A DNA stretch of 64,000 nucleotides from a virus. Taxonomy: Duplodnaviria > Caudoviricetes. Of this stretch, positions 1-64,000 are shown piece after piece. The stretch lies in the IMG/VR virus record IMGVR_UViG_2825252539_000001, positions 64,001 to 128,000 of that record, one strand, 5' to 3'. Numbering within the stretch: position 1 is the stretch's first letter; each line of letters opens with the position of its first letter. Under the pieces are notes generated by a model that was not told the origin of the DNA, made no database searches, and saw only the letters and a list, made by a program, of their open reading frames with translations. Position numbers and translations under genes: made by a program.

Positions 1-149
1 GCTGTGTAATCAGGCATTCGCCGATCGCGTCCTGTCCTGGTGAGTTTCGCCGAAAAGCTGCTCGCCGAGGCGAGGGCGCTTGACCCATTTCTTGCCCAGA
101 TGGCCGCGTTCCACGCCATCTATCTGGGGCCGCGCTGGCGGGAGCTGTA

Positions 150-602
150 ATGGGCAGACACGCTCTAACCGTCGTCCACCTCTACGCTGACGGCGAGTTC
201 GTCGACAACCTCCGCATCCGCGGCTGGGACGACGGCCACTTCGTGCTGCCGCGCGACCATCAGCATGCAGACTTGATCCTGACCTGCTTTCGCCGGGATC
301 TGCGGCTCATTGTCTTAGAGACATCCGAGATCGAATGGCATATAGACGAAGTCAACGTCGACATCAACCGTGATGTCTTGCGAATCACCGCCATCCCGCG
401 GGTTCACAGACTCCGCCAGGGGATGCTTCCGGACGAGTGGTACTACCCGTTTGATCAGTACTCACAGCCGCAGTGCAAGAACTGCTCGCACAGCTGGCAC
501 GCGGGGGAGTGTGGCGGACCGATCTTCGAGACGCTGTATTGGGACCGCTACGACGGCTACGGCATCACCGATCTGATAGGGACGTGCGACTGCGAGGGCT
601 AA
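150..602 (+). CDS. Hypothetical protein with C-terminal CxxCxH motif; last rightward gene before the convergent leftward arm
   Basis: ATG overlaps the upstream TAA (TAATG); contains CKNCSHSWH motif. Confidence 0.6.
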   Translation: MGRHALTVVHLYADGEFVDNLRIRGWDDGHFVLPRDHQHADLILTCFRRDLRLIVLETSEIEWHIDEVNVDINRDVLRITAIPRVHRLRQGMLPDEWYYPFDQYSQPQCKNCSHSWHAGECGGPIFETLYWDRYDGYGITDLIGTCDCEG

Positions 603-795
603 CCCGGCACACACTGCCCGGGATGGCTGGCGCCGAGATAGCACGACCCACGCGGGCAGCCCCACCCTTTCCAGAACTGCTCAACCGGGATGAGCCAACT
701 CTCGTACTCGTAGCCGATCGCACGCACGAATAGGTAAGACTCATACCCCCTCAGGGGGCCGTCTTTCGGTATCCCGCGTCGAACGAACTGCCACA

Positions 796-1131
796 TCAGT
801 ACCAGTCGCCTCCGGCGTTGTCATTCAGACGCTCGCGCGTCGGAATGTAGTACGTCTCGCGGTCTAGATCGCCGCCCCAGTCGTGGTAGGCGAACCCTTC
901 GCACTCGATCATGATCCAAATGGTTTGATCGTTCGTGTTGAGTCCGTCCGGATCGTGCAGGATCTCGTAGTGGCAGCCGGCGCTGAGAAGCGCTAGGGCC
1001 TCACCGAGTTGACGTTGCGCTCTTGCCGAGTCGCGGTTGTACCAGTTCTTCTGTGGCACAACTCCATCCCGGCAGAGTTCGATCAAGGTCTCCCGCGAGA
1101 TCTCCTCAGATTTCACCTGCTTGGTCGGCAT
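796..1131 (-). CDS. Hypothetical protein
   Basis: 111-aa ORF coupled to its neighbours, protein-like composition. Confidence 0.65.
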   Translation of the reverse strand: MPTKQVKSEEISRETLIELCRDGVVPQKNWYNRDSARAQRQLGEALALLSAGCHYEILHDPDGLNTNDQTIWIMIECEGFAYHDWGGDLDRETYYIPTRERLNDNAGGDWY

Positions 1132-1987
1132 TAGTCTAGCTCCCGGGCATCGTATTCCATCTCGGTGCGCGACTCTTCCCAGCCCTTATCCTCGGTCATA
1201 TCCTTCGCGTACTCGATAGCCTGTTCGCGCGAATACGCCCGGATTTGAACCCGCTTGGTCTTTCGTTTGACCTTGCTAATGGTGACGTCGTACGTCCAAC
1301 CGCTCATGACACTCCTACTTCTTCCATCGCTCCATCGATCAGCGTTTCCACCAGTACCTGTCGGATGAGTTCGCGCGCCTGATCGATCCGCGGATCGTGA
1401 ATGTCGCGCTCGTGCAGGTCCATTAGGTAGCTATGCGCGGCCGACAGAAAGCATTGCTTCGTAGTGCGTTCTGACGCCATCACAGAGGCCTGCTCTTTAC
1501 CATGTTGAGTAGATCCCAAGCCAGATCGTCGGCGTCACCCTCGACCAATTGCGTTCGGTTGTAGATCAATTCGGACATCTTCTCGGCCAGATCTTCGTCC
1601 GTCATATAAAACTCCCAATGCTCACAGGGCTTTCGGTCCGGTCCGCCATCCCGCGAGGGGTAGCGCGACTCCTTCAACACCGGAGTGTCGGTCGACGTCA
1701 ATCCCCAGGTAATGTCCATTTGAGGCTCGCCGTGATACTCGCCGGACAAGTCTGTGCACGACGAGAGCGGTCGTAGTGCTTCCTCCCGCTCAAGCGTGAA
1801 GATCTCTTCACGCTGCCGGCAGGTGATCTTGCGCCAGCTCAACGCTTGCCCGCATAGCCGCGCAGGATCATCAGGCATATCCCGACCACCACGCTCAACG
1901 CGATGGTTAGGAGAAGCTGCCAACCGGTGATCGTCTGCTGGGTGAACAGGAAATCGCCCAACGTGCGGCAACAGGGCTGTTGAGACA

Positions 1988-2245
1988 TTATTCCTCCACC
2001 ATGATGCTGGCCGGCTCATTCCGGATACGCTCGACGACGGCCATTTGCTCTGGGGTGAACTGGTTTTGGCCTTGCATGACTGCCCACCACACCGTCTGAT
2101 TGATGAGGCAGTCCCCGCATGTACGCGCGCTGATAACGCCGAACGCGCCCATCCTGGGCGGATAGTCCCACCCATCCTCGAACGCTTCTTCAGGCGTGAG
2201 GATTTCGTCCTTACCGCAGACTTCGCAGATGTGCCGAAGCTTCAT
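1988..2245 (-). CDS. Hypothetical Zn-ribbon protein (CEVC...CGDC)
   Basis: Two CxxC pairs; coupled to neighbours. Confidence 0.65.
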   Translation of the reverse strand: MKLRHICEVCGKDEILTPEEAFEDGWDYPPRMGAFGVISARTCGDCLINQTVWWAVMQGQNQFTPEQMAVVERIRNEPASIMVEE

Positions 2246-2372
2246 TCGTCGACCGGCTCGATGCGCGACTCATGAGCGAGTCGTCCGGGCAGGATCGATT
2301 GATTGATTACCGCCCGGGACTGCAACGCGTCCTCGCGGTTGTCGAACCATACTTCATACACCAGCTTGAACA

Positions 2373-2909
2373 TCACTCACTTCCCGTCGTTAGATCGTCG
2401 TCGACTTCGCCTTGCGCGAGTCCACCGAAGTTGATCAGGTCGAACAGCTCCCGTTCTTGGTCGAGCGTTGAGAACTGACCTTCGGCAACGGGGATCGGGC
2501 TATTGCGAAAGAACCGCTGCATCCGCAAATCCATCTCTGGAAAGTGGACCTCCTCGCGAGGATCTCCGACCCACTCGCCCGGGATGGGGAACGCGCCGGC
2601 AACGAACTGTTGGATTGCCGTGGTCCGTTGCTTCCCGTCGACTATCGCGTACATCCAGTTTCGATTCCGGCTGTAGCCAGGGTGACGGAACTTCGCGCTG
2701 AATCGGTCGTTGATGACGATCGCCGGAATCGGGATGCCCATCAAGATTGACTTGATAAGGTTTCTCTTGCGCTTGATGCCCCATACGACGCCGCGTTGGT
2801 ACGGCTGGTCCATATCTAGCCGAGGGTCGTCCGGGTCTCGATCAAGAAAGAAGTCGAGACCGCGAGCTGAAGTGTTCACCCGATACTGCCGGAGTATCCC
2901 GTCACCCAT
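2373..2909 (-). CDS. Stand-alone DUF262 (GmrS-like, ParB/Srx fold) protein
   Basis: Family motifs PYQRGVVW, LIKSILMGIPIPAI and IVDGKQRTTAI, with FDLINFGG near the C-terminus. Confidence 0.8.
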   Translation of the reverse strand: MGDGILRQYRVNTSARGLDFFLDRDPDDPRLDMDQPYQRGVVWGIKRKRNLIKSILMGIPIPAIVINDRFSAKFRHPGYSRNRNWMYAIVDGKQRTTAIQQFVAGAFPIPGEWVGDPREEVHFPEMDLRMQRFFRNSPIPVAEGQFSTLDQERELFDLINFGGLAQGEVDDDLTTGSE

Positions 2910-4647
2910 TAGTCGCTCAAATCCGCGTAGGTGGCCGGCGAGATACCCGCTTGGAATGCTCCTCGCGCGTCTGCTTCGATGGCCTGTAGGTACTTGTCAC
3001 TCATACCCGAGCGCTGCTGGACCTCTGCGCGCCATTCATCCCACGTCACAACAGCGCTCGAATCGGCTCGTTGGCCAGTTCACCGGAGACCCAGGTCGCC
3101 TTGGCTTCATCGTTGTGACAAGGTCCGTCGTGACCTCTGCCCTCCTCGATGTCTCTTTCGGTCACCGTCACGTCGCACTTCCAGACCGTTCCATCGAGAT
3201 TGATCAAGCCTTCACACGGCGTCTCCCGTCGCGCCTGTGCTCGCGCGAGAATCGCGGCAACCTCCTCGGTGTTCACCACCCACACTCCAATCGATGCCGG
3301 CGCATGATCCACAGCTCATCCCTGAACAGTCCGCCACACCTATCGCAGGACATTGCTTGATTGCCGGCCAGACCGAAGTTTTCGCCGACGAAACCCAAGG
3401 CACTCATCGCGATACCGTCGCGGTCGTAGAGGTACTCCTTGCTTTCTCCGGCGATAAACGGCATCTCGTATTCGCAGAAGCCCTCACCTGTCTGGGTGGT
3501 CTTCCGTTCGATGAGCCTCGCGGTGTCCTGCACCCATTCGGGTGTCCCGATTCTTGGTCTCATGACCGCTTCCTCGCGATGCGGTAGCCGAGCGAATCGG
3601 CCCATTGGCGGAGCAGTGCCACTTGGCCCTCTTCGGTGTGGTGCGAGCCCACGTAGAACCCCGTGTAGACCTTCGTCGAGAAGTTCCCGCCCACCGCGAT
3701 CAACTGTGTCGCATCGGCGTGGTCGGCCGCCTCGACACGTACCACGTTGCAGTGGTTGCCCACCCCGAAGTCGCCGCCCCTATTCAGGTGTCGCGCGATA
3801 CCCTGGACGAATTCGTCGGGGTATGTGCACAGCTGATCGAACCCGTCGTTGCAGATCATCAAGCTTGTGTTGAATCCCATGCCACTCCTTACGCGTGCGC
3901 TTGCGCCGCGGCTAGCACTCGACGCCACGACGTGAGGTCGATTCCATGAAATGTCTGGTCTATCGCGCCCCGTTCGGCCGCGGCCTCTTCACCGCGTTGC
4001 CAGCGTTGAAGTGCGTAGATGACGACCTCACGGGTGTATGGATCGTCAAACCCCATCGCTTCTAGTTCGGCTATGCCGGCGCGGATGTTGACCTTGTCGA
4101 CGTTGCAACCGGGAACCAGGGGATTACCGAACGCATCTCTCACTGGACGCCCCGGACCGAGAACTGCTCCCAATCGCGTTTGATCTGATCGACGGTTACC
4201 GGCCGGTCGTAGACCCTCGCGAACAAGTGTTGACGGTCAGCGTCAGCGCCCATGAGCGCGGCGTATCCCGTTGCCATGAGGTAGCTTTCGGCAAGAATCT
4301 CAGCAGCCATTTTTAGCGGAACTCCTCGATAAATCCATCGCCAGCACTGGCGCTGACCTTTGCCCACACCCACCAACCACATCCCGATGCCCAGCTAGAT
4401 GACTCGGACTTCGCGATCCACCATTGGCGACATTGTGGACACCGCCACGGTCGAGTGCTGAACCCCTTCGTAGCTTTGGGCCGATCCGGGCACGGGTTGT
4501 GTTCGCAACACTTCGCCGCCGTTGGGCCGTCGATCATGAGCGGTGGACACGGCCGCGGCGCCAGCATGCCAATGAGGCCCATTCGGTAAGCGCGCCGAGC
4601 AATCACCGGGATTAGCAGCAGGGTAACGACGATGGCATAGGCAGTCA

Positions 4648-4929
4648 TCACGCCACAACCTTCCCTATGCACCACGCGATCCCCAGCGTCGGCAGACCGA
4701 TAGCGACGAGCACCGGCCAGATTGCGGCAATGCACATCGAAATCACGAACCACAGAATGAATTCCACTCCGGCGGATACGGCATCGCCGGCAGTCTGCAT
4801 CTCATCCCAAACGCCCGTGTAGTACCACGACGCGATGAAGGTTGCGATCACCCCGACGGCGTAAGTCACCAGGCACGGGATCACCCAGGCGTTCACCGGA
4901 ACCTCTTCCATCGAAACTTCCAGATCCAC
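4648..4929 (-). CDS. Small multi-pass membrane protein
   Basis: Two to three hydrophobic stretches in 93 aa. Confidence 0.6.
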   Translation of the reverse strand: MDLEVSMEEVPVNAWVIPCLVTYAVGVIATFIASWYYTGVWDEMQTAGDAVSAGVEFILWFVISMCIAAIWPVLVAIGLPTLGIAWCIGKVVA

Positions 4930-5226
4930 GCAATCGGTTCGCCCTCTTGATAGTCATCCCAGCTGTCCTCGACGCGACGCCAGAACCACTTGATCTCCCA
5001 ACGCCACCATCCGGGATCGAGCCAACGTGTGACTACAGGCCACGTCACAACATCACATTTAGTGCAATGGCCAAACCGCCAGGGGAATGCACCGGGATGC
5101 CCCGGGTAGCCGCTTTCGTCGAGTTTGTTGACTCGAATCGATCCGCTCTGGCAAAGTTCGACTTTCGCGCCTGTCGTCCCGCCGCCGGCCCAGCCTGGGC
5201 AGCGATGATGTTTGTCGTAGCAGCAT

Positions 5227-5658
5227 CTACTGAGCCGCATTCTCGGCCTCCAACTCGCGCATCCGCTCACGCATCTTCTCAATCTCCGCGTTGTAGACCT
5301 CGTAGTCGCACTCGAAACACAGTTCGCCGGCTCCAGTACAGCGGTGACCGCCGCAGGCTTGTCCGACGTCGGGGAACCGCGCTGGGATGTGTTCCGGCAC
5401 TGTTCGGAGGATGTGCTCGACAAGGTCCCGTTTACCTTCCTGGTCAGACCAGATGAACTGATCGCCGCCCGTGTGCGGCCTGGCACTCGGGAAGTGGACG
5501 TAGATAGCGTTGTCGACGTCGCCACCCTCAAACCTCACGTGCAGGCAGGCCGTATCTTGGATGCCGTAGGTATGGCGGATCTCGCCCTTCTCGCTGTGAT
5601 CCCAAGCTTGCCAGCCGCATTCAATGGCTAGCTGCGAAAGCTCCCCCTGGACGGTCAC
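5227..5658 (-). CDS. Hypothetical protein with Cys cluster and coiled-coil tail
   Basis: Coupled ORF containing CGGHRC...CFEC. Confidence 0.6.
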   Translation of the reverse strand: MTVQGELSQLAIECGWQAWDHSEKGEIRHTYGIQDTACLHVRFEGGDVDNAIYVHFPSARPHTGGDQFIWSDQEGKRDLVEHILRTVPEHIPARFPDVGQACGGHRCTGAGELCFECDYEVYNAEIEKMRERMRELEAENAAQ

Positions 5659-5899
5659 AGTCGAATCCGTTCATAGTCCTTGAACGACTTCCACCCGGAC
5701 TCGCCGCGGTCGTCGGCATTGTGGCCACAGCACGGCGTCTTCCAGACGGAACAGTCTGCATACCGCTGCGTGACGTGAACGGTGCCGAGATCGTAGATGC
5801 CGCCGCAGAAGTTGCAGCGCACCGGAGTTGACATTCCCTCGGCCGTTCGGCGCGTGCCGGCGTCCATATACGGGATGCCGTCAATCGTGAAATACTCCA

Positions 5900-6157
5900 T
5901 CACTGAACGCCTAGCGCTCTTCGGATCGATTCCACGTGCCGGTTGATAGCGACCTGATCCCGGCGATACTGCGCGCCGATGCTGTACCCCGTCGCAAGGA
6001 AGCTCGCTCCGAATACCACCAGCATGGCGGTAAAGATCAGGTCCCACCCAGCCAGCCAAAGGTAGATGTCACCGACGATTCCGATCGTGAACATCGTCCA
6101 CAGCGCGGCCCTGGTCGATCTGGCCATCGCCAGGTTGAGCGGTTCAATCTCGGTCAT
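5900..6157 (-). CDS. Small 2-TM membrane protein
   Basis: Two hydrophobic helices; ATGA overlap with the upstream gene. Confidence 0.65.
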   Translation of the reverse strand: MTEIEPLNLAMARSTRAALWTMFTIGIVGDIYLWLAGWDLIFTAMLVVFGASFLATGYSIGAQYRRDQVAINRHVESIRRALGVQ

Positions 6158-6816
6158 GCCACAAACTCCTCAGATTCCACAAGCATGTAGTTGCACTTTG
6201 TCTCGTCGGGATGCTCGACGATGTATCTCAAGACCAGCAATCGCGCCCAATCCACCATCGGCGTAATGAGATTGGCCATCATCACCTTGCCGAGCATCTT
6301 GTTGATATCTTCTCCAGTGGGCGCTTCATAGACGTAGTCGGCGTACCCCATGGTGATTCCGCGGGAGACCTGTCGGCGTCGCTTCGGCACGCTGGCTTGC
6401 GCTCGTCGATAGAAGCTCGCGTAGGTCTCGTCATTCGCATACTTCCACCGCCGCGCGATCACTAGATCCGCCTCTAGCGCATCCTCGACCATGTTGGTGC
6501 GGAGGTTGAGCATCGCGCACCGCAATGCGGGATTTCCCGCCTCATTGGTGACCACGACGATCTCCCAGCCGTACCCGATAGGCGCCGTCGGAAGACTCGC
6601 GGCGAGTAGGGGAATGGGCGGACCGGGATGGTCGTACAACTCGTACACCGGAGCATCGGGCTCGGGTAGCGCGAGTTCTTTACCGGGCTCTGATTCAATC
6701 GCTTTCGGCCTCCGGTTCTCGATGGCCTTGACGCCGACACCCACTAGTGCGCGCAGGCCAGCCAGCATCAGAACGATGCCGGCGAGCATGACCGGAAGCA
6801 CTATCAGCGAGATCAT
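6154..6816 (-). CDS. Membrane-anchored hypothetical protein
   Basis: N-terminal TM segment followed by a soluble domain; coupled overlaps. Confidence 0.7.
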   Translation of the reverse strand: MISLIVLPVMLAGIVLMLAGLRALVGVGVKAIENRRPKAIESEPGKELALPEPDAPVYELYDHPGPPIPLLAASLPTAPIGYGWEIVVVTNEAGNPALRCAMLNLRTNMVEDALEADLVIARRWKYANDETYASFYRRAQASVPKRRRQVSRGITMGYADYVYEAPTGEDINKMLGKVMMANLITPMVDWARLLVLRYIVEHPDETKCNYMLVESEEFVA

Positions 6817-7159
6817 CCGAGCGCCCTGGTCACCTTCGTGAAGGTCCCTCGCGCGTCGTCGATGTCGACTTCATGGTTCAGGCCGATTCCGCTGACCATG
6901 TCCTTGAACTTGGCCTGTAGCTTCTGGGCTTCCTCAGAGAGCGCGTCAGCCGCTTTCGCGTACTCGGGTTGAACCTCCGCGGCCTTGAGCAACAACTGAC
7001 CCAGCTCGACAGCTTGATCAGGCGTGAGCTTGCCGGCTTCTCCACTGAGGTGGATGCCCGCGGTATCGATCAGCACCTTAAAGGCCTTTTCGGGCTGCGA
7101 TCGCGATCCCCAGTCATCGCCGGGTGCATACGCTCGTGTGACGACCTTGCCGACCTCAA

Positions 7160-7705
7160 TCATGCTGCCACCTCTTTCATCTGGGGGAGTCCGATGGTCT
7201 GCGGCCACTTGTGCTTGCACTCGCGGCATATCCGGATCACGTCCGGCCGTAACTCAAGTAGCTTTCGTGCGGCGGTCACATTCGCCGGCTCCACCGCGAC
7301 GATCTCCTCGCGTTCGTAGCACGGTGCACATCCACATTTTTCGCGGTGCCACTGCGCCTCACGGCGTGCGCGCATGACACGACGCTTTTCGGCGAGATCA
7401 TCTATACGACTTCGCTTGTCTGCCTCATCCTTGCGTCGCTGCTCGTATCGTTCAATCGTGAGTACAGCCGCTTCGAAGTCGGGCGCGGCGATCCAATGTA
7501 ACGCTTCGACGGCACATTTCGGGCATGCGACGTACGGCATGAAGAACGATGCGTCCCTGAATACCGACAGCGGCGCCGGCTGTGCTTGACTCTCGGATCG
7601 CCCCTCATCCTCGTCCCACGCACGAAATACAGCGCGTGCAGCGAGTACGGGAACAAGGAACAGCACACTAAAGAGGATTGCCGGCCAGGCAGATTCGATG
7701 ATCAC
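7160..7705 (-). CDS. Membrane-anchored Zn-finger-like protein
   Basis: GTG start overlapping the upstream TGA; N-terminal TM, then CPKC, CGCAPC and CRECKHKW. Confidence 0.6.
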   Translation of the reverse strand: MIIESAWPAILFSVLFLVPVLAARAVFRAWDEDEGRSESQAQPAPLSVFRDASFFMPYVACPKCAVEALHWIAAPDFEAAVLTIERYEQRRKDEADKRSRIDDLAEKRRVMRARREAQWHREKCGCAPCYEREEIVAVEPANVTAARKLLELRPDVIRICRECKHKWPQTIGLPQMKEVAA

Positions 7706-7829
7706 AGGAACTTCTTCGCCAGTGCGAAGCATGCCCACGTAACCAACGCCGCTCCGATCCATGCGCTGATTGGATGTCCGCCGATGAGCGTGTGAGTCTC
7801 CGGGTCATACGTGGCGAGGATTGTTACCG

Positions 7830-8225
7830 TCATGCGGTCTTTCCTAACTCGTAGAGCCCCGGGACGCCGGCCTTGATGCCGTACTGTTCACAGAGCTTGA
7901 TCGCTTCTAGTGTTGCAACGCGTTGCGCCTCGATCTCATCCATCCGGCGAGCGTGTTCGGCCCGTTTGCGCTTCTCGCGTCGTTCGGCGCGATTTTCCTT
8001 CTGGGCGAACCAGTTGGTCGTCACCACACCGCTAACAACGGGTACGGTGAGCGGCCAGAGTAGGCCGGCACCAACTCCGGCTGCATCGTGCTCAGTGCTG
8101 CAGCTGTACCCCTTTGAGCATTTGGGACACGCTTTCATGCGAGCGCGATAGAACGCCATCCCGACGACACCGCCGCAAAATGCATAGGTCATCACAAGCC
8201 CGATAATCGTGAGCGCGAGTGTCAT
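7830..8225 (-). CDS. 2-TM membrane protein with Cys-rich loop
   Basis: TM, CPKC..C, TM (LLWPL), then a basic coiled coil. Confidence 0.7.
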   Translation of the reverse strand: MTLALTIIGLVMTYAFCGGVVGMAFYRARMKACPKCSKGYSCSTEHDAAGVGAGLLWPLTVPVVSGVVTTNWFAQKENRAERREKRKRAEHARRMDEIEAQRVATLEAIKLCEQYGIKAGVPGLYELGKTA

Positions 8226-8421
8226 GTAGCCAATTCCTGTGTTCGCATGAGTTCGTAGATCAGCTCGCGGTGCTCACTGAAGAATGACCATAGGCTGCCC
8301 TCATCGTCGGACAACTCCCAATGGTCATATCCGGTGCGATACCGCGGGTCGGACTCGGCTCGTTTGACGTCGTCGATGAGCCGGCGTAGGCGCTCAGATT
8401 CTGTTTCACGCTTACGCACCA

Positions 8422-8748
8422 TCACCAACCGCCGTATGACACAAGTAGATCCGCGATGACCTGGCGACGCCTGCCGTCGATCAGGGATGCCAGTCCACCT
8501 GGCCCGGTCGAATCGTTACGCCGCTTCGCGAGCAGCTTGGCCCCGGTGCTCGGGTTGTAGAACGAGTACATCGCAAGCAGGAATGCCGCTTCACCCGTCG
8601 ACATTGTCCCGATGTTCTCGGTGATCAAGTCGTAGTCGGGCCGCAGATGCCACTTGGAAGTTGCGGTTTCGACGTCGCCTTCGAACCATTGTGGTCCGGC
8701 GATTTGCACTCCACGTTTCCACGCGTCGAAAAACTCGGACTCGCTCAT
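8422..8748 (-). CDS. Hypothetical protein
   Basis: 108-aa coupled ORF with globular composition. Confidence 0.65.
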   Translation of the reverse strand: MSESEFFDAWKRGVQIAGPQWFEGDVETATSKWHLRPDYDLITENIGTMSTGEAAFLLAMYSFYNPSTGAKLLAKRRNDSTGPGGLASLIDGRRRQVIADLLVSYGGW

Positions 8749-9088
8749 CGTTGCGCCACCAACTCACGCATGGTGCGTCGAATCCCTTCCGCCTCGCCGT
8801 ATCGGCGTGCCGCACTCATGGCATGCCCCCGGACGGCAAGGTCATCGGCGCTGGCGTCGATGTCTTCTGCCAACGCTTCAAACCAGTCGTCCATCGATTG
8901 CTTTGTGGCAACCGACACCACGCGCGCCGACCGCTGAGGCCATAGCAGATGTCCGTCGATTCGGTCCGCGACGGTTTCGGCCATCATCTCGTGAGCCTCT
9001 TCGTCAGACATCGCGTTCACCGAGAAGCGGACCACGACCTCATAGTCTTGGTAGGAGCTGCGAAACTGCTCGGCTATTTCCTCGTTGG

Positions 9089-9928
9089 TCACGCCGACAC
9101 TCGCTGGCGCCGCGGCTTGGACGCCGCCATCTTCCGCGGCCGGCGCTTCGGAGCCTCCTTGGACTTGACCGATGCCTCCAGCTTGGCGAGAAGGTCGGAA
9201 ACCTCCGTTTCATCCCCATCCGTCGGTTCGACCAGCTTGGCCATGACCAGCTCGCGCAACTCCTCCTTGTAGGTGTCGCGGTACTTGTCGAAATTCACTG
9301 TCTCGTTGGAGATCTCACTCACCAACTGGGCGGCGATTCGGATCTCCGCGTCGGTCAATCCGTCCCGCTTGCGATCCATCGCCGCGGAATCGAGATCCGG
9401 CAGAGCGGGAGTGCGCACCTCATCCGGCCACAGCAGCGTATGTAGCACCAGCACGTCACCCTTGCCAGTGACGCTCATAGCCGCGATGCGGTTCTTGCTC
9501 CGCAGGGTGAATTGCACGATCGCGACCTTGCCCGAGTCACCGAGCGTCTTGGCCAGCAGCGCATACGCTTTCAGCGCTCCGCCGCCATCGGGACCGATGT
9601 AGTAGGACTTGTCCACCATCGTCGGATCGATCTGGTCGGCCGGCACGAACTCGGCGACCTCGATGACTCGCTTGTTCTCGCTCGCGAGCGACGACAGATC
9701 ATCGTCAGTCAGGATGGCCTGCTGGCCGTCGATCTCGTACTGCTTGGCGATGTCCGCGTTCGGCACGACTTCGCCGCAGCCTTCACACACCCGCTTGTAT
9801 TTGATCCGTCCGCCGTCGTGGGCGTGAACCTGGTGGCATTCCAGGTCGTGATCCTCGGACGCTGCGTACAGCTTGATCGGGACGACCACCAGGCCAAAGC
9901 TGATGGACCCGTTGTAGATTGACCTCAT
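9089..9928 (-). CDS. ku: Ku-like dsDNA end-binding protein
   Basis: MRSIYNGSISFGLVVVPIKLYAASED and GRIKYKRVC are the Ku N-terminus; SYYIGPD, AYALL and HTLLWPDEVR motifs; basic C-terminal tail. True start is ATG 9928. Confidence 0.95.
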   Translation of the reverse strand: MRSIYNGSISFGLVVVPIKLYAASEDHDLECHQVHAHDGGRIKYKRVCEGCGEVVPNADIAKQYEIDGQQAILTDDDLSSLASENKRVIEVAEFVPADQIDPTMVDKSYYIGPDGGGALKAYALLAKTLGDSGKVAIVQFTLRSKNRIAAMSVTGKGDVLVLHTLLWPDEVRTPALPDLDSAAMDRKRDGLTDAEIRIAAQLVSEISNETVNFDKYRDTYKEELRELVMAKLVEPTDGDETEVSDLLAKLEASVKSKEAPKRRPRKMAASKPRRQRVSA

Positions 9929-10718
9929 ATCGCTCCTATCGCGTAGCCGGCCGATACGAGGCCGGAGTAGTAGTCCAAGAATTCGGCGGGCATTTTGGAT
10001 TCGTCGATCCACTGGAATCCGTCGTCTTCGGTCATGAGTGCACCCGCTTTGCGGATCGCTGCGTTCGCCGATTCCAGCTCTCGCCGGAACGCCTCTTGAT
10101 GGGCGGTCATCGCGTCATCTCCTCGATGTATCCGTTAATGACGTGTCCCGCTTTAGCTTCCAGGATCTTCTGCCGCTCGCGCGTCTCGTCTAGCGATAGA
10201 AGCACCTCGGCCGCATTCTTGTAGAGGACTTGAAACCGTCGCATCTCGGCGTACGTGCATGAGATACACCCGCCGACGAAATGGTTGTCCTCGTGTTCCT
10301 CGCAGTCTTTCCAGGTGTCAGACGCCGGCAGTAAGGATCTCACCGCGTGGCCAGTTCGTCGCGAACCTGAATAGGCAGATGCGTGCATCGCCGGCTAGCC
10401 GCGACGCTGTAGCTCGGGCACTGGCAGTTCAGGCAGACGCGCGCCGAAGCGGCGCCGCACCTGAAGTTGTGCCACGAATGGCCGTTGGGGTCCATCAGGA
10501 CACCGACCGCAGCACGGTAGCGCTCGGCGGTTCCGCCGCAATCGCAGCTTCGAGGTTGTCAATCTCAAGCTGGCACCGGTCAACGATGGCGTCGAGCATC
10601 TCTTTGCGCTCCGCCACCTGCTGCCTCCGCAGCTCCTGCATGAACTTCAGGTGCTGGAGGTGTTTGATACGCTGATCATCACTCACAATTGGACCTCCCC
10701 AGGTTTTGTTTGTGGGTA

Positions 10719-10754
10719 GCGGTCCCGGCCTGTTGGCGCAGGTTTCGGGACCGC
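10719..10754. other. Intergenic hairpin (terminator or RNA-processing site)
   Basis: GCGGTCCCG...CGGGACCGC outer stem with inner GCCTG/CAGGT, located between two leftward genes. Confidence 0.5.
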
Positions 10755-12097
10755 GTCTAGTTCTGGCTCAGGTCTCCCGGATTCCCAAGAGCGCCATCGC
10801 GTCGCGGACTTCTCGCTTGACGCGTGCTGCGTCGACTGGCTCGTCTCTCAGAGCCTCCAGAGCGCGGTTGAGAGATTCTCCCGCGGCGGCGCGCTCGCCC
10901 TTGTAGTCGCGATATCCCATCAGGCCTCCGCCTCGAAATGCTTCTGGCATGCCGCTTTGGCGTCGTTGACCGTGCGGTATCGCTGCTCACTCCATCGGAT
11001 GTCAGCACTGAATCGATCCGCGCCGGCATCGCCTACCATCAGGCTCGCCTGCGGTCGCTGCACATTGGCGGACCACCCGCCCATCCCGTGCTCGTCGTTC
11101 TCGACGACATAGCCGGCGACGTGCGGATGATCGACCTTGGCCTCATAGACGCCGGTCTCCACCCTGCGGAATTCGAGTGTGGTCATCCTGCCGCAACCCC
11201 ATGCTTTCCTGTGAGGCTGACGATGTGCCAGCCCTTGCGGTAACCGAGCGTGTAGTCATTCGCCGCCTGAGAGAAGCCGTCAGCTGAGGCCCTCGGTCCG
11301 CCCATGTATTCGGGCGGGACAGACACCCCCGAGGGCTCTGGCGCCCCGTAGAGCGCGGACAGCTTGCCGGCGTTGTAACCGCTCATCCATGCGCCGCTCA
11401 CGCCGCACTCCGGATGATGTCCTGGCCAGCCCGCTGCAAGTTGGAGACGTGCACTCGCGCCTCAACCCAACCCATTTCATCGCGAAGCCGGTTGAACGTC
11501 ATATCGAACAGCGTCCACGGGTCAGTGCTCCAGAACGGGTGACTCTCGTCGTCCCACGCCTCGTCTGGCGGGTCGATCTCGACGGGTCGCGTGATGGGGA
11601 ACTGCTCGTCCACTTGCCGTTGCAGCTCCCAGTAGATCTGTCGGTAGCCGGCGTGATTGGGGTCCTCGCGGTAGAGCTTCTCGAACTGCTTCGCCGCGGT
11701 CACGGCATGCCGCGGATTCGCGGCAACGAGCTTGCGGACCGTGTCCAATGCCGTCACGTCAGACCGCCTTTCGCGCAACGGGCGTGAGGGGAGTGACCCG
11801 CTCCCAGTGCGTCGGGACGAAACCCGACCCGCTGGGATCAAGCTGAATGCCCGTCAACCGCTCACCCGAGTAGCGATGCTGGTAGACGGTCGCATCGTTG
11901 GTGGTGTGCACGAGACTGGCGCCGGTCTGCCACATCTTGGCCCGCCACAGCTTGCCGGCGTCGATCATGTGCCGGTTGAACGTCTCGACCCGATCGCGCT
12001 CCATCGCAACGCGGTCGGCGATGCGCTTCGGCCCGGTGCGGTACCCGTCGAGCTGGATGATTTCGGTCATTTTCGCTTCCCCTTCCGTCGTTGTCAT

Positions 12098-12140
12098 GGT
12101 TAGAAGTTTACCCGATTGCCGTACCCTATGCAAGGGGTAC
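12098..12140 (-). promoter_or_regulatory. SigA-type promoter with palindromic operator (copy 5)
   Basis: Minus strand TTGCAT-N17-TAAACT-N7-ATG(12097); operator GTACCCTATGCAAGGGGTAC at 12121-12140. Confidence 0.85.
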
Positions 12141-12371
12141 AAGCGGAAATTCTAGAGTTTGTCCGTTGATTTCGACCGTCAGCGTTGCAGTGCCGCCGGC
12201 CGCGGCGATGAACTTCGCGACGGTGGACAACAGCCAGTCGTTGCGCAGTTCCATCTGTGTGACCTTCTTGCGGTGGGCATGGCCGAATTCGTCAGCGATC
12301 TCCTGAATGGATCGATCCGACGCATGGCGAATGGCCCGCAGGTCGATGAGCTGCTCTGATGATTCCGTCAT
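12126..12371 (-). CDS. XRE/HigA-like helix-turn-helix protein
   Basis: LRAIRHASDRSIQEIADEFG...VTQMELRNDWLLSTVAKFIAAAGG matches the HigA/XRE pattern. Confidence 0.8.
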   Translation of the reverse strand: MTESSEQLIDLRAIRHASDRSIQEIADEFGHAHRKKVTQMELRNDWLLSTVAKFIAAAGGTATLTVEINGQTLEFPLVPLA

Positions 12372-13242
12372 GGGCGTAAGGGTAGCGCCCAGCACGCTAA
12401 TCATTGACGATCCTTTGACTCGTGCCGGTTTGGATCGGCCGCGGATCACAACTGCCGTTGACCCAGGCGTACGACAGTCCCAGACCACTACTGATCACCA
12501 TCGAGTTCACGTGTTCTTCGCACACAGATTGCCCGTTGATAGTGAACCTTGCGGCGGTCATCTCGCCGTTGGTCGTGTAGCACTCGATGCAGTGCATCAG
12601 TCCACCCGACCGCGGGATGTGAACGCGACAGGGGAGTAGGTAGGTACTTCGCCGGCCTCTTGCCCGGTCTGGTCGCGGTGCTCGTCCTGCTCGTTTCGGA
12701 CCAGCTTGTCGACCAGCGTGTCATCTAGATTCACTTTGCCTCCAATCGATCCACTCGCAACGGTTGGCCGGCGTCGGGGTGTGTGTCGTAGAACTTCACG
12801 ACGTCGTCACTCTCCAGCGCCCAGATGATGCTTTGACTCATGACCGTGCAGGTCTCGCCGGAGTCGAACGTGATACGCCACTCGTAGTTCACAGCGATCC
12901 CGGGTGTGGCGCATCGACGTAATCGGCAGGGTTGTGCCCCTTTGTGGTGAGAATCCGGTGACCTATGGGATCGCTCTTGCGCAGTCGCCGCAGATACCGC
13001 CACGTGTACAACCAGGTAAGTGCCCATCTCATGAGCGGTACCACCGACCTCTCAACTCCTCAGCGAATGCCGGCGTTTCTACCCCGGCAAAATCCGCATG
13101 CAACGCGTCGAGCAGCTCAAGCAGCTCCGCGTTTGACGGGGTGCGATAAACCGTCGCCTCCCGGTCGCAGTCCCATTGCTCCAGCCCTAACCGCTCGCGT
13201 GTCCACGAGTAATTCGTTTCGCCATCGCTTCGCATGATGGTC

Positions 13243-14304
13243 CTATTGTCCTGAGCCGATAAGCCGCTGACCAGTCCCATTAATGGGAACGGTGTTCCGT
13301 GCGATCAGGTGCCATTGCTTGCCCAACGGGCGCCGCCGATGGTCTGCCGGCCGGCGCTCCCCGATGATGGCCGGATCGTGGTAGAGCGTGCCGCGGGCGA
13401 ACTGCCGACCGTCTGGCATCGTGGCTACTTCGGTGGCCGTGTGGGCTGTACCCCACAATGAGGTAGCCACCACACGGCGGTTACCTTCCACGCCGCCCGC
13501 TCGCATGATCACCCGTCGTTGCTTGTACCGCGCACCCTGCGCCGTCAGCTCCCGGGTGTCGACGTCCATGGGAATGGCGAACAAATCGCCCTGCCGTATG
13601 ACTTCCTTACCCAGGTCCCGCGCCATCTTGACCGACGGCGGAGCCAACAGCTCTAGTGCATGGTCGAGCGTCTCGGCCGGCTCCGGGAGTTGTGAGAGGA
13701 AATACAGCGGGGGAGATTCCTGGTGATCAAACGAGGAAATGAAGTACTCGCGCCGATGCTTACGCACTGCGGTAAACACGGAATCACCCAGCCAGTGCCG
13801 CGCGTCGTACCACCGGTAAGCACCGTTGACGAGACGCACCGCTTGACTTCCGCCACCGCTCCAGATCTGCCCGACAACATCCCGACCATCGGACACGCTG
13901 GAAATGGGCACGGCGCCCCACCCAGATATATGCCACGACAGTAGAAAACCCTTTGAGGTAAGCGGTGTAGCTAACGGTTCCATCGTCGGCGGTTCGTCGC
14001 TCTCCCGCAGGGTGTAGGTGAATCCGTCGCCGTGAACGTCGACCGGTTCAATCGTCTTGTAGTGGATGCCGGCGCTTTCGAGTGCTCGCAAGGGAACGAT
14101 CACCGCAATCGCGTCCGGCACCGCAGTCCTCACGGCCGCGCGCAAGATCGTTTGCCGGCGTGCGATCCCGCGGCTCCGATCACCATTCAGCCATGCCACA
14201 TTAGGCGCCAAACCGTGCCCCAGGGGAATGCCGCGGTACCAGAACGTCTCGGCGCCCTCCGGAATGGTCAGCGCCCAATCGGCGCAGAGGTCGATAACGC
14301 TCAC
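13243..14304 (-). CDS. Hypothetical protein (~353 aa)
   Basis: Long ORF; GTG start overlaps the upstream TGA; contains RQGDLFAIP. Confidence 0.7.
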   Translation of the reverse strand: MSVIDLCADWALTIPEGAETFWYRGIPLGHGLAPNVAWLNGDRSRGIARRQTILRAAVRTAVPDAIAVIVPLRALESAGIHYKTIEPVDVHGDGFTYTLRESDEPPTMEPLATPLTSKGFLLSWHISGWGAVPISSVSDGRDVVGQIWSGGGSQAVRLVNGAYRWYDARHWLGDSVFTAVRKHRREYFISSFDHQESPPLYFLSQLPEPAETLDHALELLAPPSVKMARDLGKEVIRQGDLFAIPMDVDTRELTAQGARYKQRRVIMRAGGVEGNRRVVATSLWGTAHTATEVATMPDGRQFARGTLYHDPAIIGERRPADHRRRPLGKQWHLIARNTVPINGTGQRLIGSGQ

Positions 14305-14769
14305 GATCTCGTGCACTCCGGCGAGTGTGGTTCGGCGATGTGCGCTTTGCACTCGTGGCAACGGTTTTCGTCGTCATAGCCGCGCTTCACGGTTACCCGT
14401 ACGTGCTTGTACTTCAAGCGGTAACGGCCGGTTGAGTACATCACCAGGACGTGATGCCCCTTCTCCCATACCCGACCGACGACTAGACCGTCTTCGATGT
14501 CTCCCGGTTCCAGCTCGTTCGCTTCGACGGTGACGATCATGAGCGTCCCGCATACGTCTGAGGGCTGTAACCGCTTGGCTGAATCCCTCGCGGTCCGCGA
14601 TACGAACCGTCGGACCAGTTGACCTCGACACCGTTGACGTGCAACAGGTCTGCGACGACTCCGCTGAGATCTTGAGATAGCAGGACCGCGGCCCGTTTGA
14701 CATCTTCCGGCAAGTACTCGACCGAGCTGCAATACGCGTGAACTTCGGTCTCGATGTCCTCGATGCGAA

Positions 14770-15261
14770 TCATTCGACATCCTCGCTGTCAGCGCGCCAG
14801 ATCTCGCGATCGATCTCGTCGGCACGGTTCTGTGCTTCTAACTTCTCGTCGTCGAGCCACTTCTCGATGGCGTAAGCCATCAGCTCCGCCTTACTGATGA
14901 TGTCCGCGTCTATCGCCTTGTTTAGCTCGTCGTAGTCACTGCGGAACGGGGAGAGCTGATAGGCCTGATTCGACTCGATCATGATCGCTGCGTAGTCGGC
15001 CAACGCATCACGCGCTATGATCCGACCGTGAACCAAGTCAACGCCATTGCGTTGCATGACCGTCTCGCCGCGCTCCCGCCGTGCCGCCAAGCCGGCCCAA
15101 CCGCCATGTTGCGGGGTTAGTTCCTTGATCCGCGACGCTAGTTCGTAGCGCTCCGATTCAACTTCGGCGATGTGGCGCGCCAGCGTCTCTGTCGTATGCC
15201 CTTCGGCAATGAGCGTTGCGGCTCGCTGTGTCTTGACCCGCTCTAGAATCGCATCAGTCAT
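14770..15261 (-). CDS. Hypothetical helical protein
   Basis: 163-aa coupled ORF. Confidence 0.65.
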   Translation of the reverse strand: MTDAILERVKTQRAATLIAEGHTTETLARHIAEVESERYELASRIKELTPQHGGWAGLAARRERGETVMQRNGVDLVHGRIIARDALADYAAIMIESNQAYQLSPFRSDYDELNKAIDADIISKAELMAYAIEKWLDDEKLEAQNRADEIDREIWRADSEDVE

Positions 15262-17170
15262 TCCGGAACTACCATCTCAAGCGCCATCCCGTCGTTGATA
15301 TGCACCGTGATGTGCACACCCGCGGGAGCGTCGATCTCGATATTCAGCCCATCATGCGAGCTGGAATGGTGTGCATAGACCTCGACATCCTCGGGGAGGT
15401 CGTCGCGCCCTTCCATACTCGGATCGGGCCGCAGCGCCTGGCCGCCAAAGCGATTCATCGCCCTATCACCCGCAATTCAGCCTCGCGCTTGTCGTACTGC
15501 GCTTTCGGGTATGCCGTCGACCCGTCACCCGTTCCGCACGGAATGCCGTGGCTGTGCGTCCATGGTCCGCCGATGGAATGCACCCGCTCGTGACAGATGG
15601 CGCACTCATCGATGCCGCCCGACAGCAACGCGTCTTCGATGTTGTCGATTGCCGGCGCGATGAACGATTCGTACAGCTCGGTCACGTCGTCGGCGGTCAG
15701 TGCAAGCAACAGTTCATCGGGCACGGTCTCGCGATCCGCGAGGATGCCGAGGATGCCGCCCGACGCCATCACTTCTAGGTATGCCGCTTTGGCGATTTCG
15801 TTGATGTGATCGTGAGTGCTCATGCCGCCTCCCTCATTTCGTCGATGTCTCGTCGTACCGCGTTCCGAACCGCCTCCGGCAAGTCAGACCATCGGGTGTA
15901 CTTGTGCCGCATGCGGTATCGGTAAGCCGCTACCTGGTGAGGCTGCAACTCAAAGTGCGACCCGTTGCCCTCGGGGGTAAGCGAGTAACCACCCATCCAT
16001 TCGCCGTAATTCTCGTAGCGCTGGACGTCGGTATAGATCACGTCATACCGTTCGGGCGCCGGATCATTCGGCCCAACGTCGATGATGGCCAGCACTTCCC
16101 GCGGGCAATCCCCGTCAAGCCACCGTTTCGAGCAGCGCCGGGGCGCATACGGCTTCATGCCGCGTCCTTTGTGATGTACCCAACGAGATATTTCGAGTTG
16201 TCCCGCCCGTACTCGTGAGAGCTGTAGACGTTGAGCGTGTTGGGGATGGACGACGACGTGATGACGGGGTTGTGCCACAGCTCGCGCGTCGCTATCAACG
16301 CGCCGCGGATGTCCCGCTGATCCGACCCGCTATCGGAGTGAAACAGCTTGGCACCCTTGTGGGTAGTCACGGTCTGACTCATGGCCGGCCGTCCCAGTCT
16401 TCAGACAACACATTAGAGAATCGGTTGATCGTGACGCGGCGCAAGTTGGCGTTAGCGTCCCGCTGTTGTGACATCACTTCCCGCCACCGTTCGTCATCAC
16501 CTTCGACGGCTCGCGCGATGTCTGAGTAGTTCTGTTGGATGCCGTCACGCTGCCTGTAGTGGTCCGCGAGAATCTCCCGCAAGCGCTCTACGCGCAACGT
16601 GTCGACACTGCCGAACCGCTCGGCTAGGGTCTCCGGTGCGCTCACGGCCGCTGATCCGTTTCGGGATTCCACAGCAAGAGCGCAGGCAGGGGAACGCGGC
16701 CCGGGGGATACATGACATGCGATCCCGCGGCGCCCCACTGATTAGCGCTGAATTTTTCCATCGCGCCGGCCGGAAACTGTGCCAGGACAACGGCGCCCAC
16801 CGGCAACGCGTCGACCTCGCCGAAGGTCTCGATCTTGCGCGCGGTGATAGCGCGGGCGAGTAGTTCGCCGTAGCCGTCCAACTCGCTTTGCGCCATGCTC
16901 GCGGCGCCCGTCAGTTGAACGGTGCATGCTCCCGGCTTGTCGATGAACACATGGCCTTCGGCGTGGTCTCGGTAGTGCCGCGAATACTTTGCGCTACTCA
17001 CTGGTAAATCCTCCCGGTCTCGATCAGGTAGACGGCGTGACCTTCGATGTTGTCAAGCTCGTCTTGCAGCTCGTGCCAATCCTTTGTGCTGATCGGCATT
17101 TCGCGCGCGTACTCGGCTAACGTGTCATCGTTGGCAGGTAGGCCGTGTTCCGCTAGCCACTCGGGGTAAG

Positions 17171-17335
17171 TCATTCCGACCCGTCCACCGCGGCCCGCAA
17201 TGCAATCACTTTGCAGTACGGCAAGATCACTGCCGCCGGCACACCGCCGCGCGTGATCGTGTACTCGGCTTCGTTGTTCGCCACGTCGCGGACCATGGCG
17301 CCGATGCTCTGTCGCTTGTCGCTGCTCTTGCTCAT
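17171..17335 (-). CDS. Phd/YefM-like orphan antitoxin (54 aa, not in the ORF track)
   Basis: Manual translation gives MSKSSDKRQSIGAMVRDVANNEAEYTITRGGVPAAVILPYCKVIALRAAVDGSE; the ITRxGxPxAVI motif is typical of the Phd fold; leaderless start behind a promoter. Confidence 0.65.
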   Translation of the reverse strand: MSKSSDKRQSIGAMVRDVANNEAEYTITRGGVPAAVILPYCKVIALRAAVDGSE

Positions 17336-17377
17336 GACCCAATCCTAACCGATTGCCGTACCCCACGCAAGGGGTAC
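17336..17377 (-). promoter_or_regulatory. SigA-type leaderless promoter with palindromic operator (copy 4)
   Basis: TTGCGT-N17-TAGGAT-N6-ATG(17335); operator GTACCCCACGCAAGGGGTAC at 17358-17377. Confidence 0.88.
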
Positions 17378-17677
17378 GCTAAAACTTCTTCTCATACTCG
17401 GTGGCGATACGTGCAAGCTCGCCGGCAAGCGTGGCCTCATGCGTGGTGAACACGATCCACCGACGATCCCATTCGTTCATGATGGTTTGCATCCGCTGCA
17501 ACGCCTGGACGCACCACAGATGCAACACACCCGATGGGCTCTTTGCGGCTTCGTCGATCAGCGCGGCTAACTCGTCACCCAGTTCGTACAACTCTTTGGT
17601 GGGTATCCGATAGATGTACGCCTGCCATTGGTCCGCGTTTGTCCGGGTCAGTTCATCGGCGCGCGCTTGGTCGAATG

Positions 17678-18127
17678 TCACTTGGTGAAGCTCCACCCGC
17701 TAAAGCTTTTGTTGAGTATTTCGTCCAACGTCGTCGGGTTCGACTCGACAGGCCACCACCGCGGATACTGCCACGTGCGTTTGCGGTAGCTCCAAAAGCC
17801 ATCCGGACGTTTCATGTAATAACCCATGTTCGCCGAACCGTCGATGTCGAACGGCGCAAACTCCGCCATGGCGGTAAGAAACGACTGCCGGTAATACTTG
17901 TTGTACTCGCCCAGATGAGCAGCGACCGCTCGGATCTCGTCATCGGTCGGCATGATGCCGGTCTCAAAGTACGGTTCATCCCGGACCACGATTCCGGTGA
18001 TGTAATTCCATCGCGGATGCTCGGACGTCAGAAGCGGTACCCGCAAGCTTGTAGCCAACTCTGATTGAAGCGGGCTGATATCCCCGTCGGTGTCGATCCA
18101 CTTGCGCCGCGTGTATTCCTCGAACAT
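17678..18127 (-). CDS. Hypothetical protein
   Basis: ~150-aa aromatic-rich ORF coupled to the upstream gene. Confidence 0.6.
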   Translation of the reverse strand: MFEEYTRRKWIDTDGDISPLQSELATSLRVPLLTSEHPRWNYITGIVVRDEPYFETGIMPTDDEIRAVAAHLGEYNKYYRQSFLTAMAEFAPFDIDGSANMGYYMKRPDGFWSYRKRTWQYPRWWPVESNPTTLDEILNKSFSGWSFTK

Positions 18128-20719
18128 CACGCGGCCGTCCATGCGTGCATCTGCTGTTTGAGCTGTTGGTGTGCCAGCGTTCCCGCTACCACCACCGCGG
18201 CCATGATGTCATCGCCGGCCCAAATCTCATTGACTCCGACCGTGAGAGTCCAGCCGTTGCCGTCACTCTGAATGATGGCCAGATCACCGCTCGGCATTCT
18301 GCGCCAGTACATCTCACCCGAACTTGCGCGCGTCCATTCGTACTCCAGCTCGGTCGCAATCTCTTTCATGGCGCCCATGGGTTAGGCCTCCGTTCGTGCG
18401 TAGGGATTGTGAGCGCTCTTGAAGTCCACGCCAAGCGATTTGCGGTCATGCTCGGCGCCCCGCGAGCACGTAGCCATGTGGCCAGACCAGAGCACTTCAC
18501 CACCGACGATCACCTGTCGGTACACAAAGCAACGACGGTCGCAGAATTTGCAATAGGCGCCGGCCATTACGCGCGGAACCTGATCAGGTCGTCAATCTCG
18601 ACGATGCGCGGCAATTCGTTCGGCTCTGTGATCGTGAACGTCACGACGTCGGTCCATTCGGCGATATCGCCTGTGAGAACCGTCCCGTCGTAAAGCGTTG
18701 CCTCAACCGTCCACGGCAGCGAACCGTTTTCGATGATCTCGCGCACAGCTAGCGCAACCATGTTCGCGAACGTGCCTGTCCATCCGCTGCCTGAGTTGCG
18801 TAGGTCAAGGTCGTAGCCATCGGCCACTAAATCGTTTGTCATCGCCCCTCCGTTTGCAGGTGTGCCGGCGCCTCAACCGCCGTGTAGCTGATCTGTGAAC
18901 TGAGACCGGCCGCGCGCAAGACCTCATTCACACGGTTGAGCGTGATACCCGGACCGTCGTCACTCTCGATGTATGCGGTGTACTGATAGACGGTCATTGG
19001 CAGAACCGTTGCTCAAACGTGGCGCGGTCCATCTTCCAGCGGCCTAGACCGTCTGCGCCCTGGTAGTAGACCGTGTCCGCGGTTACTCGCGAGACCTTCA
19101 TCTGCATAGGTTCGTTGTCCTGAGTCAGGAAACGGTCATGCGTGAACAGCATTCCCCGTCGTGGTCCGATCACGTGTAACTCCGATCTGCCGTAGTACGT
19201 CACGCCATCCGTCGAAAGCTCATCGATCATTTGCAGTAGCGCACTGTCGGGTATCTGTCGCTTGCCGGCGTACGGGGAAGTGCTCAACAGCGCTAGCAAG
19301 TCGTCGCAGTTATTCACGACATGCGGCAAGCTGGTGTAGCAGTGCTGGCCATGGTCAATCGACTCGATCACCTGAGTCATGCGCGTATCCCCGTGTCGAC
19401 GTAGCCGATTCGCATGCATATTGCAATGCAATCCCACGGGTGAACAATGCACTGGCCCGTGTCGTGGCTGAACGCGTGACCGTTGCCGTCACGATCGATC
19501 AGAACGTCATGCATCATCGCGGCGCCCCGTCAATCGTGAGCACGCGGCTTTCATGGACGTATATAACAGTGTTCTGCACATTGACGGCATAGGTAATGCC
19601 ATCGGCGCCGCGTAGCTTGTGGCGAACCGTTCCCGACGTTGCCGTCATTGTCTCGCCCCATTCGGCGCTAGGTGCCCACGTGACAATCATCGCGGCGCCA
19701 CCAGATCGAACGCGCGCGCTTTCTCTTGCATGTTGTGCAGGTCAATCACTCGCTGAATCGCGGCTTCGCGCGTCCATTGCCACGAACTGATGTCACCCGC
19801 AAACGCGCGCCAGAGCACCCGGCCGGCCGCGTTGTGATCCTTGCGAACCAAACCGACGGTCTCGCCATACTCGCGCGACTCAATGAAGCCATCGCGCTTG
19901 GCTATGACACTCTGGCGAGTGTGCAGGTTTAGGTGATGCTTCACCACGTCGTCAATGAGTGTCATCGCGTCACCACGTAATCCTCAGACGCGACTAGATG
20001 GCCGTAGGCCTGGTGAACGCGCGCCGCTGCGTCTGCCGCGCTATCAGCCGGCACACTAACTTGCCGGGTATCACCGGCATGATCGATGAACTGCACGTTG
20101 TACACGGCTAAAACTCCCGAAAGAACTTGGCGCCGTCGTGCCGGTGGGCAATGTCGCGCAATTGGTCATCGGTCAACGTCTCACTGTCGGTACCGGGTAT
20201 CTGTGCGTTGTCCCTGTCGAACAACGGCCGGCACTCTAGGCAGTACTCATTGCCGCAAGCGCCGTAGTAAGCCGCGGTCATCGCGTGATCTCCCTTCGAT
20301 ACTTGGTCAGTACTTGCTCATGCGTGAGACCCGTTGCCGCTAGCCGGCGCCCGCGGTCCGCATTAGTCCCTGAGGCTGGCAATCCTTCGCCCTTGCACGC
20401 GCGCCGAAGGATGGCGCCGCTAGTGCAGTGCATAAGGTGCCACGCGTCCGAAGTCGTCTCGGCGCCGTTGTCTGTGTAGACGATTCTCACGACAACTCCA
20501 CCGTGTAATACCGTTGATTCGGGTACCGGTTGCGCCACGTGTTCACGTGTTCCGACAGTTCCGCCCAACTGGTATTAGCCAGAGTGTGAACCGTCGACAT
20601 ACGCGTTACGGGAATCGTCTCTCTGTGACCGTCTGAGGACACTAGAACAGTTCCGCCGTTCTCAAAGTGCCGGCGCGCGTCATGGAACTTGACCCGCGTT
20701 GCCGTGCCGATGATCTCGC

Positions 20720-21055
20720 TCATGCGATACCCACGTGATTCGTGCCGTGATTCTCTCCACCGCAAGCGCAGTCGCACGACGGTCCAACCGCACCCATGCA
20801 TACCCCGTTGCATTCCTTATCGGGATTTACCCGACCCTGCAACTGATTCCACGTCAGATGGCGCTGATGATCGGCGCACCACATACCGGCCGCGACCAGT
20901 TCGGCGCCGTTGTGGCCACCGTAGAAGATCGAAACAGACTTCCAGCCATACTCGATGTAAGGCGAGTCCACTACGCGCCGTGTCTTGCAACCGGCTACCG
21001 GGCATTTGCCGAACCAGCGCTCTAGCTTGCGCTTGCGGTTAATGGTTACGCTCAT
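20720..21055 (-). CDS. Cys-rich Zn-binding protein
   Basis: CPVAGC...CADH...CNGVCMGAVGPSCDCACGGENHG; leaderless first gene behind a promoter. Confidence 0.8.
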   Translation of the reverse strand: MSVTINRKRKLERWFGKCPVAGCKTRRVVDSPYIEYGWKSVSIFYGGHNGAELVAAGMWCADHQRHLTWNQLQGRVNPDKECNGVCMGAVGPSCDCACGGENHGTNHVGIA

Positions 21056-21099
21056 GGTCTATAGATTACCCGCTCATGCGTACCCCGCGCAAGGGGTAC
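21056..21099 (-). promoter_or_regulatory. SigA-type leaderless promoter with palindromic operator (copy 3)
   Basis: TTGCGC-N18-TAATCT-N7-ATG(21055); operator GTACCCCGCGCAAGGGGTAC at 21080-21099. Confidence 0.88.
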
Positions 21100-22132
21100 A
21101 GCAGACTTTCTACCGAAGACTTTCCGGCATAGCCAAACCAACGCCATGCCGGCCGCAACCGCAGCGGCACCGTACAAGATAATGGCGGCAACGACATGCG
21201 CGACGGTCACAACTTACTCCCGTGTGGCTTCGGCGCATACGTGGCCGTGATATTGCCGCGACGGTCTCGGCGCATGCGTTGCCATGAGACTTGTTCGGCC
21301 GGCATCCACGTTTGACACTGAGGACACCACGCGCGCACTCCCGTACCGGGATTGAATACCCGTTTCGTCGGCTGCGGGTTGCTGCAAGTCATGCCGGTAC
21401 CGCGGTCTTGAACTGTCGCAGTTCGGCGCGCGATTGCTCTAGCGACTCGAACGGCATGCCCTTATGTTCTGGCTTGTGCGACCACGGCCGATTGCGGCAA
21501 TACTCCATCACCGCGGGTAAATCCCATTCGCCCTTAGGCAGGATATAAGCCGTGGCATGCAGATAGACCGACGTCCGCAGCGGCAACGGCCGTTCGCCCC
21601 ATGAGGGTTGGTAAGCCTTGATCTTGCCGTCACGCGTCACGCTGGTTACCGTGCCAACTTCAATGTCGGCGCGGTCGTATGACGCTTGGCCGATCATCGC
21701 GACTCGGCTAGTGCGCGCGAACAATACGCCATCGCCTCGTTTGAAGACGGTCACTAGTCCATCCCATGCGGGTAGACGTTGGGCTGATACTTGGCCAGCA
21801 ATGCCCTACGCGCGTCGGTTAGGTGTGAGTGCGCTTCGGCCGTGAGAGTGTCGTCTGACATCTCCAGCGATGACACAAGCGACATTGCCCGCGTTACCGC
21901 GTCGATAGCGGTTTTGGCGATCAGTTCCCGTTCCGCAGCGTTGGTTGCTTGCGACGGGATATCGCGCTCTTGGACTATCGCGCAACGGTTGCGCGTATGC
22001 CCTTCAATCGCGCCGGCCGCGTCGGTAGCCGCGCGCCGGTCATCAGGTGTGCCGTTGTGGGTCACTGTGACGTGCATGATTCGATCCTGTCTAGGCTTCT
22101 GGTGAGCTGGTGAGCGATTCCCTTTTATGGGA

Positions 22133-23128
22133 CTAGTCGAGTGATACCGTCGCGGCTTCTGCCGCTGATCGATGCCCGCTGATCTCGTGGTAACCGATCA
22201 GGTTGGACCAGTTCTGACTGCCGCCGAAGAAGTGAACCGAGACGGTTTTGGCGTTGGCGCGAACCACGTTGTACCAACTGCCGCGGTACTTGACCTGATC
22301 GCCCTTCTTAACCGTCTCTTTGCTGTACGTACTGGCCAGTCCCGCGGCTTGCAGCTCGGCGAATACACCTTTCCAATAGGTGATCTCGTCGGCGCGTTGC
22401 GCCATGCGTGACTCCAGCGTTTCGCGCCGTGACCCGCTAGCCGGCGCCTCATAGTCATAGACCGGTTGACCGTTAAAGGTCCCGATCAGACGCTTAGGCC
22501 TGCCGTCAATCTCCCGCTGGTCTTTTCGCTGCTCGGCTTCCATCCTGTCGATACGGTTTTTGACCGTCACAGGGTTATTCCGATGAGCGGTAGCGCGTGA
22601 CGCGACGTCGGCACGGCGCGCGGCTTCTTCGGCCGCGGTTGACGCTTCGCAAGCACTGCCAAGCGCATTCCATGCCTTATCGATGGCGTTACGGTGCCGG
22701 CGCTCGGAATGGTGGCCAATCTTGATCGGTTCGCCACCCGGGGGTAACGCTTCACAAGCGCGGTCGTGCCGGTCCCATGCGGCCGTAGCCTGATCGGCGC
22801 GCCGGTCCGCTTTAGCCGCTAGAGCGTCTGCCCTGTCATCGGCACGTTGCGCGCGGTCCGCTTCGGCTTCTGCCACGTCACGGTGTGACGCGTCGACCGA
22901 CACCACAACGTTAAAACCATCGGCGCGCAATGCTTCGGCCGCGCGATTGATCTTGTACATATTCGGTTGCCGGTCACGGCTATTCGGGATACCCCACATT
23001 CCCAGCGTTCGGAACCATCGGAAGCCGTGCGCTTTCAAGATGACGTTAGAACCGTCACCGCGCGAAGTACCGTCGACTAACGTACCGTCTTCGGCCGTGT
23101 GCGTGATCTCTACAGCGCTCATTTGCAA
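22133..23128 (-). CDS. DUF3560 domain-containing protein
   Basis: GEPIKIGHHSERRHRNAID signature; C-terminal SH3/KOW-like segment KKGDQVKYRGSWYNVVRANAKTVSV. Confidence 0.8.
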   Translation of the reverse strand: MQMSAVEITHTAEDGTLVDGTSRGDGSNVILKAHGFRWFRTLGMWGIPNSRDRQPNMYKINRAAEALRADGFNVVVSVDASHRDVAEAEADRAQRADDRADALAAKADRRADQATAAWDRHDRACEALPPGGEPIKIGHHSERRHRNAIDKAWNALGSACEASTAAEEAARRADVASRATAHRNNPVTVKNRIDRMEAEQRKDQREIDGRPKRLIGTFNGQPVYDYEAPASGSRRETLESRMAQRADEITYWKGVFAELQAAGLASTYSKETVKKGDQVKYRGSWYNVVRANAKTVSVHFFGGSQNWSNLIGYHEISGHRSAAEAATVSLD

Positions 23129-24585
23129 CTCTCACATTCTCTAGTTTCGTCGGTTGTCGGTCCGATATCGGCCAGCACTCGCGTAGTCAGATCGGCCGGC
23201 TTGTGGCAGTAGGCGCACGTGTCACGGTTGCCGTTGTGGAATGGCAAGGCGGACCGTTCGTCCGCGGTCAGAATGAAGTGATCGAAACAAATGCCTACGG
23301 CCATCGTCGGCGCCGCGGTCGCGCTCATTTGAGACCCAACCAAGTCAGAACTTGCGCCTCATCATCGGCGCGGTACCACGTGACGAGACCGACGGAATCG
23401 TGATAGGTCTCGACAATTAACCCGCTATCAGGATCTTGGTATGCCGTCGCGACCATTCCGGTCTCGTGGTTCATCTCCGACCACAACGGTTCCGCCGGTA
23501 CGTCACTCGGCGCGCGCAACCCTAGACGGTTCATGCGGACCGCCGAACAATGCCGCAACTGTCGCAGTGTCCGCCGATATGCGGGCAATTATCGTGACAC
23601 TGGGGATACCGCGGCCACGCGTGACCGCAGCGCGACGGTCGGTTACGGTATGCCGCGCTGGTCAGTTCGTCGGCGCGCGCCAAATCCGCAGCACTGGCCG
23701 CGCGTGGCGTCCATTCATGCGACGCATACCCCAACCATTCCGACTCAGGCGCATGTCCCATCCGCTGCAATCCGCACACGGCGCACACGTAGCCGGCCGA
23801 TTGCGCGACTACGCGCGTGAACGCGTCGACAAACCCGGGCTGATCTTGCAGCGCTAGAACCGGCCGAAGGGTCACCGCGCGTTCCTGGTGTACCGGGTGA
23901 CCTCAGCGGAAAACTCGCGCGCCGTGATCGCGTCACGCATGAAACGCGGTTTAGCCGGCCGGAAACGCTTCGCTTGCTTGGACATTGCCCTAGTTCCCTT
24001 CGGTTGTGGTGAGTGATTCCGTGCGCCACACACGGCGGAATGCCGCTGTGGTTTGTTCAAGAGTTGCGCCGGATAAGTGCGACCATCGGCCAATCGGCCG
24101 GCGCCAAGCTTCGTACGCCGCGTGAGAAATTGCGCCGTCCATGCTGCGATTCCGCCATGCGGCATGGATAGCTAGCAGGATCTCCCGCGGGTTGTGCGAC
24201 GCGATTCTGTCGACGGCGCTCATTGGCCTACCCCTTCGGTTGTGGTGCGGAAGTCAAAAACTGTTAGTCCGCTTCTCTCAATGGGTGCGACGCGCTTGGT
24301 CCAGTCGGCCATGATGGCGTCAAGATCTCCCAGCGACTCCGCTTCGTGTGACGCGTAGACCGCTTCGGGCATTGTGTCGAAAATTCCGGTGACCTCTCGG
24401 TCGTTGTCTGTCAGATAGATTTCGTACGCCTCAGTACGCATAACCGTGACTCCCGTTGCGGTCCCGAACGATGTACCGCGTGACGCCATAGCCGGTATCG
24501 CGACGGACAACCGTCAACCGTTCGCCCCAGTTGAAGCCGTGAGAGTGCAGACCGTCCACACCGTTCGCGAACGTTTGGCCGGCGC

Positions 24586-24801
24586 TCACTTGAACGTCTC
24601 CAGAATCGCGCCGTCGGAATCGCGGACAACTTGTGCGAAGCCGTAGAGCGTGGCCAGTTCGGCGCCGCGGGTGAGTGCTGCCGACTCGCCTGTGACGTAG
24701 TAGGCGCCGTTACCCGTGTGGACGATGAACCGGTCCGCGCGGATGGCGTCGGCTTCGGCCGGCATCATGTCGTAAAAGTCGCGGTTGATTGTTGCGCTCA
24801 T
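24586..24801 (-). CDS. Hypothetical protein, leaderless
   Basis: ATG lies 6 nt after the -10 box; begins MSATINRDFY. Confidence 0.7.
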   Translation of the reverse strand: MSATINRDFYDMMPAEADAIRADRFIVHTGNGAYYVTGESAALTRGAELATLYGFAQVVRDSDGAILETFK

Positions 24802-24843
24802 AGACTCATCGTAACCGCTAGGTGTACCCGACGCAAGGGGTAC
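24802..24843 (-). promoter_or_regulatory. SigA-type leaderless promoter with palindromic operator (copy 2)
   Basis: TTGCGT-N17-TACGAT-N6-ATG(24801); operator GTACCCGACGCAAGGGGTAC at 24824-24843. Confidence 0.88.
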
Positions 24844-26828
24844 AGCGAGAAAAGTTCTCATCGGTTGGCCTGCCAGTCGCTTAGCGGGTAGGCGCCAACC
24901 GCGTTCGGTCGCATGCGCATAGCATCGAGACCGTCATACGCTGCGACCGTCGCGATACCGTCACGCGCGAAGACGACAACGTAAGCGCTGAGGTACAGAC
25001 CAGGCCTACCGCGGCCGTTCGGGTAGTACCGCGCGACAAATGCCTCATACCGCGCGGTCAAGTCGTCACGTGGCGCGCTAGCCGGTTCTAGGTCCCTGTC
25101 GCTTACGCAATGTTGGTCAAACGGGTATGCCGGCTTGCCTACACCTAGAACGTGGTATCCCATTCCGCCCGTATTGATCGGGAACGGTCCGGACGTGATT
25201 ACGGCCGGATAGCGGAACGGCTTGCCGGTCTCGCTGCTTACGACGTTGGGACCGCTGTAGATGGTCACCTGATCACCGCGCGCGTAGCTCACGATTCCCA
25301 ACCGCTTTCCTGTGTGTAGCCGTTCCACGTGCTGCCGCCAATCGAGACCAGCTCACTAGCGCGATACTCGCGCGTAAACCATGACGTGGTACTAGACCAA
25401 ATCTCGACCTTGACGGTTGGCGCCTGGTGGTATTCATCCCAACCGGTACCGCGCGCAATGCCGGTCACGGTGCACTCATTGCGACGGACCGTCACCACGG
25501 CGCCGTTCGGGATAGCCGGCAAGTAAATGGCACTGCCTACGAAGTGCCCACACGGACCGTTGCCTAGGCTGTAGTCGTCCGCGGTACCCTCCCGAAAACA
25601 GCAATGCTCTGGAGTCGAGTGCAGCGTTACCGGTCCCGACCAGCAAGGGCACGGCGCGCTCATCGGATACCGAACGGTGCGAAGATGGCGCCGGAATTGG
25701 CCTGTACCCATTCGGCCGTGAGCGTCACGGGACCGTCTGAGACGTACTCCCAACCGCGGCAGTCAAACGTTGCGATGGCCCGACCATCGGCCGTGAGCTG
25801 TACCCAACCGGCATGGGTAAGCGTCTGAGAGTGCAGACCGTCTACCGCGTTGCGGAACTGCCGAACTTCGGTAGCCGTGACCTGATACCCCTGTGACCCG
25901 TCGGGCGCATAGCTCGGCGCTTGGATGCGGGTAAACGTTGCGTCTGACATGGTTGCGTTTCCTATCTGTTCTCAGGTGGTCGGTTTGGTCGATTCCCATT
26001 TATGGGAACTAGAGTGCGTACCGGTAGGCAGTAGCTAGACCGATGGCCGTAGCCGCGACAATGAGCAAGATCATTGGCCGGCGCCGATCAAAGCGTTGAT
26101 CCGCGCGGTAAACCAGCCGTAGAGCCACGGGTTACCCGCGTTCTGGTATTGCGCACGTAGCGCGCGCTGTAGTGGCGTCATGTCCGACGCGTAGACCTTC
26201 ATTTGTAGACGTCCGCTGTACCGTCGGGATTGACCACTACCGTGCACGGCCACGGAGCGACCAGCTTGCCGGTATCGGAGTAGCAACCGGGCGCATGGCC
26301 GTAGTCATCGCTTGCCGGTCCGCAGATACGCAACGCGGTCTCAGTGCAGCTCCAACCGGGCTCGTCTTCTGCCGGTTGCGCTTGCGCGTGACCCGATAGA
26401 CCGATGAGGCCAGCCGTTGCGAATGAAGCCGCTAGGACTACCTCAGCGCCGATAACGACTAGAGCAGTGCGGTTCATTACCAGACCCGCCCATCTGCCGT
26501 TGCAACCCACGTGCCGTTGCCGTCTTTCACGCTGGCCCACGTAAAGGTGCGCAGCTCCGACCATTTGGCAATGGCGTCCACGCGGGTATGCGCGGCGAAC
26601 GTACCGACTCCGCTGTGAATCGTGAATATGTTCATCGGTTCTCAATCCCTTCAATCGCTCGGAGCGTGGCAGCTGCGCCCAACCGAGCGCGCTGTTCAAA
26701 CGTGGTGCCCTTGCGTGATGCCGCCATACGTGCACGGGTCACAGCAGGGGAGTGATACAGCGGGTGAGCGTGCAACTCGGCACGGTATGCCGGATCACAG
26801 ACCCGTACGTCCCAGCTGCCGTGTGTCC

Positions 26829-27026
26829 TCATCGGACCGCTACCAAGTAAGCGGGAACCGTCGCGTGGCACGGTGCACCGTTCCAATCAACCGTCACGGT
26901 CTCGACAGTGCGAGCGGTGACGATTCCCAAGTGATACGACGCGAAGCCGTACCGGTCTAGGAGAACGACGCGCGCGCCGACCGTGGCGCGGGGATTGACC
27001 GAAGCGGTGATTTCCGAATTGCTCAT
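26829..27026 (-). CDS. Hypothetical SH3-like small protein, first gene of the leftward arm
   Basis: Leaderless ATG behind promoter copy 1; contains VGARVV...GIV...VTVDW pattern. Confidence 0.7.
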   Translation of the reverse strand: MSNSEITASVNPRATVGARVVLLDRYGFASYHLGIVTARTVETVTVDWNGAPCHATVPAYLVAVR

Positions 27027-27068
27027 GACTCCAGACTACCCGTCAGACGTACCCCTTGCAAGGGGTAC
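27027..27068 (-). promoter_or_regulatory. SigA-type leaderless promoter with perfect 20-bp palindromic operator (copy 1)
   Basis: TTGCAA-N17-TAGTCT-N6-ATG(27026); GTACCCCTTGCAAGGGGTAC at 27049-27068 is a perfect palindrome. Confidence 0.9.
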
Positions 27069-27248
27069 AGCCGTCGGGTATGTACCACCTTCGCAGTGAA
27101 CGCGTAGAGCGTCTAACAACAGTTTGCTAGCAAACACACATAGTTAGCTGTGCATGTGTTTGCTGCCCACACTCGAACGGGTTTGTCAAGGGCTCTGACC
27201 TGCGGTAACGGGGGGGAGGGTCGAAACTTCGGTTTGCTACCGGGCGGG

Positions 27249-27260
27249 TGACATCCGTCA
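27249..27260. other. Probable cos site (4-base overhang ATCC) joining the genome ends
   Basis: TGAC-ATCC-GTCA dyad in the non-coding gap between divergent arms, with a G-run upstream and TTTTTCTCCCC downstream. ATCC is the 3' overhang I recall for Omega/Cluster J phages. Confidence 0.7.
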
Positions 27261-27346
27261 GGGATTTTTCTCCCCGACAAGAAATTCTAGCAAAAAGTGA
27301 CCGTTGACCAGGGGTTTTCGGCACATGACAAGCAAGGGAACCCGGA

Positions 27347-27958
27347 TTGCGGCTACTTGCACACCAAATCGAGATCGTCGAGGCGATCAACAACAATTTC
27401 GTGACGTCGATATCCGCGCCACGACAGAACGGCAAATCATATGCCGCCCTCGCAGCAGCGATAGAGATAGGCGGCAGAACGCTTTTCGTTTCGCAGGGCT
27501 TCGCTGCAGCAAAGTGCCGATTCACAGAGGCTGAACGCTATGAATCCGACCGCGTCATCAAAGCATGCCGGACCAATGGCGAGCTATCCGTCATCCGCGA
27601 AAGCGGAACCATCAACTTCCTCGCGTACTCGAAGTACATCGGCCGCGGAATGTCCGCTGACACGCTGATCCTCGACGACGCCGACTTCGTCGATAACCCC
27701 GAGCTGATCGCGAACCTTTACCCGGTCATCGCCACATCGAAGAACCCGCGCATCGTCGCCCTCGGCATCCTGCCCGACCGCGGCCTCGCTGCCCACTTCT
27801 ACGAGTGTGCCGACAAAGTCCTGCACTGGTACGGCGACACCGAGGCGAAGGCCAACCCCGCTCTTGGCACGCTCATCTCCGAGAAAGCCATCGAGCGTGA
27901 GAAGCAGGTCATGCCGCCCGACATCTACCGGCGCGACCGGCTGGGCCTCTATGACTAA
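27347..27958 (+). CDS. Terminase large subunit ATPase-domain-only paralog
   Basis: Q-motif (HQ), Walker A SAPRQNGKS, GRG, Walker B-like TLILDDA and ANPALG...RRDRLG; ends where the nuclease domain would begin. Confidence 0.85.
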   Translation: MRLLAHQIEIVEAINNNFVTSISAPRQNGKSYAALAAAIEIGGRTLFVSQGFAAAKCRFTEAERYESDRVIKACRTNGELSVIRESGTINFLAYSKYIGRGMSADTLILDDADFVDNPELIANLYPVIATSKNPRIVALGILPDRGLAAHFYECADKVLHWYGDTEAKANPALGTLISEKAIEREKQVMPPDIYRRDRLGLYD

Positions 27959-28346
27959 GAAGACCACCGACAAAGGTCTCGGCCGGCGCCATCAAGCCGC
28001 CGTCGATTACCTCAAGCAGAAGCACCGAGACGGCTCTCCGTGCGACTGGTGCGGCAAGCCGATGTACCTCGATCCGACCAAGAACCCTGACTACGACTGG
28101 AGCGCCCCTGGCCGGCGCGGCAACGGGGTCCTGCAGGGCGATCACAGTGTGGTCAGCCGTTCAGAGTCTCTGCGCCGCGGTGAGCCTGTCTTGCCGCCGG
28201 ATCGACTGCTTCATGCCGAGTGCAACCGCCAGCGCGGTGCCGGCCTCAACGACCATCTAGCCGCGGTCAACCGTAGCTCAGTAAAGCCACTCCTACCCGT
28301 ATCCGAGTCGCCCGCGCGCGCAATGCCGTGGCCCTGGGCTGACTGA
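27951..28346 (+). CDS. HNH endonuclease (packaging-associated)
   Basis: CDWCGKPM...GDHS...LLHAECNRQRG; located upstream of terS. Confidence 0.85.
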   Translation: MTKKTTDKGLGRRHQAAVDYLKQKHRDGSPCDWCGKPMYLDPTKNPDYDWSAPGRRGNGVLQGDHSVVSRSESLRRGEPVLPPDRLLHAECNRQRGAGLNDHLAAVNRSSVKPLLPVSESPARAMPWPWAD

Positions 28347-28448
28347 ATAAGGCCTCTCGGCTCGCGCCATAGGAGGCGCGGCAACAGGCAACATCCCAAC
28401 AACATTGCCGCGGGCGTTGCGAGCCGAGATCACTTTTAGGGGAAATTC

Positions 28449-28523
28449 ATGAAGAAGTTCTTCACCAATGCATTGATCAATCTCGCCGTCTGCGTCGACC
28501 TGATCGCGGCATGGCGGAGCTAG
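28449..28523 (+). CDS. Putative 24-aa hydrophobic peptide overlapping the terS start
   Basis: SD-like AGGGGA, then MKKFFTNALINLAVCVDLIAAWRS*. Confidence 0.4.
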   Translation: MKKFFTNALINLAVCVDLIAAWRS

Positions 28524-28900
28524 GCGAACGCGGTCAAGAGGTCTACGACGCCCTGACGAAGGGCCGCGAAGTCAGCGGGGCTCATAAAGCCATGGCGCTC
28601 AACGCAGCCCGCCTCGCCGACACCCTCGACCGCATCGACACCGAATTCGCGTTGAGTCCTCACCTGACCGTCGAAAACGGCCAGGGCACGATCACCATCA
28701 ACCCACTGATCGCCGAGTCGCGACAGATTACCGGGTCGCTCATGCAAATCCTCGCCAAGTTGGGCGTCGCAGCTCTCCCGGAACCAAAGTCCGGAGAGAA
28801 GTCTGCACGTGACCAGCTTGCTGAAAAACGAGCTAAGCGACAAGCCGATATTCGGGGATCAGCGTCCCCGGATTCTGTACAGCCCGCCAGCTCCAACTAG
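28511..28900 (+). CDS. Terminase small subunit
   Basis: Position before TerL; AARLADTLDRI...INPLIAESRQ...ARDQLAEKR pattern. Confidence 0.85.
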   Translation: MAELGERGQEVYDALTKGREVSGAHKAMALNAARLADTLDRIDTEFALSPHLTVENGQGTITINPLIAESRQITGSLMQILAKLGVAALPEPKSGEKSARDQLAEKRAKRQADIRGSASPDSVQPASSN

Positions 28901-30374
28901 CGCCGGCCAGGAGGCTATTGACCTAGCCGAAGCCTCCGGCCTCATCCTCGACCCCTGGCAGTGCACATTCCTCATGGAAGCGCTCAAAGAGCGCGAGGAC
29001 GGCCGCTGGGCCGCGTTCGAGATCGGCCTCATGGTGAGCCGCCAGAACGGCAAGGGCTCCGCCCTGGAGGCGTTGGCGCTCTTCGGAATTCTCCTTGGCG
29101 GTGAACGCCTGATCATCTGGAGCGCCCACGAGTTCAAGACCGCGAAGAACGCCATGGAACGCATGGTCACGCTTCTGCGGAACTCTGGCGAGCGCTTCAA
29201 GGCCACCAACTCCCATGGCGCCGAGGGCATCGAACTCTTGGACGGCCCGAATGCCGGCGCCAAGATCCTCTTCCAGACGCGTACCAAGGGCAGCGGCCTG
29301 GGCTTGACGGCCGATCGCATCATCCTCGACGAGGCAATGATGATCTCGCCGGAATCCCTGCAGGCCCTGATGTTCACGGTGGCCGCAACGCCGAATCCGC
29401 AGATCGTCTACACCGGCTCCGCGGTGGATCAGCGTATCCACGCCAACTGCGAGGTGTTCGGCGGCGTCCGTGCCCGGGCTCTCGAAGCCTTGGCCAGTGG
29501 AATCGACACGTCTGTCTGCTACCTGGAATGGTCCTGCCCGGACGATCTCGATCAATCCGAGTTCGCCAAGCCGAAGTACTGGGCAATGGCCAACCCCGGC
29601 ATGGGCTACCGCCTCAGCGTCGAGAAGATCTCCAACGAATACCAAGCCCTGCGAACCAATCCGCGTGCCTTCGGCGTCCAGCGGCTGGGAGTAGGGGACT
29701 GGCCAGTCTTCGGTGACGCCCGCTCCGAGATCCCCACCGAACGCTGGCAGGCGATGATCGATCCCAAGCCGCAATTCATCGGCTCACCCGTCGTAACGCT
29801 CTACCGCACGCGCGAAGGTGGCCGTTGGGCTATTGCTGGGGCACAGCGCACGCTCACCGTGCGCGACGACAACACCGAAGACGCTCGCATCCACGTCGAC
29901 ATCGGCTATGCCGGCGAAGAAACCGTCGACCAAGTAATCACTCGCATGATCGACGTCATTACCGCGTGGGCGCCGGCCGCGGTCGTCGTTGGCCACGGTG
30001 GCGCTGCAGAGGTTCTGCCTCAGCTTGAAGCCGCCGGCATCGAACCGATCGTTCCGACTACCACCGAAGAAGCGCAGGCCTGTGGCGGGTTCTTGAATGA
30101 CTGCTTCGTCACTCCGCCGCCGCTATCCCATTTCGACCAACCCAATCTGAACAACGCTGTCGCGCACGCCATCCGGAAAGACCTTCCGAGCGGCGGTTTC
30201 GTGTGGGCGGTCGACAACGAAGACACGTACGCCGACTTGATGGCGGCAACCCTATCCCGCTGGGCAGTAATGAAATTCGGCTTGGACGACCAATCCGAAG
30301 CGATGGTCTATGACTGGCCGACTCAGGAAGAGATCGACGCCTGGCTGGAAGAGGAAGACGAGGACGACTTTTGA
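28809..30374 (+). CDS. Terminase large subunit
   Basis: Walker A VSRQNGKGS, Walker B IILDEA, YTGSA and WAMANPG. Confidence 0.95.
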   Translation: MTSLLKNELSDKPIFGDQRPRILYSPPAPTSAGQEAIDLAEASGLILDPWQCTFLMEALKEREDGRWAAFEIGLMVSRQNGKGSALEALALFGILLGGERLIIWSAHEFKTAKNAMERMVTLLRNSGERFKATNSHGAEGIELLDGPNAGAKILFQTRTKGSGLGLTADRIILDEAMMISPESLQALMFTVAATPNPQIVYTGSAVDQRIHANCEVFGGVRARALEALASGIDTSVCYLEWSCPDDLDQSEFAKPKYWAMANPGMGYRLSVEKISNEYQALRTNPRAFGVQRLGVGDWPVFGDARSEIPTERWQAMIDPKPQFIGSPVVTLYRTREGGRWAIAGAQRTLTVRDDNTEDARIHVDIGYAGEETVDQVITRMIDVITAWAPAAVVVGHGGAAEVLPQLEAAGIEPIVPTTTEEAQACGGFLNDCFVTPPPLSHFDQPNLNNAVAHAIRKDLPSGGFVWAVDNEDTYADLMAATLSRWAVMKFGLDDQSEAMVYDWPTQEEIDAWLEEEDEDDF

Positions 30375-30628
30375 CAGAGCGACTGAAAACGATTCGCTCT
30401 TGGTTGATCGGATTAACCCCTTCGATCGACCTGCGCAGTGTGCAGGGTGTTCTAGCAACGATCGTTGAACTGCTCGGGTTCGCGGCGATCGTCTACGGCT
30501 GCTTCCTGATTGCCCCGTTTGTCGGCGCCATCGTGGCTGGCATCGCTCTACTCATCCTGGCTCGCGCCATCGATCCTCCATCAGCACCGCCAACCCCGTA
30601 TGCCAATAAGGAGGACGGATGGCCTTAA
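30371..30628 (+). CDS. Small 2-TM membrane protein between TerL and portal
   Basis: Hydrophobic hairpin in a position common in HK97-like phages. Confidence 0.7.
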   Translation: MTERLKTIRSWLIGLTPSIDLRSVQGVLATIVELLGFAAIVYGCFLIAPFVGAIVAGIALLILARAIDPPSAPPTPYANKEDGWP

Positions 30629-31839
30629 TATCCCGTGCCTTCCCCGGCGTCGAGAAGCGTCTTGCGGACTTTGGGCCGGCCACTGAGATCCCAAGCTGGG
30701 CTGAAGTATCCGCGCTGGAATCCGGACCGCGACAGGGCGGGAGGGCAGCGAGCCTGTCAGCGTTCGTTGCGTGCCGGCGCATCCTTTGCGACGGTGTGGC
30801 AACCCTGCCGCTGCGGGCGTTCCGCGAAAAGGGCGAAATCCGCATCCTGAGTAAGCCTCAGCCCCCGTTACTGCAGAAGACCCCATACCCGGGAATCGTC
30901 TGGCGCGACTGGCTGTGGATGGTCATGAATTCCCTTGTCGTGACCGGCAACGCGTTTCTGCGAGTGACCGCCCGCGGCCCTGACAATCGGCCGACGTCAC
31001 TGCTTCCGCTTCACCCCGACGCCGTCAAGGTCGAGCCCGACAAAGAGTTGGGCTGGACGGTACCGATCTACAAGATCAACGGCAAGATCACGCCGGCCGA
31101 AGACATCGTCCACATCAAGCGGTACCCCATTGCGGGTTCCGTGGTCAGTCTCTCGGTTATCGAGGATTGCGCCGTAACGTTCGATCTGAGCGACGCGGCG
31201 AACAAGTACGGCCTCAGGTGGTTTCGCGACTCCGCGAATCCCAGCGGGATTCTGTCGAGCGATCAAGACCTAACTCCGACCCAGATCAAACAATCCCAGA
31301 AGAACTGGATTCTCAGTCACCGCGGCAGCCGCTATCCGGCAATGCTGGGCGGTGGCCTGAAGTGGCAATCACTCTCCATCACCCCCGAGGAGAGCCAGTT
31401 CCTAGAGACTCGGAAGTTTCAGCGCTCCGAGATTGCGATGCTCTTCGGCGTCCCGCCTCACATGATCGGCGACATCGAGAAGCAAACAAGTTACGGCACA
31501 GGGGTTGAGCAGCAATCCATCGGGTTCGCTGTGTACACACTTCGCCCCTGGCTCGAATGCATCGAACAAATTCTGAACACGCTTCTCCCTGGCGGTCAGT
31601 ACGTGAAGTTTGGCATCGATGCGCTGCTGCGCGGCGACTACAAGGCTCGCCAAGAGGGTTACCAAATGGCAATCCAGAGCGGCTATCTGTCCGTCAATGA
31701 GGTTCGGGCACTGGAGGATCGCGAACCGATCCCGGGTGGCGATATCCACCTGCAGCCCATGAACTTCGTCCCCCTTGGCTATGTGCCACCGGAGCCCAAG
31801 GCTCCAACTACACCTCCCGCCCACGGCGAGAAAGGTTAA
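30619..31839 (+). CDS. Portal protein (HK97 family)
   Basis: GNAF, EESQFLETRKFQRSEIAMLFGVPPHMIG, NEVRALE. Confidence 0.95.
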   Translation: MALISRAFPGVEKRLADFGPATEIPSWAEVSALESGPRQGGRAASLSAFVACRRILCDGVATLPLRAFREKGEIRILSKPQPPLLQKTPYPGIVWRDWLWMVMNSLVVTGNAFLRVTARGPDNRPTSLLPLHPDAVKVEPDKELGWTVPIYKINGKITPAEDIVHIKRYPIAGSVVSLSVIEDCAVTFDLSDAANKYGLRWFRDSANPSGILSSDQDLTPTQIKQSQKNWILSHRGSRYPAMLGGGLKWQSLSITPEESQFLETRKFQRSEIAMLFGVPPHMIGDIEKQTSYGTGVEQQSIGFAVYTLRPWLECIEQILNTLLPGGQYVKFGIDALLRGDYKARQEGYQMAIQSGYLSVNEVRALEDREPIPGGDIHLQPMNFVPLGYVPPEPKAPTTPPAHGEKG

Positions 31840-31842
31840 CCA

Positions 31843-32979
31843 TTGAAAACTCGTCGTAATAGGCCAGAACTTAACGATGCCCCCGAACGGCGCAGTATCG
31901 CGTCCGACCAGTTGGAGATTCGCGACAACAGCGAGAATCCGGACACCCTGACGCTCACCGGTTACGCCAGCACCTTCGAGCCGTACGAGATGTACGGCGG
32001 GCCGGCGGCCGGCGGCTGGATCGAGCAGATCGATCCGCACGCGTTCGACAAGACCCTGCGCGAGAAGCCGGATCTTCACCTGTTGGTGAACCATGAAGGC
32101 TGGTCCCTGGGTCGGACCAAGTCAGGCACGTTGAAGCTGGGTGTCGACGGCCATGGACTGCGTGTCGAATCTGATTTGGACCGCAGCGATCCCGACGTTC
32201 AGCGTCTGGAGCCCAAGATGCGTCGCAAGGACATGGACGAGATGTCGTTCGCCTTCCGGGTCAAGGGCCAGGAATGGCGCGCCGCACCGGGATTCGAAGA
32301 TATCGACGAAGAGTCCTATCGGCTCATCACTGAGATCTCCCTGCACAAGGGCGATGTGTCCGTCGTGAACTTCGGCGCCAACCCGACAACCCAAGCTGCA
32401 GTACGAGCACTGCGTCTCCTAGAGGACTGCGACCCTGAGCAGCTCGCCGAGCTGCGTTCCGGCAGCGACCTCGGTCCGCGAGGTTCAGCCATTCTGGAAC
32501 TGCTCAGTGCGTCTGACGAGGTTGAGACCCCCGAGGAAGAGCGTCAGGACGAGGTCGACGAGACCGACGAAGTGACCGAACCCGAAGAGCGGGAGGAGAC
32601 CTCGGACGAGGTCACCGAGACCGAGGAAGAGACCGGTGAGGTCGAAGACGTCGCGGAAGTTGCCGAAGAGATCGACGAGCGTGAAATCACTCTCGAATCT
32701 GTTCTGGCTGACATCGAGTCGGCCGGCCTGGTTGACGCTGTCCGCGAAGCGATTTCGGCTGTCGAGTCTTTCGTTGGCGTCGCCACAGGTATCACCGTCG
32801 ACCAGATTCGCGAGGTTGTCGAAGGCATCATCGCCGAGCGCGAAGCCACTCACGAAACCGAAGAAACGTCTACCGACGAAGAGCGGGCTGACGAGGTCGA
32901 AGAGGACTCCACCGAGTCCGATGAGACCGAGCCCCGGGGCATGAGCCTGCTGCTCGCCCTTTCTCTCGACGAGGACTAA
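31843..32979 (+). CDS. Prohead protease (HK97 family) with acidic C-terminal extension
   Basis: GYASTF, LLVNHEG, MSFAFRV, DVSVVNFGANP; long Glu/Asp-rich tail. Confidence 0.92.
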   Translation: MKTRRNRPELNDAPERRSIASDQLEIRDNSENPDTLTLTGYASTFEPYEMYGGPAAGGWIEQIDPHAFDKTLREKPDLHLLVNHEGWSLGRTKSGTLKLGVDGHGLRVESDLDRSDPDVQRLEPKMRRKDMDEMSFAFRVKGQEWRAAPGFEDIDEESYRLITEISLHKGDVSVVNFGANPTTQAAVRALRLLEDCDPEQLAELRSGSDLGPRGSAILELLSASDEVETPEEERQDEVDETDEVTEPEEREETSDEVTETEEETGEVEDVAEVAEEIDEREITLESVLADIESAGLVDAVREAISAVESFVGVATGITVDQIREVVEGIIAEREATHETEETSTDEERADEVEEDSTESDETEPRGMSLLLALSLDED

Positions 32980-33128
32980 GAACCACACCCGAATCTCATT
33001 CGGGGTCAAAGCCATTGCCTGGCACAGGCATGTCAAAAATCGTCCGATCTGTGGGCGTCCGCGCTGGCACTGCGCGTGAAAAGTCAAGTGTCCGTTGAGG
33101 ACTGACGCACGAAAGGTGCAAATCACTT

Positions 33129-34544
33129 ATGGATAAAATCAAGCAGTTGCAGGAGGCTCGGGCTGCGGCTCTGGCTGCTCTGGATGCAGCGCTGGACGCG
33201 CGCAAGGCCATCACCGACAAGGTCGAGGCCGAGGGTCGCCAGCACCTGACCGAGGACGAGACCGCCGATCTGGCGACCAAGCGTTCCGAGGTTCAGGCCG
33301 CGAAGGATCTGGTCAAGGATCTGGATGCCCAGATCTCTGACGCGCAGGACGACGCGGAACGGTCCGGTCGCAACGACGCCGAGACCCGGCGTGCCACCAC
33401 GGCAGTGACCGAGGTCAAGGAACCCCCGACGTACGAGAAGTACAACGGCAATTCGTACTTCCAGGACTTCGCGCTGACCCAGCTGAATCGGGCGGACGAA
33501 GGCGCGAAGGAACGTCTGCGCCGGCACGTGATCGACGTCGACACCTCGAAGGAACTGCGCAAGTGGGCCAAGGTCGGCGACGAGTTCCGCAACCTGGACC
33601 GCAATGACGGTACCGGTGGCGAGTTCGTGCCCCCGCTGTGGGTCATGGAAGAGTTCGCCGAGGTCGCCCGCTCGGGTCGCCCCTACGCGAACCTGGTCCC
33701 GAATCGTCCGCTTCCCCCGAAGACCGACTCGATCAGCATTCCGAAGGTTCTGACCGGCACTGCGACCGAGATCCAGACCGCGGATAACGCGAACATCTCC
33801 GAGGTCGACCTGACGACCACGAGCTACAGCGCTGGTGTCAAGACCATCGCCGGTATGCAGGGGCTCTCTCTGCAGGCTCTGGAGCAGTCGCCGCTGTCGT
33901 TCGACGACATCATCTTCTCGGACCTGGCTGCGGACTACGCGGTCAAGCTGAACCGCCAGGTGATCTCGGGCTCCGGCTCGGGCAACCAGGTTGTTGGCGT
34001 CCGGGCTACGCCGTCGATCGTCACGATCACCGCTACCGACGCCGGCACCGAGCTGTCGAAGTCGCAGACCGTCTACAAGAAGATCGGCGACGCGATTCAG
34101 CGCGTGCATACCTCGCGGTACCTGTCTCCTCAGGTCATCGTCATGCACCCGCGGCGTTGGCAGGCCTTCTGCACGCTGTTCACCTCTGACGGCCGCCTGG
34201 CGATCGTTCCGGACGGTGCTGGCGTGAACCAGATCGGTGTCTTCGAGAACGTCGCACCGGAGAACGTGGTTGGTCGTCTGCAGGGTCTGCCTGTGGTCGT
34301 CGACCCGAACATGCCCACCACGCTGGGCGCCGGCACCAACCAGGACGTCGTGCACGTTCTGCGCGCGTCGGACCTGCACCTGTACGAGTCGAGCGTTCGT
34401 ACCGGCGTCTTCACGGAGACCCGGGCCGAGGGCCTGACCGTCCTGCTGCGCCTGCACGGCTACCTGGCCTTCTCGGCTGCTCGGTACCCGCAGAGCGTTG
34501 TGGAGATCGGCGGCACCGCGCTGACCGCTCCGACCTTCGCCTAA
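33129..34544 (+). CDS. Major capsid protein (HK97 fold with N-terminal scaffold domain)
   Basis: Coiled-coil N-terminus, GGEFVPP, GSGSGNQVVG, VMHP, LQGLPVVVDPN; strong codon bias. Confidence 0.95.
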   Translation: MDKIKQLQEARAAALAALDAALDARKAITDKVEAEGRQHLTEDETADLATKRSEVQAAKDLVKDLDAQISDAQDDAERSGRNDAETRRATTAVTEVKEPPTYEKYNGNSYFQDFALTQLNRADEGAKERLRRHVIDVDTSKELRKWAKVGDEFRNLDRNDGTGGEFVPPLWVMEEFAEVARSGRPYANLVPNRPLPPKTDSISIPKVLTGTATEIQTADNANISEVDLTTTSYSAGVKTIAGMQGLSLQALEQSPLSFDDIIFSDLAADYAVKLNRQVISGSGSGNQVVGVRATPSIVTITATDAGTELSKSQTVYKKIGDAIQRVHTSRYLSPQVIVMHPRRWQAFCTLFTSDGRLAIVPDGAGVNQIGVFENVAPENVVGRLQGLPVVVDPNMPTTLGAGTNQDVVHVLRASDLHLYESSVRTGVFTETRAEGLTVLLRLHGYLAFSAARYPQSVVEIGGTALTAPTFA

Positions 34545-34584
34545 CGAGGGTCAAAACCTCTAGTTGATTGGAGTTGACCAAGCG

Positions 34585-35271
34585 TTGATAAGCCTTCTTC
34601 TGCCCACGAGGCAGCGCCCAAAGGAACTGTCACGCTTGGTTGACTCTGTCAACGCAACTGCTGCGCATCCCTGGGACATCGAGCTGGTTACCCATATCGA
34701 TGACGATGACTATTCGTACGACGATCTCGACCTTGATATTCAATGGCTCAAGATCGGCGGTCCTAGGGAGCGCGCGGGGTTGGTCAATCTCTCGGCGATG
34801 TGGAACGACTGCTACGCAGCGTCTTCCGGCGACATCATCATGCACTGCGGTGATGACATCGTCTTTAGGACAGAGGGTTGGGACGTAACCGTCCGCGAGA
34901 CCTTCGGCACCGTCGCAGACAAAATCCTCTTCGCCTTCGGCCGAGACGGAATCCAAACCAACTTCGGCACACACGGATTCGTTCATCGCCGCTGGATCGA
35001 GACAGTGGGGTACTGGTTTCCACCACTGTTCGTCAGCGACTACAACGACACGTTCTTAAACGATGTCGCGAAGCTCATCGGCCGGCACGCGGAGATCGAC
35101 ATCGAAACCGAGCACCTGCACTACATCGTAGGTAAGGCGCCGATCGACCAGAACACCCGTGAGCGGTTGGACCGCCACGAGAAACATCGACCGCAGGATC
35201 TCTACGAGAGCGCCGCGGTCCAAGACATGATCAAAGAAGCCGCTGAGCGGCTTAGGGGAGCAATGCAATGA
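34585..35271 (+). CDS. Glycosyltransferase (GT-A, GT2-like)
   Basis: ISLLLPTRQRP, HIDDDD, MHCGDDIVF and YNDT motifs. Confidence 0.85.
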   Translation: MISLLLPTRQRPKELSRLVDSVNATAAHPWDIELVTHIDDDDYSYDDLDLDIQWLKIGGPRERAGLVNLSAMWNDCYAASSGDIIMHCGDDIVFRTEGWDVTVRETFGTVADKILFAFGRDGIQTNFGTHGFVHRRWIETVGYWFPPLFVSDYNDTFLNDVAKLIGRHAEIDIETEHLHYIVGKAPIDQNTRERLDRHEKHRPQDLYESAAVQDMIKEAAERLRGAMQ

Positions 35272-35416
35272 GCCGGCGTAAACACTGCCCGCACGTCAGA
35301 CTGCGGGGTATCTACGGCGACGAAATCAATCACACTCCGGGATACCGGCGAAACCAGTGCCTCGACTGCGGCCGGTTGTTGGACGGGCCAGTATCGATCG
35401 CTGTGTCGAGGCCGGC

Positions 35417-35971
35417 GTGACTGTTTGGACTATTGCGATCTGCACCGTGGAGCAGCGCAAGGGGATGTTGCGTCGACTGTTGAACCGGTTGGAGCCCCAG
35501 GTCGGCGAACGCGACATCGAACTGCTCATCAATGGCGACGACATACCGCTGAGCGAGAAACGCCAGTGGTGTTTGGACAACGCTCGGGGAGAGTACTTCT
35601 GCTTCATCGACGATGACGACCTGGTCGCCGAGAACTACGTAGACGCGATCTACCCGCTGCTGGACGGAATCGACTATGTCGGGTTCCAGCTGCAGTACTA
35701 CCACAACGGAGAACCGTGGAAGCCGACCTTCCACTCGCTTCGTTACGGTGTGCACACCATCGAGGCTGATGAGCAGGGTTTCTACCGCGGCGTGAGTCAC
35801 CTCAACCCAATCCGGACGGAAATCGCCCGACAGGGGCGGTATTTCGGTGGATACGGCGAGGATAACCGCTGGTCTGAACAGGTCAACCCGGGGACAGAAT
35901 ACTACGTCGACCAGGTGATGTACCACTACTACTTCAACGAAGCTACATCGCTGACCTATGGTCGCGAATAG
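35417..35971 (+). CDS. Glycosyltransferase (GT2-like)
   Basis: WTIAICT, ARGEYFCFIDDDD, GED motifs. Confidence 0.88.
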   Translation: MTVWTIAICTVEQRKGMLRRLLNRLEPQVGERDIELLINGDDIPLSEKRQWCLDNARGEYFCFIDDDDLVAENYVDAIYPLLDGIDYVGFQLQYYHNGEPWKPTFHSLRYGVHTIEADEQGFYRGVSHLNPIRTEIARQGRYFGGYGEDNRWSEQVNPGTEYYVDQVMYHYYFNEATSLTYGRE

Positions 35972-36122
35972 GCCATATTTGGCGCCTTATGCCTGAAATA
36001 TGGCGTTTAAGAGCCATATTCGGCACTTTATCTCTCAAATGCGCTGTTATGCGCGAAATTTCGAGCTTAAGGGCGTAATCGGCCGATGCTCGACTTTTGT
36101 ATCATCTCAAAGGGGAACTGAG

Positions 36123-37346
36123 ATCAAAGTAGGCATGATCGGGCTGGGCGCCCTCGGCACGCCCGTTGCCCTGGCCATCGACGCCGTCGGGTACGAGGTA
36201 TTCGGCTACGACGTCGACACAACCAAGCGGGACAACCTCGCGAATCGGTGGCATCCACACCGCGAGGAGAATATCGAACCGCTGCTGGAGAATCACAAGA
36301 TTCAGTGGTGTGACTCTATTTTCGACGTCGTCGAGTCTGCCGACCTCGTGTTCGTCGCCATCCAGACGCCGCATGCACCTCAATTTGAGGGCACCATGCC
36401 GCTTCAAGATCCGTCCGAAGACTTCGACTACTCGTATCTGGTCGACGCGATCGAGGAGATCGCAGACGCCTGCGCCGAGCTGCAGAAGCGCAAGATCATC
36501 GCGGTGATCTCGACCTGCCTCCCGGGCACGTTCGAGCGCGAGATTGAACCACTCCTCAACGAATACATCGACTACGCCCACACGCCGCAGTTCATCGCGA
36601 TGGGCCGAGTGATCGAGGACTACCTCCTACCGGAGTTCAACCTCATCGGCGTCCAGGACAAAGCGGTCGGCATGCGACTCGAAGAGTTCTTCGCGGTCAT
36701 CAACGATGCGCCCTGCGTTGTCACTGACGTAACCACGGCCGAAGGTGCCAAGCTGGCCTACAACTGCCTCTTGGGAACCAAGATCGCTGTCGCCAACGCG
36801 TGGGGTGAGCTGAGCGAACGGCTCGGCATGAACTTCGACGACATCTACAAGACGTGGACGCTCTCGACCCGCCGGCTGCTCTCGCCGCTGTACCTGCGTG
36901 CCGGCATGTCCGACGGTGGTGGCTGTCATCCTCGCGACAACATCGCGATGTCCTGGCTCGCCAACAAGGCGGAGATGTCTTGCGACATCTGGGGCAACCT
37001 CATGGAGGCCCGCGAGGAGACCGAGGCGTGGCATGCAGAAGTCGCCGCAGCCGCTTCCGAGGAACTGGGTCTGCCACTCATTCTCCTGGGTCGAGCATTC
37101 AAGCCCGAGACCGACATCGAGACAGGCAGTCCCGCAATCCTCATGGCGAACATCCTTCGCGGGATGGGCGAGAAGTTCATCCATGTGAACGACCTCGACG
37201 ACCTTCCCCAAGCCGTGTACTTCATCGCCACGGACAACGAGCGCTATCGCGAATACCCCTTCCCTGAAGGGTCATTGATCATCGATCCATTCGGGTCGAT
37301 GCCGGCAAGAGAGGGTGTTGAGATCTACCGATTGGGTCGCCATTGA
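36123..37346 (+). CDS. UDP-glucose/GDP-mannose dehydrogenase family protein
   Basis: Rossmann KVGMIGLGALG, AIQTP, STCLPGT, AEGAKLAYN, catalytic GGGCHPRD, GRAFKPETD. Start uncertain (ATC 36123 or ATG 36135). Confidence 0.92.
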   Translation: MKVGMIGLGALGTPVALAIDAVGYEVFGYDVDTTKRDNLANRWHPHREENIEPLLENHKIQWCDSIFDVVESADLVFVAIQTPHAPQFEGTMPLQDPSEDFDYSYLVDAIEEIADACAELQKRKIIAVISTCLPGTFEREIEPLLNEYIDYAHTPQFIAMGRVIEDYLLPEFNLIGVQDKAVGMRLEEFFAVINDAPCVVTDVTTAEGAKLAYNCLLGTKIAVANAWGELSERLGMNFDDIYKTWTLSTRRLLSPLYLRAGMSDGGGCHPRDNIAMSWLANKAEMSCDIWGNLMEAREETEAWHAEVAAAASEELGLPLILLGRAFKPETDIETGSPAILMANILRGMGEKFIHVNDLDDLPQAVYFIATDNERYREYPFPEGSLIIDPFGSMPAREGVEIYRLGRH

Positions 37347-37549
37347 ACGAGTTCCGTAAGGGTGACGACGTCATCGTTGAATACGAGGACGAGGATCACC
37401 TCGCGCATATCGATCGCATCGAAAGTGGCGGCTGGTGTTTCGTCACGATGGCTATCGACCCTGAACTGGATTACGGTCCGGGGACTTCCCTCCTAGCGCC
37501 ATATCAGACGGTCTGTGTCCCACTGAGCCGGGTGAGACCCCGTGATTAG
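37343..37549 (+). CDS. Small SH3-like hypothetical protein
   Basis: Begins FRKGDDVIVE; coupled to neighbours. Confidence 0.6.
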   Translation: MNEFRKGDDVIVEYEDEDHLAHIDRIESGGWCFVTMAIDPELDYGPGTSLLAPYQTVCVPLSRVRPRD

Positions 37550-37738
37550 TGTGACGTGGGACCAGGTCGACGAGCTTATCGACATTCGCGAGGAGATCTG
37601 CCGGCATTCTCCAGGTTGGTACATCGCCGAGTGCGCCTGCGGCTGGGAAACAACCGGCGGTGAGCCCAACGTCGAAGACTGGGCCTTTGAGCACGTCGCT
37701 GAACACCTCGCCGACGAGCGTGATTGCGGGTTCCCCGG

Positions 37739-38389
37739 ATGAAGGTCGTTGGACTCCTCAACTGGTATGAGGAATCACCCGCTTGGCTGATTGAGACGGT
37801 CGCCAGCGTATCGAAATTGTGCGACCACATCATCGCAGTCGACGGCCCGTATGCGGCCTTCCCTGGCGCGCGGAAAACACCGTACAGCGGCTCTGAGCAA
37901 GCTGACGCGATCTTCCACACCGCGGCCGGCCTCGGGATGGGCTGCACCATCCACACACCCCGCCAACCATGGTTGGGCGGTGAAGTAGAGAAGCGGGACT
38001 TCATGTTCCGCATCGGGGAAACCTTCACCACCGAGAACGATTGGTACTTCCGGATCGATGCCGACGAGATCCTGACTGATGTACCCGTCGGAACACGCTC
38101 CCAACTGGAGAACTCCGCCTGGGACGTCGGTGAGGTCACATTGTGGGAACGCGAGTTCAACGGAGAGAGCGACTTTCGCTGCCTCTTCCGCGCTCGTCGT
38201 GGCCTAGAGATCCGTGGAAACCACTACACCGTCGCCGATGGCGACAGGGTACTTAACGGCAGCCTTCAGGTGCCGGCGCTACCCCTTCCATATATGCGTT
38301 TGGAACATCGCTCTCACATGAGACCCGCCGAGCGCCAGCGACTTAAGAAGTCGTACTACGAACTGATACCGAAACTAGAGGTTGATTGA
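37739..38389 (+). CDS. Glycosyltransferase-like protein (GT2-related)
   Basis: IIAVDGPY, EVEKR and DWYFRIDADE (DxD motif). Confidence 0.8.
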   Translation: MKVVGLLNWYEESPAWLIETVASVSKLCDHIIAVDGPYAAFPGARKTPYSGSEQADAIFHTAAGLGMGCTIHTPRQPWLGGEVEKRDFMFRIGETFTTENDWYFRIDADEILTDVPVGTRSQLENSAWDVGEVTLWEREFNGESDFRCLFRARRGLEIRGNHYTVADGDRVLNGSLQVPALPLPYMRLEHRSHMRPAERQRLKKSYYELIPKLEVD

Positions 38390-38679
38390 TGAGCATTGGC
38401 AGAGTCGAAAAGACTGCCGACGAAGTCCGGGATGTGAATGGCGCGTACATCGACGCCTACCTCGCGGAATACAAGAGCTTCATAGAGCACGACGATCCCC
38501 GCGCCGATGAGGTAGCGGATACCCTCCGTCAGCTCGGCCACGAAGTCGAAAGACAACCGCGCCCAACCGAGGGCACGAAGGAACGGGCAGTCAGTCCCGA
38601 ACCCCTCGAAACAGCCGTCGAATCCGACACCCCACCGAAGCGTCGGGGTCGTCCGCGGAGCACTGCTGACGCAGAGTAA
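38386..38679 (+). CDS. Small protein with AT-hook-like basic tail
   Basis: PKRRGRPR near the C-terminus; located in the head-tail region. Confidence 0.6.
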   Translation: MMSIGRVEKTADEVRDVNGAYIDAYLAEYKSFIEHDDPRADEVADTLRQLGHEVERQPRPTEGTKERAVSPEPLETAVESDTPPKRRGRPRSTADAE

Positions 38680-38689
38680 GGAGTGCTAG

Positions 38690-39256
38690 GTGGCTGAGGA
38701 TCTCACCCCGGCCGACGTCGAGGAATACACCGACGGACGCCTTCCACAGGGCGCGAACGGGACACAGCGCGCCCTGAATGCCGCCCTTGCACGAGTCCGC
38801 AACTACTGCGGATGGCATGTCTCGCCCGTGCGGTCAGAAACCATCGTCAAGAACGGCACTAACGACAGGTGGCTCAGCCTGCCGACGCTGAAGATCGTTG
38901 AGGTTACAGAGGTCACCGAGTGTGGCGTTGTCTTGGATCTCAGCACCATCAAGCAGTCGGCCGACGAACCAGGCTTCCTAGTCAAGCAGTGCGGTCACTG
39001 GCGGTACGGACTGAGCAACATCGAGGTCGAGCTATCGCACGGTTTCACCGCAGACGAGGCCGCAGACTTCCGTGAAGCGGTTCTAGGCCTGATCGACACA
39101 GCATCGTTGAGCATCGGCTCCAGTAATGGCGGCCCGGTGATCTTCGAGCGAGTCGACGACGTTGAAACCCACTGGTCTGCACTGCCATCTGCCATCGAGA
39201 ACACACCCATGGACAAGTCGACGCTTGCGCGTTACCGAATCTTGCCCTTTGCCTAA
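38690..39256 (+). CDS. Head-to-tail adaptor
   Basis: RNYCGWHVSP, LSLPTLKI, VELSHGF, ERVDDV. Confidence 0.85.
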   Translation: MAEDLTPADVEEYTDGRLPQGANGTQRALNAALARVRNYCGWHVSPVRSETIVKNGTNDRWLSLPTLKIVEVTEVTECGVVLDLSTIKQSADEPGFLVKQCGHWRYGLSNIEVELSHGFTADEAADFREAVLGLIDTASLSIGSSNGGPVIFERVDDVETHWSALPSAIENTPMDKSTLARYRILPFA

Positions 39257-39589
39257 GGATTAGCCCTGTCCATCGTAGACGTCATAGCGGAGGGGTTTCG
39301 AAGCGGATTGCCACACCCCGGGAATCCTCTCCTGAACCAAAAGCCCAGCACGATTGTGCTGCCTGGCATGAATCTTCGCGGCCTCCATCCAGATCTCATG
39401 GCGAAGTTCGCCGAGGATGCCGGCCTACCGTCCTCAGATTTCCCCAGACTTCTCGCTGAAGCGGTTGTCAACCTCATTCAGACGACCGGTAAGAGCGACA
39501 TCGTCGAGAGAGTGGTTCCCGAGCAGGAGGTCCAGGAAGAACGCACCTGGAAGACCACCTACAAATTCCGAAAGACTGAGGAGTAGCCG

Positions 39590-39841
39590 ATGTCCTCACG
39601 CTTGAAGGTCACCATTGACGGCAAGGTCGTCATGGACGGTGACACCGGCTCGTGGCAGCAGCGCCCACCGGAATTCATTGCCACGCAACTGAATAACATG
39701 TCTTCCAGCGCGCCGGCTCCGTATATCCGAGCCCTGATGCTGGTCATTGCCGAGTCCGCTATGACGCAGACTTCCGCCGAGGCCGATATCACAACCTCGG
39801 GTAAAGACTGGTCCCTGAGTGTCAAGTACGCCATCGAGTGA
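39590..39841 (+). CDS. Hypothetical protein (connector region)
   Basis: Good SD (GAGGAG); coupled to the next gene. Confidence 0.65.
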   Translation: MSSRLKVTIDGKVVMDGDTGSWQQRPPEFIATQLNNMSSSAPAPYIRALMLVIAESAMTQTSAEADITTSGKDWSLSVKYAIE

Positions 39842-40182
39842 CCCGGCTCGGTAACCAGGTAGTCACGTTTGTGTCGTACGAGGATTCCGGGTCGGCCGGT
39901 GCATTGGGTACGTACACCCCGTCTGAAACAACCGTGGACGTACCCGGTTGCCATCACCGACCGATGGCGTTTCGCGAAACGGCAGAGTTCGACGTCGACA
40001 TCGCGACACAAGTCTGGAAAACGACAGCCCCTCCGAAACCTGCAGTTCTCGCAGCACAGGCGGAGGGCGAAATCCGTGTCAACGGAGTGGCTTACAAGAT
40101 CATCGGTGGCCCCAGATGCCACGTCGACAGAGTGGGCCGACCCTTCAAAGTAACGATCATTTCACAGCAACTGAGCGGTTAA
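39838..40182 (+). CDS. Head-to-tail stopper
   Basis: VPGCHHRP, WKTTAPP, YKIIGG; synteny. Confidence 0.8.
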   Translation: MTRLGNQVVTFVSYEDSGSAGALGTYTPSETTVDVPGCHHRPMAFRETAEFDVDIATQVWKTTAPPKPAVLAAQAEGEIRVNGVAYKIIGGPRCHVDRVGRPFKVTIISQQLSG

Positions 40183-40445
40183 GGAAACCATGGCCAGATA
40201 CTGGATTGAAAAGCCCTGCAGCTATTTGCAGGATGGAAAGGCCGTGGTGCACACCCGTGTTCCCGCCTTGCCCGTAGAACTCACCGACGACATCGCGGCG
40301 GGACTCGGCGACATCGTCCGAGCCGTCAACGAAAATCCGGACGTCCCGGATGCGCCTGTAGAGGCCGACCCTCCCAAGCGGGGCCGCGGCAGGACTGCAA
40401 GCGATATCGCGCCGGCTCCCGAAGTAGACCCCGCACCGGAGGGCG

Positions 40446-40859
40446 ATGGGAGTTGATCGCACTCGACTCCGAGTAGAGATCGAGAATGAGATTCGCGAAA
40501 AGGCACCCGAAGATCCTGACGTCAAGCGACAGACGCGAGAGTTCGCGCTAGAAGTTCGCGACTACGCCCGGATGCGCGCGCTCCAGGACATGGATCGCGG
40601 CTACGCCACTGGTCATTTTGTCGAATCCATTCAAATACAACGTCTTCGGCGATGGTGGCGCAAGACGATGCCGAACTGGCGCATCTTCAGCGATGATCCC
40701 AAATCCCACATGCTCGAAGACGGCACGGGTGACGACGCGCCAGGCACTCACTCACCCTGGGGTCGATTCACGCCAACCCCTGCGTATCACACATTCGCCA
40801 AGACCGCCTTTCACTTTGGCGGCACACCAGATGGCGGAGTCGACGAAATCGAGGTGTAG
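40446..40859 (+). CDS. Tail completion / HK97 gp10-like protein
   Basis: TGHFVESI, HMLEDGT, TPAYHTFAKTA. Confidence 0.7.
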   Translation: MGVDRTRLRVEIENEIREKAPEDPDVKRQTREFALEVRDYARMRALQDMDRGYATGHFVESIQIQRLRRWWRKTMPNWRIFSDDPKSHMLEDGTGDDAPGTHSPWGRFTPTPAYHTFAKTAFHFGGTPDGGVDEIEV

Positions 40860-40861
40860 CG

Positions 40862-41275
40862 ATGTACGACGAAGCTCCCGAGGACGTCGAAGAGGTGCTG
40901 GTTGTCTGGCTCGGCCAGATCCATCGCGCCGCGGTCACGCGTCGCAATAAGGACCCGCTGCCATTCATCCTCGTCAGGCATATAGACGGCAAAGAGGACA
41001 CCATCACCGGAACGGCGGATTTCCTTGTCTCCGTGCGCGTTCTGTCTGATAAGAATCTCGGCGAAGATGCCGCGGCCGAGGCCGCAAAAGACGTTCACCG
41101 TCAGATGTTGGAACTAGCCCAGTATCTCCCTGACGTCCCGCTGTCGAGCGGTAGAAACGCTTCGCTCGACTACGTCACAGTCACTCAGTCGCCTCGTTGG
41201 GTTCCCTACGACAACGACCAAGTGCTCTGCAAACAGGCCCAATACCAAATCGGCCTTTCTTACGCACCCGCGTAA
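40862..41275 (+). CDS. Tail terminator
   Basis: PEDVEEVLVVWL...DPLPFILV; immediately before the major tail gene. Confidence 0.8.
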   Translation: MYDEAPEDVEEVLVVWLGQIHRAAVTRRNKDPLPFILVRHIDGKEDTITGTADFLVSVRVLSDKNLGEDAAAEAAKDVHRQMLELAQYLPDVPLSSGRNASLDYVTVTQSPRWVPYDNDQVLCKQAQYQIGLSYAPA

Positions 41276-41436
41276 TCACCTAACAACCCGCGAATGCCCC
41301 TGGCACTGGGGCTATTTGAAGTCGCCTGTCGGCGGCGCGCGCTGAACCGAGGCGCGTACACGATCAAGCAAATCAATCTTTTGGGCGCTGACCTGGCACT
41401 GGCGAAGTCCGAGTTTCCCTATGAAAGGAGATGCCT

Positions 41437-42552
41437 GTGGCGATTCCGTCAACAGGTACGAGCTGGAAAGATTCCGGCCTCTCGGACCACGACAACCGGT
41501 TCGGCATTCGTGGCACTCTTGCCGCGGTTATCATCCGCGACAACCGTGGTCCCGCTACCAATATCAGCCCTTGGGTCGAGGACGGTCTCGGCGGCATCGA
41601 GGAGAACTGGTCACCGTTCGCAGCGGACGGCAGCATTCGCGATGACCTGTTCCACACCATCCGTGTTAACGGTGAATGGATCACCAACCCGAACCCGAAC
41701 GAGGGTTTCTGGTTGATCGGCGCCGTGTCCGAAGACGGTGGCATCGAGCGTGAGCCGAAGATCACCCAGGACAACGTCAAGATCCTGCAGTCCACCGCGC
41801 CGTGGGACACCGACATCACCGAAGAGGACGTGACGGTCACCTTCACCGGTTACGAGACGCTCAAGCCTCTGCTGAACCGGCTGGAGATGAACCTGCCCCT
41901 GTCGGACTCGTCCGGTAACCCGATCGTCGAAGATCCGGGTACCAAGGGCTTCACGATCTCCAAGCCGGTGGATTACGATCCGCCGGACCGCCAGATCATC
42001 CTGATCTTTGGTAAGCGTCGCGCCGGCAAGCATATCTACACCGCAGAAGGCTACAGCCTCTGCAAGCTGTCGGATATCGGCAAGCGCACGCACTCGAAGA
42101 CCGACGAAGATGCTGCGTCGCTGAGCTTTACGGTTCTGCCCGACCCGTATCTGATGGATAAGGACGCTGCGAACCCTGGCTCCGACGAGCTGGTTCCGGC
42201 CCTGTGGACCAAGTGGACCGCGGGCGATGGCTGGACCGCAATCGGCGGTGTACCGGTATTCCCGGGTGCGGCCCCGACCGCGACCCAGACCGGCGCTACG
42301 ACCGCGACTGTCGCGTTTACCGCGGCAATCGGTGGCGGCGATCCGTTCGACTACACCGTGGAAAAGGCTGCCGGCCCGTCGTACTCGTCTTGGACGAACG
42401 CGACTGTTGGTTCGACCAGCGGCACGTCCACGGTCACGCTTGGCATCACCGGCCTGACCACCGCGACGTCGTACAAGTTCCGCGTCAAGGCGACTGGAAC
42501 CAACGGCAACAGCTCGACGTCCGCGAATTCCAACTCGGTCACCACTTCCTAA
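41437..42552 (+). CDS. Major tail protein with C-terminal fibronectin type III domain
   Basis: Synteny and strong codon bias; C-terminal ITGLTTATSYKFRVKATGTNG is an FN3 signature. GTG 41437 fits the SD GAAAGGAG spacing better than ATG 41431. Confidence 0.9.
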   Translation: MAIPSTGTSWKDSGLSDHDNRFGIRGTLAAVIIRDNRGPATNISPWVEDGLGGIEENWSPFAADGSIRDDLFHTIRVNGEWITNPNPNEGFWLIGAVSEDGGIEREPKITQDNVKILQSTAPWDTDITEEDVTVTFTGYETLKPLLNRLEMNLPLSDSSGNPIVEDPGTKGFTISKPVDYDPPDRQIILIFGKRRAGKHIYTAEGYSLCKLSDIGKRTHSKTDEDAASLSFTVLPDPYLMDKDAANPGSDELVPALWTKWTAGDGWTAIGGVPVFPGAAPTATQTGATTATVAFTAAIGGGDPFDYTVEKAAGPSYSSWTNATVGSTSGTSTVTLGITGLTTATSYKFRVKATGTNGNSSTSANSNSVTTS

Positions 42553-42559
42553 GCAGTAC

Positions 42560-42595
42560 CCCCGGCAGGCGTTCATCGGCTGGCGCCTGCCGGGG
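42560..42595 (+). terminator. Hairpin after the major tail gene (U-tract-less terminator or stabiliser)
   Basis: CCCCGGCAGGCG / CGCCTGCCGGGG 12-bp stem. Confidence 0.6.
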
Positions 42596-42637
42596 TGCTC
42601 CACCTTCAGCCGTCTCAAACCATTAGGGGAATAACCA

Positions 42638-43159
42638 ATGAAGCAGCCGAAATTCGAGAGCGCCGGTCCCGCAGAGGACGCGCGCCTTCAGGCTGAGATG
42701 TACGACAGCATTTTCTCTTCGACGCCACTGAAGCTCGACAACGGCGAGACTTTGATGATCCCGCCGCACCCGGACTTCGGCATGTTGGACGACGACCGCA
42801 TGGAGGACTACGAAGACCTCCTGATGGAGGTCGAGGACTATGACCGCGAGCCGGATGTCTTCATCCCGGAGCAGACGTTGTCCGATGGCGCCGTTGTTCC
42901 GTCGGAGACCATCAAGGGCCAGCTGAAGCGCCCCTTCCGCAAGGACGGCGTGCGCGTCAAGCCCGCGCATTCGGTGCGCCTGGTTCAGGCCGCTATCGGT
43001 CCGGATGACTACGCGAAGCTTCGTGCCGGCGGCAAGTCCGCGGCCGATGTCTGGAAGATCTGGGGCAAGCAGGGATTGGAGATCCAAGCACGCCGCGACC
43101 CCAAAAGTGAAGGAAGCGTTGTGGCTCTGGGTGCAGTTCCCGAGGCCGATAGCGAGTGA
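42638..43159 (+). CDS. Tail assembly chaperone (G-like)
   Basis: Located between major tail and tape measure; CCCAAAA at 43100-43106. Confidence 0.85.
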   Translation: MKQPKFESAGPAEDARLQAEMYDSIFSSTPLKLDNGETLMIPPHPDFGMLDDDRMEDYEDLLMEVEDYDREPDVFIPEQTLSDGAVVPSETIKGQLKRPFRKDGVRVKPAHSVRLVQAAIGPDDYAKLRAGGKSAADVWKIWGKQGLEIQARRDPKSEGSVVALGAVPEADSE

Positions 43160-43568
43160 CCTTTCGCGGTTTCACAACCGCCGAATAGCTGACTGGCACA
43201 GAGGTACTCGTGATGAGAACGGGTACCTCGTGCTCAGTAGCTATGAGCTTTTGGAGCTGTGCAATCAGCTCCCCGCCCAATCGGCCCTCAAGACCGCAAT
43301 CCGCGGCGGAGAGTGGTCGGAAGAAGAGGCGATGCGGGCCTTGACGGCAAATGAAACGTCAAGCCTACGAGCGATTCTGCAAGTCGTACACGGCGGCAAG
43401 TCCGGAGCGAAGCCTCCGTTGGTATTCCGTTCCGTCTCCGAGCGCGAGGAGCGCGAAGAGATCGACGAAGCAATCGAGGAAGCGCGCGAGAGCGTCTTCG
43501 ACTTCGCGGACTTCACATCCAAGGTCGTACCTCAACAAGTCGAAAGTGACGACGACGAAGACGAATAG
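43101..43568 (+). CDS. Tail assembly chaperone frameshift extension (T-like)
   Basis: Overlapping +1 frame reading PKVKEALWLW...IASDLSRFHNRRIADWHRG, with no SD/start of its own apparent. Confidence 0.8.
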   Translation, partial: PKVKEALWLWVQFPRPIASDLSRFHNRRIADWHRGTRDENGYLVLSSYELLELCNQLPAQSALKTAIRGGEWSEEEAMRALTANETSSLRAILQVVHGGKSGAKPPLVFRSVSEREEREEIDEAIEEARESVFDFADFTSKVVPQQVESDDDEDE

Positions 43569-43585
43569 CAACCAAGGGGGCGACT

Positions 43586-46500
43586 GTGGCAATCCATCTT
43601 GACATCATTGCCAGGCTGCAAGAACGCCGCCTCCGGCGCGATGCGGACCGAATGGCTCGCGATCTCGAACGAATGGGTGACGAGCACAACCGCGCCTATT
43701 CCCGCGGCATGGGCCAGAATCCGGATCGCATCAACGACGCACTCCGTCCCGACGCCGCACAGCTTCGGCGCGACTTTGAGCGCTTGGGCATGTCGATCTC
43801 GGACTCGGTTGCTGACGGTATCGCCCGTCACCGCCCGCGCGTGCGGCAAGAGATGGAACGCACGATTCGCGCGTCGGACAATCTCAACGATCGCGAGCGG
43901 AATCTCCGCAGCGCCATGCAGTCTCGCCAGCGGTTGGCCGAACAGATTGCTCGTGACGAACGCTTCGTCACCGAGGAGCTGCAGCGTCGTGCACGCGTCG
44001 TCGATCAGCTGACATCCCTGCAGGACCGCTTGAACGCGGCCCGGGATGCTGAAGCTCGGATTGCCGAGGATGTTGCACGTCGCAAGCGTGACGTCGAGTC
44101 GCGGATGCAGCGAAGCAGGTCTTCGGACAGCCTTATGGCTAGCAACTCCGACCGCGAGCGCGAGCTTCGGGAACTTGAGGATGCGACGCGAGAGCTGGGT
44201 GACGCACAACGGGACCTGGCCGAACGCTCACGTGAGGTCGAAGACATCGAGAATCGAGTCAACGACACTCGGCGCGAGTCGAGCAATAGCGCACACGATC
44301 TCGCTGACGCGAACGAGCGACTGCTTAATAGCCAGGATCGCCTAGAGCGTTCTGACCGCGACATCATCCGACGTAGCGAGTCGATTCGCCGAGCACACCG
44401 CGACCGTGCAAACGCACTGATGAATTTGCGCGATGCAATGACGAATCAGGGCCGCTCTGGTGGCGGTGGTGGAGGCGGCGGGGGAGGCGGAGGCCGATTT
44501 AGCCAACGGGCTAGTTCGTTCTTCTCGTCGTTCCCTGGCATCCCCGCATCGTTGCCTCCGATTATCGGCGGCACCCTGCTCGTCACCATGATCGGTGAGA
44601 TCGGCGTCCTTGCAAAGGCTGTCGTCACCGCGTCACAGTCCCTGTGGCTTCTGCCAGCTGCCGCAACGGCCGCGGGCGCCGGCTTCGGCACCCTGACGCT
44701 AGCTACGCACGGCTTCGACCAGGCCCTCAAAGACATGGGCGACCCGGAGAAGTTCGCACAGTCACTACAGAGCCTCTCTCCGAATGCGCAGCAGGCGGCC
44801 CTTTCGATCCAGGCCTTGGCGAAGGGTCCTCTGCACGACCTGCAGCAGAGTGCTCAAAACAACCTGTTCGACGGTGTTGGTGAGCAACTGTTCCGCGTGT
44901 CCGAGAGGTTCACCGCGCCCATCAAGGGCTTGACGGACAGCATTGCATCGTCGTTCAACGGCATGTTCAAGGGCATCGTCGATCAGTTGATGACGCCCGA
45001 GACGACGTCGGCGATTCAGAACATCATCAACAACGTTCGCGAGTTCTTCAAAGAGCTGCAGCCCGTGGGTGCTTCGCTCACGCGGGCATTCGCCGATATC
45101 GCGTCGACCGGATCGGACTTCCTTCCGGGCCTGGCGCGCGGCATCGCTGACGCGGCAAAGAACTTCGCAGATTTCATCCACAACGCACAACAGAGCGGCA
45201 AGCTCCGCGAGTGGATTGACGACGGTATCAAGGCTCTGAGTGAGCTGGCCAAGGCCGTCTGGGACGTCGGCAAGTACTTGTACGACGCATTCTCGGTCGA
45301 CGATATCAACGAATTCAAGACCGGCCTAATGGATCTCGTCGATCTGATCGGCTTTGTCGCTGACGTTGTCAGCGCGCTGGGCACGGCGACGAACACCACC
45401 ATCGGGTTCATCAACGATATCCCTGAAGCGACCCAAACCGCGATCAACGTCTTGATCAGCATGATGAACAAGGCCAAGGACGCGATCCTGGGCGGACTGG
45501 CGTGGCCGTTCAAGAAGGTCATAGACCTACTGAACAACATCCCTGGCGTCAACATCCCCAACAACAGCCCGTGGGAGAACTGGAACATCCCCCAGATCCC
45601 CGACGGGGCATGGGGTGACTGGAGTTCGCCGGGTAGTCGTGGCGGAGGTCGTCCCGGAGGTCCGTTCGGCACGCAGGGCACCCCCGATAGGCGTGTCCGT
45701 GGTAGCGACGGCGGGTTCTACAACCCCGTACAGCCAGGAACCGTTGGCTCCGTGCCGATTCCAGGCACCAATCAGTGGGGTATTCGCGACGACTCCGGCA
45801 GTGTCTCCTCGAACAGTCTGGGGCGCCTGCATGAGCAGGTTCCGAGCGACGGCCCCAGTAACTACCCGGGGCCGTTCCCCGTCCCCGGCGCTCCGGACAA
45901 GCGAAGCGACAAAGATCGGCGCGACGCCTTCTGGAACACGCACGATCCGAATCAATTCCTCCCTCCGGAACTTCAGGGCATCAATCCGGGAGATCTGCCG
46001 AACATCGGACCGTCCAGCGCAGCGATGCCTGCCGGTGGTGGTGGCACGGCCGGCGGCAACCTCGCCGCGATGTACGCCCTCGCACAGGGCGCCTCGGGCC
46101 GGACGGCTTATGCCGCGGCATCGGATCTCGCTAACGGGCTTGCCGACTGCTCGGGTTCTGTTTCTGACCTGTATGAGGTACTGACTCGGGGCGCAGCATC
46201 ACCTGAGCGGATGTTCACTACGACGAACTTCGCTAGCGATGCAGAAGCGGCGAAACTCGGCTTCCTTCCGGGCTTCATGCCTGGCGCGTTCAACATCGGC
46301 GTCAATCCGTACCCGGGACAGAGCGGCCACATGGCTGCGACTCTCCCGAACGGTGTCAACTTCGAAGGTGGCGGTGGAACCGGTGGCGGTGCACAGTACG
46401 GCGGTAACGCTGCCGGCGCGCTCAGCTCCCAGTTTCAAAAGCACTACTACCTTCCCGTAGGCGCTAACGGCAATCAGCCGCCCGTCTACTTCGGTACCGA

Positions 46501-48433
46501 CGGAAAGCCCTACTCCCAGCCGAGGTACGGCTACTACGACGTCGACCAGAGCAAGATCGCCGACGCTGCTCACGATGTGTGGCAGCAGGGCATTGATCTG
46601 CGCGACGCTCGCATGAACGAGGCGTTCGTCAATCAAGATCCGGGCGCTTCGGTCAAGGAGCGGTCCGACGCTCACGAGAAGGTCATCGAAGAGGGCTGGC
46701 AGTACAACAAGGCGCTGCAGAAACTCAACGAGGCTCAACAGGGCACCTGGCGAAAGCTCAGCGATTCGGCCACCAGCATGGCCGACGGTATGCAGCAGAT
46801 CGGCGCCAAGCTCGACGAGGACTTCGGTATCTCCAAGGGTTTGCCTGGCATCTTCGAGAATCTGACGAAGCTGCTAGCCAACCTGGCTATGGCGCCCGTT
46901 ATTGGCGCGCTGTCTGGCGTGACGAAGTCCTTCGGTACGGCCGGCCCTGGTACCGGTCTCTTGGGGTCGTTGGCCCCGCGCGAGAACATGTACGGCCAGT
47001 TGATGCCAAACGCCCTCGGGCAGACCCTGCCGCTGAATAACCAGAGCCTTCCACCGGGTGCTCCGTACGGAGGTACGCCCACCACAGGAACGCCTTATGG
47101 TGGGACGCCCACTTCCGGTTCTCCCTATGGCGGGACACCCACTGCGGGTAGTCCGAGCGGACCGGGCATTGGAATGCAGCCTCAATCCCCGGGTATCGGC
47201 ATGCAGCCTGGTTCCACGCCGAGCTATGCGCCGCTCACGCCCGATCAGTTGACTAATCCGGGCTTGACGAATCCGACGCCCATGACACCTCACGGGTTTA
47301 TGGGCAACGGTGGCGACACGGGCGGGTTCTTCTCCGCGTACAGGTCGGCCGCCGCAGCCGGAAACCTTCTCGGTGCTGCTCGACGCAGCCTCGGTGGAGG
47401 GGATGCGAGTGCCGGAAACTTCAACCCGGGCATGCGAATTGACACCAGCAACGCGTCAGTTGCTCCGCCCTTTAATCCGAACGGGCTAGATCCCAACACC
47501 CTTTCATGGGGATTGAACGACGGTGAAGCAACGCCTGGCGAGGGAACTCCCGGGTGGAACCCGATCACAGGTCCAGTCACGGCCCGCGGGCTCGGAACTG
47601 GAGCTACCCCGATGGGTGGCGGTGCGATGGGGCCTTTGGGCTTCGGCGGATTCGATCCGACGCAGCCTGGCAACGGGAATCTTCCGGGTCAGATTGGGCC
47701 GTTCCCTGTCCCGGGCTCGATCTCGTCTGCGTCGGCTGCCGGCATGGCCGGAGCTGGGATTCTCGGTGGCGCGAGAGCGTCTTATAACCCTGGCTCACCT
47801 TTACAGCTGCCAAACCAAACCGGAACCTGGAACACCCCTTCGAGGGGTATTCCGCTCGGGGAGGGTATGCCGCAATCTCCCGGTATCGGGCTTAGCGGCG
47901 GCGGGTTGCTCGGCATGGTTGGCTCGTCGATTTCCTCGGGAATCGCTATGGCCGGCATGGCTGGGTCTATGGGCATGGACGGTGGCGCGGGTGGGGCTTT
48001 GGCCTCCGCCGCGGCGCAGATCGGTATCGATGAGATCAACCGAGCGATCAGCTTCGGTGCTCAAGCGGCCGGCATCGGCGTCCAGGGTCTCATGGAGACC
48101 TTCCTGCCTGTCGAGAGCAAGCTAGCCGACCCGACACGCGGTTGGTTCGGCCGAATCCTCGGCGGCGTCGCAGGAATTCGTCCCGTTGCAGACAACCTGG
48201 CCGGCGTCCTGAAGGGCGGCGGAAAGGGTGACCGCCCGGGCGAGGGCGACATGCCTCTCACACCTGAGCAGGTCGCAGCGCAGAAGGCGCAGGACGCTGC
48301 AGCGAATCCCAACAACAGCAATGTCACCAACAACATCGACGTCAACGCCGAGCTTCACGGGGCTCCGGATGCCAACGCCGAAGCGCTACAGAACCTTACG
48401 TGGCGCGCGGCAGCTCCGCCAGGCGGTCGATAA
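43586..48433 (+). CDS. Tape measure protein with internal NlpC/P60-like motif
   Basis: 1615 aa, Ala/Gly-rich and helical; DCSGSVS...GHMAATLPNGVNFE at ~46140-46370. Confidence 0.93.
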   Translation: MAIHLDIIARLQERRLRRDADRMARDLERMGDEHNRAYSRGMGQNPDRINDALRPDAAQLRRDFERLGMSISDSVADGIARHRPRVRQEMERTIRASDNLNDRERNLRSAMQSRQRLAEQIARDERFVTEELQRRARVVDQLTSLQDRLNAARDAEARIAEDVARRKRDVESRMQRSRSSDSLMASNSDRERELRELEDATRELGDAQRDLAERSREVEDIENRVNDTRRESSNSAHDLADANERLLNSQDRLERSDRDIIRRSESIRRAHRDRANALMNLRDAMTNQGRSGGGGGGGGGGGGRFSQRASSFFSSFPGIPASLPPIIGGTLLVTMIGEIGVLAKAVVTASQSLWLLPAAATAAGAGFGTLTLATHGFDQALKDMGDPEKFAQSLQSLSPNAQQAALSIQALAKGPLHDLQQSAQNNLFDGVGEQLFRVSERFTAPIKGLTDSIASSFNGMFKGIVDQLMTPETTSAIQNIINNVREFFKELQPVGASLTRAFADIASTGSDFLPGLARGIADAAKNFADFIHNAQQSGKLREWIDDGIKALSELAKAVWDVGKYLYDAFSVDDINEFKTGLMDLVDLIGFVADVVSALGTATNTTIGFINDIPEATQTAINVLISMMNKAKDAILGGLAWPFKKVIDLLNNIPGVNIPNNSPWENWNIPQIPDGAWGDWSSPGSRGGGRPGGPFGTQGTPDRRVRGSDGGFYNPVQPGTVGSVPIPGTNQWGIRDDSGSVSSNSLGRLHEQVPSDGPSNYPGPFPVPGAPDKRSDKDRRDAFWNTHDPNQFLPPELQGINPGDLPNIGPSSAAMPAGGGGTAGGNLAAMYALAQGASGRTAYAAASDLANGLADCSGSVSDLYEVLTRGAASPERMFTTTNFASDAEAAKLGFLPGFMPGAFNIGVNPYPGQSGHMAATLPNGVNFEGGGGTGGGAQYGGNAAGALSSQFQKHYYLPVGANGNQPPVYFGTDGKPYSQPRYGYYDVDQSKIADAAHDVWQQGIDLRDARMNEAFVNQDPGASVKERSDAHEKVIEEGWQYNKALQKLNEAQQGTWRKLSDSATSMADGMQQIGAKLDEDFGISKGLPGIFENLTKLLANLAMAPVIGALSGVTKSFGTAGPGTGLLGSLAPRENMYGQLMPNALGQTLPLNNQSLPPGAPYGGTPTTGTPYGGTPTSGSPYGGTPTAGSPSGPGIGMQPQSPGIGMQPGSTPSYAPLTPDQLTNPGLTNPTPMTPHGFMGNGGDTGGFFSAYRSAAAAGNLLGAARRSLGGGDASAGNFNPGMRIDTSNASVAPPFNPNGLDPNTLSWGLNDGEATPGEGTPGWNPITGPVTARGLGTGATPMGGGAMGPLGFGGFDPTQPGNGNLPGQIGPFPVPGSISSASAAGMAGAGILGGARASYNPGSPLQLPNQTGTWNTPSRGIPLGEGMPQSPGIGLSGGGLLGMVGSSISSGIAMAGMAGSMGMDGGAGGALASAAAQIGIDEINRAISFGAQAAGIGVQGLMETFLPVESKLADPTRGWFGRILGGVAGIRPVADNLAGVLKGGGKGDRPGEGDMPLTPEQVAAQKAQDAAANPNNSNVTNNIDVNAELHGAPDANAEALQNLTWRAAAPPGGR
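47063..47152 (+). repeat. Three 30-nt coding repeats (PYGGTPTxGx) in the tape measure gene
   Basis: PYGGTPTTGT / PYGGTPTSGS / PYGGTPTAGS, followed by PGIGMQP twice. Confidence 0.85.
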
Positions 48434-48476
48434 GAGGCCGGAACCGGGTGAAGAAGTCTTTCACCCGGTCCGCCTC
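48434..48476 (+). terminator. Strong hairpin between tape measure and minor tail genes
   Basis: ACCGGGTGAA / TTCACCCGGT stem with outer GAGGC / GCCTC. Confidence 0.55.
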
Positions 48477-48491
48477 GCACTACAAAAATGA

Positions 48492-50831
48492 ATGGGGGAC
48501 ACCTTGCCATATCCGGTGAAGCAATACCCCGACTATGTCACGCCGCACGGCGAGTACCACATCTTCAAGGGCCGCATCCCGCAGGTTGTTCTTACGGCGC
48601 ATGACGAATCGGTGGAATTTCACCTGATGGGCGGTCGATCCATAGTCGACCATGTCAACCCGGAATCGGTACGGCTCAAAGATATCAAGGGCCTTGTCGC
48701 GCCGTGGAAGACGATCGATCAGAAGGGCGCCACCCAGGACGGCATCACTTTCGTTACCTCCCTTGGTGATCCAATCAAGATTGAAGCGGTCGTCGAGGCT
48801 CGCGGCCGAGATCCGCAGCGCTGCCGCGAGGTGTACAACGACCTTGTCGCCTCGCTTGATAGTGAGAAGACAGGGACTCTTTCGTTCTACACCCATGAGC
48901 AGGGCCGCTGGTGGGGTGATGTCCGCTGGCTAGAAGCGCCCGACGAGAACCTGGAGAAGATCCAGGTCCCTCGCCAGCAGGTAACACTGAAACTACGTGT
49001 CGACGACGGCTTTTGGCGCTCGGACACCGACACCGACTCCTTCGGATTCTCGTATGACGATATGAAGGACACCTTCGACGTCAGCTACAAGAACCGGCAG
49101 ACCCTCGGTCCCAAGTGGCCACAGTATTACGACCCCGTGGGTATCGGATTCTGCTACGCCGACAACGGTCGAGCGATTTGGAATGACGATCCCGAACAGA
49201 TCTTCTTCACTGGTACCAAGTCCGTCATATGTGGTCCATTCAAGGACTACTCAGCGGCAGCTGACGACGTCGATGTCTCCATCAAGTTCAACAATACCCC
49301 GGAGTATACGACGGGATCTGGTGCGGCCAACGATATTTGGGCGCGCATGGGTCGCAACCTCGACGGGACGTGGAACGGATACGGCGTTCGGGCGCGTATC
49401 GGTTGGGGCTATATCCGGATCTCGTACTTCATCAATTTCGAAGAACACGTCATGCAGGACACGTTCGCGCTCATCCCGCCCCTTGCTGGCGAGATCTGGA
49501 CCCTGCGCTGCACTGGACGAAACTTTCAAGTGCGTCGCAGTGGCACTACGGTTCGCGAACACACCGAGGTTGGCACTAACTCATACCTTGGCGTTAACTA
49601 CCGGGGGGTCGGCTTCGGTATGCAGGCCGGCGCCGCAGTCGTCACTCAAGCAACGCCGGGTGCCATCCATAGCATCTCGGTCGACTCCAGCTTGTTAGAT
49701 CCCTTCGACGACGACTACAGCCCCGGATTGGGTCCTGATTGGCCGCTGTACTACATCGGCCGTGGAAAGTCGTTCATTCGCGCTCATGGCAGCCACGCGG
49801 AGTGGATCGACAACGGCGACACAGACACTCAGGTGGTTGTCAACGGTCCGTACGAGGATTTCAATACCGCAACCAACAACCAAGTCATCAACATGGTCCT
49901 TGGTTCGTTCCAGGAGTTGTCGTATCCCGATTCCGGTGCCAACGACCTCTGGGGGCGCATGGGCCGCAACGTCGATGGCAGTTGGAACGGCGACGGCATC
50001 CGGATGCGGATCGAGAACGTCACCGTATCGCTCACACGATTCAACAACTTCGTCCCGACACTGATGCGGTCACGCGTGATCCTCCCGCCGGCCCCCGGTG
50101 ACAAGTTCACGTTGATCTGCGGTGACGAGGGTAACGAACGCCAATTCCGCGTACGACGCAATGGTTCAGATGTTCTCGTTCACAAAGAGACCGACGAGGG
50201 CTCCATGGTGGGGTCTGATTACCGCGGTGTCGGCTTCGGCATGAAGGCCGGCGGAGCTGCAATCACGCAGGCAACCCCCGCGAACGTCAAAGAGATTACG
50301 GCTGGCGACAACTCAACCGTGAGTCAGACGGGGTTCCTGTATCGCAAAAACTGTGGCGATCAGCCCATGTACGACGACTACATCGTCTTCGGGCCGGGAA
50401 CCTTCCGAATCTGGAACGGTCCCAACGCAGGTCCCAACGACTACGTCGAGTTCGGTCCGCTGCTTCCTAACCAGATCATGTATCTGCGAACGCATCCCGG
50501 CAAGAGGTCTGTAGAGGATCTCACCGTCAAGCCGGCAACCCCGCAAGAGCAAGCGCTCGTCGATGCCGCACTCAAGCAGTACTTGTCATTCGCGTTCGGC
50601 AATAACGTGCCGGCGCTTGTGAAAGCGTCGATATCAAAGTTCGGAACCGCTACTGCGCAGGGCAATCCGTACACCCTGCTTACCGGTAGGTGGTCCGACG
50701 ACTGTGCCATTCCGGCGAAATCACCTGGCAATCCGCAAAAGACGTACTCCGTCAAGGTCCAGATCGACAACGGGTCAGTGGACTCGCACATCATCGCGTC
50801 CGGAGTTCCGTTGCGGCGCTATCCAATGTAG
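48492..50831 (+). CDS. Minor tail protein (distal-tail-like) with duplicated internal domain
   Basis: First gene after the tape measure; two copies of LGPxWPxYY...NDxWxRMGRN..GxWNG.G.R...YRGVGFGM.AG. Confidence 0.85.
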   Translation: MGDTLPYPVKQYPDYVTPHGEYHIFKGRIPQVVLTAHDESVEFHLMGGRSIVDHVNPESVRLKDIKGLVAPWKTIDQKGATQDGITFVTSLGDPIKIEAVVEARGRDPQRCREVYNDLVASLDSEKTGTLSFYTHEQGRWWGDVRWLEAPDENLEKIQVPRQQVTLKLRVDDGFWRSDTDTDSFGFSYDDMKDTFDVSYKNRQTLGPKWPQYYDPVGIGFCYADNGRAIWNDDPEQIFFTGTKSVICGPFKDYSAAADDVDVSIKFNNTPEYTTGSGAANDIWARMGRNLDGTWNGYGVRARIGWGYIRISYFINFEEHVMQDTFALIPPLAGEIWTLRCTGRNFQVRRSGTTVREHTEVGTNSYLGVNYRGVGFGMQAGAAVVTQATPGAIHSISVDSSLLDPFDDDYSPGLGPDWPLYYIGRGKSFIRAHGSHAEWIDNGDTDTQVVVNGPYEDFNTATNNQVINMVLGSFQELSYPDSGANDLWGRMGRNVDGSWNGDGIRMRIENVTVSLTRFNNFVPTLMRSRVILPPAPGDKFTLICGDEGNERQFRVRRNGSDVLVHKETDEGSMVGSDYRGVGFGMKAGGAAITQATPANVKEITAGDNSTVSQTGFLYRKNCGDQPMYDDYIVFGPGTFRIWNGPNAGPNDYVEFGPLLPNQIMYLRTHPGKRSVEDLTVKPATPQEQALVDAALKQYLSFAFGNNVPALVKASISKFGTATAQGNPYTLLTGRWSDDCAIPAKSPGNPQKTYSVKVQIDNGSVDSHIIASGVPLRRYPM

Positions 50832-50844
50832 AAGGGGGGTGTAG

Positions 50845-52041
50845 GTGGACGAGAGTCCAGACGCCGTCCTGCAACGTTGGCTCGCTGATCTGAGGTCTGG
50901 CGATGCAACCCGAATCGCCGATTCTGCCCGAACCTTTGCCGACTCAAAGAGCGATCCGCTCAAGGACTTCCGATTTACCGTCTGCGACAAGTTCTGGCAG
51001 CCAATCGCCGAGATAGGCGACGACATTATGGAGGCCGCGGGGACTGATCCCCGCAATAACCTGGGATCGGCCCACCTGAAGATCAAGGGCACCTCGAAAT
51101 ACATCGCGACCTTCCAGAACTGCAAGAACACGATGGTCGGCGTCATCGTCGAAACAAAGGGCGCCCGATGGGCGTTCTATGTCGATTCGTTCGACTACGA
51201 ATTCGCCGACGGGGCCTGGACGGGAACGGTCAACCTCACCTCGATCTGGGACATCCTGAACTATCTGGTCATCTGGCCAGAGTGGTATCTACCGATTCAG
51301 GCTCAACCGGTCTCGCACGCAATCTATTTCGGCGGCATGGTGACCTGCATTCAGGCAATGGTCGCCGAGCAGGCGCTTCGAATCCAATCCGGTCTCAACG
51401 AGTTCATCAACAACCTGCTGTCCGGCAACCTGGACATGCGGTCATGGGTGGACACGCTACTGCAGAACAACGGCAATCTCAGCTCGATCCTGAAGACGCC
51501 TATCTACGTATGTCGAGACAACCCGTTGGCAGACGGTTCGCCCCTACTGGTGCGTACCGTTCGAATGGAAACGGTCGGCGCTGTCGTCAAGGACATCACC
51601 AAACCGTACGGTGTGGACGTTCGCGTTGACCTTTGGATTCCTGGTGACCCACAACCGGATCACTGGACCAACACGATCGACTTCTTGAAACTGAATCAGC
51701 CCACATACGTTGTGTCGGTCAAGGACCGGTCGCAGATCAAGGGTCCGTTCGGGAACGTTCTGGACTCGGTCCTGCGCGAGGTCGTGGACCTCGGCGGTTC
51801 AATTATCGGCGACATCATCAAGCCGTTGATCAGCAAGGTCCCTGGCATGGACGGTGTATTCCGTTCGCCGGCACTGGGTGTGGATTACGTCCCGCCCTGG
51901 GCAACGATTGTCGCCCCCGAACCGGGCGAGAAAAGCCCGCTGGTTACGTGCAAGATTTCAGATCACACGCCCCGCGGTTGGCAACACGTGGTCGGAGGAC
52001 GATCGCCTGCGTGGGTCGGTGCCCCTTGGCTTAATCGCTAA
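50845..52041 (+). CDS. Minor tail protein, N-terminal part (interrupted gene)
   Basis: Typical second minor tail gene; ends GGRSPAWVGAPWLNR* inside a hairpin. Confidence 0.85.
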   Translation: MDESPDAVLQRWLADLRSGDATRIADSARTFADSKSDPLKDFRFTVCDKFWQPIAEIGDDIMEAAGTDPRNNLGSAHLKIKGTSKYIATFQNCKNTMVGVIVETKGARWAFYVDSFDYEFADGAWTGTVNLTSIWDILNYLVIWPEWYLPIQAQPVSHAIYFGGMVTCIQAMVAEQALRIQSGLNEFINNLLSGNLDMRSWVDTLLQNNGNLSSILKTPIYVCRDNPLADGSPLLVRTVRMETVGAVVKDITKPYGVDVRVDLWIPGDPQPDHWTNTIDFLKLNQPTYVVSVKDRSQIKGPFGNVLDSVLREVVDLGGSIIGDIIKPLISKVPGMDGVFRSPALGVDYVPPWATIVAPEPGEKSPLVTCKISDHTPRGWQHVVGGRSPAWVGAPWLNR

Positions 52042-52056
52042 GGGGCACCGACCCAC
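52011..52056 (+). other. Hairpin insertion interrupting the minor tail gene (candidate bypass or mini-intron element)
   Basis: GTGGGTCGGTGCCCCTT-GGC-TTAATC-GCT-AAGGGGCACCGACCCAC: 17 perfect pairs plus 3 more including one G-U, with the in-frame TAA in the 3' arm. Confidence 0.85.
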
Positions 52057-52067
52057 AGGGCAATCCA

Positions 52068-52613
52068 TGGCTTAACAATCTGATCAATGCCTACTTGAGC
52101 TGGCTGATCGACTCGATCTCGATTCTTATCGGAATCACCGGCCTGCCAAGCAATATGCTCGAAGGCTTCTTGAACAACGCGTTCTTCGCGTTCCAGTTGA
52201 TCGAGCTATACCAACGTCGAGACGACATGGGTCCATACCACCCATGTATCGAGACCTTCACCGCCTCGCCATCCGCGCCATACAACATCGAGACACTGTT
52301 CCAGTTCATCAACCTGTTCTGGGATACGCGCGGATACACAAGCGCCACCTTCACTTTCCGTAACGGCGAGCCGTACTGGCTCGGCAAGGACTTGTTCCGC
52401 GGAGCGTTGGTCGTCCTCGTGTTCATGGGGCGCACCAGGATCTACACCGACTACATCGAAAACGTCATGTGGCGCGTCTCGCCAAAAGACCGTGACGTCC
52501 TCATCCAAGTTGGCGACGGCCGCGCTGAAGAGGCGCCACTCGCTAAGCATCAGCGCAACATCACCGGGGCCTTCGAGGCGATCAACGTCATCACATTGGC
52601 GCCCCAGAATTAG
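52068..52613 (+). CDS. Minor tail protein, C-terminal part (continuation in a different frame)
   Basis: Frame reads WLNNLINAYLSWLIDSISILIG..., continuing naturally from GGRSPA; no clear SD at TTG 52095. Confidence 0.8.
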   Translation, partial: WLNNLINAYLSWLIDSISILIGITGLPSNMLEGFLNNAFFAFQLIELYQRRDDMGPYHPCIETFTASPSAPYNIETLFQFINLFWDTRGYTSATFTFRNGEPYWLGKDLFRGALVVLVFMGRTRIYTDYIENVMWRVSPKDRDVLIQVGDGRAEEAPLAKHQRNITGAFEAINVITLAPQN

Positions 52614-52622
52614 GAGCCGCCC

Positions 52623-53444
52623 ATGAGTTGGCCAAAAACCCCTGATGGGAAGTACTACCTCTTCGAGGGGATCGTCCGCGTGCCGGTCGACCCCTCGACG
52701 GGGGTAGCGCAACTGCTTCTGCGCCCACGAGGGGGCATGTTAATCGGCGTCCCGCCTGTCGAAAACGGCGAAGACGGCGCCACTCCCACGATCATGGACG
52801 AAATCGTTCTGAACGTACTCGATTGGGACGACGAGAACCCCGACGAGGCGACGTGGACCGAGATCTCGCCGAACACGTATCAGCTGTCGCTCACCCTCCA
52901 CAAGGGACAGCCCGGGGATTCCGTTGCCGCTCCGATCCTGAGCGCAACGGATCTCACTGGCACGCCGACCGCCAAGTATGTTCTGGCGATCAATAATGCC
53001 GGCAACGGCGTGGAGATCGTTCCCAACAAGGTGGGGGACCGGTACTTCCCTGCGACGATCAACTCGATTTCGGCGGGGAACGCGAATGCAACCCTGTGCT
53101 CGATCTCGATCGGTCCATTGCCGTTCGACTGGCGGCCGGTGGCATCTGGGTATTGCGTCATCACCGGCACTGGAGCGGACGTGCAGGTCGACGTCCTTGC
53201 ACGTCTTGGGAACGAGAGCACGGGGAACATTGTCGGCCGCGGCACCCAACGAGCCGGCCAATACCCGGCGACACACATCCTGCAGCCTGGCATTCCGGCC
53301 GGTTCAGCGACTGACTATGACAAGGTCAACGCTGGCCAAACCAAGACGATCTACTTCCGCGCTGAACGTCAATCCGGTGGCGACACCTTCACGACGTCTA
53401 GCACGACCACCCAGTTCCGGGTGGAGGTGCAGCCGATCCCATGA
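52623..53444 (+). CDS. Minor tail protein
   Basis: SD AGGAG; LHKGQPG and PFDWRP motifs; synteny. Confidence 0.85.
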   Translation: MSWPKTPDGKYYLFEGIVRVPVDPSTGVAQLLLRPRGGMLIGVPPVENGEDGATPTIMDEIVLNVLDWDDENPDEATWTEISPNTYQLSLTLHKGQPGDSVAAPILSATDLTGTPTAKYVLAINNAGNGVEIVPNKVGDRYFPATINSISAGNANATLCSISIGPLPFDWRPVASGYCVITGTGADVQVDVLARLGNESTGNIVGRGTQRAGQYPATHILQPGIPAGSATDYDKVNAGQTKTIYFRAERQSGGDTFTTSSTTTQFRVEVQPIP

Positions 53445-55330
53445 CCGATCTGCCGAACTGGGTAACTGATGTATCCGCCGGCAAGGTCGACCGTCTTCCT
53501 CACATCTCAGTCCCGGGACTGAATGATCGGCCACTAGCCCCGGAAATCATCAGGCTCGCGACCGAATTCTTAGAGCAGTTCTTACGCAACGTCGTCAGGG
53601 CCGTAATGGGCTTCTTCCCGGGTGGGGACACTGCGTTCAACATCCTGTCCCAGTGGGGCGAGGATCTGCACGACAACATCCAGGGTTTCATTACTCAGCT
53701 TAATCAGATCGGCGACATCTTCAACGGTCTGGTCGTGGTTCCGTTCAATGCGGCGGTTGCACATGTTGCTGACTGGTTCCAGGAGAACGTCTTTCGAAAG
53801 ATCAACATCGAGACCCTGTTCTCTGGTGCTGATCTCAGTATCACGCCGGATGATTTTGAGCCTGGCCTAGCGATCCTTGCCGCGGGTATCGACGGTGCCG
53901 GCAAGACGATCTCACAGTTCCTGGACGGACTGCGTAACGCGCTAACTATCGGTGCGCCGACATCTGGCGTCACTGTAGATGAGGTCACCTTTGCGGCTTC
54001 TGCGATCAAAACCAAAGTTGTCGATACCTCGGACTCGGTGGCCACTGTCCGCAATCGTGCCGACAAGGTCAAGAACCGGCCGTGGTGGGAGTCGCCTAGC
54101 CCTTTCGAAGAGGTTTCGGTTCCGCGGGTTCTGCTGCAGCCGCGGCTTAACCCGTCGACACTCGTCTACGACAAGCCGGACGTCACACTCGCTGACGGCA
54201 CGCTGCACCTGATTCCTGTCCGCATGCGGGATAGCCAGGTAATCAATGAGGTTGGCCTCCTAGTACTGGGGGATGACCCGCCGCCGACTGCACTCTATCT
54301 GGGTCTATTCACCGTCGATCCCGTCACGGGCGCTCACGCATTGATCCATGACTTCGGTGATGTGAAGGGTGATATCGACACCGGACCAGAGATGTTGTAT
54401 GAGCAACGATTCCAAACTGGTGTAGACATCCTCGGCCCCGCTGGCGATGTGTTCTCGGTTGGAATCCTGCCTATCGGCGACTCGTTCCGTGTCGCGGGCG
54501 TGATGCGTGATCAGATCATCACCGCATTCACGCTTTATCCGCAGTCGTCGACCGAAGTTGTCACCGGTCAGTCTTCAATGCCTACCGATGTGGATGACGC
54601 CGATATGGACCATACCTTTGGATACCGGGTTTACGTCTCGGTTGGTCAAACCTTCACGGACGCACCGGAAGACGAGACGCTTCTCACACTGAATGAGACG
54701 TTCAATGTCCCACCAACGAATAGTTGGTCATCCCCGTCATGGGTCCGATTCCTCACAGCTAGCGCAAAGCTCTATGTGGACAGTAGTGGGGGAATCCGCG
54801 CCGGCACCACGGGTGTCGCTGGCGGTGACTCGACATTCTGGGGCGCAGGCCTCGCCACGACGAAGCTCAACACTGACGATCAATCAGTCGAACTGACGAT
54901 TGGCGACAATACCTGGAGCACAGGCGCTTACAACCATGTAACTATGCGCGGCTACGTCCGATGCAAGTCGGATGGGTCGACCGGTGCGTGTATGCACATC
55001 GACAGCAACGGCACCGGAGCCGGACTTGGCCGCGTTCGCATCGCTAATACGACTGCTATGTCCGGGATCGGGACCGTCCGCGCGACGGTGACAGGGCTGA
55101 CGATCGCGTCAGGTGACCGCTTCCGTCTTGAGGCGGTGGGTGATACCTACACGGTCTACCAGAACGACGTTGCCATTCCGGGAGCGACGTGGACCGACAC
55201 CGGAGGCGCAGTCGTCCCCGTCGGGAAGACTTGGCGCTACGTCGGCTGGGGCCATGGCGAGCGCACAACGGTCGGCTCCTTTTGGCGCATGGCCGCTCTT
55301 GATGAGTGGACCGCGAGGGACGTGGCGTAA
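53441..55330 (+). CDS. Minor tail protein with C-terminal beta-rich (lectin-like) domain
   Basis: Synteny; GDRFRLEAVGDTYTVYQN...WTD...RYVG pattern. Confidence 0.8.
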   Translation: MTDLPNWVTDVSAGKVDRLPHISVPGLNDRPLAPEIIRLATEFLEQFLRNVVRAVMGFFPGGDTAFNILSQWGEDLHDNIQGFITQLNQIGDIFNGLVVVPFNAAVAHVADWFQENVFRKINIETLFSGADLSITPDDFEPGLAILAAGIDGAGKTISQFLDGLRNALTIGAPTSGVTVDEVTFAASAIKTKVVDTSDSVATVRNRADKVKNRPWWESPSPFEEVSVPRVLLQPRLNPSTLVYDKPDVTLADGTLHLIPVRMRDSQVINEVGLLVLGDDPPPTALYLGLFTVDPVTGAHALIHDFGDVKGDIDTGPEMLYEQRFQTGVDILGPAGDVFSVGILPIGDSFRVAGVMRDQIITAFTLYPQSSTEVVTGQSSMPTDVDDADMDHTFGYRVYVSVGQTFTDAPEDETLLTLNETFNVPPTNSWSSPSWVRFLTASAKLYVDSSGGIRAGTTGVAGGDSTFWGAGLATTKLNTDDQSVELTIGDNTWSTGAYNHVTMRGYVRCKSDGSTGACMHIDSNGTGAGLGRVRIANTTAMSGIGTVRATVTGLTIASGDRFRLEAVGDTYTVYQNDVAIPGATWTDTGGAVVPVGKTWRYVGWGHGERTTVGSFWRMAALDEWTARDVA

Positions 55331-55417
55331 CAGCCCCTTCGCGGTCCCTTCGGGGTGAAAACCCCTCTTACTTAACCCAAATAGCCGGATCTTCCGGCAA
55401 TGAAAGGTGGACTCTGA

Positions 55418-57925
55418 ATGCCTACCTTGCCTGAAGACCTAACATACTTCACGGTAACGCGCACCATCTACTCGGCCTCGCCGCTCGTGGCCGACGTCCG
55501 GTTCAATGCCCTAGTTTCACGCGATGTCATCATCGCAGAGCTTCCCGAAGGTCTTCGTGAGATCTTGCTGGAGCCGGTCTACGGCAAGATCGTTGACGGC
55601 GTACTCAAGTCTCAAGATGAGAGCGAAGTTGGCGTACAGCTGCTGTCAGCGGCGGAGATCTCCATATACGGCGAGCTTCGCTGGCAAGCAACGTTTTTCA
55701 ACTCCAGCGACACCTATCTTTCGCCACTCATCTTTCCGGCATTACCCGGTGAAGGCACCTTCGATCTGAAGGACGCGGCGGTCGCCACTACCGGTATTCC
55801 AGGCGTGGTGACCGGCCCTCGCGGATACTCCTTTGGGGGACTGCAGGCTACCGAAGACGGCGAACACATCCAGGGGTTGATGTCCACCCCGGCCGGCCCC
55901 ATTCCAGTAGGCGACCCGGTCCCGATGCTTCCAGGCAGTGAGGGACCGCCCAATGTTCTGGACATCGGAACGGTCGAGGCCGGCGACGACTTCAACGACG
56001 CCGACGCAAACATCACAGGGGAGTCACCCAGTCAACAGCTCAATCTGAAGCTTCCGCGCGGATTCGGCTTCGCGGGTCTCACACCCGCCGGGGATGGCAC
56101 TTATGTGCAGGGCCTCGTCGAATCACCCACTGGCCCTGTGCCTGTCGGCGATCCGGTCGGCGTCTCGATCGCGTACAACTCGACCGTTACTCATGGGACC
56201 GATCCAGACGTTGACCGGCCGCCGGTATCCGTGGCGGTGATCTGGATCGGTAGCGTTGAGCCTAACCAAGCGCTAGCCGGCGATGTGTGGTGGGACACCT
56301 CGGGCGTCGCACCGACCATTACGACGACCTCATTGAACGGCATGAATAAGGACGCCGTCTTCAATCAGATGTTGTACGCGGATGGCACGATTCCGGTCCA
56401 GTGGACGAAACTGACCGGCGCCCTCCCGACTGGTGTGAGCCTGTCGAGCTTGGGTAATCTGTCCGGCACGCCCACGGCAACAGGATCTTTCACGTTTCAG
56501 CTTGAAGCGCGCAACCCGTTTGGCGCGGATACCCATAGCTATTCGGTGACCGTTGGCTCGGCTATTGCGCCGACCGTCCTCACGGCCGACCTTGGTTCGT
56601 TTACGGCCGGCGTCGCCTACGCGCTACAGATGTCGTCCTCGGGCTCAACCCCGATCACGTACGACACGACGAGCGGGGCGTTCCCGACCGGCATCACTAT
56701 GAACAGCTCTGGCCTGATCAGCGGAACGCCAGCATCTACAGGTAGCGGCACGGTGACAATTCGGGCCACGAACGTTGTTGGCACGAACAGTCATACCTTC
56801 AGCTGGACGGTATCCGGCACTGCCCCGACGATCATCGATACCAGCCTTGGGGCGATGTGGCGCGGATTCGCGTTCTCGAAGACGTTGTCCGCAAGTGGCT
56901 CCACTCCGATCACGTACTCGAAGGTGTCCGGTTCGTACCCCTCCGGGGTCACAATGAACTCCAGTGGGGTGTTCTCTGGAACGCCAGATACGGTCCAGTC
57001 CTACAGCTTCGTCGTGAAGGCCACCAACGCCTACGGTGACAGCGCCAACGTTACCTTCGCCGACAGCGTATTTGAGTCAACTCCTGTTGTGGCCGAATCA
57101 ACGCTCGGATCAATGAGTGTTGGCGTTGCTTTCTCCAAGCAGCTCACGCTTACTTCGGGCGGGCCGACGATCACGTGGACTCAATCGGGCACGCTCCCGG
57201 CTGGAATCACCTGGGACGCCGCAACCCATACCCTTAGTGGCACGCCGACAACTGCTGGTTCGGGCACGCTGACAATCCGCGCCAGCAATGGTACGGAATA
57301 CGACGATCAGGTATTTTCCTGGACGGTCGTCGGGCTCCAGTACGAGAACACGTGGTCTGCGACCGGAACCTCCAGTCCGCTGACCATCTCTACGAACGCC
57401 AGCGCCCATGCACAGGGCATCCTCTTTGTGGCGATCACCGGAAACGTGGCATCACCCTCCGCAACAGCCACTTACAACGGCGTGTCGATGGACACCCATG
57501 GCGCCGTTGTGGACTGCGGTACGTACAACACGTCTTACCGCACGCGTATCGCCGTCTTCAAGATGGCCGACCTGGCGGGCGGGGCGAAGAACGTTGTTGT
57601 CACACCCGGTGCTGGTGTGACGGGCATTAGTGCATACTTCATCTCGGTAACGGGTGTCGGCACAGTCGGAGACCTGCAGCCGAAGACGTACACCACCGGA
57701 ACCAGCCTGTCGCAGACTGTCACCAGTGCAACGGGCCGAATTGTGCTGCAGTGCTTCTATAACCCGCTGGCAGCGACGATCACCGCCTACAACAAGACCG
57801 AAATCGCGCAACTCGGAACTAACCGGTCGCTCGTTGGTCGAACCGATGGCGCTTCGTCGATCTCGTTTACGGCTACTGGTGGTGGAAGTGGTTACGGCGC
57901 AGCTGCGTTGGACCTCGCCGCATGA
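55418..57925 (+). CDS. Tail fibre-like protein with four Ig-like (He_PIG) repeats
   Basis: Repeated LPxGxxLSSxGxLSGTPTxxGSxTFxxxAxN units; Thr/Ser/Gly-rich. Confidence 0.8.
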   Translation: MPTLPEDLTYFTVTRTIYSASPLVADVRFNALVSRDVIIAELPEGLREILLEPVYGKIVDGVLKSQDESEVGVQLLSAAEISIYGELRWQATFFNSSDTYLSPLIFPALPGEGTFDLKDAAVATTGIPGVVTGPRGYSFGGLQATEDGEHIQGLMSTPAGPIPVGDPVPMLPGSEGPPNVLDIGTVEAGDDFNDADANITGESPSQQLNLKLPRGFGFAGLTPAGDGTYVQGLVESPTGPVPVGDPVGVSIAYNSTVTHGTDPDVDRPPVSVAVIWIGSVEPNQALAGDVWWDTSGVAPTITTTSLNGMNKDAVFNQMLYADGTIPVQWTKLTGALPTGVSLSSLGNLSGTPTATGSFTFQLEARNPFGADTHSYSVTVGSAIAPTVLTADLGSFTAGVAYALQMSSSGSTPITYDTTSGAFPTGITMNSSGLISGTPASTGSGTVTIRATNVVGTNSHTFSWTVSGTAPTIIDTSLGAMWRGFAFSKTLSASGSTPITYSKVSGSYPSGVTMNSSGVFSGTPDTVQSYSFVVKATNAYGDSANVTFADSVFESTPVVAESTLGSMSVGVAFSKQLTLTSGGPTITWTQSGTLPAGITWDAATHTLSGTPTTAGSGTLTIRASNGTEYDDQVFSWTVVGLQYENTWSATGTSSPLTISTNASAHAQGILFVAITGNVASPSATATYNGVSMDTHGAVVDCGTYNTSYRTRIAVFKMADLAGGAKNVVVTPGAGVTGISAYFISVTGVGTVGDLQPKTYTTGTSLSQTVTSATGRIVLQCFYNPLAATITAYNKTEIAQLGTNRSLVGRTDGASSISFTATGGGSGYGAAALDLAA

Positions 57926-59118
57926 CGCAGACCTATGCGCTTGATCCGCTCAAGGTCAAGTTGGCCGCCGGTATCGAGGATTGTGCAATCTTCGGTATCG
58001 GCGACTCAACACTGTACGGCTCCATTGATACCGGATGGGCAGACAACTACGGGTGGTTTGGTCGATTCGGGAAACTGATCGGCGAGTACTATCGCTACAA
58101 CGTTGACATCTATGGATATAACACGTCCACGAATGTCTGGGAGCAGCCGCAGTTTTGGAGCGTCGGCCAGGTAACTGGACCGAGCAAGATCCGAATCTAC
58201 ACCGCACCCGGCTCTGGCCGTCCGACCCTCAAGTTGTACCACGGCGGTTTCCCCGGCTACACCATAGCGGCGCTGAGTAACGTCATCTCTGGCTATGCGA
58301 ACTTCAGGGCCAAAATGGCTGAGGCCGACGTGGTCCTCGTCGCAGACTGGTTGAACGACTACACGCAGAACATCAACAATCTCGCCTCCGCGTTTCAGTC
58401 GTTCGTGACGACAAGGGTTCGACCGTATGCGCCGAACGCAACCGTCATCATCACGACTGAGAATCCGTCGAACCGAGGTTATGGGCCAACGGGTGTCGCG
58501 AACGCGATCCCGCGCGCGTTCTTGAGCGGTATCACGTCGTTGCCGTTGGTGCCGGGAGTAATCGCCGGCGCATCGTCGTGGCCAAACCTGTTTGTTGCAG
58601 ACACTCAGCAGGGATATCTGGCGAACTACACCACGAGTGGTCAACTAAATCCCGACCTTGTGCACCCCACAGCCGCCGGCTATGCGGCCCAGGCGACGTG
58701 GATGTTCCACAATCTTGTTGTCGACCCAAGCGCTGTGCCCAAGATTGTTACAGCCGACCTCGGGTCGATCATCCGGGGCGTCTACTACGAACTAACGCTA
58801 GAGGCCACGGGAGAGGTTGATAGCTGGTCTGTGGTGTCTGGAGCGGTGCCGCGCGGCATCACGTTCAGTACCAGTACCCACACCCTATCGGGCACGCCGA
58901 CCGCGTTCGGTGCGGACTACGACCTGACGATTGGTGTCGTAGGGCCGTACGGCTCCGACGAGAAGCGGTACACGGGCATCGTCGCATCCAACGGATTCCC
59001 GTTCGCCCCAGTTACGGTGTCACGGCATCGCTTCAAGGCGTTGGGCACATGGTATGCGGCGAGTTGCAAGCTCAAGCGTTCCAATGGTTCCTGGGTTCCG
59101 ACTCGGTCGAGGAATTAG
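57922..59118 (+). CDS. SGNH/GDSL hydrolase fused to an Ig-like domain
   Basis: GIGDST, GGFPG, LND and DLVHPTAAGY blocks; C-terminal VPRGITF...LSGTPT Ig repeat. Confidence 0.8.
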   Translation: MTQTYALDPLKVKLAAGIEDCAIFGIGDSTLYGSIDTGWADNYGWFGRFGKLIGEYYRYNVDIYGYNTSTNVWEQPQFWSVGQVTGPSKIRIYTAPGSGRPTLKLYHGGFPGYTIAALSNVISGYANFRAKMAEADVVLVADWLNDYTQNINNLASAFQSFVTTRVRPYAPNATVIITTENPSNRGYGPTGVANAIPRAFLSGITSLPLVPGVIAGASSWPNLFVADTQQGYLANYTTSGQLNPDLVHPTAAGYAAQATWMFHNLVVDPSAVPKIVTADLGSIIRGVYYELTLEATGEVDSWSVVSGAVPRGITFSTSTHTLSGTPTAFGADYDLTIGVVGPYGSDEKRYTGIVASNGFPFAPVTVSRHRFKALGTWYAASCKLKRSNGSWVPTRSRN

Positions 59119-60188
59119 CGTCCGGTCAGCTGGTCCGCAATGATGGCCCTATCAGCCGCGGCCGTTGGGATGAACGGATACGCCATCCAACCGTGGATCT
59201 CGCCATAGCGGAGGATGAACGTAAAGTTCGTTAGCCCCAACGCTGTCGCATCGTCACGCAGGCGAAGCGTCTGGGGCGAGAGTCGGTCACTCGAACTCGA
59301 CCAGACGTACGTCGTCGGCAATCCCTCAAGCGACCCGTTGATCGGGCTCACCAAAGGGTTGGACGGGTCGAGATTGCCAGCCCACTGCAGGCCGGCGCTT
59401 CTCAAGGACCCGACACTCAGCAATTCGTCGTGAGTCGTCAGGCTCGCGGGGTCGCTCACTGTCGCGTCCAACCATGGCGAGGCGAGAACCATACGAGCGG
59501 GGACGGCGGACCCGGCAAGCACAAGCTGTTGCACAGCAGCTAACGCCAGTCCGCCCCCCGCCGACTCCCCGAGGATGCTGACGTTGTCCGCTCCGCGGGC
59601 GACGATCGTCTCCGAGATCAGGTTCGCAACCTTGGGCACGACGGTAGCCGCAGTCTCCTTGGGCGCTAGCGGATACACCGGAACGATGACGGTGGCTCCG
59701 GTGTCCCGAGCGATATCCGAGTAAGTAATCCAGTTGATGTTGCCGATTTCGCCGATGTAGGCACCGCCATGGAGCGCGATGATCTCTTGATCTGAGGTCG
59801 AGTTTTTGGGCTCCAGGACGTACACCGGCATGCCGTCGGACTCGGTTTTCGTAACCGTTAGGCCCTTGGTCGCGAACGGCGGCGGAGTGGCGGAGTTCAG
59901 GCCGGGGATCGCGGTGGTGATCGTCCAGATCCGGAATAGCGCCACTTCCAGCGCATGATTAGGCGGGTTTCCGCTATACGGCGAAGTGTCGACCGGAGGT
60001 TTAGTCCTTGGTTGACGCTTGCTATGCCCGACGCCACCCGAGGGCTTGGCCGACGCGTGATGAGCCTGTGTAGTGCCGGCGCTGTCATCGGCGTGTGCAG
60101 CACCGATGCCGAAAATCGCTGCATAAACGCCCAGCGCGCCGATACCGACACCCACCGAGACACGCACGCTCACGCAGGCAACCCCCAA
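59115..60188 (-). CDS. Secreted alpha/beta hydrolase (HSL-family esterase/lipase), antisense moron
   Basis: LHGGAY, GESAGGGLA, SPWLD, SSDRL, HGW motifs; signal peptide ending AAHAD. Exact start uncertain. Confidence 0.88.
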   Translation of the reverse strand: MGVACVSVRVSVGVGIGALGVYAAIFGIGAAHADDSAGTTQAHHASAKPSGGVGHSKRQPRTKPPVDTSPYSGNPPNHALEVALFRIWTITTAIPGLNSATPPPFATKGLTVTKTESDGMPVYVLEPKNSTSDQEIIALHGGAYIGEIGNINWITYSDIARDTGATVIVPVYPLAPKETAATVVPKVANLISETIVARGADNVSILGESAGGGLALAAVQQLVLAGSAVPARMVLASPWLDATVSDPASLTTHDELLSVGSLRSAGLQWAGNLDPSNPLVSPINGSLEGLPTTYVWSSSSDRLSPQTLRLRDDATALGLTNFTFILRYGEIHGWMAYPFIPTAAADRAIIADQLTGR

Positions 60189-60314
60189 TCCGATTCGACC
60201 CGATTCTAGCGGGCTCTTCGGACCCTGGGGAGGGGTTTCAGCAAATTTTCATCGCGACCTCGACCCGTCCATTGACGCGCGGGTTTGTTCGCCATGCCTA
60301 TAGGAGTCTTTTAC

Positions 60315-60995
60315 TTGTTCGCAACTGGCCGGCTCGTCGACCATGACCCTCGGTCTCGACAGTTCCGCCACACATTCACCGCGACTTCTCTGAAGCCTGT
60401 CGATTGGGACGACGACGCTCCAATCACTGACCAAGGACAGATCGGTGGCTGCACCGGCTGGACCATGCTCGACATTCTCAACAACCATCTGTTCCGCGGC
60501 AACCGTGTCCACGCTACTAAGTCTGACGCGCTCCTGCCGAACAACAAGGGTCTCGACCTCTACTCTCGCGCAACCCGTCTCGACGGGATTGCTAACAACA
60601 CTTATCCACCGACTGACGAAGGCTCATCTGGCCTCGGCGCCGTAAAGGCCGGCAAGGCAGAGAAATTCGTCCTGACCTACACCCACGGGTTCTCGATGAA
60701 TGACTTTCTCGTGGCCCTGCAGCACCAGCCGGTCATGGTCGGCACTGTGTGGACCCAGGGGATGTTCGATCCCGACAAGACCGGGCTCGTCCGCCCAACT
60801 GGCGTTCAACAGGGCGGACACGAGTATGGCGCCTTCGGCTACAACCCAGCCACCGGTTTGATCAAGTTCCGCAACCACTGGACAGACCAGTGGGGTGTGA
60901 AGGGTCGGTTCTACATCCGTGCAACAGATTTCGAGAAGTTACTCGCGGCACAGGGTGACGTCACTATTCCCGCTCCTATCCCGGTGACCGCATGA
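60315..60995 (+). CDS. Papain-like (C1) cysteine peptidase
   Basis: DQGQIGGCTGW, GGHEY, FRNHWTDQWGVKGRFYI; TTG 60315 follows AGGAG. Confidence 0.85.
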   Translation: MFATGRLVDHDPRSRQFRHTFTATSLKPVDWDDDAPITDQGQIGGCTGWTMLDILNNHLFRGNRVHATKSDALLPNNKGLDLYSRATRLDGIANNTYPPTDEGSSGLGAVKAGKAEKFVLTYTHGFSMNDFLVALQHQPVMVGTVWTQGMFDPDKTGLVRPTGVQQGGHEYGAFGYNPATGLIKFRNHWTDQWGVKGRFYIRATDFEKLLAAQGDVTIPAPIPVTA

Positions 60996-62200
60996 CGGAA
61001 CTCGGACAACTCACCAACAATTCGTCGTATGACGATGTCGCACAGGCGATCATCCTCGAAGCCAAGCGTCGCGGATACACCCTCGAAGAGGCCATCGCAG
61101 TTGTCTCGGCGCTCATCCAGGAATCGGGATTGAAGCCCACAATCTGGGGGCCGGCCGGCAAGAGGATTACCTACGGGATCGCCCAGCAGGACGGCAGCTA
61201 TCCGAATCGGATGGACCCGAATGCTCAAGTCAGCGAATTCTTCAATCGACTTGACATCAAACGCAATTCACCCGCGCATGGGGACATCTGGGCCAACATT
61301 TTCTGGCTCCAGCAAGGGCCAAATTGGCCCAGCGCACAGTACGGCCTTGACAACGGTCGCAAGGCGTACATGACCGAAATCAAATCACACATCACCGAAG
61401 CCAACCGGCTCGTGAATCTTTACTGGGACGGAGGTAAGCCGGTGGCGGACAACCGACCAGACTTCAACGAGTTCCCCGTCTTCCTGACTGGAAACTCACA
61501 CGCTCGTGACATCAACAAGATTGACCTCTGGCTGCTCCACACCCAAGAGCCGCCCGTGGGTAGCGATAACCGCAACGACGCAGCGTTAGAACTGCGCAAC
61601 TTCCTGGAATCAACCAAGGGTGGCGCCAATCCCGTGAGCTATCACTACACGGGCAGCATGGCCAACGACGGCGGCACAACGGTAGTCGACTGTGTCGACA
61701 CCGATGACGCATGTTGGGCGGTGGGCAACTCCAACGACCGGTCGATCAACTTCTGTTTCGCCGGCACCCGGGCTGACTGGACCCGTGATCAGTGGATCAA
61801 CAACGAGCTTGGCTCGATCCTCGCCGCGGCGTATCTCTTCGTTCAGGACTGTAAGAAGTACCCGAAGCTGCAGCCCCGCGTCATCGCGCCGAACTACAGC
61901 GCGCCTCCGGGCGCGGCGGACCACAACTACTGCACGACCTATCTCAAGGACGGCAACGATCATCACGACGTCGGGCCGAACTTCCCGTGGGATCTGTTCA
62001 CCGCGGCAGTCAACAAGTTCGCCAGCGATAAGCCGGCTGATCCTGTAACTCCGGCTCGCCAGTTCCCGAAGGACTACACCGACCGCGAGCTGCTGGAGTG
62101 GATCGTTAACCAGCTCGGCGACGGAGACCCGTCTTGGCCGTCGAAGGGTATGACCGTCCGCGACAAGCTGTGGTCGGTCGCCACGAAGGTCGGCGCGTAG
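60992..62200 (+). CDS. Lysin A (N-terminal lysozyme-like domain, amidase_2, C-terminal binding region)
   Basis: QESGL...GIAQQ; LLHTQE, VSYHY, SINFCFAG, HHDVGPNFPWD. Confidence 0.93.
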   Translation: MTELGQLTNNSSYDDVAQAIILEAKRRGYTLEEAIAVVSALIQESGLKPTIWGPAGKRITYGIAQQDGSYPNRMDPNAQVSEFFNRLDIKRNSPAHGDIWANIFWLQQGPNWPSAQYGLDNGRKAYMTEIKSHITEANRLVNLYWDGGKPVADNRPDFNEFPVFLTGNSHARDINKIDLWLLHTQEPPVGSDNRNDAALELRNFLESTKGGANPVSYHYTGSMANDGGTTVVDCVDTDDACWAVGNSNDRSINFCFAGTRADWTRDQWINNELGSILAAAYLFVQDCKKYPKLQPRVIAPNYSAPPGAADHNYCTTYLKDGNDHHDVGPNFPWDLFTAAVNKFASDKPADPVTPARQFPKDYTDRELLEWIVNQLGDGDPSWPSKGMTVRDKLWSVATKVGA

Positions 62201-63582
62201 TGAAAGACGCTAACGGCAAATGGGTCGGATACGGCTTGGGGGATGTTGGCCCCCAGGTCGTTAAGATCCAACACCGACTCCTCGCGGCTTACCCCAAGAA
62301 CTCTCAGGCAAAGACGTTGGGCGTTGTTGAGTCTGGCCGCTACGACGAGGCAACGCAAACGGCCGTCAAGAACATTCAGCCGTTCCTCAACCTGCCGGCG
62401 ACCGGCATCGCAAACGCCGCAACCCAGCGTGCACTGGGTGTCGTCGACACGCCTGCACCAGCCCCGGTGTTTCCGCACCGGAAAATCTGGTTCTTCTCGG
62501 CGCCGGGTTCGGGAGCTGACTGGAACGTCGGCCCGTCGTTCGAAGTGGGGGAGATGGTTACCGGCAACCGCCCGGGTGACCCGAATCGCGAATCGCTGCA
62601 TATCAACCATCAGCCGCTGTCCTTCCTGAAGGGCGGCTATATGGGCCTGCTTGGCGGCAGCGCGACCGCTACGTACGTGGAGGTCACGTGGGACGAGTGC
62701 ATGTCATTGCTGCACTGTCTCGACGTCAACCCCGACGTGCAGGAAGCGCTCAATCTCGCTCTGGAGTACTGCACGCAAAAGGGCTGGAAGCCAGCTGATC
62801 TCACCGACGCGCAGATCGAGGAGATCGGCGACCATCTCGAACTCGAACTATGGATGTCGGGATACTCGCAGTCCGCCGACGGTCTAGAAGACGCACTGGA
62901 GCACTTGTTCGGAGACGGGGGATTCGTTCACCCCGGCAATCCGGCCAAGGTTCCAAGCGGCCCCGGCAAGTACCGCATCCTCCGCGGCTGCATCAACGGC
63001 GTTCCCCAGTTCGGCAATCCGTCCAAGCCGGTAACCGGCATCGCCCGCAAGGTGCGTCCGGACTGGCTCGCGCGCCGCGTCCACTGCATCACCAACACTG
63101 GCGACTTCTACGCCGAAGTTCCTGCCAGCGACCATATTCGGCCTGCGTTCTACGCCATCATCATTCAATCGGCGATCTCCCTGCCATTCATGGTGCATGT
63201 CCTGCGTATCGCAGTGCCGATCGTAATGAAGTGGGCGGCCACCCTGATGCCCGTGTTCGGTCCACTGCTGGGCGGTTTCGGGCCGATGGTTCAGATGGCG
63301 CTCGGTGGGTTGCAAGGCCTACAGGGGCTTGGTAATACTCCCGCCTTCGCCGGCCTGATGGGACAAGCAGCCCAACCTGGTGACGAGAAAGTCGACCACG
63401 ACCTAGAGCAAATACTAGAGCCGCAGGGGCTGCTGCAAAACATCCCTTCGCTCATTCAGTTGATCGCCGCCGTGGGTCCGGGTCTCGACGCTCACAACAC
63501 CTATCACCTTCCGAAGCCTGAGCACGACGGCCGGTCAGGCATTCAAGTCGCGTACGACATCGTCGCCGCGTTCCGGCGCTGA
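62200..63582 (+). CDS. Lysin B (mycolylarabinogalactan esterase)
   Basis: N-terminal peptidoglycan-binding WVGYGLGD; GYSQSA nucleophile elbow, FGNP, GDFYA, HNTY. Confidence 0.9.
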   Translation: MKDANGKWVGYGLGDVGPQVVKIQHRLLAAYPKNSQAKTLGVVESGRYDEATQTAVKNIQPFLNLPATGIANAATQRALGVVDTPAPAPVFPHRKIWFFSAPGSGADWNVGPSFEVGEMVTGNRPGDPNRESLHINHQPLSFLKGGYMGLLGGSATATYVEVTWDECMSLLHCLDVNPDVQEALNLALEYCTQKGWKPADLTDAQIEEIGDHLELELWMSGYSQSADGLEDALEHLFGDGGFVHPGNPAKVPSGPGKYRILRGCINGVPQFGNPSKPVTGIARKVRPDWLARRVHCITNTGDFYAEVPASDHIRPAFYAIIIQSAISLPFMVHVLRIAVPIVMKWAATLMPVFGPLLGGFGPMVQMALGGLQGLQGLGNTPAFAGLMGQAAQPGDEKVDHDLEQILEPQGLLQNIPSLIQLIAAVGPGLDAHNTYHLPKPEHDGRSGIQVAYDIVAAFRR

Positions 63583-63590
63583 GAGGACTC

Positions 63591-63824
63591 ATGCTTACAT
63601 TCAAATTCTGGAAGGGCACGGCAATCCGTGCCGTCCGCACCTTCGCCCAAACCTTCGGGGCGGGCAGCCTGGGTAATGGCCTCGACCTGTGGCATCTGGA
63701 CTGGAAGGCCTCGCTCGGAGTAGCTCTCGGCGCCGCCGTCGGTTCAGTTCTGATGTCGATCGACCGCGCCCCACAGGACCCTTCGGAACAGGACGTCTTA
63801 CCGACCTCCCCCGAAGCGGCCTAA
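63591..63824 (+). CDS. Holin (r1t-like)
   Basis: FWKGTAIRAVRTFAQT...DWKASL...SVLMSI; follows LysB. Confidence 0.85.
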   Translation: MLTFKFWKGTAIRAVRTFAQTFGAGSLGNGLDLWHLDWKASLGVALGAAVGSVLMSIDRAPQDPSEQDVLPTSPEAA

Positions 63825-64000
63825 TGGATATCACGGTGTACACGAAACCGGCTTGCGTGCAGTGCAATATGACGTACAAGGCACTTGACAAGCAGGGCTT
63901 GAGCTACAACGTCGTGGACATCACCGAGGACCATGCAGCCCGAGACCATGTCATGAGTCTCGGGTACTTGCAGGCTCCCGTGGTAGTAGCCGGCGAGGAC
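63824..64000 (+). CDS. nrdH: NrdH-like glutaredoxin (runs off the window)
   Basis: MDITVYTKPACVQC...LGYLQAPVVVAG. Confidence 0.92.
   Translation, partial: MDITVYTKPACVQCNMTYKALDKQGLSYNVVDITEDHAARDHVMSLGYLQAPVVVAGED

What the first reader, a model, noticed from the sequence alone, without database searches (positions are those of the whole stretch)
52009..52082. Minor tail gene split by a 56-nt hairpin element with matched take-off and landing codons: candidate programmed ribosomal bypass or mini-intron
Seen: ORF 50845-52041 reads ...GGRSPA-W(52012)-VGAP-W(52027)-L-N-R-TAA, and the protein resumes in another frame at TGG(52068) CTT AAC AAT CTG (WLNNLINAYLSWLIDS...). The gap holds a hairpin at 52011-52056 (17 perfect pairs plus 3, loop TTAATC) with the stop codon in its 3' arm. 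CC(T/A)TGGCTTAA is repeated at the hairpin apex and at the resumption point, and a mini-SD AGGG lies 7 nt before the second TGG. Skipping 56 nt (TGG 52012 to TGG 52068) gives seamless GGRSPAWLNNLINA, matching the GGRSPxWLN motif I recall from uninterrupted homologs. Skipping 41 nt (52027 to 52068) also restores the frame, adding 5 aa. The downstream part lacks a good start. Established: T4 gene 60 bypassing uses matched codons, a stop in a stem-loop and a mini-SD, and introns are known in Cluster J tail genes but are much larger. Inference: a compact recoding element (ribosome hop, protein-assisted splicing, or repeat-mediated DNA deletion) that controls a probably essential tail protein or yields long and short forms.
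Basis: partly seen in the sequence, partly recalled or inferred. Interest (0 to 1): 0.92.

Follow-up and report, generated by a model that had tools for sequence, protein, structure and literature searches.

The report
Mobile hairpin cassette splitting tail-hub gene
A 52-58-base RNA hairpin cassette sits at one codon of the tail-hub gene in many mycobacterial phages and prophages, moves between phages, and is most simply explained if ribosomes jump over it, which would be a new natural case of translational bypassing.

Summary
ORF 50845-52041 ends at a TAA inside a 20-bp hairpin (52011-52056). The protein resumes in another frame at TGG 52068, and skipping 56 nt restores the GGRSPxW|LN motif found in uninterrupted homologs.

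It is not a one-off. The same cassette occupies the same codon in 22 distinct sequences, including 15 named plaque-forming phages. The anatomy is conserved:
- CGA TCG codons upstream (21/22).
- A take-off TGG at the base of an 18-bp stem (99.7% of cells paired, 7 compensatory pairs, many sense-strand G·U pairs).
- GGG 5-9 nt before the landing codon.
- Landing codon TGA in 21/22; only the window has TGG.

Inserts are 52-58 nt and fall in all three frame offsets. Nine of 22 carriers have no canonical start until codons 8-43 of the C-half, yet those codons are under purifying selection in sister carriers. Carriers are scattered over the gene tree, with co-conversion tracts beside the insert, so the cassette is mobile.

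Best reading (about 0.5): programmed ribosomal bypass, like T4 gene 60 but unrelated to it. Main rival: two separately made polypeptides. Nothing was tested at the bench. My literature searches found no description. The scan had flagged this same stretch before in an overlapping window, not on other DNA.

The parts
50845..52041 (+). N-terminal ORF of the tail-hub (Sipho_Gp37-like) gene. Homologous sequence ends at Trp codon 52012-14; the last 9 codons (VGAPWLNR-stop) are cassette-encoded.
   Evidence: Pfam PF14594 E 4.5e-11. PHROG 110 profile positions 29-399.
52000..52007 (+). CGATCGCC, the Arg-Ser-Pro codons of GGRSP. The CGA TCG codon pair is specific to carriers. GCC (52005-07) is predicted to pair with GGC (52059-61).
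   Evidence: CGA TCG in 21/22 cassettes against 0/47 distinct fused junctions. RNAalifold adds the 3-bp extension, which is invariant and so cannot be tested by covariation.
52012..52014 (+). Proposed take-off codon TGG (conserved Trp), the first three bases of the conserved stem.
   Evidence: Invariant in alignment A1. Pairs with CCA/CCG at the 3' end of the stem.
52011..52056 (+). Hairpin: 20 bp in the window, 18 conserved pairs (52012-29 with 52038-55), loop 52031-36.
   Evidence: z = -7.8; 99.7% of 324 cells paired, 7/18 pairs with compensatory changes, covariation 0.382 against 0.158 in shuffles (0/500). 37 G·U cells imply sense-strand RNA.
52032..52041 (+). Two window-specific TAA codons in the loop and 3' arm. 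52032-34 closes the C-half frame; 52039-41 ends the N-ORF.
   Evidence: C-frame stop 20 nt after take-off.
52057..52061 (+). AGGGC: SD-like GGG 7 nt upstream of the landing codon, followed by a G-poor spacer (52061-67).
   Evidence: GGG is invariant. GGG-to-landing spacer is 5-9 nt in 22/22 cassettes.
52015..52070 (+). The 56 nt that must go unread to give the colinear protein (the proposed coding gap, including the landing codon).
   Evidence: gap 52-58 nt across cassettes, all three frame offsets.
52068..52070 (+). Proposed landing codon. TGG here, TGA in the 21 other cassettes.
52071..52613 (+). C-terminal half of the hub protein (LNNLINAYLSW...), 180 codons plus stop. No canonical start before TTG 52095.
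   Evidence: PHROG 110 positions 399-582. dN/dS 0.14 against Che9c over codons 1-42.

Best explanation
The insert is a mobile translational-bypass cassette.

Proposed mechanism (inferred, not shown):
1. Ribosomes translate the hub gene up to the conserved Trp codon UGG, which forms the 5' base of a very stable RNA hairpin.
2. With UGG in the P site, the lower stem is already unwound. The invariant G-C-rich upper stem then sits at about +11, near the mRNA entrance, where it would stall the ribosome.
3. Peptidyl-tRNA(Trp) detaches and the ribosome slides over 52-58 nt.
4. The hairpin re-forming behind the ribosome, together with the conserved GGG (a mini Shine-Dalgarno 5-9 nt upstream), positions the P site on UGA (UGG in this window). 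tRNA(Trp) can re-pair there through the first two bases.
5. Decoding resumes at the next codon (CUC/CUU/GUC), giving one colinear hub protein ...GGRSPxW-LN....
6. A stop codon as landing pad is not read by release factors while in the P site, but it terminates any ribosome that reaches it in the A site. That would prevent hub proteins carrying an insertion in their most conserved motif. In the window this role is taken by a TAA in the loop.

Shown by sequence analysis: the anatomy, its conservation and covariation, mobility, frame-independence, and protein-level selection on codons that have no start codon.

At the DNA level the cassette spreads between hub genes by recombination, carrying about 30 nt of upstream and 45 nt of downstream flank with it.
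For: 1. Colinear homologs. Both halves hit one gene in hundreds of phages, and PHROG 110 joins them at profile position 399. In the unbiased sample 75/80 loci are fused. The break lies inside the longest invariant run of the protein (G383 G384. S386 P387 K388 W389 L390 N391 D392 in A3).

2. The cassette sits at the same codon in 22 distinct versions. Carriers include 15 named plaque-forming phages, so it is compatible with function.

3. Frame-independence. Gap lengths are 52 (4 cassettes), 53 (4), 54 (2), 55 (9), 56 (2) and 58 (1), covering all three offsets. The N-frame stop lies 27-621 nt after take-off, so there is no conserved termination-reinitiation geometry.

4. Start codons are missing. 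The first ATG/GTG/TTG in the C frame is at codons 8-43 in 9/22 cassettes (window 9, Lang 26, Che9c and Sbash 43). These codons are nonetheless constrained in sister carriers:
- Lang vs MOOREtheMARYer, codons 1-20: 5 synonymous, 0 non-synonymous changes.
- L033 vs L037, codons 1-11: dN/dS 0.09.
- Che9c vs Sbash, codons 1-42: 2 synonymous, 0 non-synonymous.
- Codon 4 uses TTG, TTA, CTG and CTT for Leu.

5. The take-off codon is at the base of a stem with 99.7% pairing, 7/18 compensatory pairs and covariation above all 500 shuffles. The 37 G·U cells would be A·C mismatches on the other strand.

6. GGG lies 5-9 nt before landing, followed by a G-poor spacer. The T4 gene 60 family has GAG/GGG/GGA/AGG 5-7 nt before landing (section read).

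7. Near-matched flanking codons: UGG/UGG in the window, UGG/UGA in the 21 others.

8. Mobility, as for the T4 cassette.
- MadMen and Kersh are about 96% identical to Che8 over the gene, but differ at 8/35 positions just upstream and 9/48 just downstream of the insert.
- Carriers need at least 8 state changes on the gene tree, 6 of them forced by well-supported branches.
- Spartacus lies 0.005 substitutions/site from a fused gene.

9. There is no promoter or T-tailed terminator between the halves, and no Rfam family matches.
Against: - There is no experimental evidence of a single polypeptide in any carrier.
- The landing codon is UGA in 21/22 cassettes, which is not cognate for tRNA(Trp). In the natural T4-type cassettes, take-off and landing codons are always read by the same tRNA.
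- No stop or rare codon follows take-off. The next codon is GTC (14 cassettes), GCT (6) or GCC (2), and GTC is the commonest Val codon in the window's tail genes (125 of 265).
- The hairpin (18-20 bp) is far larger than the T4 take-off stem-loop and cannot form inside the A site, so the mechanics would differ.
- 13/22 cassettes have a canonical start at codon 4-5. In the Cornie type the N-ORF stop overlaps that ATG (TGATG), a classic coupled two-gene layout, and depositors annotate two genes.
- The dN/dS counts are small.
- Because the cassette is mobile, some divergence outside the roughly 45-nt flank may have accumulated in the fused state.
- Bypassing has not, to my knowledge, been shown on mycobacterial ribosomes.
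Confidence: 0.5

Rival explanations
1. Split gene. The cassette is a selfish or neutral mobile insertion that cuts the hub gene into two polypeptides, which assemble non-covalently. The C-half is started independently, by coupling or reinitiation or at a nearby or non-canonical start, helped by the SD-like GGG. The hairpin serves something else, such as mRNA stability or processing.
For: - Depositors annotate two genes in the Cornie, Spartacus, MadMen and Kersh types.
- 13/22 cassettes have ATG, TTG or GTG at codon 4-5.
- A TGATG overlap occurs in the 53-nt type.
- PHROG 18875 consists of such C-halves.
- T4 MobA and MobE insertions show that split proteins can re-assemble (section read).
Against: - 9/22 cassettes have no canonical start until codons 8-43, yet those codons are under purifying selection in sister carriers.
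- The Met at codon 5 is also present in fused homologs, so it is not a cassette adaptation.
- Codons 1-4 keep L/V-N-D/N-L through synonymous changes even where ATG is codon 5.
- In 12 of the 22 junctions tabulated, the N-ORF runs 95-563 nt into the C-half in another frame.
- The GGG-to-UGA spacing puts the P site on UGA, not on a start codon in the right frame.
- The split falls in the most conserved motif of the protein.
Confidence: 0.27
2. RNA-level excision. The 52-58 nt are removed from the mRNA, by a mini-intron or by protein-assisted cut-and-ligate, before translation.
For: This would also be frame-independent and would give the colinear protein. The hairpin is a plausible recognition element.
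Against: - The element is far too small for a group I or II intron, and no Rfam ribozyme or intron family matches.
- The segment to be removed is asymmetric to the hairpin: it starts 3 nt inside its 5' base and ends 10-15 nt beyond its 3' end. A symmetric double-strand cut plus ligation would not give W|L.
- No RNA contig with the joined form was seen, but cover is absent at the hairpin, so this says little.
Confidence: 0.07
3. In this particular prophage the cassette copy is decaying and the hub gene is no longer functional. The odd TGG landing codon and the two loop TAAs would be drift in a cryptic prophage.
For: The window is the only one of 22 cassettes with TGG at landing and with stops in the loop. 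The record is classed as a provirus. The hub gene sits on a long branch (0.44).
Against: - All conserved cassette features are intact: CGA TCG, a perfect 20-bp stem, GGG at 7 nt.
- Both halves are open and full length.
- C-half codons 1-42 show dN/dS 0.14 against Che9c.
- The neighbouring tail genes are long open ORFs.
- TGG is the cognate landing codon and should help, not hurt, a hop.
Confidence: 0.08
4. DNA-level heterogeneity. A fraction of genomes precisely lose the insert by slippage between the flanking TGG/TGR repeats or the 8-nt apex/landing repeat, and these supply the functional gene.
For: Palindromes flanked by short repeats are deletion-prone (general knowledge). The window has TGGCTTAA twice, 41 nt apart.
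Against: - The 8-nt repeat is not general.
- No fused allele carries the cassette-type flanks. CGA TCG is found in 0/47 distinct fused junctions, so precise deletion has left no descendants in the sample.
- Rare deletions cannot supply a structural protein in single infections.
Confidence: 0.03

Closest known systems
Phage T4 gene 60 translational bypass cassette (MobA element family; Manning & Atkins preprint 10.1101/2022.08.31.505936, abstract and sections 10 and 12 read)
   Same: - A roughly 50-nt non-coding gap inside a conserved gene whose relatives are colinear.
- The take-off codon forms the base of a stem-loop kept by covariation and G·U pairs, with GNRA loops in some members.
- A mini-SD (GAG/GGG/GGA/AGG) lies 5-7 nt before landing, followed by an unstructured spacer.
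- Coding can resume in any frame.
- The cassette travels as mobile DNA with divergent flanks and appears and disappears among close relatives.
   Different: - Different gene (tail hub, not topoisomerase), host (high-G+C mycobacteria) and sequence.
- Take-off UGG and landing UGA are not read by the same tRNA in 21/22 cassettes.
- No stop or rare codon follows take-off.
- The stem is 18-20 bp and fills about 80% of the gap.
- No homing endonuclease gene lies next to it: the flanking genes are all tail genes.
- A nascent-peptide signal is unknown.
Candidate UUA-dependent bypass in Streptomyces phage terminase genes (Antonov et al. 2023, PMC10732093; abstract and outline seen) and the possible bypass or frameshift joining Bxb1 primase genes 50/51 (PMC12646305; passages read)
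   Same: Actinobacteriophage genes whose two ORFs are thought to be joined during translation.
   Different: Those cases rest on a rare UUA codon and a short gap or overlapping ORFs. They do not involve a long conserved hairpin cassette at a Trp codon, and they are in a different gene.
Homing introns and inteins
   Same: Insertion in the most conserved motif of a conserved gene, a sporadic distribution on the gene tree, and co-conversion of flanking sequence.
   Different: At 52-58 nt there is no ribozyme or protein-splicing domain and no endonuclease ORF. No Rfam match.
prfB (RF2) programmed +1 frameshift site (recalled, not looked up)
   Same: An internal SD-like G-run a few nt upstream of a UGA followed by C.
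   Different: Decoding here resumes in the frame of the UGA itself, after a 52-58-nt gap and from any upstream frame. There is no slippery codon before the UGA.

Membership tests
T4 gene 60-type programmed translational bypass | A non-coding gap interrupts an ORF that is colinear in relatives | tested here: met
   75/80 loci fused; PHROG 110 contiguous at position 399.
T4 gene 60-type programmed translational bypass | Take-off and landing codons are matched, that is read by the same tRNA | tested here: inconclusive
   Met in the window (TGG/TGG). Not met in the 21 other cassettes (TGG/TGA), which match in only two of three bases.
T4 gene 60-type programmed translational bypass | [quoted passage not shown] | tested here: not met
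   The next codon is GTC, GCT or GCC. GTC is the commonest Val codon in the window's tail genes.
T4 gene 60-type programmed translational bypass | [quoted passage not shown] | tested here: met
   18 pairs, 99.7% paired, 7 compensatory, 0/500 shuffles as high. The slid controls reach 39-57% paired.
T4 gene 60-type programmed translational bypass | A mini Shine-Dalgarno a few nt 5' of the landing codon | tested here: met
   GGG is invariant and lies 5-9 nt before landing in 22/22 cassettes. It may alternatively pair with the upstream GCC.
T4 gene 60-type programmed translational bypass | A nascent-peptide signal and demonstrated synthesis of one polypeptide | not testable with these tools
   Needs proteomics or reporters.
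T4 gene 60-type programmed translational bypass | Part of a mobile element with a homing endonuclease (MobA) | tested here: inconclusive
   Mobility signs are met. No endonuclease ORF lies adjacent, and the rest of the genomes was not searched.
Ordinary split gene with translational coupling | The downstream ORF has its own start codon with an SD, close to the upstream stop | tested here: not met
   The first canonical start is at codons 8-43 in 9/22 cassettes. The N-ORF stop lies 32 nt before to 563 nt after the first C-half codon.
Intrinsic terminator | A G+C-rich hairpin followed by a T run | tested here: not met
   No T run follows, and the site is not called by the scan.
Self-splicing intron or small ribozyme | A match to a known catalytic RNA family | tested here: not met
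   Rfam scan of 51800-52300 at E up to 10 gave only generic hairpin (miRNA-precursor) hits far below gathering scores.
MITE / REP-like palindromic repeat | Many copies per genome at varied sites, with target-site duplication | tested here: not met
   There is a single copy in the 152,748-nt record. Every true match in three collections lies at this one codon.

The most novel reading that the evidence does not exclude
This would be a second, independently evolved family of mobile translational-bypass cassettes. It lives in the tail-hub gene of mycobacteriophages, and ribosomes hop 52-58 nt from UGG onto a stop codon (UGA) used as a P-site landing pad. The hop would be driven by a long hairpin that re-forms behind the ribosome and guided by a mini-SD. 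It would show that efficient long-range bypassing is not a T4 curiosity, works on high-G+C actinobacterial ribosomes, and needs neither an A-site stop nor a cognate landing codon.
Probability: 0.5. Interest if true: 0.92.

Novelty: new variant of a known kind. Interest (0 to 1): 0.86.

Why it matters
Long-range programmed bypassing is known in bacteria and phages essentially from one family, T4 gene 60 and its relatives. A second, unrelated family would matter for three reasons.

- It would allow the rules to be separated from T4 idiosyncrasies. This family has 22 natural variants, clear covariation, a different tRNA, a stop-codon landing site and a much larger hairpin.
- It is directly testable. 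Che9c, Sbash, Cornie, Spartacus, Lang and others grow on M. smegmatis mc2 155, and near-isogenic fused relatives exist (Che8-type phages).
- It has a practical side. At least 15 deposited phage genomes annotate this gene as two genes or read it through in the wrong frame, so hub-protein annotation in these phages needs revisiting. Anyone synthesising or recoding such phages would break the element with 'synonymous' changes.

Even if the two-polypeptide rival is right, a tiny hairpin cassette that homes into the most conserved motif of a structural gene without an adjacent endonuclease is an unusual mobile element.

Tried and rejected
- RNA evidence. One public RNA run (X1) holds 91% of the sampled words of L014, an IMG/VR contig whose junction is identical to Sbash L005. 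Its contigs cover 1-862 and 920-1416 and stop on either side of the hairpin (866-914). No contig bridges it and no joined form was seen. X2 and X3 held nothing. This neither shows nor excludes splicing.
- Structure. An AlphaFold2 model of a natural fused homolog (L039, 22-row alignment A3) had mean pLDDT 54 and below 50 over residues 378-464, around the junction. It says nothing about whether W389|L390 lies inside a structural element.
- Solved structures. A profile search of PDB sequences gave 0 hits at E up to 0.01.
- Megablast of the gene against phage records found no match.
- A long-range helix between the upstream CGAUCG and the downstream WLID codons was considered. By eye it is not conserved (L029, L030, Lang and MOOREtheMARYer lack it), so I dropped it.
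- A small ORF running from an ATG that overlaps the take-off codon to the UGA exists in the Cornie type, but a TAG interrupts it in Spartacus and it is absent from other length classes. Rejected.
- Initiation at the (A/C)TG overlapping the TGA has good spacing to GGG but is in the wrong frame. It gives M-A-stop in the window and L-T-Q-stop in Cornie. Rejected.
- A rare-codon role for CGA is not supported: CGA is 25 of 135 Arg codons in the window's tail genes.
- No tRNA genes are found in the window.
- Literature. Searches found no description of this element. I read passages of PMC12646305, PMC5009743, PMC2884959 and PMC6426596, the abstract and outline of PMC10732093, and the abstract and sections 10 and 12 of 10.1101/2022.08.31.505936. 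Supplementary files were not opened. Supplementary tables of recoding surveys or phage annotation papers could hold a mention that I could not see.
Full report
**What is in the window.**
- ORF 50845-52041 (+) encodes the N-terminal 389 residues of a siphovirus tail-hub protein (Pfam Sipho_Gp37, E 4.5e-11), then runs on as W-VGAPWLNR-TAA.
- The C-terminal 180 residues follow in the +2 frame from TGG 52068 (WLNNLINAYLSWLID...). The first canonical start in that frame is TTG 52095 (codon 9).
- Between the two parts lies a perfect hairpin, 52011-52056. The 111 nt around it fold at -61.8 kcal/mol against -35.3 +/- 3.4 for shuffles (z = -7.8).
- PHROG 110 aligns the N-half to profile positions 29-399 and the C-half to 399-582, so the break is inside one continuous protein family.
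- tblastn finds both halves in one gene in hundreds of Mycobacterium and Gordonia phages: 1028 and 903 records.
- Che8 and Corndog read GGRSPKW-LNDLMNATF without interruption.
- The window lies in a 152,748-nt record classed as a provirus, and the element is single-copy there.

**It is a conserved cassette, not an accident.**
- Cornie has a hairpin at exactly the same codon.
- A blastn search with the junction found it in further phages: 16 of 18 matching records cover at least 80% of the window query. With the Cornie query 20 of 394 matching records do so, and the remaining records match only the flanking coding sequence.
- Fifteen named phages carry it: Cornie, ThetaBob, Renaud18, Spartacus, LunaBlu, Guppsters, Sabbb, MadMen, Pollywog, Kersh, Che9c, Mycofy1, Sbash, Lang and MOOREtheMARYer.
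- I scanned three collections with a pattern made only of the stem arms plus GGGC:
  - Viral contigs: 18 of 18 loci were carriers.
  - Species-representative genomes: 3 carriers of 8 loci, all Mycobacterium or Mycolicibacterium. The other 5 were unrelated intergenic hairpins.
  - Metagenome contigs: 10 carriers of 16 loci.
- Every true match is at this one codon of this one gene.
- After removing duplicates there are 22 distinct cassettes.
- In a sample chosen only by C-half protein similarity (261 relatives, the best 80 kept), 75 loci are fused (47 distinct junctions) and 5 carry the cassette.

**Conserved anatomy.** From 5' to 3':
- The Arg and Ser codons of GGRSP are CGA TCG in 21/22 cassettes (one lineage, L123/L131, has CGA AGT). 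This pair occurs in 0/47 distinct fused junctions.
- An invariant TGG (the conserved Trp) forms the first three bases of the stem.
- An 18-bp stem follows, with a variable apex that is a GNRA tetraloop in several members.
- An invariant GGG (usually AGGGC) comes next.
- A G-poor spacer puts the GGG 5-9 nt (mode 7) before the next element.
- That element is TGA in 21/22 cassettes and TGG only in the window.
- The first C-half codon follows: CTC, CTT, CTG or GTC.

On the 18-sequence alignment:
- 99.7% of 324 pair-cells are standard pairs.
- 7 of 18 pairs show changes on both sides.
- The covariation score is 0.382 against 0.158 +/- 0.018 in shuffles (0/500 as high).
- Structures slid by 1-3 columns reach only 39-57% pairing.
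- Thirty-seven cells are G·U or U·G. These would be mismatches on the complementary strand, so the selected structure is the sense-strand RNA.
- RNAalifold adds a 3-bp extension, GCC of TCG-CC(N) pairing with GGC of AGGGC. It is invariant and therefore untestable.

**How the two halves relate.**
- The unread segment, from after TGG through TGA, is 52 (4 cassettes), 53 (4), 54 (2), 55 (9), 56 (2) or 58 (1) nt. All three frame offsets occur.
- The N-frame stop falls anywhere from 27 nt (window) to 621 nt after take-off. In Che9c and Sbash the wrong-frame continuation is what GenBank annotates as the gene's C-terminus.
- A canonical start in the C frame occurs at codon 4-5 in 13/22 cassettes. That Met is also present in fused homologs.
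- In the other 9 the first canonical start comes later: L121 at codon 8, the window at 9, L037 at 12, L029 at 16, L017 and L033 at 17, Lang at 26, and Che9c and Sbash at 43.
- These start-less codons are nonetheless translated, judging by selection in pairs that are sister carriers on the gene tree:
  - Lang vs MOOREtheMARYer, codons 1-20: 5 synonymous and 0 non-synonymous differences.
  - L033 vs L037, codons 1-11: dN/dS 0.09, against 0.13 for the rest of the C-half.
  - Che9c vs Sbash, codons 1-42: 2 synonymous, 0 non-synonymous.
  - Che9c vs the window, codons 1-42: dN/dS 0.14.
- Codons 1-4 keep L/V-N-D/N-L while using CTC/CTT/CTG, AAC/AAT, GAT/GAC and TTG/TTA/CTG/CTT.
- Translation therefore appears to enter the C frame at the very first codon after an in-frame stop, from any upstream frame, without a start codon.
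- The counts are small. Mobility means that some divergence beyond the roughly 45-nt flank could date from a fused state. This is strong inference, not proof.

**The cassette is mobile.**
- MadMen and Kersh are about 96% identical to fused Che8 over the whole gene. The differences pile up beside the insert: 8 of 35 positions upstream and 9 of 48 downstream, nearly all synonymous. This is the signature of co-conversion with a foreign cassette.
- I built a tree from the gene with the junction removed (60 nt before it and 75 nt after it). It has 86 DNA rows, 20 carriers and 66 fused. Loci lacking 600 nt upstream or 420 nt downstream, and duplicates, were left out.
- On that tree carriers need at least 8 gains or losses, 6 of them forced by well-supported branches.
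- The Spartacus row lies 0.005 substitutions/site from a fused gene.
- The Cornie and Spartacus stems are nearly identical although their genes differ by about 25%.
- No fused allele retains cassette-type flanks (0/47), so loss by precise deletion has left no trace in the sample.
- The insertion point is in the longest invariant run of the protein, GG.SPKW|LND in A3. Homing elements typically sit in such places.
- No endonuclease gene is adjacent; the neighbours are tail genes. I did not search whole genomes for one.

**Mechanism.** Three routes are frame-independent: a ribosomal hop, independent initiation, and removal of the segment from the RNA or DNA.
- Independent initiation is contradicted in 9/22 lineages by the missing starts and the selection pattern. 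It also has no conserved stop-start geometry.
- RNA removal is unsupported. No ribozyme family matches. The segment is asymmetric to the hairpin, running from 3 nt inside its 5' base to 10-15 nt beyond its 3' end.
- DNA deletion cannot supply a structural protein and has left no scars.
- The hop fits the anatomy point by point with what is described for the T4 gene 60 family:
  - The take-off codon is at the base of a covarying stem-loop.
  - A mini-SD lies a few nt before landing.
  - The spacer is unstructured.
  - Any frame is allowed.
  - The cassette is mobile with divergent flanks.
- The geometry is also sensible, though this part is inference.
  - With UGG in the P site, the lower stem is inside the ribosome. 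The invariant CCCC/GGGG upper stem then starts at about +11, near the mRNA entrance.
  - The landing codon lies 10-15 nt beyond the stem's 3' end. At that distance the whole hairpin could have re-formed just outside the exit channel. This matches the 'exiting-mRNA pairing as driver' idea in the title and abstract of preprint 10.1101/2024.12.09.627546 (search listing only).

**What does not fit the T4 model.**
- The landing codon is UGA in 21/22 cassettes, so peptidyl-tRNA(Trp) would re-pair through two bases only.
- The codon after take-off is an ordinary GTC, GCT or GCC.
- The stem is far too long to fold in the A site.
- My proposal for the UGA is that a stop in the P site is not read by release factors, but it kills any ribosome that enters the C frame upstream. 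That would prevent hub subunits with an insertion in their most conserved motif. In the window, where the landing codon is the cognate UGG, a TAA in the loop (52032-34) closes the C frame instead. This rationale is speculative.

**Comparison and novelty.** The nearest known system is the T4 gene 60/MobA cassette. This element works like it by most structural criteria. It fails or leaves open three defining features (cognate landing codon, poor A-site codon, endonuclease) and shares neither gene, host nor sequence with it. I therefore do not file it as a member. Other actinophage bypass candidates, the Streptomyces phage terminase (PMC10732093) and Bxb1 primase 50/51 (PMC12646305), are different in kind. 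Six full-text searches found no description of this cassette. Supplements were not available.

**Verdict.**
- The element is real, conserved, RNA-structured and mobile.
- Programmed bypass is the best-supported mechanism (about 0.5). A non-covalent split protein is the main rival (about 0.27).
- Decisive tests are simple and use available phages.
- Interest is high.

Noticed in passing
L004 371-2032 (Che9c), L005 371-2032 (Sbash), L006 338-1834 (Lang), L007 356-1735 (MOOREtheMARYer): The deposited annotations read the hub gene straight through the cassette and continue in the non-homologous frame. The true C-half is left unannotated or appears as a short 'hypothetical protein'. PHROG 20512 (553 positions) and PHROG 18875 (175 positions) look like families created by this read-through and by the split annotation.
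   Followed up: partly
window 52024-52034 and 52065-52075; L123/L131 apex: The hairpin apex holds a near copy of the uninterrupted junction (TGG CTT AA.). In the window and in L123/L131 the N frame reads P-W-L-N-R there. Weaker versions (PRLN, PRFN, PWGN, PLGN) occur in other cassettes. This may be a trace of how the cassette arose. It is not needed for the general mechanism.
   Followed up: partly
L123 and L131 (metagenome contigs): This is the only cassette lineage with CGA AGT instead of CGA TCG upstream, so the near-universal CGATCG hexamer is not absolutely required. It keeps the stem, AGGGC and TGA.
   Followed up: no
window 51994-52007: GGAGGA followed by CGATCG. As I recall the 3' tail of 16S rRNA, the GAUC core could extend SD-like pairing just upstream of take-off. 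The hexamer also lies 12 nt before the stem, about where the decoding centre sits when the ribosome first meets the hairpin. Neither idea was tested.
   Followed up: no
L030, L033, L037, L123: In these cassettes the codon after take-off (GTC) equals the first C-half codon (GTC). The flanks are therefore TGG GTC ... TGA GTC, a 6-nt repeat with one mismatch, and a Val-tRNA hop would give the same protein. Other cassettes do not share this.
   Followed up: no
L031, L034, L035, L036, L038, L122, L124, L125, L127, L133, L134: Unrelated G+C-rich hairpins in other Actinobacteria and in metagenomes matched the stem pattern. Those inspected show no homologous hub-gene reading frame and look like ordinary intergenic, terminator-like hairpins.
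   Followed up: partly
window 48492-50831: The upstream 779-aa tail protein has a weak Sipho_tail (Dit-like) N-terminus and two stretches of DUF7257 (E 8e-105), an internal duplication.
   Followed up: no
L014 862-920: Contigs from a public RNA run break exactly at the two sides of the hairpin. This could be an assembly effect of the inverted repeat, poor cDNA synthesis through the stem, or RNA cleavage. The data cannot tell these apart.
   Followed up: partly
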